This document shows, piece after piece, positions 1-64,000 of a stretch of 64,000 nt of DNA (position 1 is the first letter of the stretch; each line of letters opens with the position of its first letter). Position numbers and translations under genes: made by a program. Origin of the DNA: Nannocystales bacterium (GTDB lineage Bacteria; Myxococcota_A; Polyangia; Nannocystales; Nannocystaceae); contig JBOEGF010000043.1 in the NCBI GenBank assembly GCA_050633305.1, forward strand, positions 64,001 through 128,000. Direction: 5' to 3'. A model generated the notes under the pieces. That model searched no databases. It was not told where the DNA came from and was given only the letters and a program-made list of their open reading frames with translations.

Positions 1-156
1 GTGATCGCGATGGCCGAGGAGGCTTTTGGGTTGCTCGAGACCGGCTTCGGCGGTCGTCTTTGACGCCCTGCCGCTTTCGCAACGCGTTGGCCCTGCGGTT
101 GTTGTTCGCGTCGGCTGAAAGTTTTGTGATGTGTCGCGCGTAGGCGATCAAGTGGC

Positions 157-1773
157 ATGGCGGACACCGGCGAACGCGATCTAAAGGCCTCCGGCCGGAT
201 CAGCGTGGCGATCTTTGGCTCGCGCCTGCTTGGACTCGCCCGAGAGATGGTGTTCGCCGCGCTGTTTGGCGCCGGCGCGGTTGCCGACGCGTTTCTCGTT
301 GCGTTCCGGATCCCCAACCTGTTGCGGGACCTTCTCGCCGAGGGGGCGCTCAGTGCCGCCTTCGTTCCCACGTTCACCGCGACTCTCAAGCAGGACGGAG
401 AGGAGGCCGCCGCACGACTCGGAAACCTGATGTTCGGGGGGATGCTGGTGCTCACCGGTGCTCTCACGGGACTCGCGCTGGTGTTCGCAGAGCCGCTTGT
501 CGGGTTCATCTCGGGTTTTCCCGATCCGAGCAAGGTCGAGTTGGCGGCCACGTTGACCCGGATCATGCTGCCGCTGCTGTGCACGGTGTCGCTCGCCGCA
601 GTGTGGATGGGCATGCTCAATGCGCAGCGCCGCTTCGTCGTGCCCGCCCTCGCGCCCGCGATGTTCAACCTCGTCTCGCTCAGCGCGGGCGCCGGGGTGT
701 GGATGCTCGGCGCCGACATTCGCGCGGGCGTGATGGTTTGGTCGGGGGGTACGATGCTCGCTGGCCTGACCCAAGCGGGCATGCAGCTCGTCGCGCTGTG
801 GCGCCTGGGACAGAGGCCGACCCCGACGCTGCGTGGGATCACGTCCAACGCTGGGGTTCGCCGCGTCGTGCGATTGATGGGCCCGGCCGTGGTCGGCGTG
901 GCTGCGGTTCAGATCAACGTCATCATCAACACAAAGTTCAGCGGGTTGCTCGGTGATGGCCCCGTCGCGCTGCTGTCGTATGCGTTTCGCCTGTTCTTCC
1001 TGCCCTTGGGCGTCTTTGGTGTGGCCTTGGCGACCGTCACGACCACCTCGGTCTCCGAAGCGGCGGCCGATGGGGAGAGCTCCGAGATCGCACGGAGGGC
1101 AGGGGACAGCTCCGCGGCGGCGTGGATGCTCGCGGGCGCGAGCGCGGTCGGCTTGTGGGTGCTCGCCGAGCCGGTCTGCTCGCTCGTCTACCAGATGGGG
1201 GAGACCGGGCCGACCGAGGTCGCCGCGATTGCAGCGTGTCTGCAGTCGTACGTGATCGGGCTGGCACCGTACAGCTTGGTGAAAGTCTTGGCGCCGTCGT
1301 TCTACGCGGTCGACAAACCCCGTGTTCCACTGCTGGCCTCGACGACTGGGGTGCTCGTCAACATCGTGTTCAACGCGCTGACGTTTCGCCAGCTGGGAGC
1401 GCCCGGCATCGCGTTGGGCACCGCCTTGGGAGCCACGACGAACGTCATCATCCTGCGGATCGCGTTCCATCGCAGCTTCGGTCCGATGTTCACATCGGGC
1501 GGTGCCCGCAGGGTCGGGGGACTTCTCGTGAGCCTGCTGGTGTTGGGGGCGGCGTCGTTGGGCGGCCGGTGGGCGCTGCTCGAGTTGCAGGCCTGGGTGC
1601 CGTGGGCTGGGCTGGTCGGCAAGGCTGCACTGGGTACAGCGTTGGTCGTGGTGATCGGGGTCGCGTTCTTGGCCTACACGGCCGCCCTTCGGGCGTTTGG
1701 GTACCCCGGAGCGGAGATGCTGTGGCGGTTGCCGGCCGGGCTGTGGCGGCGTATCGCCAGACGTCGAGCGTAG
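157..1773 (+). CDS. murJ: Lipid II flippase MurJ (MviN)
   Basis: SRLLGLARE, ADAFLVAFRIPNLLRDLLAEGALSAAFVP and YAFRLFFLPLGVFG motifs; polytopic hydrophobic protein. Confidence 0.96.
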   Translation: MADTGERDLKASGRISVAIFGSRLLGLAREMVFAALFGAGAVADAFLVAFRIPNLLRDLLAEGALSAAFVPTFTATLKQDGEEAAARLGNLMFGGMLVLTGALTGLALVFAEPLVGFISGFPDPSKVELAATLTRIMLPLLCTVSLAAVWMGMLNAQRRFVVPALAPAMFNLVSLSAGAGVWMLGADIRAGVMVWSGGTMLAGLTQAGMQLVALWRLGQRPTPTLRGITSNAGVRRVVRLMGPAVVGVAAVQINVIINTKFSGLLGDGPVALLSYAFRLFFLPLGVFGVALATVTTTSVSEAAADGESSEIARRAGDSSAAAWMLAGASAVGLWVLAEPVCSLVYQMGETGPTEVAAIAACLQSYVIGLAPYSLVKVLAPSFYAVDKPRVPLLASTTGVLVNIVFNALTFRQLGAPGIALGTALGATTNVIILRIAFHRSFGPMFTSGGARRVGGLLVSLLVLGAASLGGRWALLELQAWVPWAGLVGKAALGTALVVVIGVAFLAYTAALRAFGYPGAEMLWRLPAGLWRRIARRRA

Positions 1774-2321
1774 GCCTCGTCAGCTGCTTCTCTTCGTCGA
1801 CGGTGAGCAAGTCGAGGCGGAGCTCGTGGAGCGACTCTCCGGCAGCGCCTCCGTCGGCTCCGCCCACGGTGGGCTCGTGCTTTGTCGTCGAGCCGGAGTG
1901 GACCGACGCTGATCTGTTCCCCGGCGGAGACTGTGCGGGTGCACCCATTGATCCTCTGCCGCCGCTCCCGGCTCCACTCGACCCCGTCGAGGGAACGAGC
2001 GGCGGGGTCGGGACGAGCGGGGACGGGTCCAGGGGGGGGGGCGAAACCACGACCGGTGTCGACACCACCAATGGCCTCGGCACGGGGTCTTCGAGCGGCA
2101 CGGCGATGACGCCGTCGTCAACCTCCAGCCCACCGCCCGAGCCATCTGGCGATTCTGGGAGCGGGGACGGGTCCTCACAGACTTCCGGCGCCGCCGACTC
2201 GTCCGGGAATGGTCGCGGGTGCAACGTGACGCGTTCGAGTCCTCCGACCCCCTGGCTCGCCGTGTTCCTGGTCGGGCTCGCCAGGGTCCGACGTCGCAAA
2301 GGCGCGGGCGAGCCTGTGTAG
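1774..2321 (+). pseudogene. Probable 5'-truncated remnant of a surface protein with a MYXO-CTERM-like tail
   Basis: S/T/G-rich linker followed by GCNV...PWLAVFLVGLARVRRRK. No signal peptide or convincing start. An upstream frame carries a LamG-like fragment (LLLFVDGEQV). Confidence 0.5.
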
Positions 2322-2392
2322 ACTCCGCGCCATGCGGGCCGTCGACGTCGGCGGATCGATACACACGGCGGGCTATGCTTCTTGCACTCGCC

Positions 2393-2659
2393 ATGTGCCG
2401 GAACATCAAGACCCTCTTCAACTTCGACCCGCCTGCCACCGACGACGAGATCGAGGCTGCGGCGCTTCAATTCGTGCGGAAGCTGAGCGGCTTCAACAAG
2501 CCGTCGCGGGTCAACGAGGAGGTGTTCCATGCCTCGGTCGCCCGCGTCGCCGCGGTCGCACGCGAGCTCTTGTCCGCACTCGAGACCAAGGCTCCTGCCA
2601 AAGACCGGGAGGTCGAGGCTGCCAAGGCCAAGGAGCGCGCCGCAAAACGCTTCGCCTAG
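2393..2659 (+). CDS. DUF2277 family protein
   Basis: MCRNIKTLFNFDPPATDDEIEAAALQFVRKLSGF signature. Confidence 0.9.
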   Translation: MCRNIKTLFNFDPPATDDEIEAAALQFVRKLSGFNKPSRVNEEVFHASVARVAAVARELLSALETKAPAKDREVEAAKAKERAAKRFA

Positions 2660-2721
2660 CCAGAGCGGGAGTTCGTGGCGCGGCCGGTCGGGCGTGCGCT
2701 CCTCGTCGTATGATCCCCACC

Positions 2722-3018
2722 ATGCAATGCCCCAAGTGCGAGACCTCGATGACCCGGGGCGTGGTCGACACACGGACGAGCGGGCTGACGCACTTTGTCA
2801 CCGGGGACCACGGCTTGGGGTCACGCATGGTCTTCGAGGCCACGGACAGCGGAGAAACGAGCGACATCGGAATGTCGTGCGCTGCGTACCGATGCTCGGA
2901 GTGTCAGTGCCTCGTTGTCCCAGGGCCCGAGTCCGAGGAGTTGTTGCAGTGCTTCGAGTGCGAAGCCGAGATCCCCGCGGATGCCACGGCCTGCCCCAAG
3001 TGTGGCTGGACTTGGTGA
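2722..3018 (+). CDS. Small zinc-ribbon protein
   Basis: Four CxxC pairs (CPKC, CSEC, CFEC, CPKC); AYRC motif. Confidence 0.75.
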   Translation: MQCPKCETSMTRGVVDTRTSGLTHFVTGDHGLGSRMVFEATDSGETSDIGMSCAAYRCSECQCLVVPGPESEELLQCFECEAEIPADATACPKCGWTW

Positions 3019-3089
3019 GGCGTGCCCGGGTCGCGGCTCGAGCCGGTGCGCGCGCATGTCTCCCGACGATCAGCGTATCCTCGGAGCCG

Positions 3090-3671
3090 ATGGGCTCGTT
3101 GCGGATCCTGTTGTTGACGCACGAGCACGAGCTGACCAAGCGGACCAACACCGGTCGCGTGGTGCTCGAGGCACTCGGCAACGTCGCCAGGCGGATCGTC
3201 TGGCAGCGCACGGCGCCCGAGGCTGAGCTACTGCGCGCGATCGAGGCGGGCGGCGCAGCGCTGGTCTGGCCATCGGTTGCGCAAGGTGGCGCTGCGCCGG
3301 TTCGGGAACCGAATACCTTCGTCGTGATCGACGGGACCTGGCAGCAGGCCCGAAAAATGTACAATCGAAGCCCCTACCTACACGGGCTGCCGACCGTTGC
3401 ACTGCAGCCAACCGAGCCCTCGATCTACACACTCCGCCGCAACCAGGTCAGTGGCGGCCTGTGTACGGCTGAAGCGGTGGCGTGCCTTCTGGAGCGCCCC
3501 GAGCTGGCCCGGCACGGTGGGGCCCCATTCGCGCGCGCCATCACGGCGCATCTCCGCTCGTTTATCGCGGACGCCGGCGACATCGCGAGGCGGCACCGAA
3601 CCGTGTCGACGCCTCTCGCCGAGTCGGGAGGCGGCGAGGCATCCTCAGGGTCGACGTGTTGCAGCGAGTGA
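3090..3671 (+). CDS. DTW-domain tRNA-uridine aminocarboxypropyltransferase (TapT-like)
   Basis: LLTHEHE...TNTG, VIDGTWQQARKM and LCTAEA motifs. Confidence 0.88.
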   Translation: MGSLRILLLTHEHELTKRTNTGRVVLEALGNVARRIVWQRTAPEAELLRAIEAGGAALVWPSVAQGGAAPVREPNTFVVIDGTWQQARKMYNRSPYLHGLPTVALQPTEPSIYTLRRNQVSGGLCTAEAVACLLERPELARHGGAPFARAITAHLRSFIADAGDIARRHRTVSTPLAESGGGEASSGSTCCSE

Positions 3672-3851
3672 GCAGGGCGTGGGAGTCGGGTCGGGGTCCC
3701 ACGGAATCGGAACGCATGCCCGGGGGAGGGGCGCGACCCCTGGGGCCAGGCGCTGCCGATCGTGTCATGGCCTCTACGTTGAGCGCAGCTGTGTGCGGCC
3801 AACCTGGCCGATCCATTGACACGGGCGCCTCATCGCGACGACCGTGGGCTC

Positions 3852-4481
3852 ATGGTGACCGGTCTGCGTGTCATGAGCGTCCTGGGTCTGTCGTTGAGCC
3901 TGTTCGTAGGGGGGTGCGATGACGACCCCCAGGATGGGGGCGGGGATGACGGTACGACGGGGGCGGAGCAGACGGGCCCCAGTCCTACAGCAGGCGCTGA
4001 CGGGGGAGGCCCCGGGAGCGGCTCTGGGAGTACGGGGGGCGCGGCCGAGAGCGGCAGTGAAACGGGCGCTGAGTCGGCGAGCATGGGCGAGACCGGGGCG
4101 GCCGAGACGTCCGGGGACGGCGGTACGACGGGCGAAGGCGAGACGGGGGCTGCCGAGGGAAGCACGGGTGGGGAAGTGGCCTTCGACGAAGAGTTCATCT
4201 GGGTGGCCGACTTCATGCTCGCCAACTGTGTGGCGTGCCACGCCACGGATGCCAACGGGATGCTGCTCCTGCCCGACGCGACGCTGGGCTACGAAGATGT
4301 CCGGCTGGCCCTCGACGGGGTCACTGCGAACACGGGACTCTTGCTCGTCGAACCTCTCGACCGCAACGCCAGCCAGACGTACCTACAGATCACCAACGAG
4401 TTCGGCGCCCAGTTCCCGGTCGAGGACACCGACCGGTTTGGTGCATGGATCGACGCCGGCGCGCCATACTACGCCGAGTAG
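3852..4481 (+). CDS. Lipoprotein with a single CxxCH (c-type cytochrome-like domain)
   Basis: Lipobox VGGC, G/S/T/E tether, NCVACHA, C-terminal WIDAGA. Confidence 0.7.
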   Translation: MVTGLRVMSVLGLSLSLFVGGCDDDPQDGGGDDGTTGAEQTGPSPTAGADGGGPGSGSGSTGGAAESGSETGAESASMGETGAAETSGDGGTTGEGETGAAEGSTGGEVAFDEEFIWVADFMLANCVACHATDANGMLLLPDATLGYEDVRLALDGVTANTGLLLVEPLDRNASQTYLQITNEFGAQFPVEDTDRFGAWIDAGAPYYAE

Positions 4482-4574
4482 CACCTCTACCGATTCGGCC
4501 GTGGGGGTCCTCGTTGGTCCCCGACAACAGCCACGCACGCGTGGTCCATCCAGGGTGCCTATCGCGGTGGGCCG

Positions 4575-5291
4575 TTGGGGACTTACCATCGCAGCTCCGT
4601 GGCAGACGCGCTCCACAAGCAGGTTGGCTGGTACACGGCCGAGATCGACTTCAAGGGATCGGTGTTCGTCGACGGCGGGGCCAACGAGGGCGCGCTCCTG
4701 CATGCCCTATGGGACGCGGTCGGCGGAGGCTTCGAGGTCCACGCGGTCGAGCCGTTGGACGAGAACCTGGACAAGCTTCGGGCGCGGATGCCCGAGGGGG
4801 CAGGGTGGAACGTGCACTCGGCTGTGCTCACGGACCGTGACGAGCTGCGTTCGGTTCGGGTCGAAGAGGATGGCCTCAGTGGACACAACTGTGTCGTGCG
4901 TAGCGCAGGAGGCGATCGGGACGTTCCGGGGCGTCGTTTGTCCACGTTGGTACCCCACGCCACCGTCGTGAAGCTCGACGTCGAGGGACACGAGTACACG
5001 ATCCTCGATGAGGCCTTGGACGCCATGCCTGACGTGCGTGCGTGGGCGATCGAGTTTCATCGGTCTCAAGGGCGACCGCTGCAGGCGGCGCTCGGCGCCT
5101 TGGCGCAGCGAGGGTACGCGCTGCATGCTGCAGGCCGGCGCGCGGACGACCCCGCAGGCCCATGGATCTCCGCAGAAGTGCCCCCGTCGCTTCACTGGGG
5201 ACAGATTCCAGTTGCTCGCCGGAACGCGGACGGGTCCGTATTCAAGATGGTCCACATCATCGCGCGCCGCGAAGCCACATCGGTCGGGTAA
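4575..5291 (+). CDS. FkbM-family methyltransferase
   Basis: FVDGGANEG, VHAVEP, VKLDVEGHE and IEFH motifs; TTG start uncertain. Confidence 0.85.
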   Translation: MGTYHRSSVADALHKQVGWYTAEIDFKGSVFVDGGANEGALLHALWDAVGGGFEVHAVEPLDENLDKLRARMPEGAGWNVHSAVLTDRDELRSVRVEEDGLSGHNCVVRSAGGDRDVPGRRLSTLVPHATVVKLDVEGHEYTILDEALDAMPDVRAWAIEFHRSQGRPLQAALGALAQRGYALHAAGRRADDPAGPWISAEVPPSLHWGQIPVARRNADGSVFKMVHIIARREATSVG

Positions 5292-5300
5292 GCTCGCCTC

Positions 5301-6527
5301 GTGACGCCGCACAGAGTCGGGTTGCTTCTGAGCGCGTGTGCCTTGGGAGGGTGCGCGCAGTCCTACTTTGCGAGCAGCGGCACCGATGGCGAGACCGAGA
5401 CCGAGTCAGGCTCGACCCGAGGGCCCGGTTCGGGGGGGGAAGGCCCGGTGGGCACGGAGTCCTCGGGCGAACCAGGCACCGAGACGACGTCCGTGACCCA
5501 GGGGGCGGGGACGTCGGAGTCGTCGGGCACGACCGGGGGGACCACCGCCGCGGTGTGTGGCGAGGGGGTCGACATCTACGAGGACGACTCGATGGCGGTT
5601 TGCCAACCCGCGGACACGACGACCGAGCGTATTGTGCAGTGTCTGTGCGCGTACGATCCTCCGCTGCTCGAGGAAGCCGGACGGCCCTCCGAGGCCACCG
5701 ACCTGCTCTACTACACCAACCGCTGGTACTCGATCGATCCGTGCTTCCCATTCACGCCGCCCTCGGCGTTGTTGGCCGATGTTCGCGAGACCTACATCAA
5801 TGCGGTCGACGACCTCGAGCCGGAGATGCTGCAGCAGTGCGGCGACTACGAGATCGAGATGGTCCAGCTCCCTCCAGCATTCACAAACGACAGCGACCAG
5901 CTGCTCTCCCATGCGTGGACCAGCCCCGCTCCGGCCGACTACCCCACGACGCTCGACGGGGACCCCGTGGGCCTCGAGGGGCAGGTCGGGTTCGCACCCA
6001 TGTTCGCCGCCGCAGCCGAGGACGGCATCGGGCTGTTTGTGCAGAGCGGGTTCCGCTCGATGGAGACCCAGGCCGACCTGTTCGAGTACTACGCGGGTGT
6101 CGAGGGCGACCCTTCCCTGGCAGCGGTGTATTCGGCTTGGCCCGCCCATTCTGAGCACCAACTCGGGACCACGGCGGATGTTGGGTACTTGGTCGATGGC
6201 GAGATGGTGAGCCCCTTCGATCCGCTGGAGTCCGACCTTCACGCGTCGGAGGCCTTCCTGTGGATTCGCGCCAACGCCCACCGCTTTGGAATCGTGACGA
6301 CCTACCAGCCCAGGCGTGTGCATGTGCATCAGTACAAGCCGGAGCCTTGGCACCTGAGGTTCGTCGGTGTCGAGGCGGCCGACCTGATGATCAGCTGTGG
6401 CTTGTCCACCGAGGAACTGCTGGCCTACCGCTACCGCATCGACCCGCTCCCAGAGTTCATGCACATGGACCTGGTGTACGACGCGGTCCTCGAGGGGGGC
6501 TGGGAGCCTGAGACCTGCGCGGACTGA
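5301..6527 (+). CDS. Lipoprotein D-alanyl-D-alanine carboxypeptidase (VanY/M15B-like)
   Basis: Lipobox LGGC; SGFRS, SEHQLGTTADV and EPWHLRFVG motifs. Confidence 0.9.
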   Translation: MTPHRVGLLLSACALGGCAQSYFASSGTDGETETESGSTRGPGSGGEGPVGTESSGEPGTETTSVTQGAGTSESSGTTGGTTAAVCGEGVDIYEDDSMAVCQPADTTTERIVQCLCAYDPPLLEEAGRPSEATDLLYYTNRWYSIDPCFPFTPPSALLADVRETYINAVDDLEPEMLQQCGDYEIEMVQLPPAFTNDSDQLLSHAWTSPAPADYPTTLDGDPVGLEGQVGFAPMFAAAAEDGIGLFVQSGFRSMETQADLFEYYAGVEGDPSLAAVYSAWPAHSEHQLGTTADVGYLVDGEMVSPFDPLESDLHASEAFLWIRANAHRFGIVTTYQPRRVHVHQYKPEPWHLRFVGVEAADLMISCGLSTEELLAYRYRIDPLPEFMHMDLVYDAVLEGGWEPETCAD

Positions 6528-6552
6528 TCGCCTCGTACACAACCACGATCAG

Positions 6553-6579
6553 GCCCCGCTGCCCAAAGGACGGCGGGGC
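6553..6579. terminator. Hairpin between convergent genes
   Basis: gccccgctg...cggcggggc stem; no strong U-tract. Confidence 0.4.
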
Positions 6580-6599
6580 TTGGTCCACTCGAGCGGCGG

Positions 6600-8393
6600 C
6601 TACCGCTCGCAGATGAGGTGGTCTTCGGGATTGCGGCGGAAGTCGTCGCTGTTGGCGGCTGGGCAGTTCGCCAGGATCAGAGACTTGAGCTGTCGGACCT
6701 CCTCGTGGTCCAGGGCCATGGAGTCGAAGACCAGCGGGATGATGTCATCGCTCGCGATCTCGTCGCGCACATCGGAGAGCAGGTCTTGTGCTCGGCCGGT
6801 CTCCCACATCGTCTCGAAGTTGCCCTCGTAGGAGGCCACGAGGTCGGTGTACGCGTCACCGCGGAACACGAGCATGTTCTCGAACGTGTTGTGTTCGGCG
6901 TTGTCGGAGAGGTTGTAGCTCCCCGTCCACAGCTCATCGCCGTCGATCAGAATGTACTTTTGGTGCATCTGAGCGGCGTAGGTGTAGTGCCAACGATACG
7001 AGTACCACTTGTACCGGACGTCCACGCCAGCCTCGCCGAGCTGGTAGCCAAACCGGAATCCCTTGTCCATGCAGTTCCGGGTCTGAATGTCGGTGTTCGC
7101 CTCATCGAGGCACTCCTGCAGATCCTCGAGTTGCAGGCTGTGGCTGTAGCTGGAGATGTACTCCTGCGCGTCGAGGTAGACGCGAATCTCCAGGTCTGGG
7201 TCGGCGGCGCGCTTGGCCAGGATCGCCTCTGAGATGCCGCGGTGGCGTAGGTGGCCCGAAGCGACGTGGATCGAGTCTGTCGCGTCCGCGATCGCAGCAA
7301 TGAGCGCGTCGGAGACCTCGTTTCCACGGTTCTTGCGGAAAGTATCTCCCCCGACGGACACATCGAAGTTCTCCGATGTGAAGTACGCGTGGCTGTCGGG
7401 ACCGTCGGCGATGTCGGCCTCCGAGATGCTGGCCTCGGAGAGTGTCCATGCCAGGTCTGGGTTGATGTCCAACGCGCGGCTGTGGGCCCACAGGTGGTTG
7501 AACTCCTGCTGCATACGGAGCGCGAGCTCTTCGTGTCCTTGGAGGAACAAGGTGTTCTCGTCGTAGCGAGTCCCGGCGCTGTTGGACCAGTTTGCGCTGC
7601 CCGATGCGATCGTCGCGGTCTGAGCGAGCTCGAGGTCGGCGCGGGGTCCGTCGATGATCATGAACTTGTGGTGCATGATCTTGTTCACCCAGCGGACGTC
7701 GATGCCCGCTTGCTCGAGTTGCCCGGAGCGCGAGTTGAGCAGGGCGTCTCCCTCGAGACGGCGGTCGTCGTAGGCCGTCTCGTAGAGGAAGCGAATCTCG
7801 ACACCGCGCTGTGATGCGTCCTCCAGGGCGGCGCGGACCGTGCCGTTGGAGTAGCTGTACATCGCGATGTCGATCGTCTCCTGGGCCTGGTCGATCAGGT
7901 CGGCGACGCGCTGGTTGTGGGTCGAGGGGCTCGGTTGGGGCGAGAAGATGACGTCGGTCATCGGCTCGCTGTCGTCGGTGACGAGGTCGAGGTAGCCTTG
8001 GGCGACCGCGTAGTCGATGAGGCGGCCGAAGGCTCGTGGCCCGACGTAGCCGATGTCGTCCAACTCCGGGATGGAGTCGATGGAGTCGTCGTCATCCGTG
8101 CCCACGATTCCGTCAGCCCCATCGCGGTGCGCGATGATGTTGCGGGCGGCGCGAGCATCGAGGCGAGCGTCGTGGTCGAGCTCGTCCAGGTCGACCGCCG
8201 GGTCGTTGACCAACAGGAGGACCGCTTGGGCTTCGTCGGAGTCTGGGTCGATCGCGCCGTCGGCCTTGCCGATTGCGATCGAGTCCCACTCGCCATCGCT
8301 CGGGTCGGTGGCGGGGGGTTCGCCACAAGCAGACAGCGCAAGCAGGAGCGATGCAGTGAGCGTGTGTCGAGCGACCCGGTCCATACCAGACAC
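6600..8393 (-). CDS. Lipoprotein of the phospholipase D superfamily (two HKD motifs) with an N-terminal helix-hairpin-helix-like region; possible nuclease
   Basis: Lipobox LSAC, GKADG; ARNIIAHR...ELDDIGYVGP; MHHKFMIIDG...GSANW and MHQKYILIDG...GSYN. Confidence 0.85.
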   Translation of the reverse strand: MSGMDRVARHTLTASLLLALSACGEPPATDPSDGEWDSIAIGKADGAIDPDSDEAQAVLLLVNDPAVDLDELDHDARLDARAARNIIAHRDGADGIVGTDDDDSIDSIPELDDIGYVGPRAFGRLIDYAVAQGYLDLVTDDSEPMTDVIFSPQPSPSTHNQRVADLIDQAQETIDIAMYSYSNGTVRAALEDASQRGVEIRFLYETAYDDRRLEGDALLNSRSGQLEQAGIDVRWVNKIMHHKFMIIDGPRADLELAQTATIASGSANWSNSAGTRYDENTLFLQGHEELALRMQQEFNHLWAHSRALDINPDLAWTLSEASISEADIADGPDSHAYFTSENFDVSVGGDTFRKNRGNEVSDALIAAIADATDSIHVASGHLRHRGISEAILAKRAADPDLEIRVYLDAQEYISSYSHSLQLEDLQECLDEANTDIQTRNCMDKGFRFGYQLGEAGVDVRYKWYSYRWHYTYAAQMHQKYILIDGDELWTGSYNLSDNAEHNTFENMLVFRGDAYTDLVASYEGNFETMWETGRAQDLLSDVRDEIASDDIIPLVFDSMALDHEEVRQLKSLILANCPAANSDDFRRNPEDHLICER

Positions 8394-8662
8394 GTGAGCA
8401 ATTGTAGTGCCATGTAGGCGAATCGACGCTGGGTCTTCATAGTCTTGGAATTTCCCACGGTTCTTGGGAGCGCTATGTGCGCCGTGGAGGCGTCGCGCTG
8501 GCTAGTCCAGTGGCCAGACGGATCCTGTAGCCACCGGGGACACGTCCATGGGGGCCGCTGTCCCGTGTGCGCTGGCTCGCACGAGTGTCGGGGCCGAACC
8601 GAAGCGCGCAGTCGTGTCGGCGTGTCGGAGTGTGGATGTCGCGCTGCTACCCTCCGCCTCCG

Positions 8663-10102
8663 ATGAAGCGGGCGCTGGTTCTTCTCTTCGCGCTGACGGC
8701 CGCATGCGATCGCGGTTCACCGGAACAACCGGCGCCCGCCGGGACCGACTGCGACTTGCCCGGCGGGGTCGCTGCCACCTGTTCGAGCATCGAGGTGCCC
8801 GAGAACCCCGACGCGCCGCAGCTGCGGACGCTGTCGCTCTCCGTGGCGGTCGTACCCGCCCGCGAGCCCGAGGGGCGTCCCCCCGTGGTGCTGATCGCTG
8901 GAGGCCCTGGCCAGGGCGCGCAGTCATCGTATGGCGCTGCGCTGCGGGCCTTCGACACGATCCGCGACCATCACGACCTGGTCTTGTTGGATCAGCGCGG
9001 CACCGGAGGCTCTCACCCGCTGGTCTGCGAAAACACGCAGGTTCTCGACTTGAAGCAGGCCGTCTCGCTTGAGATCGATGGGCCGAGGCTGCAGGCGTGC
9101 CGAGATGGTCAAGATGCCGACCTGACGCAATACACGACGGCACGCGCCATCGATGACCTCGCCCATGTTCTCAAGACGCTCGGCTACGAGAAGAGCCACT
9201 TGGTCGGGGGGAGCTACGGCACTCGGGTGGCGTTGGCGTTTGCGCGGGCGTACCCGGAGCAGACCGCGTCGATCGTCATCGACGGCGTGGCCCCGCCCGA
9301 CTTCGCGATGCCGCTGTCCTTCGCCAGGGATGCTGAGGCGGCATTGGACGCGATGGTGCGTGACTGTGCCGCCCATGCGGCGTGCGACGCATCGTTCCCG
9401 ACCCTGAAGGCAGACCTCCGAGCGCTCGCGACACGTCCTGCGTCCGAGGTGACCGTCGTCCACCCGAGGACCGGCGCGCCGGAGACGCTCGAACTCAGCG
9501 GTCGGGCACTCGCGGGCGGAATGCGAAGCATGCTGTACGCGCCCGAACTCTCCGCGTTGCTCCCCTTGTCGGTCGCGTCTGCATCCCAGGGCGACTTTGG
9601 CCCGATGGTGGCCCAAGCAGCGCTGCTCGGGGACGGCATGGGTGGAAGCTTGGCCGAGGGCATGTTCCTCAGCGTGATCTGTAGCGAAGACGTTCCGTAC
9701 ATCACGGAGGCTGCGGCCGCCGAGGAGACCGCGGGCACGCTGATGGGCACCATGTTCATCGACCACCTGCGCGCCTCCTGCGAGCACTGGGTCCGCGCAC
9801 CCATCCCAGACGGGTTCCGAGATCCGGTGACCAGCGATGTCCCCGCCTTGGTGCTCTCCGGGGAGGTGGATCCGGTCACGCCCCCTCGATGGGGAGAACA
9901 CGCCCTGGAGACGCTGCCGAACGGTCGCCACGTCGTGGTCCCCGGAGCTGGCCACGGCATTGTGATGCTTCCGTGTGCTGACGGCGTGCTGGCGGACTTC
10001 TTTGAGCACGGTGACGCCAAAGCCGTGGACGCGAGCTGTCTGGAGTCGCGCCGACGGGCGCCGTTCTTCATCGACTTTGCAGGACCACAGGTGAACCCAT
10101 GA
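8663..10102 (+). CDS. Lipoprotein alpha/beta hydrolase (TAP-like peptidase)
   Basis: Lipobox TAAC; GGPG, DQRGTG, GGSYGT, DPVTP and GAGH motifs. Confidence 0.9.
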   Translation: MKRALVLLFALTAACDRGSPEQPAPAGTDCDLPGGVAATCSSIEVPENPDAPQLRTLSLSVAVVPAREPEGRPPVVLIAGGPGQGAQSSYGAALRAFDTIRDHHDLVLLDQRGTGGSHPLVCENTQVLDLKQAVSLEIDGPRLQACRDGQDADLTQYTTARAIDDLAHVLKTLGYEKSHLVGGSYGTRVALAFARAYPEQTASIVIDGVAPPDFAMPLSFARDAEAALDAMVRDCAAHAACDASFPTLKADLRALATRPASEVTVVHPRTGAPETLELSGRALAGGMRSMLYAPELSALLPLSVASASQGDFGPMVAQAALLGDGMGGSLAEGMFLSVICSEDVPYITEAAAAEETAGTLMGTMFIDHLRASCEHWVRAPIPDGFRDPVTSDVPALVLSGEVDPVTPPRWGEHALETLPNGRHVVVPGAGHGIVMLPCADGVLADFFEHGDAKAVDASCLESRRRAPFFIDFAGPQVNP

Positions 10103-10833
10103 TCGAGGCGCACGAGCTTCGTAAGACGTTTGGCGACGTGGTCGCCGTCGACTCCGTGTCCCTCGACGCCGCCGACGGGCAGATCACGGGAATCCTCGGC
10201 CCCAACGGCGCGGGAAAGACGACGACGATGCGCATGATCTCCACACTTGTCCGGCCCGACGGTGGACGAGTTCGTGTCGATGGACGGGATGCAGCGGCAG
10301 AGCCCGCCGAGGTCCGGCGTCGGTTGGGCGTGCTGCCTGACGCCCGTGGCCTCTATCCGAGGCTGACCGCGCGGGAGAACATCGAGTATTTCGGCCGGCT
10401 GCAGGGTCTCGACGAGCCGTCCCTTCGTGCTCGCGTCGAGGGGTTGCTCGAGCGGCTGGACCTGGGGGCCGTCGCGAAACGTCGCGTCCACGGCTTCTCG
10501 CAGGGGGAGCGGGCCAAGGTCGCGATCGCGAGAGCATTGGTGCATGAGCCACAGAACGTCTTGCTGGACGAGCCGACCAACGGCCTCGACGTGATGAGCA
10601 CCCGGGCCATGCGAGAGCTGATCCGCGGACTGCGTGAGGAGGGCAAAGCGGTCGTGTTCTGCAGCCATGTCATGCAGGAGGTCTCCGCGTTGTGCGACAC
10701 CATCGTCGTGGTGGCACGGGGGACGGTCGTCGCCCGCGGGAGCGCAGACGAACTCCTGGCGCAGGCTGGAACCGACTCACTCGAGGACGCGTTCGTTTCG
10801 ATCATCGGAACCGAGGAGGGGTTGGTCGCGTGA
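10099..10833 (+). CDS. ABC transporter ATP-binding protein (NatA-like)
   Basis: GPNGAGKTT, FSQG, LLDEPTNGLD and SH motifs; ATGA overlap with the upstream gene. Confidence 0.93.
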   Translation: MIEAHELRKTFGDVVAVDSVSLDAADGQITGILGPNGAGKTTTMRMISTLVRPDGGRVRVDGRDAAAEPAEVRRRLGVLPDARGLYPRLTARENIEYFGRLQGLDEPSLRARVEGLLERLDLGAVAKRRVHGFSQGERAKVAIARALVHEPQNVLLDEPTNGLDVMSTRAMRELIRGLREEGKAVVFCSHVMQEVSALCDTIVVVARGTVVARGSADELLAQAGTDSLEDAFVSIIGTEEGLVA

Positions 10834-12005
10834 GTCTGTGGAAGACCATCCGCATCGTGGCGCGCAAAGAACTGCTGGACGGTGTCAGGGACCGCCGGTC
10901 GGTGTTGTCTGCACTGTTGCTGCCCTTGTTCGGACCCATCCTCATCGCGGTGATGTTCAGCATCATCCTGACCGAGGAGGCTGACGACGGCCCCGTCGCG
11001 CTGCCCGTCGTGGGGCCCGAGCACGCGGTCGCGTTGATCGAGCATCTGGAGTCGCAGAACATCGAGGTGGTCGCACCCCCTGAGGACCCGCGCGGTGCGG
11101 TGGCCGCAGGGGACGAAAACGTCGTGCTCGAGATTCTTCCGGAGTTTGAGGACGAGTTCCGGGCGGGTCGGCCCGCGCCTGTCTCGCTGTACATCGACAC
11201 CTCCCGGCGCGAGGGACGGGTGCCTGTTCGCAAGGTTCGTCGTGCGATCGAGACGTACTCCGGCAAGGTGGGAACACTGCGTCTCCTGGCGCGGGGGATC
11301 GACCCGCAGCTGGCCCGACCGGTGAGCGTTGGCGATGTGGACACGGCGACCCCCCAGCAGAAAGCGGCCAACCTGCTGGCGATGGTGCCCATGTTCGTGA
11401 TGCTCGCCGTCTTCGTGGGCGGGATGTTCATGGCGACGGACGCGACTGCCGGGGAGCGCGAGCGCAAGTCGCTGGAGCCGCTGTTGCTGACCCCCGCAGG
11501 CCGCGGTGGACTCGTCCTCGGTAAGTGGGCGGCGACCACACTGTTCTCATCGATGGGGCTGGTGATCACGTTGATCGGAAGCAGCGTCGCGATGGCTCAG
11601 CTTCCGCTGGAGGAGGTTGGCCTCAACGTCGCACTGGGCCCCACGGATGGGTTGTGGGTCCTGGCGCTTCTCTTGCCGCTTGCGCCGATGGCTGCGGCCA
11701 TGCAGATGTTTGTCGCGAGCTTCGCCAAGAGCTTTCGAGAAGCGCAGACGTACCTGTCGATGTTGACCATGCTGCCCACGTTGCCGGGCGTGTTCCTGAC
11801 GTTGGAACCCCTCCCGCCGGACGGCTGGGCGTCTGCGGTCCCCGTCCTTGGCCAGCAAGTGTTGCTGCTCGGGGTGTTACGCGGCGACGCCATACCGCTG
11901 TGGGGCGCCCTCGCATCCACGGCCGTCGTACTGATCTTGACCGCTGTGTTCGTGGTCGGAACGACCCGTCTGTTCGGGAGCGAGCGGACGATCTTCGGCG
12001 ACTAG
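10830..12005 (+). CDS. ABC-2 permease (NatB-like)
   Basis: KELLD..RDRR and AGERERKSLEPLLLTP motifs; GTGA overlap with the upstream gene. Confidence 0.9.
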   Translation: MSLWKTIRIVARKELLDGVRDRRSVLSALLLPLFGPILIAVMFSIILTEEADDGPVALPVVGPEHAVALIEHLESQNIEVVAPPEDPRGAVAAGDENVVLEILPEFEDEFRAGRPAPVSLYIDTSRREGRVPVRKVRRAIETYSGKVGTLRLLARGIDPQLARPVSVGDVDTATPQQKAANLLAMVPMFVMLAVFVGGMFMATDATAGERERKSLEPLLLTPAGRGGLVLGKWAATTLFSSMGLVITLIGSSVAMAQLPLEEVGLNVALGPTDGLWVLALLLPLAPMAAAMQMFVASFAKSFREAQTYLSMLTMLPTLPGVFLTLEPLPPDGWASAVPVLGQQVLLLGVLRGDAIPLWGALASTAVVLILTAVFVVGTTRLFGSERTIFGD

Positions 12006-12200
12006 TACCTCCCGCCTGGACTCCGTGCCGGGTTTCTTCGGGCCCCCCTTCGGGTGTGGGGCCTCTCCGAAACCCTCGGTTGGTCAGGCCTGCGTTCGGT
12101 ACTTTCCGTTTTTTCCGCTGCGCATCCCTCCGGGACGCTTCGCTCTGTCGACCCGAATTCCTCGGAGGACCCGGAACGAACTTCAGAACGGACGTCCTAG
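12002..12200. mobile_element. Putative MITE/intergenic repeat bounded by CTAG with imperfect terminal inverted repeats
   Basis: CTAG at both ends; the terminal 31-mers match 22/31 as inverted repeats; internal hairpins; non-coding. Confidence 0.55.
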
Positions 12201-12229
12201 AGGCACCCCCTCGTCTGTCGACCGCCTGC

Positions 12230-13675
12230 CTATCGCGGACCGCCACCGTACTTCGCGACCCAGATGTCGCCGTTGGTGTTGGCCTCGGATCGAAGCTCGC
12301 CGACCACGGCGATGTCATCATTGGAGTCGACCGCGACGGCATGCGCAGCGTCGTGGTTCAGTCCGGCGCCCGCGGCGTTCTGAGTCCAGACCACATTGCC
12401 CGGTGCATCCCACTTGCGCATCCAGATGTCGGAGTCGGTGTCGGTGATCGCCTTGAAACCGACCACGATGAACGCGCTCTGGCTGTCGGCCGCCAGTGCC
12501 AGGCCGGCATCGTCGAGGATCGCCGGGCTGCCGAAGCGTTTCTGCTGCACCAACGCGCCGCTCTCGCCGTCAAACTTCGCGAAGAACACGTCGGTGTCGT
12601 TGACCGTGGACGGGGTCGTCCCTGCGATGCCCACGGTCCCGTCGGGTGCCACGGCCAAGCCCATCGCTTGCTGCGACGTCGGCGGGGTGGTGTCGTAGAC
12701 CTGCGTCCAGCGCTCGTCGCCGTTGGTTTCGTAGGCGCGAACCCAGATGTCCGCGTTGAAGCTGAGGTTGGAGATGAAGCCTCCGACGACCGGCAGTCCT
12801 TCGGGGCTCCAGGCGACGCCCTGAGCACGATCGTCGAGGCCGTCGGGTCCATCGACGTTGTCGGTCCACAGCTCCGTTCCGTCGGTCCCGGAGACGAGGG
12901 TGACCCACACGTCGTTGTCGCCATTGCCCTCCCGCAAGAACCCGCCGACCAGAACCGAGCCGTCCGGCCCGACCGCGATTGCGTTGGCCTGGTCGGACCC
13001 CTCCGAGCTTCCCGTCACGGTGCGGGACCACAGTTCGGTGCCCTCGGGGTCGAGCTTGGCAAACCACGCGTCGGTCGCGGCTCGGCCTGCGATGTAGAGG
13101 TTGCCGTCGCCATCGACGTCGATGCCGAAACCGCGGTCTTCTCCACCCATCGAGGGGTCGAGCGTGAGCTCCAGCCCGGGGGTGCCATCGGGGGCGTAGG
13201 CATGCACCCACACACTGCTGTCGCCCACCGTGTCCACCTCGAACCCGATCGCCCATACGTTGCCCGCGTCGTCGAAGGCGACCCCCTGTCCGGTATCCGC
13301 AATCGATGCGTCGCCGCCGTGGGTCCGAGACCACTGCTGGGTGTCGATGCTGATGGTGCAGTCCGGCTCGCAACCGTCGCCGGGGTCCAGGTTGCCGTCG
13401 TCGCACTCCTCGGGGGGTTCGAGCATCGCGTCCCCGCATTCGGGAAGGACCACGCCCGTGTCGTCGGAGGTGGGGTCTGTTGTCGGATTGGGGTCTGTCG
13501 GATCCGGCGCTGTGCTCGAGGAGGCTGGTCCGTCCTCGGAGCTTGGCTCGGTGTCGCCGCTCGTCGTACCGCCGTCGTCGGTGTCTGTGTCTACGCCGCT
13601 GCCACCGCCGGAGTCCCCACCGCAGGCGGGGAGCAGCAGGGCCAAACACAGGGCGGTCGAGCGTCGAACCAGCAT
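12230..13675 (-). CDS. Lipoprotein with a Myxococcus cysteine-rich repeat and beta-propeller (SBBP-like) repeats
   Basis: Lipobox LPAC; CGD...EECDDGNLDPGDGC; repeated D-x-G/A-x-G-V-A-x-D blades. Confidence 0.85.
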   Translation of the reverse strand: MLVRRSTALCLALLLPACGGDSGGGSGVDTDTDDGGTTSGDTEPSSEDGPASSSTAPDPTDPNPTTDPTSDDTGVVLPECGDAMLEPPEECDDGNLDPGDGCEPDCTISIDTQQWSRTHGGDASIADTGQGVAFDDAGNVWAIGFEVDTVGDSSVWVHAYAPDGTPGLELTLDPSMGGEDRGFGIDVDGDGNLYIAGRAATDAWFAKLDPEGTELWSRTVTGSSEGSDQANAIAVGPDGSVLVGGFLREGNGDNDVWVTLVSGTDGTELWTDNVDGPDGLDDRAQGVAWSPEGLPVVGGFISNLSFNADIWVRAYETNGDERWTQVYDTTPPTSQQAMGLAVAPDGTVGIAGTTPSTVNDTDVFFAKFDGESGALVQQKRFGSPAILDDAGLALAADSQSAFIVVGFKAITDTDSDIWMRKWDAPGNVVWTQNAAGAGLNHDAAHAVAVDSNDDIAVVGELRSEANTNGDIWVAKYGGGPR

Positions 13676-13746
13676 GAGCGCAGGATATCAGCCGTGCTCC
13701 AGCCCGGCGGAGGGCCAGACGCGGACGCGCCGACACATCCCGGTGC

Positions 13747-14262
13747 TCAGCCGCACAGCCCCCACTGCGGCGGGACGCAGAACACGCCGCTGGACGATCC
13801 TTCGTCGTTCTCGATCTGGGTGCAGGTGACGCTCCCGTCGTTGGTGCAGTCCTCTCCCTCCGAGAGTCCCGCCTGCGAGCATTCCGGGAGGCAGAAACAC
13901 TCTCCGTCACCGAAGACGATGTAGTTGCCGGTCAGGCAGGTGCGCGGTGGGTTGTCATCGCACGCTTCGATGAAGCTGTCTCCGGTGAAGGGGACCGAGC
14001 CGAGGTACCAGTCTCCATCACAGCTGTTCGCCCCCGAGTCGTCGTCGTTGCCCGAGTCGTCGTTGCCCGAGTCGTCGTCGTTGCCCGAGTCGTCGTCGTT
14101 GCCCGAGTCGTCGTCGTTGCCCGAGTCGTCGTCGTCGTCGTCGGAATCGTCGTCATCGTCCATCGCGCCCGAGTCATCGTTTCCAGAGTCGCCTTCGTCG
14201 CCACATGCGGGGAACGCGAGCGAAGACAGGAGAAGCCAGGGCAAGAGGCGCGCGGTGTTCAT
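13747..14262 (-). CDS. Lipoprotein with an Asp-rich repeat tether and a small Cys-rich domain
   Basis: Lipobox FPAC; (SGNDDD)n; Cys-rich C-terminus. Confidence 0.75.
   Translation of the reverse strand: MNTARLLPWLLLSSLAFPACGDEGDSGNDDSGAMDDDDDSDDDDDDSGNDDDSGNDDDSGNDDDSGNDDSGNDDDSGANSCDGDWYLGSVPFTGDSFIEACDDNPPRTCLTGNYIVFGDGECFCLPECSQAGLSEGEDCTNDGSVTCTQIENDEGSSSGVFCVPPQWGLCG
14036..14122. repeat. Coding tandem repeat, 18-bp unit gagtcgtcgtcgttgccc (four full copies and one 15-bp copy)
   Basis: Read directly from the sequence; encodes SGNDDD on the minus strand. Confidence 0.9.
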
Positions 14263-14313
14263 GCCCCCCACACGCGCTGTCTCCCGCGAGGTCGCGGTTT
14301 TTTTTCGACCCTC

Positions 14314-14883
14314 ATGATGTCTATGCTCGTTTCCGTGGATGACGAGCTCCCACGCGACGCGCAGGACCGCCTGTGGATCTTCGGCTACGGCTCGCTGGTG
14401 TGGCGTCCATCGTTTGAGCATGCCGTGGCGCGCCCGGCCGTGGTGCAGGGGTGGACCCGGAGGTTTTGGCAGTGGTCCACCGACCACCGCGGGGTGCCGG
14501 GTTCGCCCGGCCGGGTGGCGACCGTGCTCGAGGCGGCCGGAGAGTCGTGCTGGGGTCGGGCCTACGCTGTGGACCCTGAGCACCAGGAGGGGGTCCTCGC
14601 CGCGCTCGATCATCGCGAAAAGCAGGGATACGACCGGGCGGTGGTGTCGCTAGGATTCCCTGGAGGCGCTGGCCCTCGCGCGCTCATGTACGTCGCGACG
14701 CCGGACAACCCAAGCTTCGCCGGAGAGACCCCGCTCGCCGAGCTGGCGAGCATCATCTCGACCCGCCATGGCCCCAGCGGGGCGAACCTCGACTACCTGC
14801 TTCGCCTCGCCGAGGCGCTCCGTGAGATGGGGGTGGACGATCCCCATGTGTTCGACCTGGAAGCGCGTTGTCGTCGGGCCTGA
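14314..14883 (+). CDS. chaC: ChaC-family gamma-glutamylcyclotransferase
   Basis: WIFGYGSLVW, HRGVPGSPGRV, LDHRE and GPSGAN.DY motifs. Confidence 0.9.
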   Translation: MMSMLVSVDDELPRDAQDRLWIFGYGSLVWRPSFEHAVARPAVVQGWTRRFWQWSTDHRGVPGSPGRVATVLEAAGESCWGRAYAVDPEHQEGVLAALDHREKQGYDRAVVSLGFPGGAGPRALMYVATPDNPSFAGETPLAELASIISTRHGPSGANLDYLLRLAEALREMGVDDPHVFDLEARCRRA

Positions 14884-14919
14884 CGGAGCTGGGCGCGAGG
14901 CGCTATCGTCCGCGACGCG

Positions 14920-15858
14920 ATGATCATCGAGAAGCGGTCCTGGTTCAGGTCTCTCGCCGCCGTGCGAGGCACATCGCTGCCGCGCACCTGGTTACGTCTG
15001 TTCGTGACGGTGTTGTTTGCGGTCGTGGTCACGGTGCTCAACGAGACCGGTCGCATCGGCGCGACGCGCTCGCCGCTTCCGTTCTCCTTGATCGGCGTGG
15101 CGCTCGGCATCTTCCTCGGCTTCCGCAACAACACGGCGTACGACCGCTTCTGGGAGGGACGGAAGCTGTGGGGGCGAATGGTCAACGTCTCCCGCAGCCT
15201 GACCCGCCAGATTCAGATGATGGTCGGTCCGCAGCCCGGGGAGCCTGTCGACAGCGCGGCGCGTGCCGCGGTCCATCGCGAGTTGGTGCACCGCATCGTC
15301 GCCTACGTGCACGTGTTCCGACACCACCTGCGCAATGAGCCGGACCTCTCGGATGTCGTCGGGCATCTTCCGCAGGACGAAGTTCAGGCTCTGGACGGTG
15401 AGAGCAACCGACCCACGGCGGTCACCGCTCGTACCGGCGAACGGCTTCGAGAGCTGTGGGACCGCGGGTGGATTCACCCGATGCACCTGCCGGTGCTTGA
15501 GGCGAGCCTGACCGAGATGACGGGGATTCAAGGCGGGTGTGAGCGCATCAAGGCCACCCCGATCCCCGCCTCGTACACGATCCTCATTCACCGCATCGTG
15601 GCGACGTACGCCTTCGCGCTCCCGCTGGGAATCGTCGACATCACCCACGGCTGGACACCGGTCGTCGTGTTGTTGATCGCCTATGCGTTCTACGGCCTCG
15701 ACGCGATTGGCGATGAGATCGAGGAGCCTTTCGGGTTCGACGAGAACGACCTGCCGCTGTCGACGCTCAGCCGGATGATCGAGGTGAACGTGCGGCAGCG
15801 CCTGGGAGAAACCGAGCTCCCACCGTTGCTCGAGCCCGAGGGCGGAATCCTGCGCTGA
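14920..15858 (+). CDS. Bestrophin-family channel (YneE-like)
   Basis: FRNNTAYDRFWEGRKLWG, CERIKATP and EIEEPFG...NDLPL motifs. Confidence 0.95.
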   Translation: MIIEKRSWFRSLAAVRGTSLPRTWLRLFVTVLFAVVVTVLNETGRIGATRSPLPFSLIGVALGIFLGFRNNTAYDRFWEGRKLWGRMVNVSRSLTRQIQMMVGPQPGEPVDSAARAAVHRELVHRIVAYVHVFRHHLRNEPDLSDVVGHLPQDEVQALDGESNRPTAVTARTGERLRELWDRGWIHPMHLPVLEASLTEMTGIQGGCERIKATPIPASYTILIHRIVATYAFALPLGIVDITHGWTPVVVLLIAYAFYGLDAIGDEIEEPFGFDENDLPLSTLSRMIEVNVRQRLGETELPPLLEPEGGILR

Positions 15859-15918
15859 GTGCGTCGTGGTTTCGCGGCGCCGCCCGTGTTAGATCCCCGC
15901 CCGGAAGATCGAGGTGGC

Positions 15919-16296
<378 letters not shown>

Positions 16297-16374
16297 CCAC
16301 CTCGGTCTTCCGCTATTTCGAAAAGAAGCTGTCCTTTCTCGGTCACACTTCTGCCCGCTCGATCTCTACCTCCC

Positions 16375-17160
16375 GTGTCGAGCAGCAGCGGACTCAAGAT
16401 CGAGGAGACTCCCATCACCACGTACATGGTGCGCGTCGCGTACTGGGTCGCGATGGTCCTGATCGCGAGTTTCATCAGCCGGGACATCGCGGTGCATTGC
16501 GAGCGTGGCGAGAGCTCTTTTTGCCATGCGACGGTCCGTAGCGCGTTCATGACGCTCTCCGAGAGGACCGTCGACCTCGAGAACATCAAGGGGGTTGTCT
16601 ACACGGAGGAGGAGACCACCACGACCCACGACAATGGGTTTTCCTTGTCGAGGACGTCGACATCGGTCGTGATCGAAGTCGATGGCATGGAGCCGGATAT
16701 CGACCTGCAGGACCACAGCTTCATCGGCTCCAAGGACGTGAAGTACGAGGCGGGCCAGGACCTGGTGAACTTCCTTGGCGACGCGGAGGCAACCTCACTC
16801 GACTTCGAGTACGGCGACCCATTCTACTTCTCGAGTCTGATGGTGCTCGTCCTCGTCGGAGGGTTGCTCTACAAACTGTGGATTCATGACTACGGGGTGT
16901 GGAGCTTCGAGGTCGAGGTGGTGGGCGGAGGAGACGAGATCCGCATGACCTCGACGAAGGGAGGCTTCGATCACTGGTCCGACGTCCCCAGCGAGGGGGC
17001 GGTAGCCTTGGTCGCTGAGGATGGGCACGGTCGCATCGCGGCCCGCTACGCCGATGGCAGGATGCAGCACCTTTGTGAACCGGGGTGGAGCAAGAAACGT
17101 CGGACCCGGGTCGTCGCTGAGGCTGGCAAATACCTGCGCAACCTGGGTCGACTGCCGTAG
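16375..17160 (+). CDS. Hypothetical membrane protein (2 TM)
   Basis: Open frame with typical codon use and two hydrophobic segments; start uncertain. Confidence 0.65.
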   Translation: MSSSSGLKIEETPITTYMVRVAYWVAMVLIASFISRDIAVHCERGESSFCHATVRSAFMTLSERTVDLENIKGVVYTEEETTTTHDNGFSLSRTSTSVVIEVDGMEPDIDLQDHSFIGSKDVKYEAGQDLVNFLGDAEATSLDFEYGDPFYFSSLMVLVLVGGLLYKLWIHDYGVWSFEVEVVGGGDEIRMTSTKGGFDHWSDVPSEGAVALVAEDGHGRIAARYADGRMQHLCEPGWSKKRRTRVVAEAGKYLRNLGRLP

Positions 17161-17167
17161 CTGTTCG

Positions 17168-17782
17168 CTAGTTGTTGTCTTCGAAGTACAGGAAGTCGAT
17201 CAGGAACGTTGCCGCCAGAATCAGCGCGCGGTGGTTTGGCGGCATCGCGGGACCGAATTGCACGCCAAACGTGTCCGCATCGGTGAACGCTTCTTTGAGC
17301 AAGCCGCTCCACTTCTTCGAGATCTGCCCGACCTCGTGTCCGCCTGCGAGGACCTTGAAGGTCCAAGGCCGGAACATCGGCCCTTGGATCTCGGCGACCA
17401 CCTGACCTGTGGTGTCGGTGACCTCGAAGAGACGGCCGAAGAACTTGAACTTCTGGTGGAGCGAACCGACCGCCTGCCCCTGCGCGTCGGTGACATGCAG
17501 CTCGGAGAAGAACCACGTCCACGGTCGCCGAAGCGAGAGGTTCATGTTCCCGTACGGGTCGAGCAGCTGCATCGTGAACGGCCGGGAGTTCTTGAGAAAC
17601 GAGCGGGCAAAGAACGCTCCGGCACCCTGGCCGGCCTCGGCGGCATAGAAGGCCGGCTGACCGTCGGGCATCTGCACGAGGTAGCGGTTCTTCGACTCGA
17701 AGCTGGTGAACACCTCGAGCATCTCCTTCTGCTGCTTGACGACGAGGCTTGGTGTCTGGGCCAACACGGGCAGGTTCGACAT
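17168..17782 (-). CDS. Scramblase/LURP-one-related protein
   Basis: FESKNRY, RPFTM, ISKKWSGLLKEAFTDADTF and LIDFLYFE motifs. Confidence 0.92.
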   Translation of the reverse strand: MSNLPVLAQTPSLVVKQQKEMLEVFTSFESKNRYLVQMPDGQPAFYAAEAGQGAGAFFARSFLKNSRPFTMQLLDPYGNMNLSLRRPWTWFFSELHVTDAQGQAVGSLHQKFKFFGRLFEVTDTTGQVVAEIQGPMFRPWTFKVLAGGHEVGQISKKWSGLLKEAFTDADTFGVQFGPAMPPNHRALILAATFLIDFLYFEDNN

Positions 17783-17853
17783 CGAGGGCACGGTATCAGC
17801 CTGTTGCACGGGCGATCCTGTCCTTCCTTGAACGTTTAATGGTGGACGGTGTA

Positions 17854-17874
17854 AAACATACGTCGTATATGTTT
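17854..17874. promoter_or_regulatory. Putative TetR operator
   Basis: aaacata-N7-tatgttt inverted repeat, 5 bp upstream of the TetR ATG. Confidence 0.6.
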
Positions 17875-17879
17875 CAGGG

Positions 17880-18470
17880 ATGACGCGACGCGAGCTAACG
17901 GCGGAGGAGATCGAAGCGTTCCGTCGCAAGGTCGTGGATGCGGCTCGGACCCTGTTCGTCGAGCATGGTGTTGGAGGCGTCACGATGCGCGCGATAGCGG
18001 TCGCGATCGGTTGCAGTCCGATGAGGACGTATCGGTACTTCGACGACCGCGAAGCGGTTCTCGAGGCGCTGCGGGCAGAGGCGTTCTGCGGACTCGCCGA
18101 CTCGCAGGAAGAGGCGGCCGCGAGTTCGAGGTCTGTTCGGCGCAGGCTCGACGCGATTCGGGCTGCGTATCTGAGATTTGGGCTCGAGCACCCGGACAGC
18201 TACCGGTTGATGTTCTCGTTGGAGTCGATGCGGCCCCCGGGAGAGGCGTTTCAGAAACAGGCGACCCGAGCATTTGGGACGCTCCGCACGACTGTTGCCA
18301 ACGCAATCGAAGGTGGGCACCTCGAGGGGGACGCCGACACGGTCGCGCATCTGATCTGGGTCGAGCTGCACGGCGTGGTGTCGCTGCATCTGTCACAGAA
18401 ACTCAACAAGGGGCGATCGCTGGAACAGATCGCGGCGGCTTCGCCCTGGCGCATGGCGCGAAGAAAGTAG
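17880..18470 (+). CDS. TetR/AcrR-family regulator (WHG-type C-terminal domain)
   Basis: N-terminal HTH VTMRAIA...YRYF; W..LHG motif. Confidence 0.92.
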   Translation: MTRRELTAEEIEAFRRKVVDAARTLFVEHGVGGVTMRAIAVAIGCSPMRTYRYFDDREAVLEALRAEAFCGLADSQEEAAASSRSVRRRLDAIRAAYLRFGLEHPDSYRLMFSLESMRPPGEAFQKQATRAFGTLRTTVANAIEGGHLEGDADTVAHLIWVELHGVVSLHLSQKLNKGRSLEQIAAASPWRMARRK

Positions 18471-18476
18471 AACACG

Positions 18477-19637
18477 ATGAAAACAGGTCTTTGGGCCTGC
18501 AGCCTGTTTCTGGCTGCGGGGATGGGAGCGTGCGGCCTCGAGTGGGAGCCGCTTCATGACGAGTTCATTACCCCACAGGAGGTGGGCTCGGTCGAAGTGG
18601 CACCGCTGCAGGAGGCGCTGACGTTTGCGAGGTTTGAGCGCGACGGCGACCTGCACGTGCTGGCGGTCACGCTGTACGAGGGGGGAGATGTGGAAGGTGT
18701 CGACCTCTCTGTCGCTCTGGGGGAGCCGACGATGGACCCGATCTCGATGTTCAATGCCTACGGCTTCGAGGGCATCACAGAAGCGATCCAGCGGGCAGTA
18801 GGACGTGTCACGGTGGCCGCGGATTCGCTGGTGCTTCCGGTCGAGCTCCGGTCTCACCACGTTGCAGGCGGAACGAACTTCCCCGAGCATGCCGCCGAAG
18901 CGGGTGTCTCTGAGGGACCCTATCTCTTCCCCAGCCTCAAAGCGCCGACCGGCCCGTACGCGAACGTCCCGATCAACAAGGGGCTCCTGGACTACGAGGT
19001 CGAGCTCGCTTGGGTCACGCTCGATCCGGTCGAAGAGGGGACCCACCCGGAGCACATGGGGTTGCTCGTGTGCAACGACTACACGAACCGCGAAGCCCTG
19101 CTCCGACACCTCGACCCCAACGACGTCGCGTCAGGAAAGGGGTTCCCCACCGGAAAGAGCTTTCCTGGGTACCTGCCCGTCGGGAACCTGTTCGTCATTC
19201 CCCTGGACTACCGGAGCTTTGGTGAGAGCATCGAGCTGGAGCTTTATCTCGATCGCTACCTGCGGCAGCGAGCACAGGTCAGTCGAGCGGTGTGGGGCAT
19301 CGAGGAACTCCTCGACGAGACATGGGCGCGCAGCGGTGTGACCTGGGAACACCGCGGGGAGCGGTACCCATTGTACGACAACACAACCATCAAGGACCGA
19401 ACCCTCGTCATGTCGGGGACGCCTCCAGGGGTGATCTTCAATGAAGTCGGTGCGGAGCCTCGCGCGTCCGCGTTTTTAGACTTCGTTCTCGGGGGGTGGG
19501 GCGAGACGTTGCCCGACCACGCGATCGACGACTACATCCGGGATGCACGAGCCGCGGGTATCTACTTGATGCCAGGGGACGAGGTGTTGATCCGCGTGGA
19601 CTTCCTGGGCGTCGTGCGAAACGAGGTCGTCGAGTGA
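18477..19637 (+). CDS. Fumarylacetoacetate-hydrolase-family protein with a lipoprotein-like signal
   Basis: LDYEVELA, CNDYT, GKSF and SGTPPGV motifs; N-terminal hydrophobic segment ending MGAC. Confidence 0.85.
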   Translation: MKTGLWACSLFLAAGMGACGLEWEPLHDEFITPQEVGSVEVAPLQEALTFARFERDGDLHVLAVTLYEGGDVEGVDLSVALGEPTMDPISMFNAYGFEGITEAIQRAVGRVTVAADSLVLPVELRSHHVAGGTNFPEHAAEAGVSEGPYLFPSLKAPTGPYANVPINKGLLDYEVELAWVTLDPVEEGTHPEHMGLLVCNDYTNREALLRHLDPNDVASGKGFPTGKSFPGYLPVGNLFVIPLDYRSFGESIELELYLDRYLRQRAQVSRAVWGIEELLDETWARSGVTWEHRGERYPLYDNTTIKDRTLVMSGTPPGVIFNEVGAEPRASAFLDFVLGGWGETLPDHAIDDYIRDARAAGIYLMPGDEVLIRVDFLGVVRNEVVE

Positions 19638-20185
19638 CCGCCGCTTGCTTCCTCGCCCTCGCACTGCTGTCGCTCGCCCCCTCGTCCAACGAGGGCGTCG
19701 CCACGGACGACACGCTGGGCCGCACCGCGAACACCACCGAGCGTTGGACCGTTGGCGGTGGTGTCGCAGTGGGGCCGCTCGAGCCTTTTCCTCGACTCGG
19801 TCTCTCACTCGTGGCGCACTACCGGTGGCGGTGGCTCCGTATCGGGGCCCATCTTGCGCACTACCCCGGTGCGACTCAAGGCAACGTGACTCGCTCCGCC
19901 ACCCTCATCGAGCCACACGCGCAGTTCTTCGTGATCGATTCGCGCTGGGTCGACTGGTCGTTCGACGTCGGAATCGGTTTGGCCGTGTTCCACGACGACT
20001 ATCTTCAGGTCTACGACGACGTCTCGCGCCTGGCCCCGGGGTTCTCGCTCGGAACCTCGCTTGAGATTCGAGCCTCCCGCGTGTTGCGCCCGTATGTGGG
20101 GGTTCAGACCCATTCGTACTTCACGCCGGACATCGCCGACGACAAGTGGGTCGAGATAACCGCGGGACTTCGGCTCTCGTTCTAG
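19634..20185 (+). CDS. Putative small outer-membrane beta-barrel protein
   Basis: Signal peptide, alternating beta pattern, C-terminal GLRLSF; GTGA overlap. Confidence 0.65.
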   Translation: MTAACFLALALLSLAPSSNEGVATDDTLGRTANTTERWTVGGGVAVGPLEPFPRLGLSLVAHYRWRWLRIGAHLAHYPGATQGNVTRSATLIEPHAQFFVIDSRWVDWSFDVGIGLAVFHDDYLQVYDDVSRLAPGFSLGTSLEIRASRVLRPYVGVQTHSYFTPDIADDKWVEITAGLRLSF

Positions 20186-20203
20186 TCGGGGCGCAAACCG
20201 GGC

Positions 20204-20944
20204 TTAGCCGCGCGCGCGCGCGACCCAGTGCTCGCTTGATCGCGACACCGCTCGACCATCAAACCCGCCGAAGAGCTCCACGTTGGGGAGGCCCGCATCG
20301 GCGAGGTGCGCCTCGAGCTGATGTCGGAGCAGGTATCGTTGCTCGATGCTGCCGTCGATGAACGCGGTGCGTTGTGTGAGCGGGACGTGCCGATAGCTGA
20401 CGTCGATGCGTTGGGTATCTGGGCTCCAGCAGCTGCGCTCGAACACGGTGTAGGGCTGGCCCTCCACATCGATCACGGTCAACTCGGTCCAGTCTTCGTC
20501 GCCCACATCCTCCGGCTCGCAATCGGCGTGAAAACCATCGGCTCGGTAGGCGTCGAGGATGAAGACGCCGTCGGGTTCGAGGTGCGCACGGACCCGAGCG
20601 AAGCAAGCCGCGATGTCCTCATCGTTTAGCATGCAGTAGACGCCCGAGAACGGCAGCAGGATCCTGTCGAACCGCCGCCGAAGTTCAAAGGTGCGCATGT
20701 CTGCGGCATGCAGTTCAACGCTCGGCCCCAGTCGGGTCCGCGCGGCTCGGAGGAGCCCATCGTGCAGGTCGAGACCGGCGCGGTGGGGCACCTCGAGCGC
20801 CCGCAGCACACGGCCATCCCCGCACCCAAGCTCAAGGACCGATGACGCGCCTGCACACTCCTTCGCGTAGAAGGCAAGGTCACCGTCGGTGCCGGTGTGA
20901 AGCGCGGCGTAGAACGAGGCGGGATACGGGGGGAGCGAGGTCAC
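20204..20944 (-). CDS. Class I SAM-dependent methyltransferase
   Basis: VLELGCGDGRV and ADMRTF motifs. Confidence 0.9.
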   Translation of the reverse strand: MTSLPPYPASFYAALHTGTDGDLAFYAKECAGASSVLELGCGDGRVLRALEVPHRAGLDLHDGLLRAARTRLGPSVELHAADMRTFELRRRFDRILLPFSGVYCMLNDEDIAACFARVRAHLEPDGVFILDAYRADGFHADCEPEDVGDEDWTELTVIDVEGQPYTVFERSCWSPDTQRIDVSYRHVPLTQRTAFIDGSIEQRYLLRHQLEAHLADAGLPNVELFGGFDGRAVSRSSEHWVARARG

Positions 20945-21753
20945 TGACAGACCAAGAGCGCGCAGATTCCGAGCACGTTGCCGCCGACTCCCGCTGGGCA
21001 GCAGGTGCCCTGGGGGTTCATCTCGTCAAACAGGCAGATGTCGCCCTGGCCGCCGCAGTTGAGGAACTCGCATTGCGAGGTGTTGTGCGTGCAGCTTGCC
21101 GTACACGAGAGCACCCCGACGTCGAAGCCGATCGAGGCACAGGTCGCGCCTCCGAGCTGGTTGCCATCGCACGCTTCCCCGCCGTTGAGGATGCCGTCGC
21201 CGCAAGTGGGCAGGGCGGTACAGGCGCTGGTGTCGTAGCCGGCACACTCCGCGTCGCACAACAGCGTGCCTCCGCCGAACCCTTGGGACTGGCACGTCTC
21301 GCCGCCGAGGCTGTTGCCGTCGCACAGCTCGCTTGCCGCCAACATGCCGTCGCCGCAGCTGCGGCACCCGTCGGTGACCAGGTTGCATTGCGCGTCGCAG
21401 ATCAGCGTGCCTTGGGCGAATCCGAAATCGCCACACGTCATCGTCCCCAAGTCTTTGCCGTCGCAGCTCTCGGTGCCTTGCGCCACCCCGTCGCCGCAGA
21501 CCGCCTCGCCGGAGGTGGGATCCCCGGTCGAGCCGGGACCGACGCCAGACTCACCGGTGCCGCCTTGACCGCCCGACGTATCGAGAGGATCGGTGTCGTC
21601 GAGCCCCGAGTCGGTGGTGGCCGGCGTTGCGGGCGTGCCTGTTGGGCTGCTGCCACCGAAGCTCGAGCTTCCCTGCTTGGACGTATCTCCGCCCGCGCAA
21701 CCGACGAGCAGTAGCGCGATCGCGGCGCTCACATACGAATACAACCCCCTCAC
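20941..21753 (-). CDS. Cys-rich lipoprotein with CGDG...CDG.xLGGxTC repeats
   Basis: Lipobox LVGC; three repeats; start uncertain. Confidence 0.8.
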   Translation of the reverse strand: MRGLYSYVSAAIALLLVGCAGGDTSKQGSSSFGGSSPTGTPATPATTDSGLDDTDPLDTSGGQGGTGESGVGPGSTGDPTSGEAVCGDGVAQGTESCDGKDLGTMTCGDFGFAQGTLICDAQCNLVTDGCRSCGDGMLAASELCDGNSLGGETCQSQGFGGGTLLCDAECAGYDTSACTALPTCGDGILNGGEACDGNQLGGATCASIGFDVGVLSCTASCTHNTSQCEFLNCGGQGDICLFDEMNPQGTCCPAGVGGNVLGICALLVCQ

Positions 21754-21825
21754 AACTCCGCAACGGTACCATTGTGGGGCGGCGGATGCTGGCGCGGTAC
21801 CAGACGGGCCGGGTATCCTGGGGGC

Positions 21826-22755
21826 GTGATCGGCGAGCGGCACAGACGGAGGGGCGGCTGGCTGTGTGCGCTCGCGCTGCTTGGCTGTGCTGGCGGCGAC
21901 CCCGTGGAGAGCGGCGTGACGGCCGGCCTCGGCCTTGGAGACGCAGGGGAGGGAACGGCAGGTGCGTGGTGGACCGATGGTCCGCCGCCGTCGGGGAGCA
22001 CGACCGGCGGCCTCCTGGGAGGGAGCACCGAGGGCGAAGGCGACGAAGACCCCGGCTTTCCCCCGGACCTTGGGGTTTGCTCTGGACCTGCAGACTGCGT
22101 CATTGAAAACACGACGTGTTTCCTGGAGCAGGGCGCGTGTGTCGACGGGATGTGCCAGTTCGACGCCAAGGCGGCGGGGAGTGGATGCAACGACGTCGAC
22201 CCATGTACCGACGGCGATGTTTGCGACGGATTCGGGTTGTGCGCGGGCACACCCAAGCAGTGTGTCGGGGGAGAGTGCGTCATGGGCGAGTGCACGGTCG
22301 ATGAGTGCGAGGCCGGCACCGCCGACTGCAACGCCGACCCGGCCGACGGCTGCGAGGTCACCCTCGGAAGCGAGACGAACTGCAACAGCTGTGGAGATTC
22401 GTGCGACGCAGGTCCCCATGCATCGGGGTCCTGCGTCTCGCAGAGCTGCGAGTTCGACTGCGACACAGGGTTTGGAAACTGTGACGGAGACTGGGCCAAC
22501 GGATGCGAGATCCCATTGGGGGCCAACCAGTGCGACGCGGGCGGGCTCAACCCCAACGGGTGCTGGACCTCGCACTGCGGAAGCTCGGGCAACGCCGACG
22601 CGGTCAACTTCGGGACTTGGTACTGCTTTGATTGCACCACCTGCAACTCGCCCGCAGCTGGGCAGTGTCAATGGTGCGACCACGCCAGCGGTACATGGTT
22701 CCCCGCCGAAAGCTGCGGCTGCGGGGACTTCGAAGGGCTCGCTTGCTCGCCGTAG
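21826..22755 (+). CDS. Cys-rich lipoprotein (ADCN...DGCE repeats)
   Basis: Lipobox LLGC; very high Cys content; start uncertain. Confidence 0.8.
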   Translation: MIGERHRRRGGWLCALALLGCAGGDPVESGVTAGLGLGDAGEGTAGAWWTDGPPPSGSTTGGLLGGSTEGEGDEDPGFPPDLGVCSGPADCVIENTTCFLEQGACVDGMCQFDAKAAGSGCNDVDPCTDGDVCDGFGLCAGTPKQCVGGECVMGECTVDECEAGTADCNADPADGCEVTLGSETNCNSCGDSCDAGPHASGSCVSQSCEFDCDTGFGNCDGDWANGCEIPLGANQCDAGGLNPNGCWTSHCGSSGNADAVNFGTWYCFDCTTCNSPAAGQCQWCDHASGTWFPAESCGCGDFEGLACSP

Positions 22756-22810
22756 CGTCGCCCCTGAAGCCGGCGCGTCGAGGTCATGAGAGGTGCTCTA
22801 GGGACGCCTC

Positions 22811-23632
22811 CTAGCCTGCGAGGCGACCGATGCTCTGGAGGTAGTCGCGCGCGAGTTGGTCGTTGTCGACCTGGTCGGGGTGAAAGCCTGGGCGTAGGTA
22901 TGAGGCGAGGGCACTCAGTACGAAACGCTTGTTCTGGCCTCGTGCCCGGGCTGCCTTTCGCTCTCGGGCGACCTGGGCCTTGGAGATGTCCTCTTGGGCC
23001 AGGAGCATGGCGGTGGCGCTGCGCCAGAACCCCAACAGCAACGTGACCGCGATGGCGAGGCCAGCAGCCCGCACGGCGTACCGGTCGTCGACCGATTGCA
23101 GGACGTCGTAGGCCACCGACTTGTGCTCGATCTCCTCGGCTGCGTGCCAGCGCAACAAGTCCCGCATGACCGGGTGAGCATGGTCGAGGAACTCGGTCCC
23201 CAAGCCCTGCTCGGCAAGGGTCGCGGTGAAGTGTTCCAGGGCTGCGGTGGTCGACAGGCGCAGGACCGGCGGCACCCGGGGCTCCAGCAAACCGAACGCG
23301 ATGTGGTGGTACCGGTCGAGCCAGGTCCGGATGTCGTAGCCTTGGGACTCGAGCATCTCGAACGCGCGTTCGTGCTCGTGGCCGTGGCTGGACTCTTGCC
23401 CCGCAAACGCTCGGACGCGCGCTCTCAGGGCGGGGTCGTCGATCTGCTTGAGATAGTGGCGGACAGATCGCACGAAGAACTGCTCCCCGGCCGGGAACAC
23501 GAGGTGCAACCCGTTGGCGATGTGGCTGACGACGGCTGAATCGTAGAACCACTTCTTGGGTACGTTGCTGAAATCAAAGCCCATTTTCCGGACGGGAATC
23601 GGGCGGGCCGAGGAAGCGCGATCGTAGGGCAT
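22811..23632 (-). CDS. Predicted metal-dependent hydrolase
   Basis: FPAGEQFF, QESSHGHEH, ALEHFTA and WHAAEEIEHKSVAYD motifs. Confidence 0.92.
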   Translation of the reverse strand: MPYDRASSARPIPVRKMGFDFSNVPKKWFYDSAVVSHIANGLHLVFPAGEQFFVRSVRHYLKQIDDPALRARVRAFAGQESSHGHEHERAFEMLESQGYDIRTWLDRYHHIAFGLLEPRVPPVLRLSTTAALEHFTATLAEQGLGTEFLDHAHPVMRDLLRWHAAEEIEHKSVAYDVLQSVDDRYAVRAAGLAIAVTLLLGFWRSATAMLLAQEDISKAQVARERKAARARGQNKRFVLSALASYLRPGFHPDQVDNDQLARDYLQSIGRLAG

Positions 23633-23636
23633 CGAG

Positions 23637-23691
23637 TTGAATCCTGTTCAACAATGGGCTTAGCACCGCATTGAATCGCGGTCAACAATGG
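23637..23691. promoter_or_regulatory. Tandem putative TetR operators, TTGA-N7-TCAA
   Basis: ttgaatcctgttcaacaatgg (23637) and ttgaatcgcggtcaacaatgg (23671) between the divergent hydrolase and TetR genes. Confidence 0.7.
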
Positions 23692-23704
23692 CCGAGGCTT
23701 TCGT

Positions 23705-24328
23705 GTGTCCGATCCTCGACGTACGCGTCTGCAAACCGATGAGCGCCGCGCCCAACTGCTCACGCTTGGGCTGCGTCTGTTCTCGACTCGCGCCTACGAC
23801 GAGGTCTCGATCGACGCCATCGCCGAGGAGGCGGGCGTGTCGAAGGGGCTGCTGTACCACTACTTCGGCGGCAAGCGGGCCTACTACCTCGCGAGCATTG
23901 AGCACGCGGCGGGGGGCTTGCTCGAGTCGCTGGATGCGGTCCCGCAAGCCTTGGTCGGCCCCGCGCGCGCGCTCGCGATGATCACGGCGTACGTCGACTT
24001 CGTCGAGCACCACGGGGATGCGTACGGGACCCTGCTCAGCGGAGGGGTCGGCTCGGATCCGGAGGTGACCCACCTGATGGCGCGCTCCCGTGAGGAAGTG
24101 GCCGCGCGGATTTTGCAGGGCGTGGGCCTCGAGGCGCCACGCCCGGTGTTCGATCTCGCAGTGCGCCACTACATCGGGGGGGTCGAGGCGATCGTGCTCG
24201 ATTGGCATGATCGGCGCCAGCTGCCCCGAGACGTGCTCCTACAGTTCTTGGTGCAGCAAGTGCGCGCAACCCTCGAGGTGGCTCTCGCGCTGGACCCGGA
24301 CGCCGAAGTCAACCTCGACGGCCCCTGA
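23705..24328 (+). CDS. TetR/AcrR-family regulator
   Basis: VSIDAIAEEAGVSKGLLYHYF HTH. Confidence 0.93.
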   Translation: MSDPRRTRLQTDERRAQLLTLGLRLFSTRAYDEVSIDAIAEEAGVSKGLLYHYFGGKRAYYLASIEHAAGGLLESLDAVPQALVGPARALAMITAYVDFVEHHGDAYGTLLSGGVGSDPEVTHLMARSREEVAARILQGVGLEAPRPVFDLAVRHYIGGVEAIVLDWHDRRQLPRDVLLQFLVQQVRATLEVALALDPDAEVNLDGP

Positions 24329-24438
24329 GCTGCGGCGCATTCCCCTTGGGTTGCGTGCCCGAAGGCGGTACATCGCCCGTCACCGGGGCGGTCGGGTCCG
24401 TACGAACCGCTCCCGTCCCCCCGACCTGAGAGAATCCG

Positions 24439-25080
24439 ATGACCGAGCCCACGAACATGGTGAACCTGATCGAGCATCCGCTGATCCTGCACAAGCTGTC
24501 GATCATGCGGTCGAAGCAGACGTCCACGCAGGGGTTCCGCCAGCTGCTCGAGGAGATTTCGATGCTGCTGGGTTACGAGATCACGCGCGACCTCCCCGTC
24601 GAGATGCAGGAGATCGAGACGCCTTTGGCCAAGATGCGGGCGCCGATGCTGCAGGGCAAGAAGATCGTCATCATCTCGGTGCTCCGCGCAGGGACCGGCA
24701 TGCTCGATGGCTTCCTCAAGGTGTTGCCCGCCGCACGGGTTGGACACATTGGGCTGTATCGGGACCCGAAGACGCTCAGCCCGGTCGAGTACTACTTCAA
24801 GGTTCCGCGCGAGATGGAAGACCGGCAGGCGATCGTCGTCGACCCGATGCTCGCCACCGGAAACTCCGCCATCGCGGCGGTGGACCGGGTCAAGCGGACC
24901 GGCCCCAAGTCGGTCAAATTCCTGTGCCTGCTCGCCGCGCCCGAGGGCATCGCGAACTTCCACAAACATCACCCCGACGTGCCGATCTACACCCCTGCGG
25001 TCGACGAACGGTTGGACGAAAAGGGCTACATCATTCCCGGGCTTGGCGACGCGGGCGACCGCATGTTCGGCACCAAGTAG
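24439..25080 (+). CDS. upp: Uracil phosphoribosyltransferase
   Basis: [22 protein letters not shown] and [18 protein letters not shown] motifs. Confidence 0.98.
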
Positions 25081-25083
25081 TCG

Positions 25084-25950
25084 ATGGAGTTCGATCAGCT
25101 GCGCACGCTCTTGGCCGTCCTCGAGCACGGTGGGTTCACGCGCGCTGCGGACGCGCTCGGGCTCAGCCAGTCCACGGTGAGCTTCCATATCAAGAGCCTC
25201 GAGAAGTCGCTCGGGACGCGGCTGCTCGATCGTGGACGTGATGGCGTGCGGGCGACCGTTCACGGCTCGACGTTGGCGCGCTACGCCGGCCGGATGCTCG
25301 ACTTGCGCCTTCAGGCGGCATCCAGTCTTGGTGCGCTCGATACGGGAGTGGTCGGTCGCATCGATGTCGCCGCCTCGACGATCCCCGGGGAGTACCTCCT
25401 GCCCGACGTGTTGGCGCAGCTCCGTCGTACGCACCCGGGTGTCTCGGTATCTGTGCACGTCGGTGACACCAGTCGCGCTGTGGGAGCGTTGCGCGAAGGC
25501 ATCGTCGACCTCGCGATCACGGGGTCCCCCAGTGCAGACCGGAAGATCGAGGAGACCGCCATCGCGCAGGACAACGTGATCTTGGTGGGCCCGCAACCGC
25601 CCCCACCGGGGTTCGACGGACTCATTGGGGTCCCACTCGTTCTACGGCGCGAGGGCTCGGGGACCCGCGCCGCCGTGGCGGATGTCCTGGCTCGGGCCCT
25701 CGACGGTGGTGAGCCAGGACCCACGGTGGAGGTCGGATCCACGGAAGCGGCCAAGCGCTGTGCGCTTGCGGGACTCGGCTTGGCGTTCGTGTCTCGTCGC
25801 GCGGTGAAGCGCGAGCTGACCGCCGGTGTCCTTCATGTGCATCCGCTGCCTGGGCTCCCCGCGGCGCGTACGTTCTACTTGGCGACGGTGCGGGGGATGA
25901 CGCTCTCCCCCGGTGCCGCTGCGCTTCGCGAACTGCTCACGGGTGCGTGA
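25084..25950 (+). CDS. LysR-family regulator (CysL-like; resembles selenium-metabolism-associated LysRs)
   Basis: N-terminal HTH; ASTIPGEYLLP, REGSGTR and GSTEA.K motifs. Confidence 0.9.
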   Translation: MEFDQLRTLLAVLEHGGFTRAADALGLSQSTVSFHIKSLEKSLGTRLLDRGRDGVRATVHGSTLARYAGRMLDLRLQAASSLGALDTGVVGRIDVAASTIPGEYLLPDVLAQLRRTHPGVSVSVHVGDTSRAVGALREGIVDLAITGSPSADRKIEETAIAQDNVILVGPQPPPPGFDGLIGVPLVLRREGSGTRAAVADVLARALDGGEPGPTVEVGSTEAAKRCALAGLGLAFVSRRAVKRELTAGVLHVHPLPGLPAARTFYLATVRGMTLSPGAAALRELLTGA

Positions 25951-27032
25951 TACGGTCCGCCGTCATGGCGTTCCGCTCGACGCTCCTCGCCGGCATCGTG
26001 GTTCTTGCTGGGTGCTCTTCACCACCCGCTCCGCCTTCACCCAAGGCGACTCCCGTTGCCGCTGAGGCGAAGCCTGGGCCTGAGCCGACGCCACAAACAG
26101 CATCCGCGGCACAAGCCGGAGCCGAGCCCGTGTCTGCGGACGCAGCCGCGAGTCAAGGCTCCGACGGCTGGCCAATCCCGAAGCCCGAGGTCTCGCAAGT
26201 GCCGTTGGTGGAGGACCGGGTCACCGTCGAGGCGACCGGGGCTGAGCCTCGCAGCACGCTGCGCTTCTCGCCCAAGGCTGGAGCGTCGAAGACCGTCGAG
26301 CTTGGGATGTCGATGCAGGTCGCGATGACGGTCGGGAGCAAGGCGATCGACCCCTCGGTGCTGCCCGTCGTAACGGTGCAGATGAAGGTGACGCCCGTGC
26401 CCGGCAAGGAGGGCGCGACCGCGTATGGCTACGAGGTCACCTCGGCTTCGCGTGAACCGATGGAAGGGGCGAGCGAGCGTCTTAAGAAGGCGATGGACAC
26501 CGCGGTCAGCGGGATGCGGGACACGCATGGAAGCCTCACGATCGACAGTCGAGGGCGACGCGTCGCTGCGGAGTACAAGCTCCCCGATGTGCCCACGCCC
26601 AACCTGCGCCCGAGCTTGGCTGGGTTTCAGCAGTCCTTCAGCCAGTTGTTCGTGGTGTTCCCCGAGGACACGGTGGGTGTCGGCGCGCGCTGGTCGAGCA
26701 CCAGCCATTTCGAGCTCAGCGGCATTCCGATCGAGCAGCGGGCGACGTACACGTTGCAGTCCCGGGATGGAGACGCGCTGACGCTCGCGGTGGCCTTCGA
26801 GCAGTCGGCCACGGGTCCCGCCGAGGCGCCCAGCAGCGTGGCGCTCGAGGGCACGCAGTTTGGCGCGCGGGGTTCGGGCATCCTTACGGTGCGGCTCGAC
26901 TCGCCGTTCCCGGTGGGGGCGAAGGCTCAGTCCCGATCGGTCGTGCAGTCCAGCGTTTCGCTCGGTGGGGCTCCCCAGCCGGTTGAGATGGATCTGCTCT
27001 CTTCATTGGCGACAACCGCGCGGGCCGAGTGA
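25947..27032 (+). CDS. Hypothetical lipoprotein (DUF6263-like beta-rich domain)
   Basis: Lipobox LAGC; GAEPR..LRF and FPE..VGVGARW motifs. Confidence 0.75.
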   Translation: MIRSAVMAFRSTLLAGIVVLAGCSSPPAPPSPKATPVAAEAKPGPEPTPQTASAAQAGAEPVSADAAASQGSDGWPIPKPEVSQVPLVEDRVTVEATGAEPRSTLRFSPKAGASKTVELGMSMQVAMTVGSKAIDPSVLPVVTVQMKVTPVPGKEGATAYGYEVTSASREPMEGASERLKKAMDTAVSGMRDTHGSLTIDSRGRRVAAEYKLPDVPTPNLRPSLAGFQQSFSQLFVVFPEDTVGVGARWSSTSHFELSGIPIEQRATYTLQSRDGDALTLAVAFEQSATGPAEAPSSVALEGTQFGARGSGILTVRLDSPFPVGAKAQSRSVVQSSVSLGGAPQPVEMDLLSSLATTARAE

Positions 27033-27204
27033 GCAGGACCCGGGACCGATAGGCTCCCGGGTGCCCCGAGGTGGGATGGTGTGTCCCCTAAAGGGCGGAA
27101 ATGTACTCTGGGACGCCGAAATCGCAGCACAGTGCGGCATTTGGCGCGGTGACACGGGATCCCTGGTCCGATAGTGTGGCGGCGCCGTGCAACGTTCGCG
27201 TTCC

Positions 27205-28233
27205 ATGTCCGTCGTGTTCTCTGGGCTCCGCATGTTCGGCGCGGTCGCGCTCATCGGGGGGTTGGGGAGTGGCGTGCTCGGGTGCAATGGCGAACTCGCG
27301 CAGGCAGAGGCGCGGCCCAAGGTGCTGCGACCCCAGACCGTCGAGCTTTCCGAGGTCCCAGCGCCCGAACCCACGGTCCAGGCCCCGGACACCTACCGGC
27401 TCAAAGAAATGACCAAGACGGCCGTGGTCAAGCCGCTGGTGTCCTATCCGGAGCGGGACTTCGACCTTTCGGAGGTTCGGTGGACGGTGCCCCGAGCCAT
27501 GGGGATTGCGGATCTCGCCTCGCAGTGGGGTTTGTCCGCCAAGATGCTTCGCAAGCTCAACCCGGACTTGCGTGGTCACAAGCGGGTCCGAGAGGGAGAC
27601 GAGCTTCGGGTCTATGCGGAGGACCTCGCCGCGCCCACACGGAGCCTCGGTGCACCCAACCGCGGCAAACTCGAGGGTGGAGTGCCACTCCCCGAGGGCG
27701 ACTCGTGGCGCCTGCGTCAGCGCCGGGTTCGGGTCTACGGCGGCAAGGTCATGGTCGAGAGCCTGATGCAGGCATTCGAGGCCTACGGCGCGGCCTACTC
27801 GAACGCGCCCGAGGTTCGGCTCGGCGATCTCTCGGACCGCAACGGTGGTCGGCTCGCCCCACACAAGTCGCACCGCACGGGCCGCGACGTCGACATCGGC
27901 TACGTCCTGCTTCCCGAGACCCGCGGCGAGCGGTACTGGCAGCGCGCCGACGAGCAGAGCTTCGACGCCGAGAAAAACTGGTTCCTCGTGAAGGCGCTCG
28001 TCGAGACCGGCAACGTCCAGCAGATCTTCATGAGCGTTCGGTTGCAGAAGCTCATCATGCCGCTGGCGGAACGAGAGCTGTCCCCCGATCAAATGGCGCG
28101 CTACTTCCGTCGCGCCAACCCAGACCCGCGTAGCCCGTCCATCATCAAGCACTGGAAGGGCCACCTCGATCACATGCACGTCCGCTTCCGTTGCGAAGAA
28201 GGCAACGCCCGCTGCGTGTCGCGCTCGCGCTAG
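27205..28233 (+). CDS. Penicillin-insensitive murein endopeptidase (MepA-like) with a LysM-like region
   Basis: SLGAPNRGKL, GDLS...GG...HKSHRTGRDVD and HLDHMHVR motifs; LRKLNP LysM-like segment. Confidence 0.88.
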   Translation: MSVVFSGLRMFGAVALIGGLGSGVLGCNGELAQAEARPKVLRPQTVELSEVPAPEPTVQAPDTYRLKEMTKTAVVKPLVSYPERDFDLSEVRWTVPRAMGIADLASQWGLSAKMLRKLNPDLRGHKRVREGDELRVYAEDLAAPTRSLGAPNRGKLEGGVPLPEGDSWRLRQRRVRVYGGKVMVESLMQAFEAYGAAYSNAPEVRLGDLSDRNGGRLAPHKSHRTGRDVDIGYVLLPETRGERYWQRADEQSFDAEKNWFLVKALVETGNVQQIFMSVRLQKLIMPLAERELSPDQMARYFRRANPDPRSPSIIKHWKGHLDHMHVRFRCEEGNARCVSRSR

Positions 28234-28306
28234 ACGAGGCAGGCGCTGAGCGGCATGCCACGGCTGGTCTCGTGTACTGGAGGGCCGCCTCGGTAGCAGA
28301 CCGCCG

Positions 28307-28912
28307 TTAGTATCCGGCGGGGATGGTCCCGTGCAGGAAGCTGATCGTGTTGGGGTGCCACAGCCGGGACCAATGGGCGTCGGATGGCGACTGCGGGCTG
28401 CCGTCCTTGAGTCCTTCACGGGCCGACCAGCGCGGGGTTTGGCCCGGAGCCAAGGTGTGCAGTCCGCTCTGCCAGTGGCCGATGATGAACGTGTGACCCG
28501 CGATGCGGCACTGCATCCGCTCGGTGAAGCGTTGCGCGAATTCCTGACCGGGGACGCAACCCAGCGTTTCGCAGGTTCGAAACCACACCGTTGAGCGGCC
28601 TTGCGGCAGCAGTCGGTCAGCGATGCGGTCGAGCGCGGGGGCCCAGCGGTGATCCGACTTCAGGGCGCCCGCGTCGAACACCTGGCGGTCGACACGAGCG
28701 AGGCCCCACTTGCCGTGACCCCAGTACTGAATCTCGGAGATCGGAGTTTCCCCGCCCACGGTGCCGAGCCAGCGGAACGCATCGTCCCAACTGCTGACCC
28801 CGATCGCGTGGTCGATGCGGCCGAGCGCTCGGTACAAGACCTTGCCCGAACTCCACGCATGCGACAGCCCGGGGCGATAAGGTTTCCCCGTGCAGGTGCG
28901 GTCGTAGACCAT
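28307..28912 (-). CDS. DUF4347-like protein with putative caspase-fold His/Cys motifs
   Basis: EIQYWGHG and VWFRTC motifs; could start at a CTG near 28942 overlapping the upstream stop. Confidence 0.65.
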   Translation of the reverse strand: MVYDRTCTGKPYRPGLSHAWSSGKVLYRALGRIDHAIGVSSWDDAFRWLGTVGGETPISEIQYWGHGKWGLARVDRQVFDAGALKSDHRWAPALDRIADRLLPQGRSTVWFRTCETLGCVPGQEFAQRFTERMQCRIAGHTFIIGHWQSGLHTLAPGQTPRWSAREGLKDGSPQSPSDAHWSRLWHPNTISFLHGTIPAGY

Positions 28913-28934
28913 CAGCCGAAGGCCGTCTGCTGGG

Positions 28935-30701
28935 TCAGCCAGCTTTGGACCCGCCTCTCACGCACAGGACGAGGTTGTCCCGGCCGCGGGTGACGACCCG
29001 ACTGCGCTTGGCGTACCAAACCAACGGCTGGTCACCGAAGGTGTCGGCTGGAGTTGCGGACCAGTAGTAGCCCCGCTTGGTCATCTGCGCTTGGGTCAGC
29101 GACATGAGCTCGCCGACCGCGGGCAAGCGCCAGGTGCTCAGACCTCCGAGCTCGAGGCCTCCGCAGTGCTCTTTGGCGGCTTCCCAAGACAGGGGACCCT
29201 CGGTGTTGGACACCAACAGCACGTCCAGCGCGCGGATGGCTCGGGTTCGCAGCGCGTGCCCGATCCGGGTCGGCCCCTCGCCGACGGCTTGCTGGGGTTC
29301 TTCGCCCGCGGGGAGGGAGTCCGGAGCGTCATCCTCGGCCTCCGGTGGTTTGGTGTCTGGGTCCGCGCGGCGACTTGAATCCTTGGCGGCCTCGGCCTCG
29401 GCCTTGGCGAGGGTCGTGTCGCCGTCGGCTTCGTCGTCGCTGCCACCGATCGCAAAGGCGACGATGGTCAGCAGCAGAAGCGCCGCTGCGCCCACACTGA
29501 TCCACAGCCATGGTGGCTGCTTCGCCTCACCCGAGTCGGTGGTGGTGTCGGTGGCCAGCACCGCCGCGGTGGCGCGGACCGTCCCTCCGGTGAGTTCGGG
29601 CGGGCCCAGAGTCGCCTCGCTCGGGGGGGGGGCAGCGGGTGGGGCTGGGGGTGGCGCTGGTCCGTCCTGGTCGTCGAGCCCCGCCGCGAGGAGCGTGTCG
29701 CGGCTGACGATCGCGGTGTCCCCGGTCCGGATCGCATCGAGCGTCGAACGTGGGATCACCGGAGTGACGGTGGTGCTGCCGGTGCGGACGGGAGGAGGCG
29801 CGGGCTGGCGCTCTGCCTCGCCGGCGTCCGCGTCATCGAGGTCGGCCAGGTCGTCGGGGCGGATCAGGGGCTCGACCGGCGGCTCTGCAAGGAGTGCATC
29901 GGGCTCCTCCTCCACGGCGGGGGTTAGGTTGGCGGGCGCCTCGGGCTCAAACGGGTCGTCTTCAACGTCGGTGGCGACCGGCGGCACCGTTTTGGGCTTG
30001 GGGATGGTGTTGGACGCTACGGGCGGAGGCGGAGGCGCGGCTGGTTTGGGCGTGGGAGCTCGCGTGGGGAGCGGGCCGGCGGTCTTGCTCGGGTCGGTTG
30101 GTGGAAGCCCGACCCGGGTCGAGGGTTGGGGAGCGGGAGCCCGCGCTGGCAGAGGGGCGGCAGGCTTGCCTGGGTCGGTCGGTGGAAGCCCGACCCGGGT
30201 CGAGCGGGAGACCCCGGGGGCGTCGGGCTGGGATTCGGCTTCGGCGCTGGAGGGGCCGGGGATCGGGGGCGGTTTGACGCCCAGCCGGGTCGTGCGGAGT
30301 GACGGCCCATCGGGAGAGACGCCCGACATTCGTCGCGCTTTGCCGCTCGCCAGCCGACGTAGACTCGCCCCGATGCGCTCTCGCAGCTCCCGCGGCCGGG
30401 TCGATGCGACGGTGAGTGTGCGCCCGAAGGGCACGTGATGGGCGAGCAGGATGTCTCGCAACTCGTCGACCGCGCTTCGCCCCAGTGCCTTGGATCGGCA
30501 CAGGACGTACAGCCCCTCGCCATGGAGACGCTCGACGGCTGGACCGAGCGATGCGGGGGAGGTCTCCACGCCCTCGAGCAGGGTGACGGTGTGTCCCTGG
30601 CCCTCCAGGTCCTCCACGACGGGGCGGATCGTGTCGCCATCCGCCCCAGCGCAGCAGATCACTACCGGTCCGGCTGTCGTCGGTGCGTCGCGATCCACCA
30701 T
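28935..30701 (-). CDS. Membrane protein: TIR-like N-terminal domain, Pro-rich linker, TM, DUF1566 (Lcl) C-terminal domain
   Basis: LSWEAAKEHC..L..GG...WRLP...EL and YYWSAT = DUF1566; TM WLWISVGAAALLLLTIVAFAI; the TIR call is tentative. Confidence 0.8.
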   Translation of the reverse strand: MVDRDAPTTAGPVVICCAGADGDTIRPVVEDLEGQGHTVTLLEGVETSPASLGPAVERLHGEGLYVLCRSKALGRSAVDELRDILLAHHVPFGRTLTVASTRPRELRERIGASLRRLASGKARRMSGVSPDGPSLRTTRLGVKPPPIPGPSSAEAESQPDAPGVSRSTRVGLPPTDPGKPAAPLPARAPAPQPSTRVGLPPTDPSKTAGPLPTRAPTPKPAAPPPPPVASNTIPKPKTVPPVATDVEDDPFEPEAPANLTPAVEEEPDALLAEPPVEPLIRPDDLADLDDADAGEAERQPAPPPVRTGSTTVTPVIPRSTLDAIRTGDTAIVSRDTLLAAGLDDQDGPAPPPAPPAAPPPSEATLGPPELTGGTVRATAAVLATDTTTDSGEAKQPPWLWISVGAAALLLLTIVAFAIGGSDDEADGDTTLAKAEAEAAKDSSRRADPDTKPPEAEDDAPDSLPAGEEPQQAVGEGPTRIGHALRTRAIRALDVLLVSNTEGPLSWEAAKEHCGGLELGGLSTWRLPAVGELMSLTQAQMTKRGYYWSATPADTFGDQPLVWYAKRSRVVTRGRDNLVLCVRGGSKAG

Positions 30702-30972
30702 CTCGATCGAATTTAGCACGGGGGTGCGTGTCGCCTCACATCCGAGCGTGACCGTCGGGCCGAAGCTGCGCGCGTGGCCAGGGGGACTGCGGGCCGAGCG
30801 ATCCCCCAGATCGCCCCTGAGGTCGGCGCAGGGGCTCGACAGACGCGATTTGGCGCATGCGGACCGAGAGCAAGAAAACGAGCCGAACGGCGATCGTTGT
30901 GGTAAGCCCGCCCCAGCAGAGCGCGTCGATTTCGCGCCTCCAGGACTGATCCAGGACACCCTCGAGACAACC

Positions 30973-31671
30973 ATGGCTGCTTCCAAAAGTTCTTCGCGGG
31001 GGCCCCTTTGGTCTTCGACCATCGGCCTCAAGGTGTTGATGGCCCTCACCGGGCTGGCAATGGTCGGCTTCGTGCTTGGCCACATGGCGGGACACCTTCA
31101 GGTGTTCGCCGGTCGCGACGCATACAACGCGTACGCGAAGTTCCTGCAGGGCCTTGGCGGCCTGTTGTGGGCAGCACGGCTCGGTCTGTTGGGAGCCATC
31201 GCGCTTCACGTGTTTGCGGCGATGAAGCTCAACGCGCGCAACTCGGACGCGCGACCCCAGGCCTACGCGGTCAAGACCAACAAGGCGACCACGCCCTACG
31301 CGATCTCGATGCTGTACTCCGGCTACACGATCCTCGCGTTCGTCGGGTACCATATCGCTCACTTCACGCTCGGCGCCGTCCACTCGCCGATCGAGACGTA
31401 CGGCCCCGCGGACGACGTGATCCACGACGTGTTCGCGAAGTTCGTCATCGACTTCCAAAACCCGGTGATCTTCCTGCTGTATGCGGCTGCGATGGTCGGC
31501 ATCGCAATGCACCTGTCCCACGCGGTCAGCAGCGTGTTCCGCACGCTCGGCGTCATGCGCGGCAAGTACCGCGAGCCGCTCTCCAAAGTGGGCCCCGCGG
31601 TGGGCTACGTGACCGCGATTGGCTTCCTCATCCCTCCTGCCGCATGCCTGTTGGGCATCGTGACGGTCTGA
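30973..31671 (+). CDS. sdhC: Succinate dehydrogenase cytochrome b subunit
   Basis: [19 protein letters not shown], multiple His-containing TM helices; upstream of sdhAB. Confidence 0.93.
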
Positions 31672-31702
31672 GCCCCACGCGCACCAAAAGGAGCGACGAC
31701 GC

Positions 31703-33634
<1,932 letters not shown>

Positions 33635-33665
33635 CGTCGCCGGGAACCTACGAGGAAGTCATCCA

Positions 33666-34424
33666 ATGAAGATCAAACTCAACGTTTGGCGACAGTCCGG
33701 TCCCAAGGACTCCGGCGGTCTCAAGTCGTACGACATCGAGGTCACCGAGCACATGTCGTTCCTTGAGATGTTCGACGTGCTCAACGAGCAGCTGCTCAAG
33801 AACCCCAGCAAGCACCCCGAGGGTCCGGTCGCGTTCGACCACGACTGTCGTGAGGGAATCTGCGGGATGTGTTCGATGGTGATCGACGGCGTGCCGCATG
33901 GTCCCAACAAGGCCACCACGACCTGTCAGCTGCATATGCGCAGCTACAAGGACGGCGATGAGATCACGGTCGAGCCGTTCCGGGCGAAAGCGTTCCCGGT
34001 CCTGCGCGACCTGATCGTCGACCGCAACTCCTTCGACCGGATCCAGCAAGCGGGCGGCTACATCAGCGTCCGTACCGGAGCTGCGCCCGATGCCAACGCG
34101 ATCGCAATCGGCAAGGCCGACGCGGACGATGCGTTCGACTACGCCGCGTGCATCGGCTGCGGAGCCTGCGTGGCTGCCTGCCCCAACGCTTCGGCGATGC
34201 TGTTCGTCGGTGCCAAGGTCTCGCACCTCGCCAAAGTCCCTCAGGGACAGGTCGAGCGGACCGGACGCGTGCTGCGGATGGTCGACACGATGGATACCGA
34301 AGGCTTCGGCGGCTGCACCAACCACGGCGAGTGTGAAGCTGCGTGCCCCAAGGCGATCAGCCTCGACGCCATCGCCATGCTCAACTCCGAGCTGGCACGG
34401 GCCGCGATTTCGTCCGCCAAGTAG
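33666..34424 (+). CDS. sdhB: Succinate dehydrogenase/fumarate reductase Fe-S subunit
   Basis: [22 protein letters not shown] and [12 protein letters not shown] motifs. Confidence 0.97.
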
Positions 34425-34502
34425 TCCCGCGTCCTACGACGACGCCTGATGACGGGCGAGTCTGCTTGCAGGCTCGCCCGTAGTCGTGTGCATCATGCTG
34501 CC

Positions 34503-36125
34503 GTGGCGCGCGGAGACGACTCCTCCCGGTGGTGGGTGCCCCTCACCGGCTTCGCGGTCCTCGTGGCGTATGTCGTCGTGCGAGAGCTGGGCAACTCCCC
34601 GTACGACGATAGCTACTTCTTCAAGCGCTTCGCCCTGCATGCGGTGGAGAACGGCGTGTACGCGTGGAACCTCGAGGATGGCGCGGTTCATGGCAGCACG
34701 AGCCAGCTTTTTCAGGCGCTGACGACGGCGGTGGTGTTGTTCACCAAGACCCACTTCGTCGCCGCCGTTCGGGTGCTCGACGGTGCCTTGCTCGTGCTGA
34801 CTGCCGGGCTCTTGCTTCGGGTGGCACGCGGTCCACTGGTGTTGCTGACCCTGGGCAACGCGCTGGTCATGTCGGTGATTCGGTCCAACATGGAGACCGC
34901 TCTGGCGCTCGCCGTGCTGGCGACGGCGTTGGTGCTGGAACTCCGGGGGGCGCGAGAGGACAGTTCACGCGCGGACCGAATCTCGGCCGCGGTGACGGTG
35001 ATCGTCTACCTGGCGCGGCCTGATGCCGCGGCCATCGTCGCCGTCTTTGCGCTGCTCCAGCGATGGTGGAGTGGACGTGGCACCGTTCGCTACGCAGCGA
35101 TGCTCGGCGTTTCGATGGCGCTCGTGTGGGCTGGGCTGTGGGCGGTCTATGGCACCGCGCTCCCGCTGTCGTTTCACATGAAGACGATGGCGCTTCATAC
35201 CTATGGCCCTTACATCGCGAGCAGGCGCTGGGCCACGAAGGTGCCGCACCTGCTTGTGTTTGTGTTTACGGTGGCGCCCATGCTCTGGCTCCTCGTCCGA
35301 GCGCGGGTGTGGAAGCACCGGGATGCCACGCTGGCGTTGACGCTCAGTGCGCTGGTGTTCGTGGCGTATCACGTGGTGAGTACCCATGAGATCATGGGGT
35401 ATCGGGCTCGCTTCTACGTTCCCGCGCTTGTGCCGTTGTGCCTCGCTACCGCGCGAGTGTGGCCGACCGAGCGAGTTCCTCTGGCGCGATGGGGGGCGTT
35501 TGTCCTGGCGTGGTCCGGGTGCGGTGCGGTTGCCTACGGGCAGGGCTGGATGCCCAACGGGGACGGGTTCTTCCTCACCATGCTGCCGTGGCCGGCCTAT
35601 GTGATGGTCGTCGTTGGGTGGAGCGTGGCACTCGTTTGGCCGGGCCGGGGCGTTGTCGTCGCCGGCTGCCTGCTCTTGGGGATCACGGCGTGGATCCCCC
35701 TGGAAGACTCCGATCTCCGCTCGGATACCGATGTTGTCTTCCGCCACAACCGCGAGGTCACGACCACCCGGGGGGTGTTCGACGTTGCGCGGTGTCTCCC
35801 TGAGGGAAGTACCGTTTACCACTCCGAGATGGGCATCCCAGGGCTGGTCTTGTATCGCATGAGCGTCATCGATCAGGCAGGCCTTCTCTCCCGAGACGTT
35901 GCGATGGGTGGGCGTTCGTTCCAAACGCGATGCGCCGAGGAGCGGCCGGAGGCGATCTTCTTGCCACACCGGAACTATCGGGCGCTCAACGCTGAGATCG
36001 CGGACTCGGCGTGCATCAGAGACTACGTGCAGATTGTGAAGCGCTCGTCCTCGGCACTGCATGTGCGGGCCGATCTCGCGGCGGGGTTTCTGCAATGCGG
36101 GACCGACTATCGCCAGTGGCGGTAG
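34503..36125 (+). CDS. Polytopic membrane protein, GT-C-like glycosyltransferase
   Basis: DDSYF after TM1, G.TS, MET and ARPD motifs; start uncertain. Confidence 0.7.
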   Translation: MARGDDSSRWWVPLTGFAVLVAYVVVRELGNSPYDDSYFFKRFALHAVENGVYAWNLEDGAVHGSTSQLFQALTTAVVLFTKTHFVAAVRVLDGALLVLTAGLLLRVARGPLVLLTLGNALVMSVIRSNMETALALAVLATALVLELRGAREDSSRADRISAAVTVIVYLARPDAAAIVAVFALLQRWWSGRGTVRYAAMLGVSMALVWAGLWAVYGTALPLSFHMKTMALHTYGPYIASRRWATKVPHLLVFVFTVAPMLWLLVRARVWKHRDATLALTLSALVFVAYHVVSTHEIMGYRARFYVPALVPLCLATARVWPTERVPLARWGAFVLAWSGCGAVAYGQGWMPNGDGFFLTMLPWPAYVMVVVGWSVALVWPGRGVVVAGCLLLGITAWIPLEDSDLRSDTDVVFRHNREVTTTRGVFDVARCLPEGSTVYHSEMGIPGLVLYRMSVIDQAGLLSRDVAMGGRSFQTRCAEERPEAIFLPHRNYRALNAEIADSACIRDYVQIVKRSSSALHVRADLAAGFLQCGTDYRQWR

Positions 36126-36278
36126 CCGGACGCGTGCAGCGAACGGCTGTCGGCTCGGCAAGCCGGACGTGTGCTTCCCCAGGTTCTCTCGGCGCGTGGG
36201 TCCGTCAAGCGAGATGCTCCCCGGACTCCTGCGCCGAGACCTCGAAGTCCGGAGCGGACCGAGGCGTTTCAGGACGCG

Positions 36279-37538
36279 CTATGGAGACGCGGTGCTGGAG
36301 AGGACCGCGTCGATGTGGATGTCGGTGTCCCGAAGACTGCCGAGCGATCCTGGACTGTAGACGTGTTCCCACACGGCCATCCCGATGTCGGGGGAGTCGC
36401 CGGAGAGGGCCACGGCCGGAGCCAAGTTGTCCTTTCCTACGTCATGCACCACGGCACGGGGAGCTTTGAGCGTCATGGACGCTGATACGGGTCGTGACCA
36501 GATCTCCATGTCTTGGCCGGCGTTCGGGCCCTCGTTCTCCCAGACCACGTAGAACTCCCCAGTGGTGTCGATGAAGGCGACGTCGGGACGTTGTTCGTCC
36601 TGGCCCGTGTTGGCGATCATCAGAGTGGAGCCGCCGGCCGAGCTTCCGTTTGCGTTGAGCTGCTCGGCGAACACGTCGTTGTCACTGCTGTTGTATGCGT
36701 GTTCCCACGCGACCATGTACTTGCCCGCATCGTCGGCTTCGACCGAGGGGTTCGAGCTCGCGTTCGTGAACCCCGAGGTCAGGTTGGATGAGGAGCCCAC
36801 CGACCAGGTGGAGAGGTTCACCGCTCGGCTGGAAACGTTGTTGTTGGCGTTGGCGGTCTCTTCGCCGACGACCACGCATGTGGCCGCAGTCCACGAGCAT
36901 GCGACGTCGGGGTCTCGGTCGTCCGCGCTGCTGGCCTGGACAGCGAGCGGCGGTCCGGTCACCGCTGCCGTGTTCGGGTTGAGGCGAACCGCGTAGATGT
37001 CGGTGTCGGTGGCGGAGTATTCGAGTTCGTAGGTGACGATGAACGCGTTGGCGGTGCTGTTGTAGGCCAGTTGCGGTGCTTGCTCCCGGCGGCTGTCGGT
37101 GGCCACGGCGACGTTCAGGGGTTGGAGCACGATGATGCCTGCACGGGCCACCTCCACGACCCGAATGTCCGTGTCGGCGCCCTGGTCATCGACGTACGCG
37201 ACGAAGAATCCCTTCGTCACCGGGTTGTAGGCGACAGCGGGGTCCCGCTCATTCTCAACGAGCGAGGCGGCCACGGTGATGGCCGCCGAAGTCGGGCTCC
37301 CTGCGCCATCGAACCTCCGGGCGAGGAGGTCGGTGCCACCGAAGGCGTTGACGGTCTGCCAAACCACGAGGAACTCGTCGTCGTCACTGCTGTAGGCGAT
37401 GACGGGACGTGTCTCGTCGCTGGTCGTCTGGCTCACCACGCTTGGGGCCGCCTGGGCCGATTGGCTCGTGAAGAAGCCCGCGAACGCGATGGCGGTGATG
37501 GGGAGGGCATGAAGGGGGGAATAGATTTGTCTAGTCAT
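36279..37538 (-). CDS. Secreted repeat (beta-propeller-like) protein
   Basis: Signal peptide (AQA); about 7 P-x-V/I-A-Y/F...F-x-V-x-W/Y...D-I-x-A repeats. Confidence 0.8.
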   Translation of the reverse strand: MTRQIYSPLHALPITAIAFAGFFTSQSAQAAPSVVSQTTSDETRPVIAYSSDDDEFLVVWQTVNAFGGTDLLARRFDGAGSPTSAAITVAASLVENERDPAVAYNPVTKGFFVAYVDDQGADTDIRVVEVARAGIIVLQPLNVAVATDSRREQAPQLAYNSTANAFIVTYELEYSATDTDIYAVRLNPNTAAVTGPPLAVQASSADDRDPDVACSWTAATCVVVGEETANANNNVSSRAVNLSTWSVGSSSNLTSGFTNASSNPSVEADDAGKYMVAWEHAYNSSDNDVFAEQLNANGSSAGGSTLMIANTGQDEQRPDVAFIDTTGEFYVVWENEGPNAGQDMEIWSRPVSASMTLKAPRAVVHDVGKDNLAPAVALSGDSPDIGMAVWEHVYSPGSLGSLRDTDIHIDAVLSSTASP

Positions 37539-38027
37539 GATGGGCGACGTCGCTCCGGGCAGGTAGTGCTTGGGGCGGCGAGACCGGATCACGACGAGAT
37601 GGTTGGTGATATCGGTGCGACATTCGCCAGAAGGGTTGCAGGCCCCGCGGCACGTCGACCTGAACAGGTGGGGCGGGAGTCGGTGAGGCGACCACGATGA
37701 AAGTCGTGTCGGGGCCGTTGTGCACTGGACCGTCCTCGCTGCAGGAAGCTGACCCTTTAGACAGGTTCGCTCGGCGCGGCGTTGGGGTAGGTGTATCTAC
37801 GGCTCCACATTGATCAGTGTGCCGGGTCCGTTGGTCGTGTTCTTTGCATAAAGCGGGGCCTTCGCGAGCGTGTTCGTTGCTCTCGGCCTGGCACGGCGAA
37901 GCGCAGCATTCGACATTTCTCCTCGGCGGCGTTCCGTGCCCGAGGGAGGTGATGCTCAAGAAGGTCGCGCTGTCCGTTTCCGCGTGACGCGACGTCGGTC
38001 GGACCGATCTGCTAGGCTGCGTTTTGG

Positions 38028-39842
38028 ATGACCGACGCTTGGAGGCAGCCAGGCGAACTGCTTGGAAGAATCCTCGAGGGCCGCTACCGAGTCGATCGAA
38101 TCATCGGCGAGGGGGGAATGGGGACCGTCTTCGAAGGGGTCCATTCCCACATTGAGAAGCGCGTTGCTCTGAAGGTCCTCTCTCCTGCCATGGCAAGAGA
38201 TGAGAACCACCGGGCGCGGTTCCTGAACGAAGCTCGGGCGGCCGCCCGCATCTCGAGCCCGCACGTTGTGGGCATTACCGACTATGGTCGGAGCCCGATT
38301 ACGTTCGTCGTGATGGAGTTCCTCGAGGGCGAGGACCTCTCACGCCGCCTGGCAAAAACCGGTCCGCTCGACGTTGCGGAGGTGCTCACATTGCTTCGGC
38401 AGATCTGTGCGGGGCTCGAGGCCGCACACAAGAAAGGCGTCGTACACCGGGATATCAAGCCGTCGAACATCTTTCTCGCGAAGGAGGAGGACGACGTTGA
38501 GGTCGCGAAGATCCTCGATTTCGGAATCGCGAAACTCTTCGACGCGGGGCGAGGGACGAAAGGGCTCACACGGCCCAACGAGACCATCGGTACCGCGGCA
38601 TATATGTCGCCCGAGCAGATTCTTGGCGCGGGGGTCGACCGACGGAGCGATATCTACTCTCTCGGGGTCGTGCTGTTTCGAATGCTCGTCGGAACCATCC
38701 CTTTTCGGGCAGAGAACGGGTTCGGGGTGATGGAAAAACACGTGCGGTCGCAGCCGCCCGCTCTCAACATTGACTCGCCCGAAGTCGAGTCCGTGGTGTT
38801 GCGTTGTCTGGAGAAGTCGCGGGAGAGGCGGTTCCCCGATGTGGGGGCCCTTCTTCGGGCGTTCGAGGCCGCGGTGCAGAGCGATGAAACGGACGCATCT
38901 GGAGCGTGTGGCCGAACGCTTGTTCCTTTCGCGCCGAAGAGTCCTGCGAACACGGAGGTCACCGGGTACACAGGCGCGCCTCCTGCCGCGAAACGAGCGT
39001 CAACCGAACCCATCCTCGTATCAGAGAAGCGAACCCCAACTCTACGGCAGGGCGCGACAGAGCCGAGCGCCGACATGCTGCGGACCCGCGTGGAGCGAGC
39101 GGGTGCGGAGCCGTCGGAACGTTCGTTCTCGCTTAGGCTGGGGCTCGTGTTGGCGTGCTCGATGGTTGTCGGCGGTGCTGCGTTCGCGTGGCAGGATTCG
39201 ACGAACCCGCGGATGGCCGGCCGGGGCCAAGGAGCGGAGGTCGAAGCCGCTGCCTTGGTGCTCCCCCATCGCGACACGCTCGCGGCGGCGGATCCCGTTG
39301 AACTCGGATTCACGCCGTCGATTGACCTTCCCGCCCTGCTTGCAGGGCAGGCAACCCCGAACCCCGAACCCCTCGGGGTCGAGCTCGAACCGGTCGAGAA
39401 CCTCGTTGAGGTTGAGCCGCGCACCGAAGCGACGCCGCTCGAAGAGCCGGTCCCGGCCGTGCGGGAGGAGACGCCGACGGACGTTCAGACGAAGCCGCCT
39501 GTCGGAAAACGAGGCCGGCGAGGCCGGCGAGGTCGGAACAAGCGACCGCAGAAGCTCGGCGCGGCCGAGGACGCAGCCGGAGAGTCCCTGGAGAGGGTGG
39601 TGGAAGCGATGCTCAAGAGGGCCCAGAAGGCAGCGTTGAGTGATCAAGCCCAGTGTTTTCAGCTCGCTGCGGAGGCGCACGAGATGCGTCCCTCCCAACG
39701 AGCAGCGGTCGTGATGACCAAGTGCGCGTGTCGGCTGGGCGACGCGGAGAAAGCGAACACCGCCGCAAGGCTACTCAGCGGCAAGCACCCAAACGTGAAG
39801 AAGCTCTGTGAACTCAAGGGCGTTGAGCTCGCGATAGACTGA
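38028..39842 (+). CDS. Hanks-type Ser/Thr protein kinase with a TM segment
   Basis: GEGGMG, VALK, HRDIKPSN, DFG, GTAAYMSPEQ and DIYSLG motifs. Confidence 0.95.
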   Translation: MTDAWRQPGELLGRILEGRYRVDRIIGEGGMGTVFEGVHSHIEKRVALKVLSPAMARDENHRARFLNEARAAARISSPHVVGITDYGRSPITFVVMEFLEGEDLSRRLAKTGPLDVAEVLTLLRQICAGLEAAHKKGVVHRDIKPSNIFLAKEEDDVEVAKILDFGIAKLFDAGRGTKGLTRPNETIGTAAYMSPEQILGAGVDRRSDIYSLGVVLFRMLVGTIPFRAENGFGVMEKHVRSQPPALNIDSPEVESVVLRCLEKSRERRFPDVGALLRAFEAAVQSDETDASGACGRTLVPFAPKSPANTEVTGYTGAPPAAKRASTEPILVSEKRTPTLRQGATEPSADMLRTRVERAGAEPSERSFSLRLGLVLACSMVVGGAAFAWQDSTNPRMAGRGQGAEVEAAALVLPHRDTLAAADPVELGFTPSIDLPALLAGQATPNPEPLGVELEPVENLVEVEPRTEATPLEEPVPAVREETPTDVQTKPPVGKRGRRGRRGRNKRPQKLGAAEDAAGESLERVVEAMLKRAQKAALSDQAQCFQLAAEAHEMRPSQRAAVVMTKCACRLGDAEKANTAARLLSGKHPNVKKLCELKGVELAID

Positions 39843-39961
39843 GCTCGGTGGCGTCAGGGTAGAGCCTGCAACGCCCCTCGAGACTGCCACGAGACGAACG
39901 GGTCGGGCAGGTGGCGGGCCGGTCACCGAGAGGAGCGGACCCACGGCTGTGGGCCGCTCCG

Positions 39962-41419
39962 CTATCGCTGTGCCGCGACCCGTCGGTAGTGTAGCGACCC
40001 GCCCCCGCGCTCGAGCACCAACATGGTCGATGCGGCTGTCGTGGTGATGTATGCGGTGGACTGAGGTCGGTCCTTGAAGAAGAACTTCCGGGGGGCGGTG
40101 GGGTGCATGCGCCTGCTCTGTCTGCCTTGGATGTGGAGGCGCAACCCCTCACCCTGCACGAATTCCGTGTCGACCACGCGTAGGGTCGAAAGGGTCTCCG
40201 CGTCGGCGGTGAGCTCGACGTGACGAAGGTCGCTGGGTGTCATCACCCACTGCCCGGCAAACGCGGCGAAGGGCTCGGGATCAAGTGGCACTGGCCGCGC
40301 TTCATCGCGCACGGGAACAGGAAACTCGTACGCCATCTGGGCGACGGCCTCGGCGATCTGGGAGCCGGGAGCGACCTCGGAGTTCGCCAGGTGAATCACG
40401 ACCAAGCCGTCGGAGGGGATGAGCAACACGCCGTGTTCGTGGCCGTCGAAGAGTCCCACCCAGCCGTACGCATCGCGTCCCGCGATGGTGGTGGGGGCGA
40501 ATCCGTATGGTTTGTCGAGGTCGTTGTTGCCGAACATGCGGCGACTAAGCTCGGCGCCGTAGGTCTCGTTGAGCAGGGCTGCGTACAGCTTGCCCAGGTC
40601 GGTCGCGGTCGAGGTCCAGCCTCCGGCGGCGCCCAAGGACGCGGGGGTGGCTTCAACGACCGGCTCGAGGTGTTCGTCCGGATGAAAGGACAGCCCGACG
40701 GATGCCCCCGGCTGTCGTCCGAACTTGGTGTGCTCCATGCCCAGAGGACCCAAGACCCGGGTCTGCACAACATCGGCATAGGGCTGCTCGGTGACCTCTT
40801 CGAGCAGCAGCCCGAGCAACGCCGCGTTGGACAAGCTCGGCGCGAAGTCGGTGCCCGGGTCGAACTCCAGGGGGTCGCCTGCGAAGGAGGTGACCAACGC
40901 CTTGTGGGTGGCCGCGCGTCGCTTGTAGACCCGCTCGAACAACATCGTCTCGGTGAAGTTGGGCAGCCCGCTGGTCATGGTCAGCAGGTGTTCCACCGTG
41001 ATGGATGGCTGCAGTCCCAGGTCCGGAATGTGGGTGGCCACCGCGTCGTCCAACGCGAGGTCTCCGCTGCGCACGAGGTCGAGCACCGCGACGTGGGTGA
41101 GGTGGACGGAGAGCGTGCCGATCTCGAAGGCGTCGTCCTCTCCGTGCGCGGTTTCTTGGGCGAGATCCCGAAGCCCCCAAGACTGCTGATACAGGGTCTC
41201 CCCCTCCGCGAACACGGCGGTGGTGCCATGGACCCGGAACGTCGGCCACTGCTTGCCCCATCCGGCGACGTAGGTGCTCAGCGATTGGGCGAAGTCGTCC
41301 GGCAAGGTGAAGGCCGCGGGTTCTTCGACGGGGGCTGCGGCGGGGGAGGGAGGGCGGGACTCTCCGGCGCACGCAGAGGCCGCGACGGCGAGGATGAGGA
41401 CGAGGGGGCGGGCGGACAT
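39962..41419 (-). CDS. Lipoprotein of the serine hydrolase/beta-lactamase family with degenerate catalytic motifs
   Basis: ITVEHLLTMTSGL, LEFDPGT and PLGMEHT motifs; SxxK appears as TLSV. Confidence 0.85.
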   Translation of the reverse strand: MSARPLVLILAVAASACAGESRPPSPAAAPVEEPAAFTLPDDFAQSLSTYVAGWGKQWPTFRVHGTTAVFAEGETLYQQSWGLRDLAQETAHGEDDAFEIGTLSVHLTHVAVLDLVRSGDLALDDAVATHIPDLGLQPSITVEHLLTMTSGLPNFTETMLFERVYKRRAATHKALVTSFAGDPLEFDPGTDFAPSLSNAALLGLLLEEVTEQPYADVVQTRVLGPLGMEHTKFGRQPGASVGLSFHPDEHLEPVVEATPASLGAAGGWTSTATDLGKLYAALLNETYGAELSRRMFGNNDLDKPYGFAPTTIAGRDAYGWVGLFDGHEHGVLLIPSDGLVVIHLANSEVAPGSQIAEAVAQMAYEFPVPVRDEARPVPLDPEPFAAFAGQWVMTPSDLRHVELTADAETLSTLRVVDTEFVQGEGLRLHIQGRQSRRMHPTAPRKFFFKDRPQSTAYITTTAASTMLVLERGGGSLHYRRVAAQR

Positions 41420-41752
41420 CGGCATCGCTACGCACCGGGCGGAGGCGGAAACGTTCCCGGCTCCTACATCGACACACCGGGAGGTTCGAAGGTTCGATGC
41501 CGACAGCGGCGCGACGCACGAAGCGCCAAGGACGGGCTCGAACCTGCAGATCGGGCTCGCCGGAATGGGGGCAGACCACGGTTTGGCGGACGTTTTCAGG
41601 CTCGCCAACTCGTCGCTGGAGGAAGCTGTCCGGAAAACGAAACGCATCGAGCCTGCCGGCGTTGTTCGAGTACCCTCGTGCTCCGGTTCGTGAACGCCGC
41701 TTCGAAGTTGGCCGGGGTGTCGGTCCCCTATGACGTGGAACTCCCCGAAATC

Positions 41753-42457
41753 ATGAACAGTCCGCCCCTCTTCTCACTCTTCTGTGCCGCTGTCGCGGTG
41801 GCATCGGCATGCGCTCCTGCGCCGCAAATGCCCGCCGAGGCGCCTTCACCGTCGGCCACTGCGTCGGGGACACCATCCCAGCCGGCCGGTGATCCCGACG
41901 CCCCTCGCTACAAGCCCAGCTCGTCGAGCGCGAACGCGGTGGACATCACGACGAACGCTTATGGGGCGTATGGTGCCGCTCCCGATGCGCCCGAGATCGG
42001 CGATCGCGTCGAGGACTTCACACTCCCGCTCGCCGACGGCGGGACGTTCGACCTGGCACAGGCACGCTCAGCTGGCCCGGTGTTGGTGATGTTCTATCGG
42101 GGCTTTTGGTGACCCGCTTGCAACACGCAGCTCGGCGAGCTGCAAAGTTCCATGTCGGAGTTCGACGCCCGAGGCGTCACGGTCGTCGCGTTGAGCGTCG
42201 ATGCTCCCGAGGTTTCGCTTCCGTGGGTCGAGAAAAAAGGGTTCACATTTCCGGTCGCCTGCGACTCCAAGCTGGAGGTCATCCGCGCGTGGGGCCTGGA
42301 GAACACGGACGTTGGCGACCTGTCGCTGCACGCGGTGGTTCTGCTCGACCCTGACGGGACCGTCTTCTATCGAAAGATCGCGCGGCGGCGCGCCTACCCG
42401 CCCGAGTTCCTCGACGCGATCGACTATCGACAACAGAAACTCGCGGCGCCCGGGTAG
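41753..42457 (+). CDS. Selenocysteine-containing peroxiredoxin-like (AhpC/TSA/redoxin) lipoprotein
   Basis: IGDRVEDFTLP...MFYRGFW-TGA(42110-42112)-PACNTQL continues in frame to VVALSVD...FPVACD...WG; SECIS-like hairpin follows. Confidence 0.88.
42113..42147 (+). promoter_or_regulatory. Bacterial SECIS-like element
   Basis: Perfect stem gcagctc-ggc-gagctgc (42127-42143), with a G-first loop about 21 nt after the UGA. Confidence 0.75.
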
Positions 42458-42510
42458 CGGTTCGCGAGTTGGGGTTGGCGGCGGGAGCTCTAGACCCCCG
42501 CTGCCGCCTG

Positions 42511-43557
42511 TCATGTCCGCAGGTCGCCGAACTCGCGGGGGGTCGCCTGCGCGCGCGCGGCCCCAGGCGAGAGGCCGAAGACCCGCTTGAATGCCCGACA
42601 GAACGCCGCCTCGGAGCCGTATCCGAACCGCGTCGCGACGCAGGCCAGGGGCTCCGTTGTTGTCTGCAGGTGCGTACGTGCGAGATTGAGCCGCCACGCG
42701 GTCAGGTAGCGCATGGGGGACTCGTCGAGCAGCTCGGTGAAGCGAGCCGAGAACGCCGAGCGTGACATGCCGGCCTGCGCGGCCAAGCCGGCGACGCTCC
42801 AGTCCTCCTGTGGGTCGCGGTGGATTGCAGCGAGTGCTCGCCCGATCTGCGGGTCACGCAATGCCGCCAACCACCCTCGATCGGCATCCGGAGAGGTCGC
42901 GAGCCACCTGCGGATCGCCTGGATGACGAGGACATCTGCGAGGCGGGTCACGACGGTTTCTCCGCCGGGGCGCATGGTTTTGGCCTCGCGGGTGATCAGC
43001 TGCAGGGTGCTGTGCAGCCAGGCTCCCGACTCGTCGTCCCAACCATCGACGGAGAGCACGGGCGGCAGGAGGTCGACGAGTCGATGCGCCGCGACGTGGT
43101 CGAAGCGGACCACGCCGTACGTCGCTTCGGTCACAGCACCGCCGCCACCCCAACGCAGCGTTTCATAGCGGTCGGTGATCGCTTGCACGGGCAGTTCGGA
43201 CAGCTCGACCGTGCGCGCGCGTCGGTCGCTGCGCAGGCGATGGGGGGTGCCGTGGGGGATGAGGGTGAGGCTCCCCGGACCCAGTTCCGCGGGCTCGACC
43301 CCGGCCATCTCGAGCCAGCATCCGCCCGCGGTGAGAATGACAAAGGTCATCATCCCCGGGAACGCCGGGATCGCGATGCCCCAGGGTGCGGAGAGTTCCG
43401 AGCGGCAGTACAAGGTGCCCGTCATCCGCAGCTGATGCAGGGTCTCGCCGAGCGGATCGGACCGATGGGGCGGTGGAGTGCGCGATCGAGACACGGAGAC
43501 GCCTGCAGCGTCGCAGAGGACAGGCTCGTCGTCCAACGGATTGGACGATGGGTACAT
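42511..43557 (-). CDS. AraC-family regulator with a cupin domain
   Basis: DPLGETL, PWG, LRDPQIGRAL, MSRSAFSARF and GYGSEAAF.RAFKR motifs; start uncertain. Confidence 0.92.
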   Translation of the reverse strand: MYPSSNPLDDEPVLCDAAGVSVSRSRTPPPHRSDPLGETLHQLRMTGTLYCRSELSAPWGIAIPAFPGMMTFVILTAGGCWLEMAGVEPAELGPGSLTLIPHGTPHRLRSDRRARTVELSELPVQAITDRYETLRWGGGGAVTEATYGVVRFDHVAAHRLVDLLPPVLSVDGWDDESGAWLHSTLQLITREAKTMRPGGETVVTRLADVLVIQAIRRWLATSPDADRGWLAALRDPQIGRALAAIHRDPQEDWSVAGLAAQAGMSRSAFSARFTELLDESPMRYLTAWRLNLARTHLQTTTEPLACVATRFGYGSEAAFCRAFKRVFGLSPGAARAQATPREFGDLRT

Positions 43558-43614
43558 CGATGCGGATGTGTGGTCGTTGCCGGCCGCGCATGCGCAACGC
43601 ATCTTCCACCTACG

Positions 43615-44037
43615 ATGAACGGGTCCAAGATACTGACCATCATTCTCCTCGGCTCTGGGATTCTCGGTACGTGTGTTGGAGCCGGCTTGCTCCTGGTACC
43701 GGAGATGTTCCATGCGAGCAGTGGTATCGAGATCGGCGGGAACGTCAGTCTGCTCAGCGAGACCAGGGCGCCCGGCGGCGCCTTGTTGGCCATCGGGGCA
43801 CTCATCACCGCGGGGGCTTTCGTGCGTCATCTTCGTTTCACCGCCACGGTCTTGGCGACTGTGGTGTATCTGTCCTACGGCCTTGGCCGGGTGTTGAGCA
43901 TGTTGGTGGACGGACTGCCTTCGAGCATCCTCGTGCAGGCGGCCATCCTCGAGCTGGTCATCGGTGGGGTTTGCCTGGCTGCACTCCTGCGCTACCGACC
44001 CGGGCCCACGGGACATCACTCGACGGCCAAGGGATAG
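43615..44037 (+). CDS. DUF4345-like membrane protein
   Basis: LLSETRAPGG and GRVLSMLVDGLP motifs; 4 TM. Confidence 0.8.
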   Translation: MNGSKILTIILLGSGILGTCVGAGLLLVPEMFHASSGIEIGGNVSLLSETRAPGGALLAIGALITAGAFVRHLRFTATVLATVVYLSYGLGRVLSMLVDGLPSSILVQAAILELVIGGVCLAALLRYRPGPTGHHSTAKG

Positions 44038-44141
44038 AGAAACTGGCATTGCGCGGCGTCGGACTCGGCGGCTGTGGCGAAGCGCCGGCAGGGTGCAGGA
44101 CGCCGTGGACATCGCCGACTCGCCGATGGTAGGGCGGAAGC

Positions 44142-45938
44142 GTGTCCTCGAAGGGCCCCCCCGCCTGGCTGTATCTGCTGCTGGCCACCGCCGCAGTGAT
44201 CGGGGCGTGGATTCTCGCGTGGGAAGGCCCAACACGCCGTCGCCCGGGGGAGGAGACGCGGTCGCCGAGGGAGGACACCACGACATCTCAGGCGCCCAAG
44301 CGCTCAGGCGGCTGGGCGCCACGACCGCTGCCCGCCGAGCGCGCTCCGACGCCGCTGGGCTGCACCCCCCAAGAGGACACCATCTGCGTTCGCGGGGACG
44401 CGTGGTGGATCGACAGCTGTGGCAACCCACATGAGAAGGCGGAGGAGTGCGGCGTCACGCGTTGTGAAGACGGGGCCTGCGTAGGTCCGGACCTCGCCTG
44501 TGCACAGATCGGGGGCGGTCGATGTGAAGGCGGCGTGGCTGTAGGCTGCGCTGCTGGGCGTCTGTATCGAAGAGACTGCGCCGAGGTGGGGCGGCAGTGC
44601 GTGCTCACCGAAGAGGGGCCCGCCTGTGGTCCGGCGGAAGGGACGCCCTGTGTTCTCGGGGTACCCCCACGGTGCGACGGTGACACGCTTGTCTCCTGCG
44701 CGGACGGGCTGCAGCAGCGGCTCGACTGCGCATCGGTCGGTGCGCGTTGCCAGCCACTACGCGGTGGCTGGGCGGACGCTTGTGTTCGTCCGAGCGCGCC
44801 TCCCCAGCGCTTGGGATGCTCGGCCTGCGGGTGCGAGCCGGACAATGAGGCGGACGAGCTGTGCAACGGTCGCGATGACGACGGAGATGGGTTCGTTGAC
44901 GAGGGCGCGGACTGTGGCGTGGTCGATCTTGTTGCGGTGGTGGTCGCGGACTCGGCGGGCAACACCGACTACACCGATGCCGACCTCACAACAGAGCTGG
45001 ACCGCATCAACGGATACTTCGCTCGCGACGACGACCTCGGGCTGTCGTTTCGCTGGGCGGACACGGTGTACCTCGATGCCGAGGCGTGGCTCGAGATCGA
45101 TGACAGCGAGCTCCAGGAGGTGCTGACCGGGAGCGCGCACGTCCGCCAGCGCGACAGCTTCTACATTCCGATCGTGTTCACGCGGGAGCTTCTCGTGGAT
45201 GAGGTCCCGCGTCCGGGATTGGCCACGCCGCCCAACGGGATCTGTGGAGGTGTTCGCCGCGTTCAGGGCCGTCAACCACTCGTCGGCGGGGTGATCATCG
45301 CCAAGCAGCGGTGGGAGAGCACCGTGGCCCATGAGATCGGGCACTACCTCGGGCTGTGCCATACCCACGCGCCCACGACGGATGCCGTCTCAGAGCTCGA
45401 TGAGCAAGGAGAGCCGTGCACCGAGCCCTGTGCGCTGCTCGGTGATGGAGTCTGCGATACGCCGCCCGATCCGGGCCCGGTGTCCTGCGAGGTTGTGGAG
45501 GGTTGTGGCCTGTCTTGTGAAGGCGGGGAGGCGGCCGATGCGACGAACGTCATGGCGTACTACCCGTCGTGCCGCACCCAGTTCACCCCCGAGCAGGCGG
45601 CGACCGTACGCGAGGGGCTCTCGTGGCGGCGCGGTTGGTACGCGTGCGTGTTTGAGCCGTGTCCGTGCCGTCCCTCCGAAGGGGACTGCGCCGAAGGCAT
45701 GACGTGTTCGCCGTTCGACGCCGACGACGGGGGACAGCGTTGGCAGTGTCGGCTCGACGGACCTGCGCCTCCGGGAGCCCCGTGCGGGTCCGCTGATGCC
45801 TGCGATGGTGGGCTGTGCGTGCGCCAAGCAGACGGAGGCTCGACGTGCGCCCGGATGTGCAACGCCCGAACACCTGGCTGCGAGTGTGCGTCGCTTCCGG
45901 GCATCGCGCCTTCTTTGTGTGTCGACGACTTGGAGTGA
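44142..45938 (+). CDS. M43 (pappalysin-like) zinc metalloprotease with Cys-rich modules
   Basis: HEIGHYLGLCHTH, DGVCDTP and NVMAY motifs; ELCNGRDDDGDGFVDEG metal-binding repeat. Confidence 0.88.
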   Translation: MSSKGPPAWLYLLLATAAVIGAWILAWEGPTRRRPGEETRSPREDTTTSQAPKRSGGWAPRPLPAERAPTPLGCTPQEDTICVRGDAWWIDSCGNPHEKAEECGVTRCEDGACVGPDLACAQIGGGRCEGGVAVGCAAGRLYRRDCAEVGRQCVLTEEGPACGPAEGTPCVLGVPPRCDGDTLVSCADGLQQRLDCASVGARCQPLRGGWADACVRPSAPPQRLGCSACGCEPDNEADELCNGRDDDGDGFVDEGADCGVVDLVAVVVADSAGNTDYTDADLTTELDRINGYFARDDDLGLSFRWADTVYLDAEAWLEIDDSELQEVLTGSAHVRQRDSFYIPIVFTRELLVDEVPRPGLATPPNGICGGVRRVQGRQPLVGGVIIAKQRWESTVAHEIGHYLGLCHTHAPTTDAVSELDEQGEPCTEPCALLGDGVCDTPPDPGPVSCEVVEGCGLSCEGGEAADATNVMAYYPSCRTQFTPEQAATVREGLSWRRGWYACVFEPCPCRPSEGDCAEGMTCSPFDADDGGQRWQCRLDGPAPPGAPCGSADACDGGLCVRQADGGSTCARMCNARTPGCECASLPGIAPSLCVDDLE

Positions 45939-45982
45939 GTGCCGACCTCCGACTCAGACGCGGCCGTCGGGGCGAAGGGCCC

Positions 45983-47344
45983 TCACTGCGACAGCAGGAC
46001 GTTGGCCGCGTAGGTGTCCTCGCCCTGGGCCGAGATGGTCACGATGTCGAGGGAACCGTTGCCATCGAGGTCGGTGATCTCGGTCTGCCAGGTGGGAATC
46101 GCTTGCCCCTCGATCCCGGTCGCCTCGGCGGTGATCTCGTACGAGACGCCTCCGCTGAAGCTCGGGCCGAGTCCGACGTTGACGATGGCGAGGTCGGTGC
46201 GACGCAGCCCGATGTCGGGGGTGCCGTCTCCGTCGAAGTCGGCGATCGCGTAGCCGGTGATCCGTTCGCCGGCTTCGATCACCGGTCCATCTTGCAGGCC
46301 GCCGCTGCCGTCCTGATTGAAGACGTGCAGGGTCGCGCCGTAGGTGTTGGACATCGGATCCCCGGTGCTCGTGAGCACCAGGTCTCCGCGACCGTCGGCG
46401 TCGACGTCCTCGATACGGGCCGAGGCGGGCGCGAGATCGCCTCCGAGTTCCAGGGTGGAACTCGATGCAAAGCTTCCTGCGTTGTTGGTGAACACGACGA
46501 CTTCGAGGCCGTTGTCTCCCTCTCGAACCACGAGCAGCTCGTCCATGCCATCGCCGGTGGTGTCGGTGGCCAGGACCGTCCAGGGTCCCGAGGGCGCCCC
46601 GGTTACGGCGGCGTCTTGGATTCCACCGCAATCCTGGGCGGTGCAGCTGTGGAGTTCGATGGTGTTCAGGGTCGAGGCGTCGGGTGCGAAGGCGAGGTCG
46701 GTGGAGCCGTCCCCGTCGAAGTCGCCGAACCACGGACCGGCCGGGGGCGACCCGGTGGGTTCGTAGAACCGACGAAGCTCCGAGCCCTGCATCCACCACA
46801 CATCGACCTGGACATCGCCGAGGGCACCGTAGGTTCCCTGCAGGAACACGTTGCGGACTTCGCTCGAGCGGGAGCCGGCCGGACGGGGGCGCGAGAGGGC
46901 AACTGGGCGACCGTTGGCCATGGGCTCACTTCCAAAGCTCAGCGCCACGCCGCCATCGAAGGTCCCGCTGTTGTTGGTGAACAGCACGGCTTCGTCAGCT
47001 TCGTCAGGGCCGGTCTCTTCGCTGCGGGCCAGCATGTCGACATCGCCGTCCCCGTCGAAGTCGCCGAAGGTGACCTCCGTTGAGGGGACCGGGACGAGGG
47101 CCTCGACCATGCACGCACCCTCGCCTTGCTGAACGACGCAGTTACCGGGGACGACTCCGGTGCTCGGGGTATCGGTGGACGATCCTGAGTCCGCGTCGGT
47201 GTCGGTGTCGCCTGCGGTTGTGCTCGTGGCGTCGTCGGTGGCCGAGGCCTCCCCAGTGCCACTGTCCTCGGCTGAGGCGTCGTCGCCACATCCCAGGGTG
47301 AGCCAAGGGCACAACAGCGCAGCGCATGCGAGCGGGCGGAGCAT
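45983..47344 (-). CDS. FG-GAP/VCBS-repeat lipoprotein
   Basis: Lipobox TLGC; repeated DFDGDG.xD motifs. Confidence 0.88.
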   Translation of the reverse strand: MLRPLACAALLCPWLTLGCGDDASAEDSGTGEASATDDATSTTAGDTDTDADSGSSTDTPSTGVVPGNCVVQQGEGACMVEALVPVPSTEVTFGDFDGDGDVDMLARSEETGPDEADEAVLFTNNSGTFDGGVALSFGSEPMANGRPVALSRPRPAGSRSSEVRNVFLQGTYGALGDVQVDVWWMQGSELRRFYEPTGSPPAGPWFGDFDGDGSTDLAFAPDASTLNTIELHSCTAQDCGGIQDAAVTGAPSGPWTVLATDTTGDGMDELLVVREGDNGLEVVVFTNNAGSFASSSTLELGGDLAPASARIEDVDADGRGDLVLTSTGDPMSNTYGATLHVFNQDGSGGLQDGPVIEAGERITGYAIADFDGDGTPDIGLRRTDLAIVNVGLGPSFSGGVSYEITAEATGIEGQAIPTWQTEITDLDGNGSLDIVTISAQGEDTYAANVLLSQ

Positions 47345-47398
47345 CGCGGGGACTGTAGCAGCCCGGCCCGTCGGTCGGGTTGCGATGCCGCGCTCTGC

Positions 47399-48136
47399 TC
47401 AGAACCAGACCGAGAAGCCGGCCTGTGCGGCGAGATTGATGAAATCGCCGTCTTTGGAGTAGTCCTCCTCGATGATGACGTCGCCGACCTCACTCCGGCC
47501 CTTGGTATGCGGCGCTGCGTAGTCGAAGGTCAGGGCCAGGTCGATGGAGAACGCGTCGATGAGGAAAATGTGCGCGCCTCCGCCGACGCCGACGATGGGG
47601 TGGATCTCACTGAAGCTGTAGAGTTGCTCGGGGTCCGTTTCGATGCGAGTCGAACCAGCGCTGCCCCCGAAGCCGAATCGGCCCTCGATGAAGGGCCGGG
47701 CTCGCTTGCCGGGCAGAAAGAGGTAGCGGAAGTACGGCACGAGCTGACCGCTGACGGCGGTCGTTCGGGACGGGACGGGCCCACCAGGACCACCGTCGTC
47801 TTCGTCTCCTTCCGTATCGAGGTTGAACGCAAAGCGGCCACCCACAATCGCATTCCCGCCCAGGAACACGTAGCCAAACCCAAGTGACCACACCGGGGGC
47901 ACGAGGAGTCGGTCCGCGCCCGTCGGCCGGCCAAAGCCAAACCCGAGCCGGTTGGTGTTCTCACCGTCACCGTCGGGGTTGAAGTGCGAGAACGAAAGCA
48001 CGTCGAGCTCGCCGTGGAAGCGGAACCGCTTGCCAGTGTTGGTGGGCTCGGCTGCGGATGCACCACTGCTCGCGAAGGCAACCGCCGCAGCGGCGAGCGC
48101 GGGAAGGGCCAGGGCACGAAGCGTTCCAGGGATCAT
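47399..48136 (-). CDS. Outer-membrane beta-barrel protein
   Basis: Signal peptide, amphipathic strands, C-terminal GFSVWF. Confidence 0.8.
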   Translation of the reverse strand: MIPGTLRALALPALAAAAVAFASSGASAAEPTNTGKRFRFHGELDVLSFSHFNPDGDGENTNRLGFGFGRPTGADRLLVPPVWSLGFGYVFLGGNAIVGGRFAFNLDTEGDEDDGGPGGPVPSRTTAVSGQLVPYFRYLFLPGKRARPFIEGRFGFGGSAGSTRIETDPEQLYSFSEIHPIVGVGGGAHIFLIDAFSIDLALTFDYAAPHTKGRSEVGDVIIEEDYSKDGDFINLAAQAGFSVWF

Positions 48137-48302
48137 GTCGCGACCCTACACCCACGTGCGCGTGGGTACGGCGCAGGGCTGTGCTCCGAGCCACAGTTCT
48201 CGGCCCGGACTGCGGGCCGTGTTGGATCCCTTGCTCGCTTTACAACCAGGTCGTGTGGGCGCGAGACTTGGTGCGCTCCGGTGGATGGAGCCAAGGAGCG
48301 CA

Positions 48303-49019
48303 ATGAGCGGGCTGCGGAACTTCGAAGAGATGTGGGATGCGTATCCCAACCCCGGTGGCACTGCGGCCGCAGCCAAGGCTGCGATCGGTGGAGGCGCGGA
48401 TCGGGACTGGATCCGCAACACGTGCGTGATTCGAATCAGCCGATCGTTCAACGCATCGGGCAACCCGATCCCCGACCGGCGCGACGATGGGCTGGCGACG
48501 GTGGTGGGCGCGGATGGACGGCACTACGCGCTGCGGGTGCACGAGTTCCGCCGATACTTGCAGCGAACCTACGGTGCCCCCGACTTGACGCATACCTACG
48601 CCGACGGTGAGGGCGGTCCGGTTCCCAACGCGTTCTTCGGAACGCGCGGCGTGGTGGTGTTTGACGTCGATATCTGGAGCGATGCGAGCGGCCACATCGA
48701 CCTGTGGAACCGCGATCGCTGCCGTCATGCGGCGTACTACGACGTCGCGGCCAAGGTGATGCTGTGGAAGGTCGACGAGGTTCGCACTGGTCCGCGCCTG
48801 GAAGGCTCGGTGGGGAGCCGCGGGGAGAACCGGCGCGATGACGTGTTGCTGGTGCAGACGTTGTTGGCGGAGCAAGGCGTGGACCCTGGCCCCATCGATG
48901 GGCTGATTGGGCGCAAGACGATTGCGGCGATCCGCGAGTTCCAGCGTGGGTTCATGCGCCGTGCGGACGGCCGGGTCGACCCCAACGGGCGTACGTTCCG
49001 CGAACTACTCGGACTCTGA
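48303..49019 (+). CDS. Tae4-family amidase fused to a peptidoglycan-binding domain
   Basis: NTCVIRIS and GVVVF...WSDASGHIDLW motifs; C-terminal DV..VQ.LL...DGLIG..T..AI..FQ...DGRVDP; RBS aaggag. Confidence 0.85.
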   Translation: MSGLRNFEEMWDAYPNPGGTAAAAKAAIGGGADRDWIRNTCVIRISRSFNASGNPIPDRRDDGLATVVGADGRHYALRVHEFRRYLQRTYGAPDLTHTYADGEGGPVPNAFFGTRGVVVFDVDIWSDASGHIDLWNRDRCRHAAYYDVAAKVMLWKVDEVRTGPRLEGSVGSRGENRRDDVLLVQTLLAEQGVDPGPIDGLIGRKTIAAIREFQRGFMRRADGRVDPNGRTFRELLGL

Positions 49020-49901
49020 GGGTCGTTGCAGTTCGGGCTGGGCGTCCTGTGGTCTGTCGACTTCGGGAACCACGGTCATCGGCTGTCCGGAGCCGCCGTG
49101 CCGGTCGGCGATCAGCTCGGCGACGACGCTCACAGCGATCTCAGCGGGTGTGCGTCCCCCAAGTGCGAGTCCGATCGGTGCGCGGACCCGGGAGAGGTCG
49201 GGACGCGGGCGTCCGCGCTGTTCCTCCCGAGCCAAGACCCGTCGAAGTACGGCGTGGACCTTTCGCCGTGACCCGATCATACCCAGATAGCGGAACGGCC
49301 GTCGCAGCAGATGCGCGAGGGCTCGTTCGTCGCGGGCGTGGTCGTGCGTCATGATCAGCACGTAGTCGCGGTCGTCGAGATCCGGCACCGCGACTTCGAG
49401 TTCGTCCACGTCGTAGGCGCCCGTTTGCATGCCAACGAACGCCGGATGCTCGAGCAGCTCCTCGCGCTCGTCGAGCACAGTGAGACGGAAGTCGGCCGAG
49501 ACCGCAAGCGGTGCCAGGGACTGGGCTACGTGTCCGGCTCCGATCACCACCAGGCGGGGTTGCGGTTGCAAGTACTCCACAAAAACTTCCATCGCTCCGC
49601 CGCAGCACATCGCGAGGTCCCGCACCAGGTGGGCCTGGACTTGACTGGAGCGGCCCTCGCGTATCGAAGCCTCGCACGCGGCGACGACCTGCGCTTCGAT
49701 GGCGCCTCCGCCCACGGTTCCGACCAACGTGCCGTCCTCGTGCAGCAGCAGCTTTGCGCCGACGCGCTGCGGCGCGGATCCGCTGCGTCCGGTCACGGTG
49801 GCCAACGCGGCGCGCTGGCGACGACCCTCGAGCACGTCGACCACCTCGCGAGCCAGCAAGGCCGCCGAGATGTTGCCACGAAGGGGGCTGGGGGTGCTCA
49901 C
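49005..49901 (-). CDS. XdhC/CoxI-family molybdoenzyme accessory protein
   Basis: GSAPQ..GAK, GTVGGG, MCCGG, GAGHVA, YLGMIGS and PIGL.LGG.TPAEIAVS motifs. Confidence 0.92.
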   Translation of the reverse strand: MSTPSPLRGNISAALLAREVVDVLEGRRQRAALATVTGRSGSAPQRVGAKLLLHEDGTLVGTVGGGAIEAQVVAACEASIREGRSSQVQAHLVRDLAMCCGGAMEVFVEYLQPQPRLVVIGAGHVAQSLAPLAVSADFRLTVLDEREELLEHPAFVGMQTGAYDVDELEVAVPDLDDRDYVLIMTHDHARDERALAHLLRRPFRYLGMIGSRRKVHAVLRRVLAREEQRGRPRPDLSRVRAPIGLALGGRTPAEIAVSVVAELIADRHGGSGQPMTVVPEVDRPQDAQPELQRPSESE

Positions 49902-49944
49902 GCGCGGAGTCTACCCCGGTCTGTCGCCACTGGTACCCTTGGGC

Positions 49945-50439
49945 ATGCGCCTGCTCGCGCTCCTTCTTGCCGCGCTTGTTTCGGTGACTTGCACGTCCGA
50001 CGAAGACGCCGGCCTGTGCGAGGGCGTACCGAGCGAGATGGTCAGCCTGGCGGTGGCTTCACGGTTCGAGGATGCCCCGTTGGCGGACGGCGACTCGATG
50101 CCCGTCTTCGTGCCGCCGCAAGGAGGTATCGCGACCGAGTTCGATCTCAGCCTCGTCGGGGTCGGCCTGGACACGGTGGACGAGCTTCGCCTGCAGGTCG
50201 TCCGCGTCGTCGGCGGCGCGTCTGTTGCGGCGGTGAACTACTCAGGAGCGGGTCTGCCGCTGGAATGTGTTCAGGAGGGGGAGCTTCGGGTCCGCGCCGT
50301 GCCGGTCCCGTTCTCCGACGACCTCACGCTCGAAGGCCTCGGGGGGCTGGAGGTTCAGGTCGTGGGAACGCTGGTGCGGACGGACGGCGTTGAGGCCGAG
50401 TTCCGTGTGCAGGTGGTGCTGGACTCGGCGATGTACTGA
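49945..50439 (+). CDS. Hypothetical secreted protein/lipoprotein
   Basis: Signal peptide; PPQGG motif seen in myxobacterial hypotheticals. Confidence 0.65.
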   Translation: MRLLALLLAALVSVTCTSDEDAGLCEGVPSEMVSLAVASRFEDAPLADGDSMPVFVPPQGGIATEFDLSLVGVGLDTVDELRLQVVRVVGGASVAAVNYSGAGLPLECVQEGELRVRAVPVPFSDDLTLEGLGGLEVQVVGTLVRTDGVEAEFRVQVVLDSAMY

Positions 50440-51527
50440 GCCAGACTTCGTGGCGCTCTCCAAGGCTGTGGCACGGGCGCAGCACCGTGCACCGCCTCGG
50501 TGAGCGCCTCGGCAAGGGCGCCTGGAGGCGACGCGTCGGCGCAAAGGATGCTCGCGGATGTGACGACCCCGGTGGAAGCCGTCGTGCCGACGATCGGGAC
50601 TCCGGCATCGAGGGCTCGGGTGACGGTGCTTGGGTGCGATTCGAGGGGGCTGAGACTGAGCACCACACCGACGCCATCGAGACCAGCGCCACGGTGGATC
50701 TGGATCCTGGGGTGGTGTTGGAGCGAGGAGGGCTCGCTGCACGGACCGGGGAGCACGCGGACCGTGACGTCCTCGAGAGCATCGAGGAGCTCGGGCAACG
50801 CGGTCGAGCCACAGCGCGCCAGAGGTGGGCCCGCGAAGAGGACGTCGCCACCGGGCGTCCCACGGCCGGTGAAGGGGGAGCGGGGAAGCTGAACCCGGGT
50901 CTTGCTCGGGCCCAGCCGCTGCCATGCGACCCGGCCACGCACGCACACGGCATCCGCTTGCCAGCGCTCGGCTCGTTGGCGTGCGTGGGCACGAAGCCGG
51001 GGCCGGTGGTTGCGGAGAAAGCTCGCCTGCGGATGTGCGGAGGCCAGCGCATCCAGTCCGTCCACCAGTGTGTCCAAGTCGGGCAGGTCTTCGACGAGCA
51101 GACACGTGGCTCCGGCTTGCCTGCCGTGCGCGAAGCTGCGGCGGGCCGCGAGACTGGGCGCGACGATGAGGCTCGGCGTGGGGCGGCGGGCGATGTGAAA
51201 CGCCGCGGTATGGTCGACGAGGGCACGCATGCGAACCCGGTTGCTCAAGGTCGCGGCGGTCTTGCCCCGAGCAACCCCCCGCACGAGGAGTTCGCTCGCG
51301 GTGAACCATCCGTGGGGGCGGGCGCCCGGAAGCCCGCGGCCGTCACGGCGCCGGACGAACCCGATGCGCCGCCCGAGCTTGGCGAGGGCCTGCGGGAGCA
51401 CCCATGGGGCGAACACCTCGACGGGCCTGGACGGTTGCAGAACCTCGAGAACGGGCCGCAGCCAGTCGTTGGGCTCGGGTGCGATGATGAACACCCGATG
51501 GTCAGCTCGCCGGGCGGCGTCGGCCAC
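50355..51527 (-). CDS. Degenerate GT4-like glycosyltransferase-fold protein
   Basis: VLFAG...LS..ES...AL.AGVPIV motifs; GTG start with an agagg RBS, overlapping the vanW-like stop. Confidence 0.6.
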   Translation of the reverse strand: MADAARRADHRVFIIAPEPNDWLRPVLEVLQPSRPVEVFAPWVLPQALAKLGRRIGFVRRRDGRGLPGARPHGWFTASELLVRGVARGKTAATLSNRVRMRALVDHTAAFHIARRPTPSLIVAPSLAARRSFAHGRQAGATCLLVEDLPDLDTLVDGLDALASAHPQASFLRNHRPRLRAHARQRAERWQADAVCVRGRVAWQRLGPSKTRVQLPRSPFTGRGTPGGDVLFAGPPLARCGSTALPELLDALEDVTVRVLPGPCSEPSSLQHHPRIQIHRGAGLDGVGVVLSLSPLESHPSTVTRALDAGVPIVGTTASTGVVTSASILCADASPPGALAEALTEAVHGAAPVPQPWRAPRSLAQYIAESSTTCTRNSASTPSVRTSVPTT

Positions 51528-52350
51528 AGTCGTCCTCTTGGCAGGTGTCGCAGTTGCGCGTGGGACTGACGATGACCCGCTTTCGGTCGCGCCCGATCGT
51601 GACGAGTCCAGGGGCGTGCGCGGGGCCCCGGCGGGTGATCGTGGTGTGGGCAAAGCGCTGCCCGTCTTCGTGGGTGATCTGAGGTTCGGAGACTTCGACC
51701 GAGGCTTCCTCGACCCGCTCTGAGCCCTTGAGTGACAAGACGAGCCCTTCTGCGCTCATCCGGGTTTCGAGCCGCAGGACACCGCGCTGTGGAGCGAAGC
51801 GCAGATCGACGTAGGGCCACTTGACCGTCGCGTCGACGCGGCGGCGCGGAGGTGCGTTCGGGCCACGGTCGAGCACCAAGGTGTGGCCGTGTCGCTCGAC
51901 GATGGTGCAGTTCGATCGCAATGCGAGGTCGAACAAGGTGTCGCTCAAGGAGCAGATCCCACCACCGACGGCGGGGATGATGCAGCCGCCTTCGAAGTGC
52001 GCGCCCTCGACGTAGCCGCGGCTCTCTGTCAGGCGTCCGACCGTCCGCCAGAACGAGAATGGGCGCCCCGCTGAGATGCCGATGCCGTGGAGGGCGGTCG
52101 CGGCGAGGCCGAGGTTGTGCCACCTGCCTTCTTCAAGCTTCGGTCCGAACGACGATGCGCGTCGCGGGATGGTCCGGGCCGCGACGAGGTGGGGCGTTTG
52201 CCTGCTGGGGGCGCGATGCGGCTCCGGATACACGTTCGGACGGAGCGCCCAGCCGACGAGTCGGCGCGCGGCCAGTCCGGCGACGCGGACGGCGAAGTCC
52301 GCTCGCTCGAGCGTGGACCACGGACCGGACGACGACGGCGAGCGACGCAT
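51502..52350 (-). CDS. VanW-family protein
   Basis: HNL, FSFWRTVG, GGGIC, ERHGH, DATV and YVDLRF motifs; C-terminal CDTC...C. Confidence 0.88.
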   Translation of the reverse strand: MRRSPSSSGPWSTLERADFAVRVAGLAARRLVGWALRPNVYPEPHRAPSRQTPHLVAARTIPRRASSFGPKLEEGRWHNLGLAATALHGIGISAGRPFSFWRTVGRLTESRGYVEGAHFEGGCIIPAVGGGICSLSDTLFDLALRSNCTIVERHGHTLVLDRGPNAPPRRRVDATVKWPYVDLRFAPQRGVLRLETRMSAEGLVLSLKGSERVEEASVEVSEPQITHEDGQRFAHTTITRRGPAHAPGLVTIGRDRKRVIVSPTRNCDTCQEDDCGRRRPAS

Positions 52351-52492
52351 ACAGACCATTGACGCACGAGGAGCCCGATCGATTCCACCCACGAAAACGG
52401 GACGGTTGCATGCGTGCACCCGTCCCGTGATTCGGCCCCGGTTTCACCGAAACCCGGCCTTGGCTCTATGGCCAGCTCCTACTTTCTTGAAC

Positions 52493-53767
52493 CTATTTTT
52501 TGAACTGGGCCGACTCGGTGGAGTGCTCCATGGCCAGCGTGGAGCTCTTGCCCGCGGAGAGCGTGGTGGAGACGGTGTCGAAGTAGCCGGTGCCCACCTC
52601 ACGCTGGTGGCGGGTGGCTGTGTAGCCGTCGGCCTCGGAGGCAAACTCGGCGTCCTGCAGCTTGGCGTATGCGGACATGCCGCTCTGCGTGTACTCGCGG
52701 GCGAGCTCGAACATGCCGTAGTTGAGCTGGTGGAAGCCGGCCAGCGTCACAAACTGGAACTTGTAGCCCATGGCCCCGAGCTCGCGCTGGAACTTGGCGA
52801 TCGTGGCGTCGTCCAGGTTCTTTCGCCAGTTGAACGACGGCGAGCAGTTGTACGCAAGCATCTTGCCCGGGTGCTCGGACTGGATCGCTTCGGCGAACTT
52901 TTTTGCGTCCTCGAGGTCCGGGGTGGAGGTCTCACACCAGATCAGATCCGCGTACTTGGCGTAGACCTTGCCCCGGGAGATGGCCTGGTCGAGGCCGCCC
53001 TTGATGCGGTGGAAGCCCTCTGGGGTGCGCTCACCCGTGAGGAACTCGTGGTCCCGCTCGTCGACATCGGAGGTGAGCAGTCGGGCGCTGTCGGCATCGG
53101 TCCGAGCGATGACCAGGGATGGAACGCCCTCGACATCGGCGGCCAGGCGGGCAGCGGTCAGGGTCTTGACGAACTGCTGGATCGGGACGAGGACCTTGCC
53201 CCCGAGGTGACCGCACTTCTTCTCCGAGCTGAGCTGGTCCTCGAAGTGCACACCCGCAGCGCCCGCCTCGATCATCCACTTCATCAGCTCGAAGGCGTTG
53301 AGTGGACCGCCGAATCCGGCCTCGGCATCGGCGACGATCGGCGCGAACCAGTTGCGGCTGGTCTTGCCTTCGGCGGACTCGATCTGGTCGGCCCGAGTCA
53401 GCGCCTTGTTCACCCGACGCACGAGCTCGGGGACGGAGTGCGAAGGGTAGAGGCTCTGGTCGGGGTAGGTCTGGCCCGCCTGGTTGGCGTCGGCGGCGAC
53501 CTGCCAACCGCTCATGTAGATCGCCTTGAGTCCAGCGCGGACCTGCTGGACGGCCTGACCGCCGGAGAGCGCTCCGAGGCTGTTGACGTAGTCCTCGGTG
53601 TGCAGCAGGTCCCACAGTCGCTCGGCGCCCAGGCGCGCGAGGGTGTGCTCGACGGTGACGCTGCCACGCAACCGCTGCACGTCTTCGACCGAGTAGGGCC
53701 GCTCGATGCCGTTCCAGCGCTCGTCGTTGAAGTTGATGGCGGAGGTGGTCTTGGGAGTCATGGACAT
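52493..53767 (-). CDS. aceA: Isocitrate lyase
   Basis: [15 protein letters not shown] and [11 protein letters not shown] motifs. Confidence 0.98.
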
Positions 53768-53823
53768 CGTTGTCGTTCCTTCTCGGTCTCGGTCGGGTCT
53801 GGAGCTCTGGGCGGTCGCGGGGG

Positions 53824-55419
53824 TCAGGCCTGCGTCGTGATGTGCTCGTAGGCGGGCAAGGTGAGGAAGTCTTCGAGTGTGTCGGCGGTGGAGATCGATT
53901 CGAACAGCTCGCGAGCGAGGGGAAACTTGCCGCCGGTGAAGCGGGCGTCACCGACCTCGGCCTCGATGATCTTCATCTCGTCGTCGATGACGCTGGCGAG
54001 ACGGGCAGCCGTGACGGGGGCGCCTCCAACATCGACGCCGTGTTTGATCCACTGCCAAACCTGCGCCCGGGAAATCTCGGCGGTCGCTGCGTCTTCCATC
54101 AAGTTGTACAGGGGGACGCAACCGTTCCCGCGGAGCCAAGCTTCGAGGTACTGGATGCCGACTCGGACATTGAGGCGCAGGCCCGCTTCGGTGCGGATGC
54201 CTTGGGGCGCTGCGACCAGAGCCGCGGCGTCGGCCTGGACATCGTCGCGCGCCTTGTCGATCTGATTGCCGCCTGGCATGTGCTTGTCGAACACGGCCCG
54301 TGCGACAGGGATGAGGGCAGGGTGGGCGACCCAGGTCCCATCGTGTCCGTTTTGGACCTCGCGGAGTTTGTCTGCCGTGACCTTGGCGAGTGCTGCGTCG
54401 TTGGCCTGCGCATCACCCTTGATTGGGATCTGTGCCGCCATCCCGCCCATCGCGTGAATGCCTCGCCGGTGGCATGTCTTGATGACCAGGTTGGAGTACG
54501 CGGCCATGAACGGTTGCGTCATGCCGACCTCACCACGATCGGGAAGCACGAACTCGGCGTGGTTTCTCAGCGTCTTGATGTACGAGAAGATGTAGTCCCA
54601 GCGGCCGCAGTTGAGCCCGGCGGAGTGGTCACGCAGCTCGTAGAGAATCTCGTCCATTTCGAAGGCTGCGGGGAGCGTCTCGATCAGGACCGTCGCGCGA
54701 ATGCTGCCTTGCGGGACACCCAACGCATCCTGAGCGTGGACGAACACGTCGTTCCACAGCCGAGCCTCGAGATGGCTCTGTAGCTTGGGCAAGTAGAAGT
54801 ACGGGCCCGAGCCCCGTGCCAGCAGTTCTTTGGCGTTGTGGAAGAAGAACAGGCCGAAGTCGACCAAGCCGCCCGTGGCGGGGAGCCCATCGACGAGGAG
54901 GTGCTGCTCGGGGAGGTGCCACCCGCGCGGTCGGACGAGCAGCGTCGCAAGGCCCTCGTCTCGAAGGGCGTAGGACTTTCCGCGAGATTTGTCCTCGAAG
55001 CTCAGTGTGCCGCGAACGGCCTCACCCAGCGCCCGTTGCCCGACCATCAGGTTTTCCCAGGTCGGTGCGTTCGAGTCCTCGAAGTCGGCCATGAACGTGT
55101 TCGCGCCCGAGTTGAGCGCATTGATGATCATCTTGGGGTCCACCGGCCCGGTGATCTCGACGCGGCGGTCTTCGAGGTCCTTGGGGATGGGAGCCACGGT
55201 CCAGTCACCCGTTCGGATGGACTCCGTCTCCGTCAGAAACTGTGGCAGCGTTCCCGCGTCGTACTGGGCCTGCGTCCGTTTTCTGCGTTCGAGCAGCTGC
55301 AGCGCTCGGGGTCGGAACGTCCGAACGAGCGTCTCGACGAACGCGAGCGCGTCCGGAGTGAGGATAGAAGCGTGGTCCGCGCTGGGGGCGGCGATCGTCA
55401 ATCCTTCGGGATGGCTCAT
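53824..55419 (-). CDS. aceB: Malate synthase A
   Basis: [21 protein letters not shown] and [12 protein letters not shown] motifs. Confidence 0.98.
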
Positions 55420-55480
55420 GGGGCTCTTCCTGATTGGCGTCGTAGGCGCGAGGCCGGGGCCGAATCGTGTGCGTGTATCT

Positions 55481-55580
55481 TTTTACAAGAATGCTTTCGG
55501 GTCAAGGCGAATATTGTGCACAATTTGCGGTGATATCGCCGTGAAGCAGAGTCGGCGTGAAAGGTGTAAAACATGTAAAA
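55481..55580. promoter_or_regulatory. Candidate operator sites in the aceB/regulator divergent promoter
   Basis: ttttaca (55481), tgtaaaa twice (55565, 55574), palindrome attgtgcacaat (55513-55524) in an AT-rich gap. Confidence 0.55.
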
Positions 55581-55589
55581 GGAAATGGA

Positions 55590-57059
55590 GTGTCCGTTGA
55601 GGTGAGCAAATTGGGGGCGAGGGTCCGAGAAATGCGCAAAGCGCGGGGGCTCACGCAGGTCGAGCTCGCACGCCGACTGGGCATCTCGGGCAGCTATCTC
55701 AACCTGATCGAGCATCAGCAGCGCTCGCTCACCGCGTCCTTGCTGCTTCGCCTGGCCAAGGAGTTCGAGGTGGAGCTCGCCGCATTCGATGCGGACGACA
55801 CGTTGCTGCCCGATCTGTCCGAAGTGCTGGCCGACCCGGTGTTTGGGCAGGGGCCGGCGACCCAGAACGAACTGCAGGGGCTCGTCGACGCCTCGCCGGA
55901 GCTTGCCCGACGGTTGGTCAAGCTCTTCCGTGCGTACCAAGAGGCCAGTCGTTCTGCGGACTCGCTCGCGGCGCGGATCTACGACGACCACCAGGAGGTG
56001 GGCCCGGTCCGGACGGCACTGGCATCCGAAGAGGTCAGCGACTTCATCCAGCGCGAGGGCAACTACTTCGATGTCCTCGAGGGGCATGCCGATGCGCTTC
56101 GCAGGGCGCTCGAGCTCCCGGTCGATGACGACGACGCCGTGACGCGGTCCCGGCAGCTGCTCGAGCCGAGGTTGGTCGAGTTCCTTCGAGAACGCCACGG
56201 GGTCGAGGTCGAACTCCAAGGCTCGCGGAAGCGTCCGCTGACTCTACGGCGCTACGACGCGGGGAAGAAGCGGTTGGTCCTGGCAGAGGTACTTCCGGAC
56301 GCCAGTCGCATTTTTCAGCTCGCCGCCCAGTACGCGCTCATCGAGCATGATGAACTCCTCACCGATCTTGCACGGCACTCTCTGCTGTCGAGTGAGGGCA
56401 GCGTGCGTCTGGCCAGGGTCGTGCTTGCGAACTACTTCGCTTCGGCGGTCCAGATGCCCTACGTCGCGATGCGCAAAGCGGTCACCAAGGAGCGCTACGA
56501 CATCGAACTCCTCGGTCAGCGCTTTGGGGCCAGCTTCGAGCAGGTGTGCCATCGAATCACGTCGCTGCGACGGCCCTCGGATGAAGGGGTTCCGTTTCAC
56601 ATGATTCGGGTCGACCTCGCCGGTAACATCTCCAAGCGCTACTCCGCTTCCGGCATCCGATTCGCCCGATTCGCGGGCGCCTGTCCGCGGTGGAACGTCT
56701 TTCGATCGTTCCTGTCCCCAGGGGCCATACGAGTCCAGACATCGGTCATGCCCGATGGGCAGGTCTTTTTCTGCGTCGCTCGGACGGTGTTGCGCGTGCA
56801 CGGCGACCACCATGTGCCCCGGACGATCCAAGCGATCGGCCTCGGCTGCCGAGTCGAGCATGCGCGTGAGATGATCTACTCGGACGGCGTCGATGTGGAC
56901 ACGGTCGAGAGCGCGCTGCCGATCGGCGTCACGTGTCGGCTGTGCGAGCGCATGGATTGTGAGCAGCGCGCGTTTCCGTCCATCCGCAGCGGAGCGCCCA
57001 TCGACGAGCACTACCGGGGTCCTTCCCCATACGCGCTGCCCGACGATGACTCGCGGTAA
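55590..57059 (+). CDS. XRE-family short-chain fatty acyl-CoA regulator (RamB/ScfR-like)
   Basis: HTH SYLNLIE, ANYFA, SFEQVCHR, CPRWN and IGVTCRLCERMDC.QRAFP motifs; divergent from aceBA. Confidence 0.93.
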   Translation: MSVEVSKLGARVREMRKARGLTQVELARRLGISGSYLNLIEHQQRSLTASLLLRLAKEFEVELAAFDADDTLLPDLSEVLADPVFGQGPATQNELQGLVDASPELARRLVKLFRAYQEASRSADSLAARIYDDHQEVGPVRTALASEEVSDFIQREGNYFDVLEGHADALRRALELPVDDDDAVTRSRQLLEPRLVEFLRERHGVEVELQGSRKRPLTLRRYDAGKKRLVLAEVLPDASRIFQLAAQYALIEHDELLTDLARHSLLSSEGSVRLARVVLANYFASAVQMPYVAMRKAVTKERYDIELLGQRFGASFEQVCHRITSLRRPSDEGVPFHMIRVDLAGNISKRYSASGIRFARFAGACPRWNVFRSFLSPGAIRVQTSVMPDGQVFFCVARTVLRVHGDHHVPRTIQAIGLGCRVEHAREMIYSDGVDVDTVESALPIGVTCRLCERMDCEQRAFPSIRSGAPIDEHYRGPSPYALPDDDSR

Positions 57060-57191
57060 GTGCGCGTTCCGCGTGCAAGCTTGAAAGAGCCGCTGCGAAG
57101 CGCTGCGAACGGGCTTTCGGCCGCTCCGACTCGACATCGGTCGGATGCGCAGTCACTATCTTGGCTCCGTTCTCCTACATCGGTCTACATC

Positions 57192-58157
57192 ATGTCAGCG
57201 CTCCGTATTTCCGCCGCGATTCTTCTTGGACTCAGCCTCATCGCTTGTGACGACGACTCCGAGGGCCGCGCGGCACCTGCCGAGGGTGGCGTGGGTGGGA
57301 AGGCTGATGACGTGGCGGGGGCCGAGCTCGATCCTGAGATTCAGCAGGAGCACCTGCGCGCGGTCGGGGTCTGCGAGACCACCGCGCGCCGCGGACGGGA
57401 GCGGACCAGCGTGCTTCGTTTCGCCGAGCGAACCGAGATCGAACAAGACCGGATCGAGTGTCTCTCCGATGCCAACGATGCTGTTCGGTCGGCGCTCGCA
57501 CTGACGCTTGATCTCACCGCGCCCGAGCTGTCCGACGACGTCGGCACGGCGTTCAACGTCTGGCGCTCCGAGCACAGCAAGTTGTGCTCGGCGTTTCTCG
57601 AGGCACACGACGAGGTGCTGGAGAAGTCGATCTCGGCGGTGGACGCTGGCTGTCTCGCTTTGGCCGAGCTCCACCTCGCCGAAGCCGTCGAGGCGTTCGC
57701 AGATCTGGGGGGCGGACGGGCCTCGGCCCCGGACGCCCAGGCGCAGTACCCGGAGTGTTACGAGTTCTATGAGCTCGCGCTCGAGGACGTCGGAGCGGAT
57801 GCGAGCTCCGAGATCCCCGAAGCGGCGTCCGAGGCGTTACTGCAGGCCCAGGTCGATGGGACCGAGTTGTTTGCGGACTGCATCGAGGAGGAGTTGCTCG
57901 AGGCGATCCCGGTGCTGTCGTCACGCGTACTGGTGTCGTACCCCGGGCGCGATGAGGACCAGGTCGACCAGACGCTGCGCAGCGCGTTCGAGGGCGGCTC
58001 GGACGGCATCGCACAGGTCTGCGACGTGCTGGGCTACTCCGCCGCGGAGGGAGGCGCTCTGGGGGTGCAGCAGTGCCGAACCGCGGCCGCCATGTGGCGC
58101 CACGAGCTTCTGGCCTACGTGGTTCCCGAAGCGGCCCCCGCTGGCGGCGGGGAGTAG
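57192..58157 (+). CDS. Hypothetical helical Cys-containing lipoprotein
   Basis: Lipobox LIAC; GGKADD motif. Confidence 0.75.
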   Translation: MSALRISAAILLGLSLIACDDDSEGRAAPAEGGVGGKADDVAGAELDPEIQQEHLRAVGVCETTARRGRERTSVLRFAERTEIEQDRIECLSDANDAVRSALALTLDLTAPELSDDVGTAFNVWRSEHSKLCSAFLEAHDEVLEKSISAVDAGCLALAELHLAEAVEAFADLGGGRASAPDAQAQYPECYEFYELALEDVGADASSEIPEAASEALLQAQVDGTELFADCIEEELLEAIPVLSSRVLVSYPGRDEDQVDQTLRSAFEGGSDGIAQVCDVLGYSAAEGGALGVQQCRTAAAMWRHELLAYVVPEAAPAGGGE

Positions 58158-58182
58158 CCCAGCGGGCTCGAGGCCTCATGAC

Positions 58183-58218
58183 AAAGGCGCCCAGGCCGAT
58201 GGCCGGGGCGCCTTTTTT
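58183..58218. terminator. Intrinsic terminator, probably bidirectional
   Basis: aaaggcgccc...gggcgcctttttt between convergent genes. Confidence 0.85.
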
Positions 58219-58256
58219 GTCGAGCGCAGCGTGAGGCTCGCTCGACGCGTCGCGAC

Positions 58257-58589
58257 TCAGGCTTGCGCCAGAGTCTCCTTGAGCTCGTCGAACGCCAGGT
58301 CCTTCTCCGAGACCTTGGTCTTGCGGATTGCGGAACGAATCACGGACTCCCACTTGTTCTCGGGGAGGTCCTCCTTCATCGACATCATGATCTCGAGGAT
58401 CTCGTCGTCGCCAGCGGCGTTGTAGATGGTGGTCTTGTCGTAGTGGAGCGTTTCGAGCAGGGCCTGGATGTAGCCACCCGGGGTGGCATCCATGTCCTCA
58501 CGGTTGCCGACGCGCCGAGACTCGACCGCCGTTTTCTTCTCCCGGCGTTTGAGCTCTCGTTCGATACGTTCTTGGTCAGTACGTTTCAT
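58257..58589 (-). CDS. Hypothetical charged cytoplasmic protein
   Basis: Strong gaggagg RBS; typical codon use. Confidence 0.75.
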   Translation of the reverse strand: MKRTDQERIERELKRREKKTAVESRRVGNREDMDATPGGYIQALLETLHYDKTTIYNAAGDDEILEIMMSMKEDLPENKWESVIRSAIRKTKVSEKDLAFDELKETLAQA

Positions 58590-58786
58590 GACATCCTCCT
58601 CGCCAAGACGGCGCCTCACGGCGGGGGCGGAGATTCGCCCAAACCGTAGAGGTCGGGGCGGCGTGGTAGCACACCCGCGCCCCGGATTCACCCCACGCCC
58701 GGTGAGGCCCGCCAATGGACCGCAGCGTGCAAGATTCCAACGATGGCGTGGGGTAGCGCCCGGAGCGCTAAGGGACGGATATGGCT

Positions 58787-58962
58787 CTAGAGCAGCGTTT
58801 AGGGGCGGTTTTGAAGCACCGGACGCGGGTGAGGTCACTCGCGCTCCGTGTCTGGTGTCCTCGTAATACGCAACCCGCCCTGGTGCCAGAGTCAGGCCAG
58901 GACGGGTCGGGTGGAATCGGGGAATGTCTGGGCTTGTTCCGCTCGATACCGCGCCGCTGCTA
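58787..58962. other. Structured intergenic element (MITE-like or ncRNA)
   Basis: Starts ctagagcagcg and ends cgctgcta; two long internal hairpins. Confidence 0.4.
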
Positions 58963-60339
58963 CTCGTCGGCCGGCTTCTCGAAGATCTGAAAGTCGAGGT
59001 GCGTGTTGATGGCCGCATCGTCGACCACGACGTTCTGGGTCGTGAAGATCACCCGACTTCCTTCAACGTCCAGCTCCTCGAAGTTGAGCGTTTCGGCGAG
59101 TTGCTCGGTCAGTGCGGCGCGGAACGTCGCGACGAGATCTTGGTTGTCCTCCACCAGGGACTCCTCTTCCTCTGCGGCGACCCCGATGCCTTCGTTCTCT
59201 CCGGGGATCAAGATCGCGGAACCCGCCGTGACCTCGACGCGCTTCATGTTTTCCGAGAGCCGTACCTCGACGGGCATCGAGACGTTGGCGAAGCCGCAGT
59301 AGCCCTCGGCCGTCCGCCACACCCGGAAATCCGTGTTGAGGTTGCTGCCGGTGCCGCCGGCCTCGATCTCGTTGATCGAGACGGCATAGATCCCGTCGGC
59401 GTCCGCTTCGCCGTCTTCGTTGTAGCGGGTGGGGATCTCGCCCTCTTCCATCATCCGCCGCGCCATCGTGTCGAGGAGGATGGGGTCCATCGCGACTCCG
59501 ATCGCGACGCCCTCGGGAAGGGGTGTCTCCACGTCGAGGCCAGCCTCACCGGGCAGGGGAAGGTTGGTGGCGAGGCCGAGGACCAGCCGCTCTTGCTCGC
59601 CCTGGACGAACACCTTGCGGGCCGCCATTTTCACGTCGCCTTGGCCGATGGACCACGACCCGATGGAGAACAGCGCCAGCGGCTCGAAGCCTGCTTGGAT
59701 CTGCTCGGTCATCAGGAGCTTGAGGGCGCCCGCGAGGATCTCGTTCTTGTCGGAGTCGAACCCGTAGACGGAGAGATACCAGTCGTCGATGAACGCTTCG
59801 GAGTAGTCCGCGAGGATCGTTGTCGTTCCATCCCCGGCTTCGAGCTTGAGCGGCACCGCGATGTCGGCGAACCCGGAGCCCGAGGACAGCGGATCGCCTT
59901 CTTGGTCGAGGCGGACACCGAAACTCACGCGCAGCACCACGCACCGACGGCAACCCTCGACATCGCGCACGATGATCTCGGGTACGTCGTTGGCTTCGAA
60001 CTCCGCCTCGCCGGGACCCTCGGGCAGAACGCCAAACGGAACGGTGCCCGCAAAGGGAACGTCGTCGTCGATGATGCCCGCGACGAGCCGGTTGAGCGCG
60101 TCTTCGGTGAGCGTCATCGTGACCGGGAACGGCCCATTCTCCGGGATGTCGCGCAGCGCTCGGTCTTCGGCGTCGACCGTTCGAAGGAAGTTCATCGCCT
60201 GGTTTTCGCAGTCGAAGGTGACGTCTTCGCCGCGGCAGCCGACGAGCGTCGCCATCGCCGTGAGAGCGAGCCCGGCGAGCAGGCGGGGCGCCGAAGACGG
60301 CGGGCGCTTGGAAGTAGGTGCAACGATAGACATGCTCAT
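58960..60339 (-). CDS. Hypothetical lipoprotein (beta-rich, possibly TULIP/BPI-like)
   Basis: Lipobox LVGC; typical codon use; the fold is a guess. Confidence 0.75.
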   Translation of the reverse strand: MSMSIVAPTSKRPPSSAPRLLAGLALTAMATLVGCRGEDVTFDCENQAMNFLRTVDAEDRALRDIPENGPFPVTMTLTEDALNRLVAGIIDDDVPFAGTVPFGVLPEGPGEAEFEANDVPEIIVRDVEGCRRCVVLRVSFGVRLDQEGDPLSSGSGFADIAVPLKLEAGDGTTTILADYSEAFIDDWYLSVYGFDSDKNEILAGALKLLMTEQIQAGFEPLALFSIGSWSIGQGDVKMAARKVFVQGEQERLVLGLATNLPLPGEAGLDVETPLPEGVAIGVAMDPILLDTMARRMMEEGEIPTRYNEDGEADADGIYAVSINEIEAGGTGSNLNTDFRVWRTAEGYCGFANVSMPVEVRLSENMKRVEVTAGSAILIPGENEGIGVAAEEEESLVEDNQDLVATFRAALTEQLAETLNFEELDVEGSRVIFTTQNVVVDDAAINTHLDFQIFEKPADE

Positions 60340-60475
60340 GAGCCACCGCCGGGAACGGCGCTTCACTCATAGTGGTCTCGATTGGTGGGCCGGGGCAAGC
60401 CGCGACCGTCAGTTGCCCTATTCGGGGAAAATCGCCTCAGTCGTGTTCGGGCTCGATCCCTGCTAACGTCCGCGC

Positions 60476-61048
60476 GTGGTGGCCGCTTCCGCAGCACATC
60501 GTCTTGGCTCCTTCGTGGCCCTCGCGACGCTCGTTCTGAGCAGCGCGTGCTTCGACTCGGATCAGAAGTCCTCGCCGCGCTCCGTGGGCACGACCGGCGA
60601 GCCGGACCCCACGACGACCTCCGATGGGTCGTCCTCTTCGGGGAGCCTCGAGTCGACGACGATGGAGCCGGAGTTCACCTGCCGAGATGCGGTTGTGTGC
60701 ATCCAGCAGTGCGCGTTCGACCTGGCGATCAACCCCAGCGTTGAGCCTGACCTCGGGTGCCTGCTCGACTGCGTCGAGGAGAATCTGACCGTCCGTGAGA
60801 CCTACCACCTGCTGCAGCTGAGCAACTGCGCCGCGGACGAGTGCGAGCAGACCAACGAGTGCATGCCCGAGGGCGCAGGTACCGGCGGCGACACCGACAC
60901 CGACACCGACACGACCGGTGGGGGAGGTGGCGACGATGGCGGCGGAATCATCGACCCGTGCCTGCAGTGCATCTTCCTCGAGATGAGCAACCCCGAGCCG
61001 ACCGTCTGCGTCGAGTTCCACGAACTCTGCAACGAGATGCCGGACTAG
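60476..61048 (+). CDS. Cys-rich lipoprotein
   Basis: Lipobox SSAC; CxxxC pairs; DT repeat. Confidence 0.75.
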   Translation: MVAASAAHRLGSFVALATLVLSSACFDSDQKSSPRSVGTTGEPDPTTTSDGSSSSGSLESTTMEPEFTCRDAVVCIQQCAFDLAINPSVEPDLGCLLDCVEENLTVRETYHLLQLSNCAADECEQTNECMPEGAGTGGDTDTDTDTTGGGGGDDGGGIIDPCLQCIFLEMSNPEPTVCVEFHELCNEMPD

Positions 61049-61115
61049 AGCGCCGATCGGTTCTAAATCGGCGAGCGACGCACTCTGCAGGCCGTTTCGA
61101 CGATCGCCGCTCTCG
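61045..61115. repeat. Short CTAG-anchored inverted-repeat element
   Basis: ctagagcgccgatcg ... cgatcgccgctctcg, 13/15 inverted match. Confidence 0.55.
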
Positions 61116-61162
61116 CTGTGCGGGGGTCCAGCCGACGCTGGGCCCCGGCGCACAGTCTCGAG

Positions 61163-62062
61163 CTACTCGCAGTCGATCGGGACCTGCGTGATGTAGCCGC
61201 CGCGCGCGAACCAGTGTAGGTGGCGAACGGTGCACGTGAGGGCCCCCGAGTGCTCCGCTGTGACTGTGATGTCGCCCGCTTCGGTGTCAGCGACGTTGAA
61301 CAAGACCGCAGCGGGGAGGGTGGCAAACCCGATCTCGGTCGAGTCGAGGACCGGCGCACCGTTCTCGCTTGGCGCGTAGAACGTGCCCGCGGGGGGCGGT
61401 GGATCGATGGTCAAGGTGACCGTCCCCGACTCGATCGCGGCCGGGTTGACGCGCAAGATGACGATGCCCTGGTCGAGATCGGCGGGCTCGGGGTCCTGAG
61501 ACTCGAGCGCATTGAGCTGCGCCTCGATGAAGGGTCCCTGGACCGACGTGGCGTCGACGTCGTCCCGGTCTTGAGTGCCCGTCCGCTCGGGGACGATACT
61601 GCCCGCGTACGGCGGCTTTCCGTCGGGTTGAGCCTCTATGATGATGTTGACCGGCGTATCTGGAACCAGGCTTTCGAACGTGAAGGCTCCGCTGGCGTCG
61701 GTGGTGGTGGTGGCCGCCGCGTCGATATCGAGGCTCACGGTCAGCCCTTCGATGCCCAGAATGCCCAGGAAGTCGGTGACTGCGCCGCCCAGGCTGACTT
61801 CCGAGGGGAGTGAGCCCGTCGAGGAGCTGTCGGCCTCGCCTGGCCCGCTGCTGCTGGAACTCGCGGGCGCGTCCGTCGTGCTGCTGCTCGAGGCCGAGGG
61901 GTCCAACATCGCTCCGGAGCTGCTGCTCCCCTCGGTCGTTGTGGTGCCCACGGCTCCGGTCGAACCGGCGACGTTTCCGGGGTCGGAGTCGTCCCCGCAT
62001 CCTGGGGCGATGAGCCCCATCGTTGACAGGCAAGTGCAAACCAAGCGCATCGAAGCTTTCAT
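61163..62062 (-). CDS. Lipoprotein with a carboxypeptidase-regulatory-like (Ig-like) domain
   Basis: Lipobox APGC; S/T tether; G.V.D...TTTDASGAFTF. Confidence 0.75.
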   Translation of the reverse strand: MKASMRLVCTCLSTMGLIAPGCGDDSDPGNVAGSTGAVGTTTTEGSSSSGAMLDPSASSSSTTDAPASSSSSGPGEADSSSTGSLPSEVSLGGAVTDFLGILGIEGLTVSLDIDAAATTTTDASGAFTFESLVPDTPVNIIIEAQPDGKPPYAGSIVPERTGTQDRDDVDATSVQGPFIEAQLNALESQDPEPADLDQGIVILRVNPAAIESGTVTLTIDPPPPAGTFYAPSENGAPVLDSTEIGFATLPAAVLFNVADTEAGDITVTAEHSGALTCTVRHLHWFARGGYITQVPIDCE

Positions 62063-62144
62063 GTCGATCTTCCTCGCCTGGGAGCGTAGCAGGGCTCGCT
62101 CGGGGCTACCGCCTGGGGCGCCGGTGCGATAGAAACGGAGCGAG

Positions 62145-63641
62145 ATGATGCGTGCCTCCGTCACCGTCGGCATCTGTTTGGGCCTTTGCGTGCTCGCCTC
62201 CGACGCGAATGCGGCTGAAGAGCCCGCAGCGGAGGGAACCGCCTCGGCCAGCATCGGTGGCCCCAAGGGGAAGGCCGAGTTTGAGGCCTCTCAAAAGACG
62301 GAGCGCGAGGAACTCGAGGAGACTCAGTACAAGCGCACCGATCAGCCGTGGATCAAGCGCTGGAGGCCGGAGCGGCACATGGTCGAGCTCGGCATCTACG
62401 GCGGAGTGTTCCTCGCCAACCCCGACCACGACTTCTACGACCCGAAGACACAACCGCAGGAGCCGCTGTGGGCCGTGTCTCCCGACGTCGGGTTGCGCTT
62501 GGGCTACTTCCCGCTGCGTGTGCTCGGGGTCGAGGGCGAGTTCTCCGCCAACCCAACGCGCGTCCGAAGCATCACCAACGACTTCGCGTTTGTGTACGGC
62601 TTTCGCGGACACGCCGTCGCGCAGTTGCCGTTCCACTCCGTGACCCCGTTCTTCCTGGCCGGGTACGGCGCGATGGGTGTTCGATCGAACATCATCCTGC
62701 TGGGGAACGACATCGATCCTGCGTTCCACTACGGCGGTGGTGTGAAGGCGTACTTCAACCGGTGGATCGGCGCCCGCATCGAGATGCGGAACATCGTCAG
62801 CGCCGCGCAGAACCGGCAGGACTCCGGTATCTCGCACCTGCAGATCCTCGCGGGCCTCACGTTCACGTTCAATCGAAGCAAGCCGCAGCCGTTGCCACCT
62901 CCGGCCGCGTACGTGGATCCCGACCGCGATCGGGACGGCTTCCTCAACGAAAAAGACGACTGTCCAGACGCTGCAGGTGTCGAGCCCGACGGCTGCCCGG
63001 ACACCGACGGCGATGGCTTCAAGGACTCGATCGACGCGTGTCCTGAGGTCCCGGGCGTCGCGCCTGAAGGCTGCCCGGACAAGGACACCGATGGCGACCG
63101 CATCATGGACTCGGTCGACAAGTGCATCGACGAGCCCGAGGTCTACAACGGCCTCGACGACACCGACGGTTGCCCCGACGAGCTACCGCCGGAGATCAAG
63201 GAGTTCGAGGGGGCCATCGAAGGCATCACCTTCGACTTCGGCAAGGCGACCATCCGCTCCTCGTCCAAGCCCGACCTCGACAAGGCTGTGGCGGTCATGA
63301 CCGAGTACGAGGACGTCCGCGTGATGATCACCGGTCACACCGACAACGTGGGTGAGCCCGAGGCCAACCTGCAGCTCTCTGCGGACCGCGCGGAGGCGGT
63401 GAAGAAGTACCTCACCGACGCTGGCATTGACGGTGGTCGCATCGAGACCGAGGGCAAGGGCGACACCAGTCCTCGCGACACCAACGACACCGAAGCGGGC
63501 CGTGCGAAGAACCGTCGCATCGAGTTTGTTGTCCTGGTCCGCGGGCCGAACGAGGCTGATGCCGAAGGCGAAAAAAAGCCGGCCCGCGGGTCCAAGCCTG
63601 CAGACGGCCCCAAAGCTGCGGCCGACGCCAAGTCCCAGTAA
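62145..63641 (+). CDS. OmpA-family protein with TSP3-like repeats
   Basis: N-terminal barrel; DxDxDG..D..D.CP repeats; ITGHTDNVG, LSADRA and NRRIEF motifs. Confidence 0.95.
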   Translation: MMRASVTVGICLGLCVLASDANAAEEPAAEGTASASIGGPKGKAEFEASQKTEREELEETQYKRTDQPWIKRWRPERHMVELGIYGGVFLANPDHDFYDPKTQPQEPLWAVSPDVGLRLGYFPLRVLGVEGEFSANPTRVRSITNDFAFVYGFRGHAVAQLPFHSVTPFFLAGYGAMGVRSNIILLGNDIDPAFHYGGGVKAYFNRWIGARIEMRNIVSAAQNRQDSGISHLQILAGLTFTFNRSKPQPLPPPAAYVDPDRDRDGFLNEKDDCPDAAGVEPDGCPDTDGDGFKDSIDACPEVPGVAPEGCPDKDTDGDRIMDSVDKCIDEPEVYNGLDDTDGCPDELPPEIKEFEGAIEGITFDFGKATIRSSSKPDLDKAVAVMTEYEDVRVMITGHTDNVGEPEANLQLSADRAEAVKKYLTDAGIDGGRIETEGKGDTSPRDTNDTEAGRAKNRRIEFVVLVRGPNEADAEGEKKPARGSKPADGPKAAADAKSQ

Positions 63642-63668
63642 CCACGGACTTTGCGCTTGAATCCAACC

Positions 63669-63696
63669 ATCCCAGGCACCCGCCCGTGCCTGGGAT
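63669..63696 (+). terminator. Hairpin after the OmpA-family gene
   Basis: Perfect 11-bp stem atcccaggcac/gtgcctgggat. Confidence 0.5.
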
Positions 63697-63746
63697 TGAA
63701 GGGTATGGTTCGACCGCGCCATTCACGGCGAAAGGTCTGAATTCCT

Positions 63747-64000
63747 ATGCTCCGCACTCGTCCTGCCCGTTGGTTGTCTGGTCTGTTCCTCCTCTCCGCG
63801 TTCGCGACCGCTGGCGAAGCGCAAGCGGGGGGAGCGTTGTTTGAGGAGGTCGACGACGCGTTGACCAACGGATGTGGGGCGGGTGAGTGCTGGACCAACC
63901 ACCTGCGGGTGAGTGACCTCGACGGCGACGGTGACCTCGACATCGTGCTGGTGAACTACGGTGGGTTCTTCTCGAACGGCACCGCACAGGAACTCGTGAT
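63747..64000 (+). CDS. FG-GAP/VCBS-repeat secreted protein (partial; runs off the window)
   Basis: MLRTRPARWLSGLFLLSAFATAGEAQA signal; DLDGDGDLDIVLVN. Confidence 0.75.
   Translation, partial: MLRTRPARWLSGLFLLSAFATAGEAQAGGALFEEVDDALTNGCGAGECWTNHLRVSDLDGDGDLDIVLVNYGGFFSNGTAQELV

Follow-up and report, generated by a model that had tools for sequence, protein, structure and literature searches.

Is the TGA that interrupts this locus the end of a broken gene or a codon for selenocysteine (Sec) within an intact one, and what would the uninterrupted protein do? The locus lies in the 64,000-nucleotide stretch of DNA analyzed here (the window), on contig C43 of an 11.0-Mb, 66% GC genome. Translation runs from ATG 41753 to TAG 42457 with the TGA at codon 120 of 234 as the sole internal stop, and the motif across it reads FYRGFW-U-PAC-NTQL. 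One of the two listed open reading frames ends at 42112 and the other starts at 42152, with 13 sense codons in between, which bears out the initial annotation in taking this TGA as the only break between two same-frame pieces. That annotation read the TGA as Sec in a lipid-anchored, peroxiredoxin (Prx)-like protein, a reading supported by TGA conservation, hairpin covariation, and the presence of the Sec machinery. Its warning about misannotation was also apt: the gene is deposited as a 140-aa piece (P0002) ending in FYRGFW, and 61 relatives exist only as post-TGA fragments. Our analysis indicates that the TGA is almost certainly decoded as Sec and that the apparently broken gene is one intact frame (Table 1).

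Table 1. Features of the selenoprotein gene and its predicted product
Feature	Position	Strand	Basis or remark
Whole CDS, 234 aa with Sec at 120	41753..42457	+	PF00578, 102 bits vs cut-off of 26
Predicted lipoprotein signal peptide, lipobox A-S-A-C, Cys20 at 41810-41812	41753..41812	+	Sequence, conservation
Pro/Ala/Ser-rich flexible tether, residues 21-50	41813..41902	+	Poorly conserved; pLDDT 48-71
Conserved N-terminal extension, predicted to be structured, residues 51-80	41903..41992	+	Invariant Y70-G71; pLDDT 85-89
TGA, inferred Sec120	42110..42112	+	Column of the first Cys of CxxC and of the Thr/Ser of Prx PxxxT/SxxC (alignment to BCP/AhpE)
Cys123, predicted resolving cysteine, second chalcogen residue of U-P-A-C	42119..42121	+	Invariant, 37/37
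Bacterial SECIS, GCAGCTC-GGC-GAGCTGC, 7-bp stem, GGC loop	42127..42143	+	Fits consensus constraints; covariation
His193	42329..42331	+	Column of thioredoxin cis-Pro and peroxiredoxin catalytic Arg; gap-free H/P/R column
Basic loop K208-I-A-R-R-R213	42374..42391	+	Three residues shorter than in sister Prx-like proteins

Conservation of the TGA and selection around it

A clear ortholog was found in 17 of 60 genomes (the genome itself and 59 relatives), namely every one of the 7 genomes of the genus plus 10 others in the family, and in each of the 17 the TGA stands at the same alignment column. Contig scans, with the best 80 matches of each considered, added at least 19 loci from genomes and at least 17 from metagenomes, giving at least 38 distinct orthologous loci once 15 exact duplicates were removed. 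TGA is kept in all 38 distinct loci among the matches listed, two of which (L142 and L145) look like assembly oddities. The closest named orthologs are Nannocystaceae or Myxococcota records. The frame remains open for at least 100 codons past the TGA in 37 of the 38 listed loci, and U-P-A-C is invariant (37/37). Over codons +1 to +4 past the TGA, 36 loci show 41 synonymous and no replacement differences; since these codons lie ahead of the next start codon, the stretch is translated.

The homolog alignment proposed with the initial annotation, which was to show Cys or TGA in this column, yielded both. Besides the 38 listed TGA loci, a profile search of 1.84 billion representatives retrieved one full-length Cys ortholog, P0051 (45% identical), and Cys occupies the Sec column in 116 more distant Cys loci. 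P0051 carries the lipobox, the N-terminal extension, and the His, and differs in having Leu at the R116 position and G-G-R-R in the basic loop. Its existence led us to reject the idea of a Sec-only clade. Second TGA-containing matches in two genomes (G032:C11:97852-98412 and G005:C249:2-265; 43% and 60% identity) are possibly paralogs within the clade. A degenerate member in genome G019 (L038:1453-2100, minus strand) lacks Sec, Cys123, and His and retains the lipobox, YG, Y-R-K-x-G-G-R-R, and a Cys-rich tail.

A conserved and covarying SECIS

The hairpin that the initial annotation proposed as a SECIS has its loop beginning 22 nt after the TGA. It fits the consensus constraints quoted for bacterial elements in PMC13188914: a loop of 3-9 nt (here 3 nt), a stem of 4-16 bp (7 bp), G in the first two loop positions (GGC), a spacing of 16-37 nt (21 nt), and an MFE of -7.5 or lower (-10.1 kcal/mol for the 17-mer). 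Stability as evidence on its own was rejected: the 71-nt region is unremarkable (z = 0.21), and 69 of the 1207 TGA sites that look coding in this genome (66% GC) have a G-loop stem of at least 7 bp. The hairpin is considered real because it is conserved and covarying.

The initial annotation allowed that close homologs might never keep TGA and hairpin together; in fact, the five core pairs, which RNAalifold recovers, are intact in 35 of the 38 listed orthologs and 7 of 10 other TGA paralogs vs 6 of 116 Cys homologs, a difference that also holds against 36 GC-matched Cys loci. Across the 38 listed orthologous loci one pair covaries (C-G in 22, A-U in 10, G-C in 3, mismatched in 3) and couples an L/I/V change to an E/D change. 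Its covariation (0.171 vs 0.058 shuffled) was not reached in any of 500 shuffles and exceeds all slid controls, the counts being inflated by relatedness of the sequences. At this locus, an Rfam search returned nothing near a gathering score and promoter and terminator scans found none; the hairpin 3' of the terminal stop has z = 0.13.

Selenium machinery and other TGA genes of the host

The four genes whose presence the initial annotation suggested checking were all found above cut-off: selA (397 bits vs 268), selB, the tRNA-Sec gene selC (67 bits vs a gathering score of 47), and selD, itself with an in-frame TGA. The selenoprotein gene and selA tend to occur together. selA is present in 16 of the 17 gene-carrying genomes, the exception being 77% complete. 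Within the family, the gene occurs in 16 of 25 selA-positive vs 1 of 11 selA-negative genomes (Fisher p 0.003, with kin that are not independent and gene absence judged from best scores). The best match is a Cys paralog in three selA-negative genomes; the counter-cases are one selA-negative genome (71% complete) with a TGA paralog and one selA-positive genome with a Cys best match.

A genome scan with family checks revealed other genes in which a G-loop hairpin begins 17-22 nt after a TGA; they encode FdhA, GPx, DsbA-like, AhpD-like, and SelL-related proteins, together with three ResA-like and two more Prx-like proteins. The selenoproteome of this genome (G000) comprises at least a dozen genes. 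FdhA, GPx, the DsbA-like lipoprotein, AhpD-like, SelL-related, the two additional Prx-like UxxC proteins, and SelD are at sites C23:30170, C24:25172, C32:274059, C12:126089, C10:198930, C5:271923, C20:61257, and C4:133193-134122. The open frame of SelD, at 627 aa, is twice the model length and therefore possibly a fusion. ResA/TlpA-like U-x-x-C domains end three long frames (G000:C5:196987; C5:195152, L214; C18:115685, L215), two of them in tandem after a choice-of-anchor D domain, an unusual selenoprotein architecture. A short frame at G000:C18:610106 (L216:157-429), with C-G-U, a G-loop hairpin, and no NCBIfam match, is a possible further selenoprotein or a chance match. In genome G043, the Prx-like paralog L035 carries U-P-F-U (two TGA three codons apart) behind a membrane-spanning N-terminus.

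These data bear on the competing reading of the TGA as a real stop (in a pseudogene or between two genes), as a sequencing error, or as a Trp or Cys codon. The sole public DNA run found, with 40% of the sequence words, yields contigs that span 42115-42471 and not the TGA, no RNA run with window sequence was found among the public runs listed, and the hairpin taken alone is at chance level. A stop or an error is opposed by the identical TGA in all 38 listed loci, down to approximately 40% identity, and by purifying selection on the codons that separate the TGA from the start codon after it. Homologs show Cys in this column, never Trp, and reassignment is contradicted by a terminal stop that is also TGA in 17 of 38 orthologs and by the only TCA-anticodon tRNA found, which scores as tRNA-Sec. 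Conservation, selection, the Cys column, and tRNA-Sec effectively refute this reading, which we regard as scarcely tenable.

Predicted export, tether, and N-terminal extension

The lipobox claimed in the initial annotation (ASAC, residues 17-20) follows a hydrophobic h-region and is backed by alignment of Cys20 in 16 of 17 orthologs and by a lipobox pattern in 30 of the 38 listed loci, where L139 is doubtful and the misses include truncated contigs and Gammaproteobacteria-type members. The n-region here is M-N-S-P-P, with no Lys or Arg, and same-genus orthologs have a basic residue. Pattern and conservation predict that the protein is very probably a lipoprotein, and the genome has four Lgt genes. 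The proposed Pro/Ser tether holds for residues 21-50, modeled with low confidence, and not for the conserved, well-modeled residues 51-80. The latter are absent from sister Prx-like proteins and present in Gammaproteobacteria-type members and P0051. At the other end, a C-C-x-x-x-C...C tail replaces the usual C-terminus in 8 of the 38 listed members (L021-L026, L064, and L141). The view of exported selenoenzymes as uncommon was overstated, given a second exported Sec-containing Prx-like lipoprotein in the genome (L040) and the NCBIfam family NF041057.

A peroxiredoxin-like fold with a replaced active site

The PF00578 domain scores 102.4 bits, and no NCBIfam model reaches its cut-off, the best being ResA (53.9 bits vs 170). 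The predicted structure, with Cys modeled in place of Sec, has a pLDDT of 84.7 and superposes on AhpE with Z 21.6 and an rmsd of 1.6 A over 151 aligned residues (AhpE/BcpB together, Z 21.5-21.6 and rmsd 1.6-1.7 A). The label "peroxiredoxin-like" thus stands for the AhpC/TSA fold but not for the active site. The Prx motif PxxxT/SxxC (or TxxU) and the catalytic Arg that precedes the penultimate core strand are absent: the site's Pro, Thr, and Arg correspond to Arg116, Sec120, and His193. Because all three are replaced, the protein is not regarded as a true peroxiredoxin. Two other family signatures were also lacking, i.e., the conserved cis-proline that faces the CxxC in TlpA/ResA/DsbE, whose column holds His, and the CxxxC of Sco/SenC, in place of which the motif is UxxC. 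Su et al. reportedly described in 2007 that Sco has His in place of the cis-Pro; in hhalign alignments the Sco His and His193 superpose only with a 2-residue gap.

The signature of His193 and the basic loop is the distinctive part of the protein. In alignments, the Arg of 2cx3, of 2ywn, of AhpE, and of the BCP encoded in this genome falls in the column of His193, and that column is His in 36 of 36 tree rows, 61 of 61 fragments, and P0051. In the basic loop the last two Arg occur in all 61 fragments, and the first varies (R/S/G/L). According to PMC2757866, the cis-Pro is likely to bind polypeptide substrates and may keep metals from binding, and peroxiredoxins have Arg in its place. Among 80 readable Cys homologs, 49 keep this Pro and 31 have A, T, S, or G. 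This weakens the notion that Pro loss is special in itself, and since such loss is common in the wider family, it is no sufficient ground for excluding protein substrates.

A His-variant clade spanning two lineages

The window protein is a member of the known Prx-like thiol:disulfide oxidoreductase family (PF00578, UxxC), within which the His variants form an apparently undescribed clade that spans Nannocystaceae and a Gammaproteobacteria-type branch. In a quickly built tree whose 89 rows were 36 of the 38 orthologs, 9 of the 10 other TGA paralogs, 40 of the 116 Cys homologs, and 4 further sequences, with P0051 left out, a branch with an SH-aLRT of 80 separates the orthologs and one degenerate copy from the rest. 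Invariant His193, a basic K-x-x-x-R-R loop, and the structured N-terminal extension are the signature of the clade. Readable sister sequences have Pro in the His column, as do 8 of 8 readable UxxC paralogs. A sample of 200 genomes from the phylum yielded no member of the clade outside the family, and the three borderline matches have Pro.

The second branch, two database fragments of which bear the names Gammaproteobacteria/Pseudomonadota, shows TGA and hairpin in four loci (L139, L140, L143, and L144) and includes the database proteins P0009-P0048. Its members mostly lack the lipobox, mostly have an ordinary signal peptide, and have been called from a GTG five codons past the TGA. They add a helical C-terminal domain of approximately 170 residues without a Pfam or NCBIfam match. 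The model of this extension (pLDDT 91.7, with the tail modeled together with adjoining sequence) returned only generic helical-hairpin matches, the best to a designed protein (Z 10.0, rmsd 1.5, 63 aligned), with no Foldseek match under E 0.001 and no atlas match.

Sec members of the clade appear in public protein sets only as fragments: 61 of 196 retrieved database proteins carry the signature, and all 61 are post-TGA pieces without the active site. Since no NCBIfam model covers the clade either, correcting the annotation would be of value. Among the retrieved proteins, P0050 (1430 aa) has five stretches matching the Prx-like profile, and several other matches have three or four.

Gene neighborhood

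No operon is conserved family-wide over 30 loci and the window, and synteny is confined to the genus (neighbors were clustered by BLAST, and the window's own genes were scanned against Pfam). In the window, a cupin-AraC regulator (42514-43557, minus strand) and a divergent DUF4345 gene (43615-44034, plus strand) lie between the selenoprotein gene and an M43 peptidase, a slot that holds different genes, or none, in congeners. On the other side, a divergent serine hydrolase gene of the beta-lactamase family (39962-41647, minus strand), which includes a lipobox-like stretch, is syntenic only within the genus and at one metagenome locus.

Proposed function and its alternatives

The reading we prefer, with middling confidence, is that of a Prx-like enzyme, lipid-anchored and facing the envelope, whose U-P-A-C site likely reduces small oxidants (e.g., organic or lipid peroxides). 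Sec would be inserted SelB-dependently at the TGA via the SECIS, and export and lipidation by the Sec/SPII route would give an envelope-anchored protein. As thioredoxin-fold chemistry suggests, the exposed Sec120 would attack the substrate and Cys123 would resolve the product as a selenenylsulfide. Re-reduction may fall to a DsbD-type protein, directly or via a TlpA-like carrier, one DsbD-type gene being present in the genome. Judging by position, His193 could serve as a hydrogen-bond or acid-base partner replacing Pro/Arg, and R116, K208, R212, and R213 could attract an anionic substrate. Cycling between Sec and Cys is a prediction that we consider probable; that the substrate is a small molecule rather than a protein is favored with less assurance, the cis-Pro to which polypeptide binding is ascribed being lost. 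Such a substrate would most likely be a small oxidant, probably an anion. A precedent is human PRXL2B/PGFS, which is Prx-like with a CxxC motif and reduces an endoperoxide; its Arg40 lies four residues before Cys44 (PMC12938796), the spacing of R116 and U120 in the window protein. Counting against the preferred reading, no conserved operon indicates a substrate or partner, and P0051 has Leu at the R116 position and G-G-R-R in the loop.

The same Sec lipoprotein might instead be a TlpA/ResA-like enzyme that reduces or isomerizes the disulfides of a specific envelope protein, in which case the N-terminal extension and basic loop would recognize an acidic client; we consider this possible but rather unlikely. 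A lipid anchor with a tether is typical of the TlpA/ResA-like class. This feature and the DsbD-type gene agree with such a role, as do the ResA model as best NCBIfam match, far under its cut-off, ResA structures among the matches, and the literature name "thiol:disulfide oxidoreductase." It is the His in the cis-Pro column that argues otherwise, along with BCP/AhpE, which beat ResA by sequence (82 vs 61 bits) and top the structural list, and the lack of any ccm/cox or other client gene conserved nearby. Those same top matches, to BCP/PrxQ and AhpE, and a Cys123 at the peroxidatic position would suit a true peroxiredoxin of the BCP/PrxQ type. That option is very improbable, with Arg116, Sec120, and His193 at the Pro, Thr, and catalytic Arg positions, all Prx models far under cut-off, and known Sec-peroxiredoxins having TxxU, not UxxC.

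Another option is that Sec120, Cys123, and His193 together bind a soft metal such as Cu(I) or Hg, the Prx fold having been adapted in a Sco-like way to deliver, sense, or detoxify metal in the envelope. We find this doubtful. Sco binds copper through two Cys and a His (PMC5668878); the His here is invariant across Myxococcota, Gammaproteobacteria-type members, and the Cys ortholog, and the Cys-rich C-terminal tail occurs in 8 of the 38 listed members. Yet Sco has CxxxC rather than the xxC spacing, its His is two residues more distant from the strand, two ordinary Sco genes are present elsewhere in the genome, and no copper, oxidase, or mercury genes were recognized as conserved neighbors (BLAST clusters; Pfam for the window genes). 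Extended to the whole clade, nearly Sec-obligate, exported, and present in marine and soil Nannocystaceae and Gammaproteobacteria, the Sec-Cys-His triad would define an independently evolved "seleno-Sco" for copper or mercury, a conjecture of similarly low probability; such a clade would escape annotation, since each of its Sec members is truncated at the UGA.

Relation to known systems

As a hidden selenoprotein, the window protein is routine, since its family is long known and lipoprotein forms recur. Tables of selenoproteomes have included Prx-like selenoproteins from 2007 at the latest (PMC1976440), and the "Prx-like thiol:disulfide oxidoreductase" (PF00578, UxxC/UxxU; WP_010940744.1) is listed as "predicted with high confidence" (PMC13188914 Table 1; PMC9312934). 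No description of the His clade was found in the literature searched; supplements and BSepDB may list its genes as "Prx-like," and BSepDB, which collects such genes by tblastn, may hold clade members (PMC13326102). The interest lies in a natural experiment: thioredoxins and peroxiredoxins are told apart by the residue in the cis-Pro/Arg column, and this clade pairs an invariant His there with Sec. P0051 is a natural Cys ortholog for easy expression. This pairing and P0051 therefore make the function of bacterial Prx-like selenoproteins testable in one well-defined clade.

The protein shares with other Prx-like thiol:disulfide oxidoreductase selenoproteins PF00578, UxxC, a Sec-UGA with downstream SECIS, Cys homologs, and the lack of an established function. 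The other UxxC paralogs compared here are without the His, the 30-residue extension, and the shorter basic loop of the clade, in which 38 listed Sec loci face one Cys protein. PRX_like2 (CDD cd02970) is described in PMC3514251 as having a CxxC-type motif whose second Cys matches the peroxidatic one, the other two Prx catalytic residues being missing. PRX_like2 (by description), PRXL2B/PGFS, and SelL resemble the window protein in this motif and in an Arg four residues before the first Cys/Sec. The window protein differs from them in having Sec first, predicted export with a lipid anchor, and His for Pro; it scores 51 against the cut-off of 120 for the SelL-related model NF040769. The exported selenoproteins SaoB, SaoC, and SaoX of the SAO system (bioRxiv 10.1101/2022.07.06.499078) and the NF041057 thioredoxin-like (seleno)lipoproteins likewise combine Sec with a signal peptide or a lipoprotein signal peptide but belong to different families (15.8 vs a cut-off of 190 for NF041057). 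BCP/PrxQ and AhpE (PDB 2cx3, 5epf, and 1xxu) offer the closest solved fold (Z 21.4-21.6, rmsd 1.5-1.7 A, approximately 150 residues, 22-24% identity), with Arg, Sec, and His here in place of their active-site Pro, Thr, and Arg. Sco/SenC (PF02630) is alike in its Prx-related fold, membrane tether, and two chalcogen residues with a conserved His before the same strand, but has CxxxC where this clade has UxxC and a His offset by two residues.
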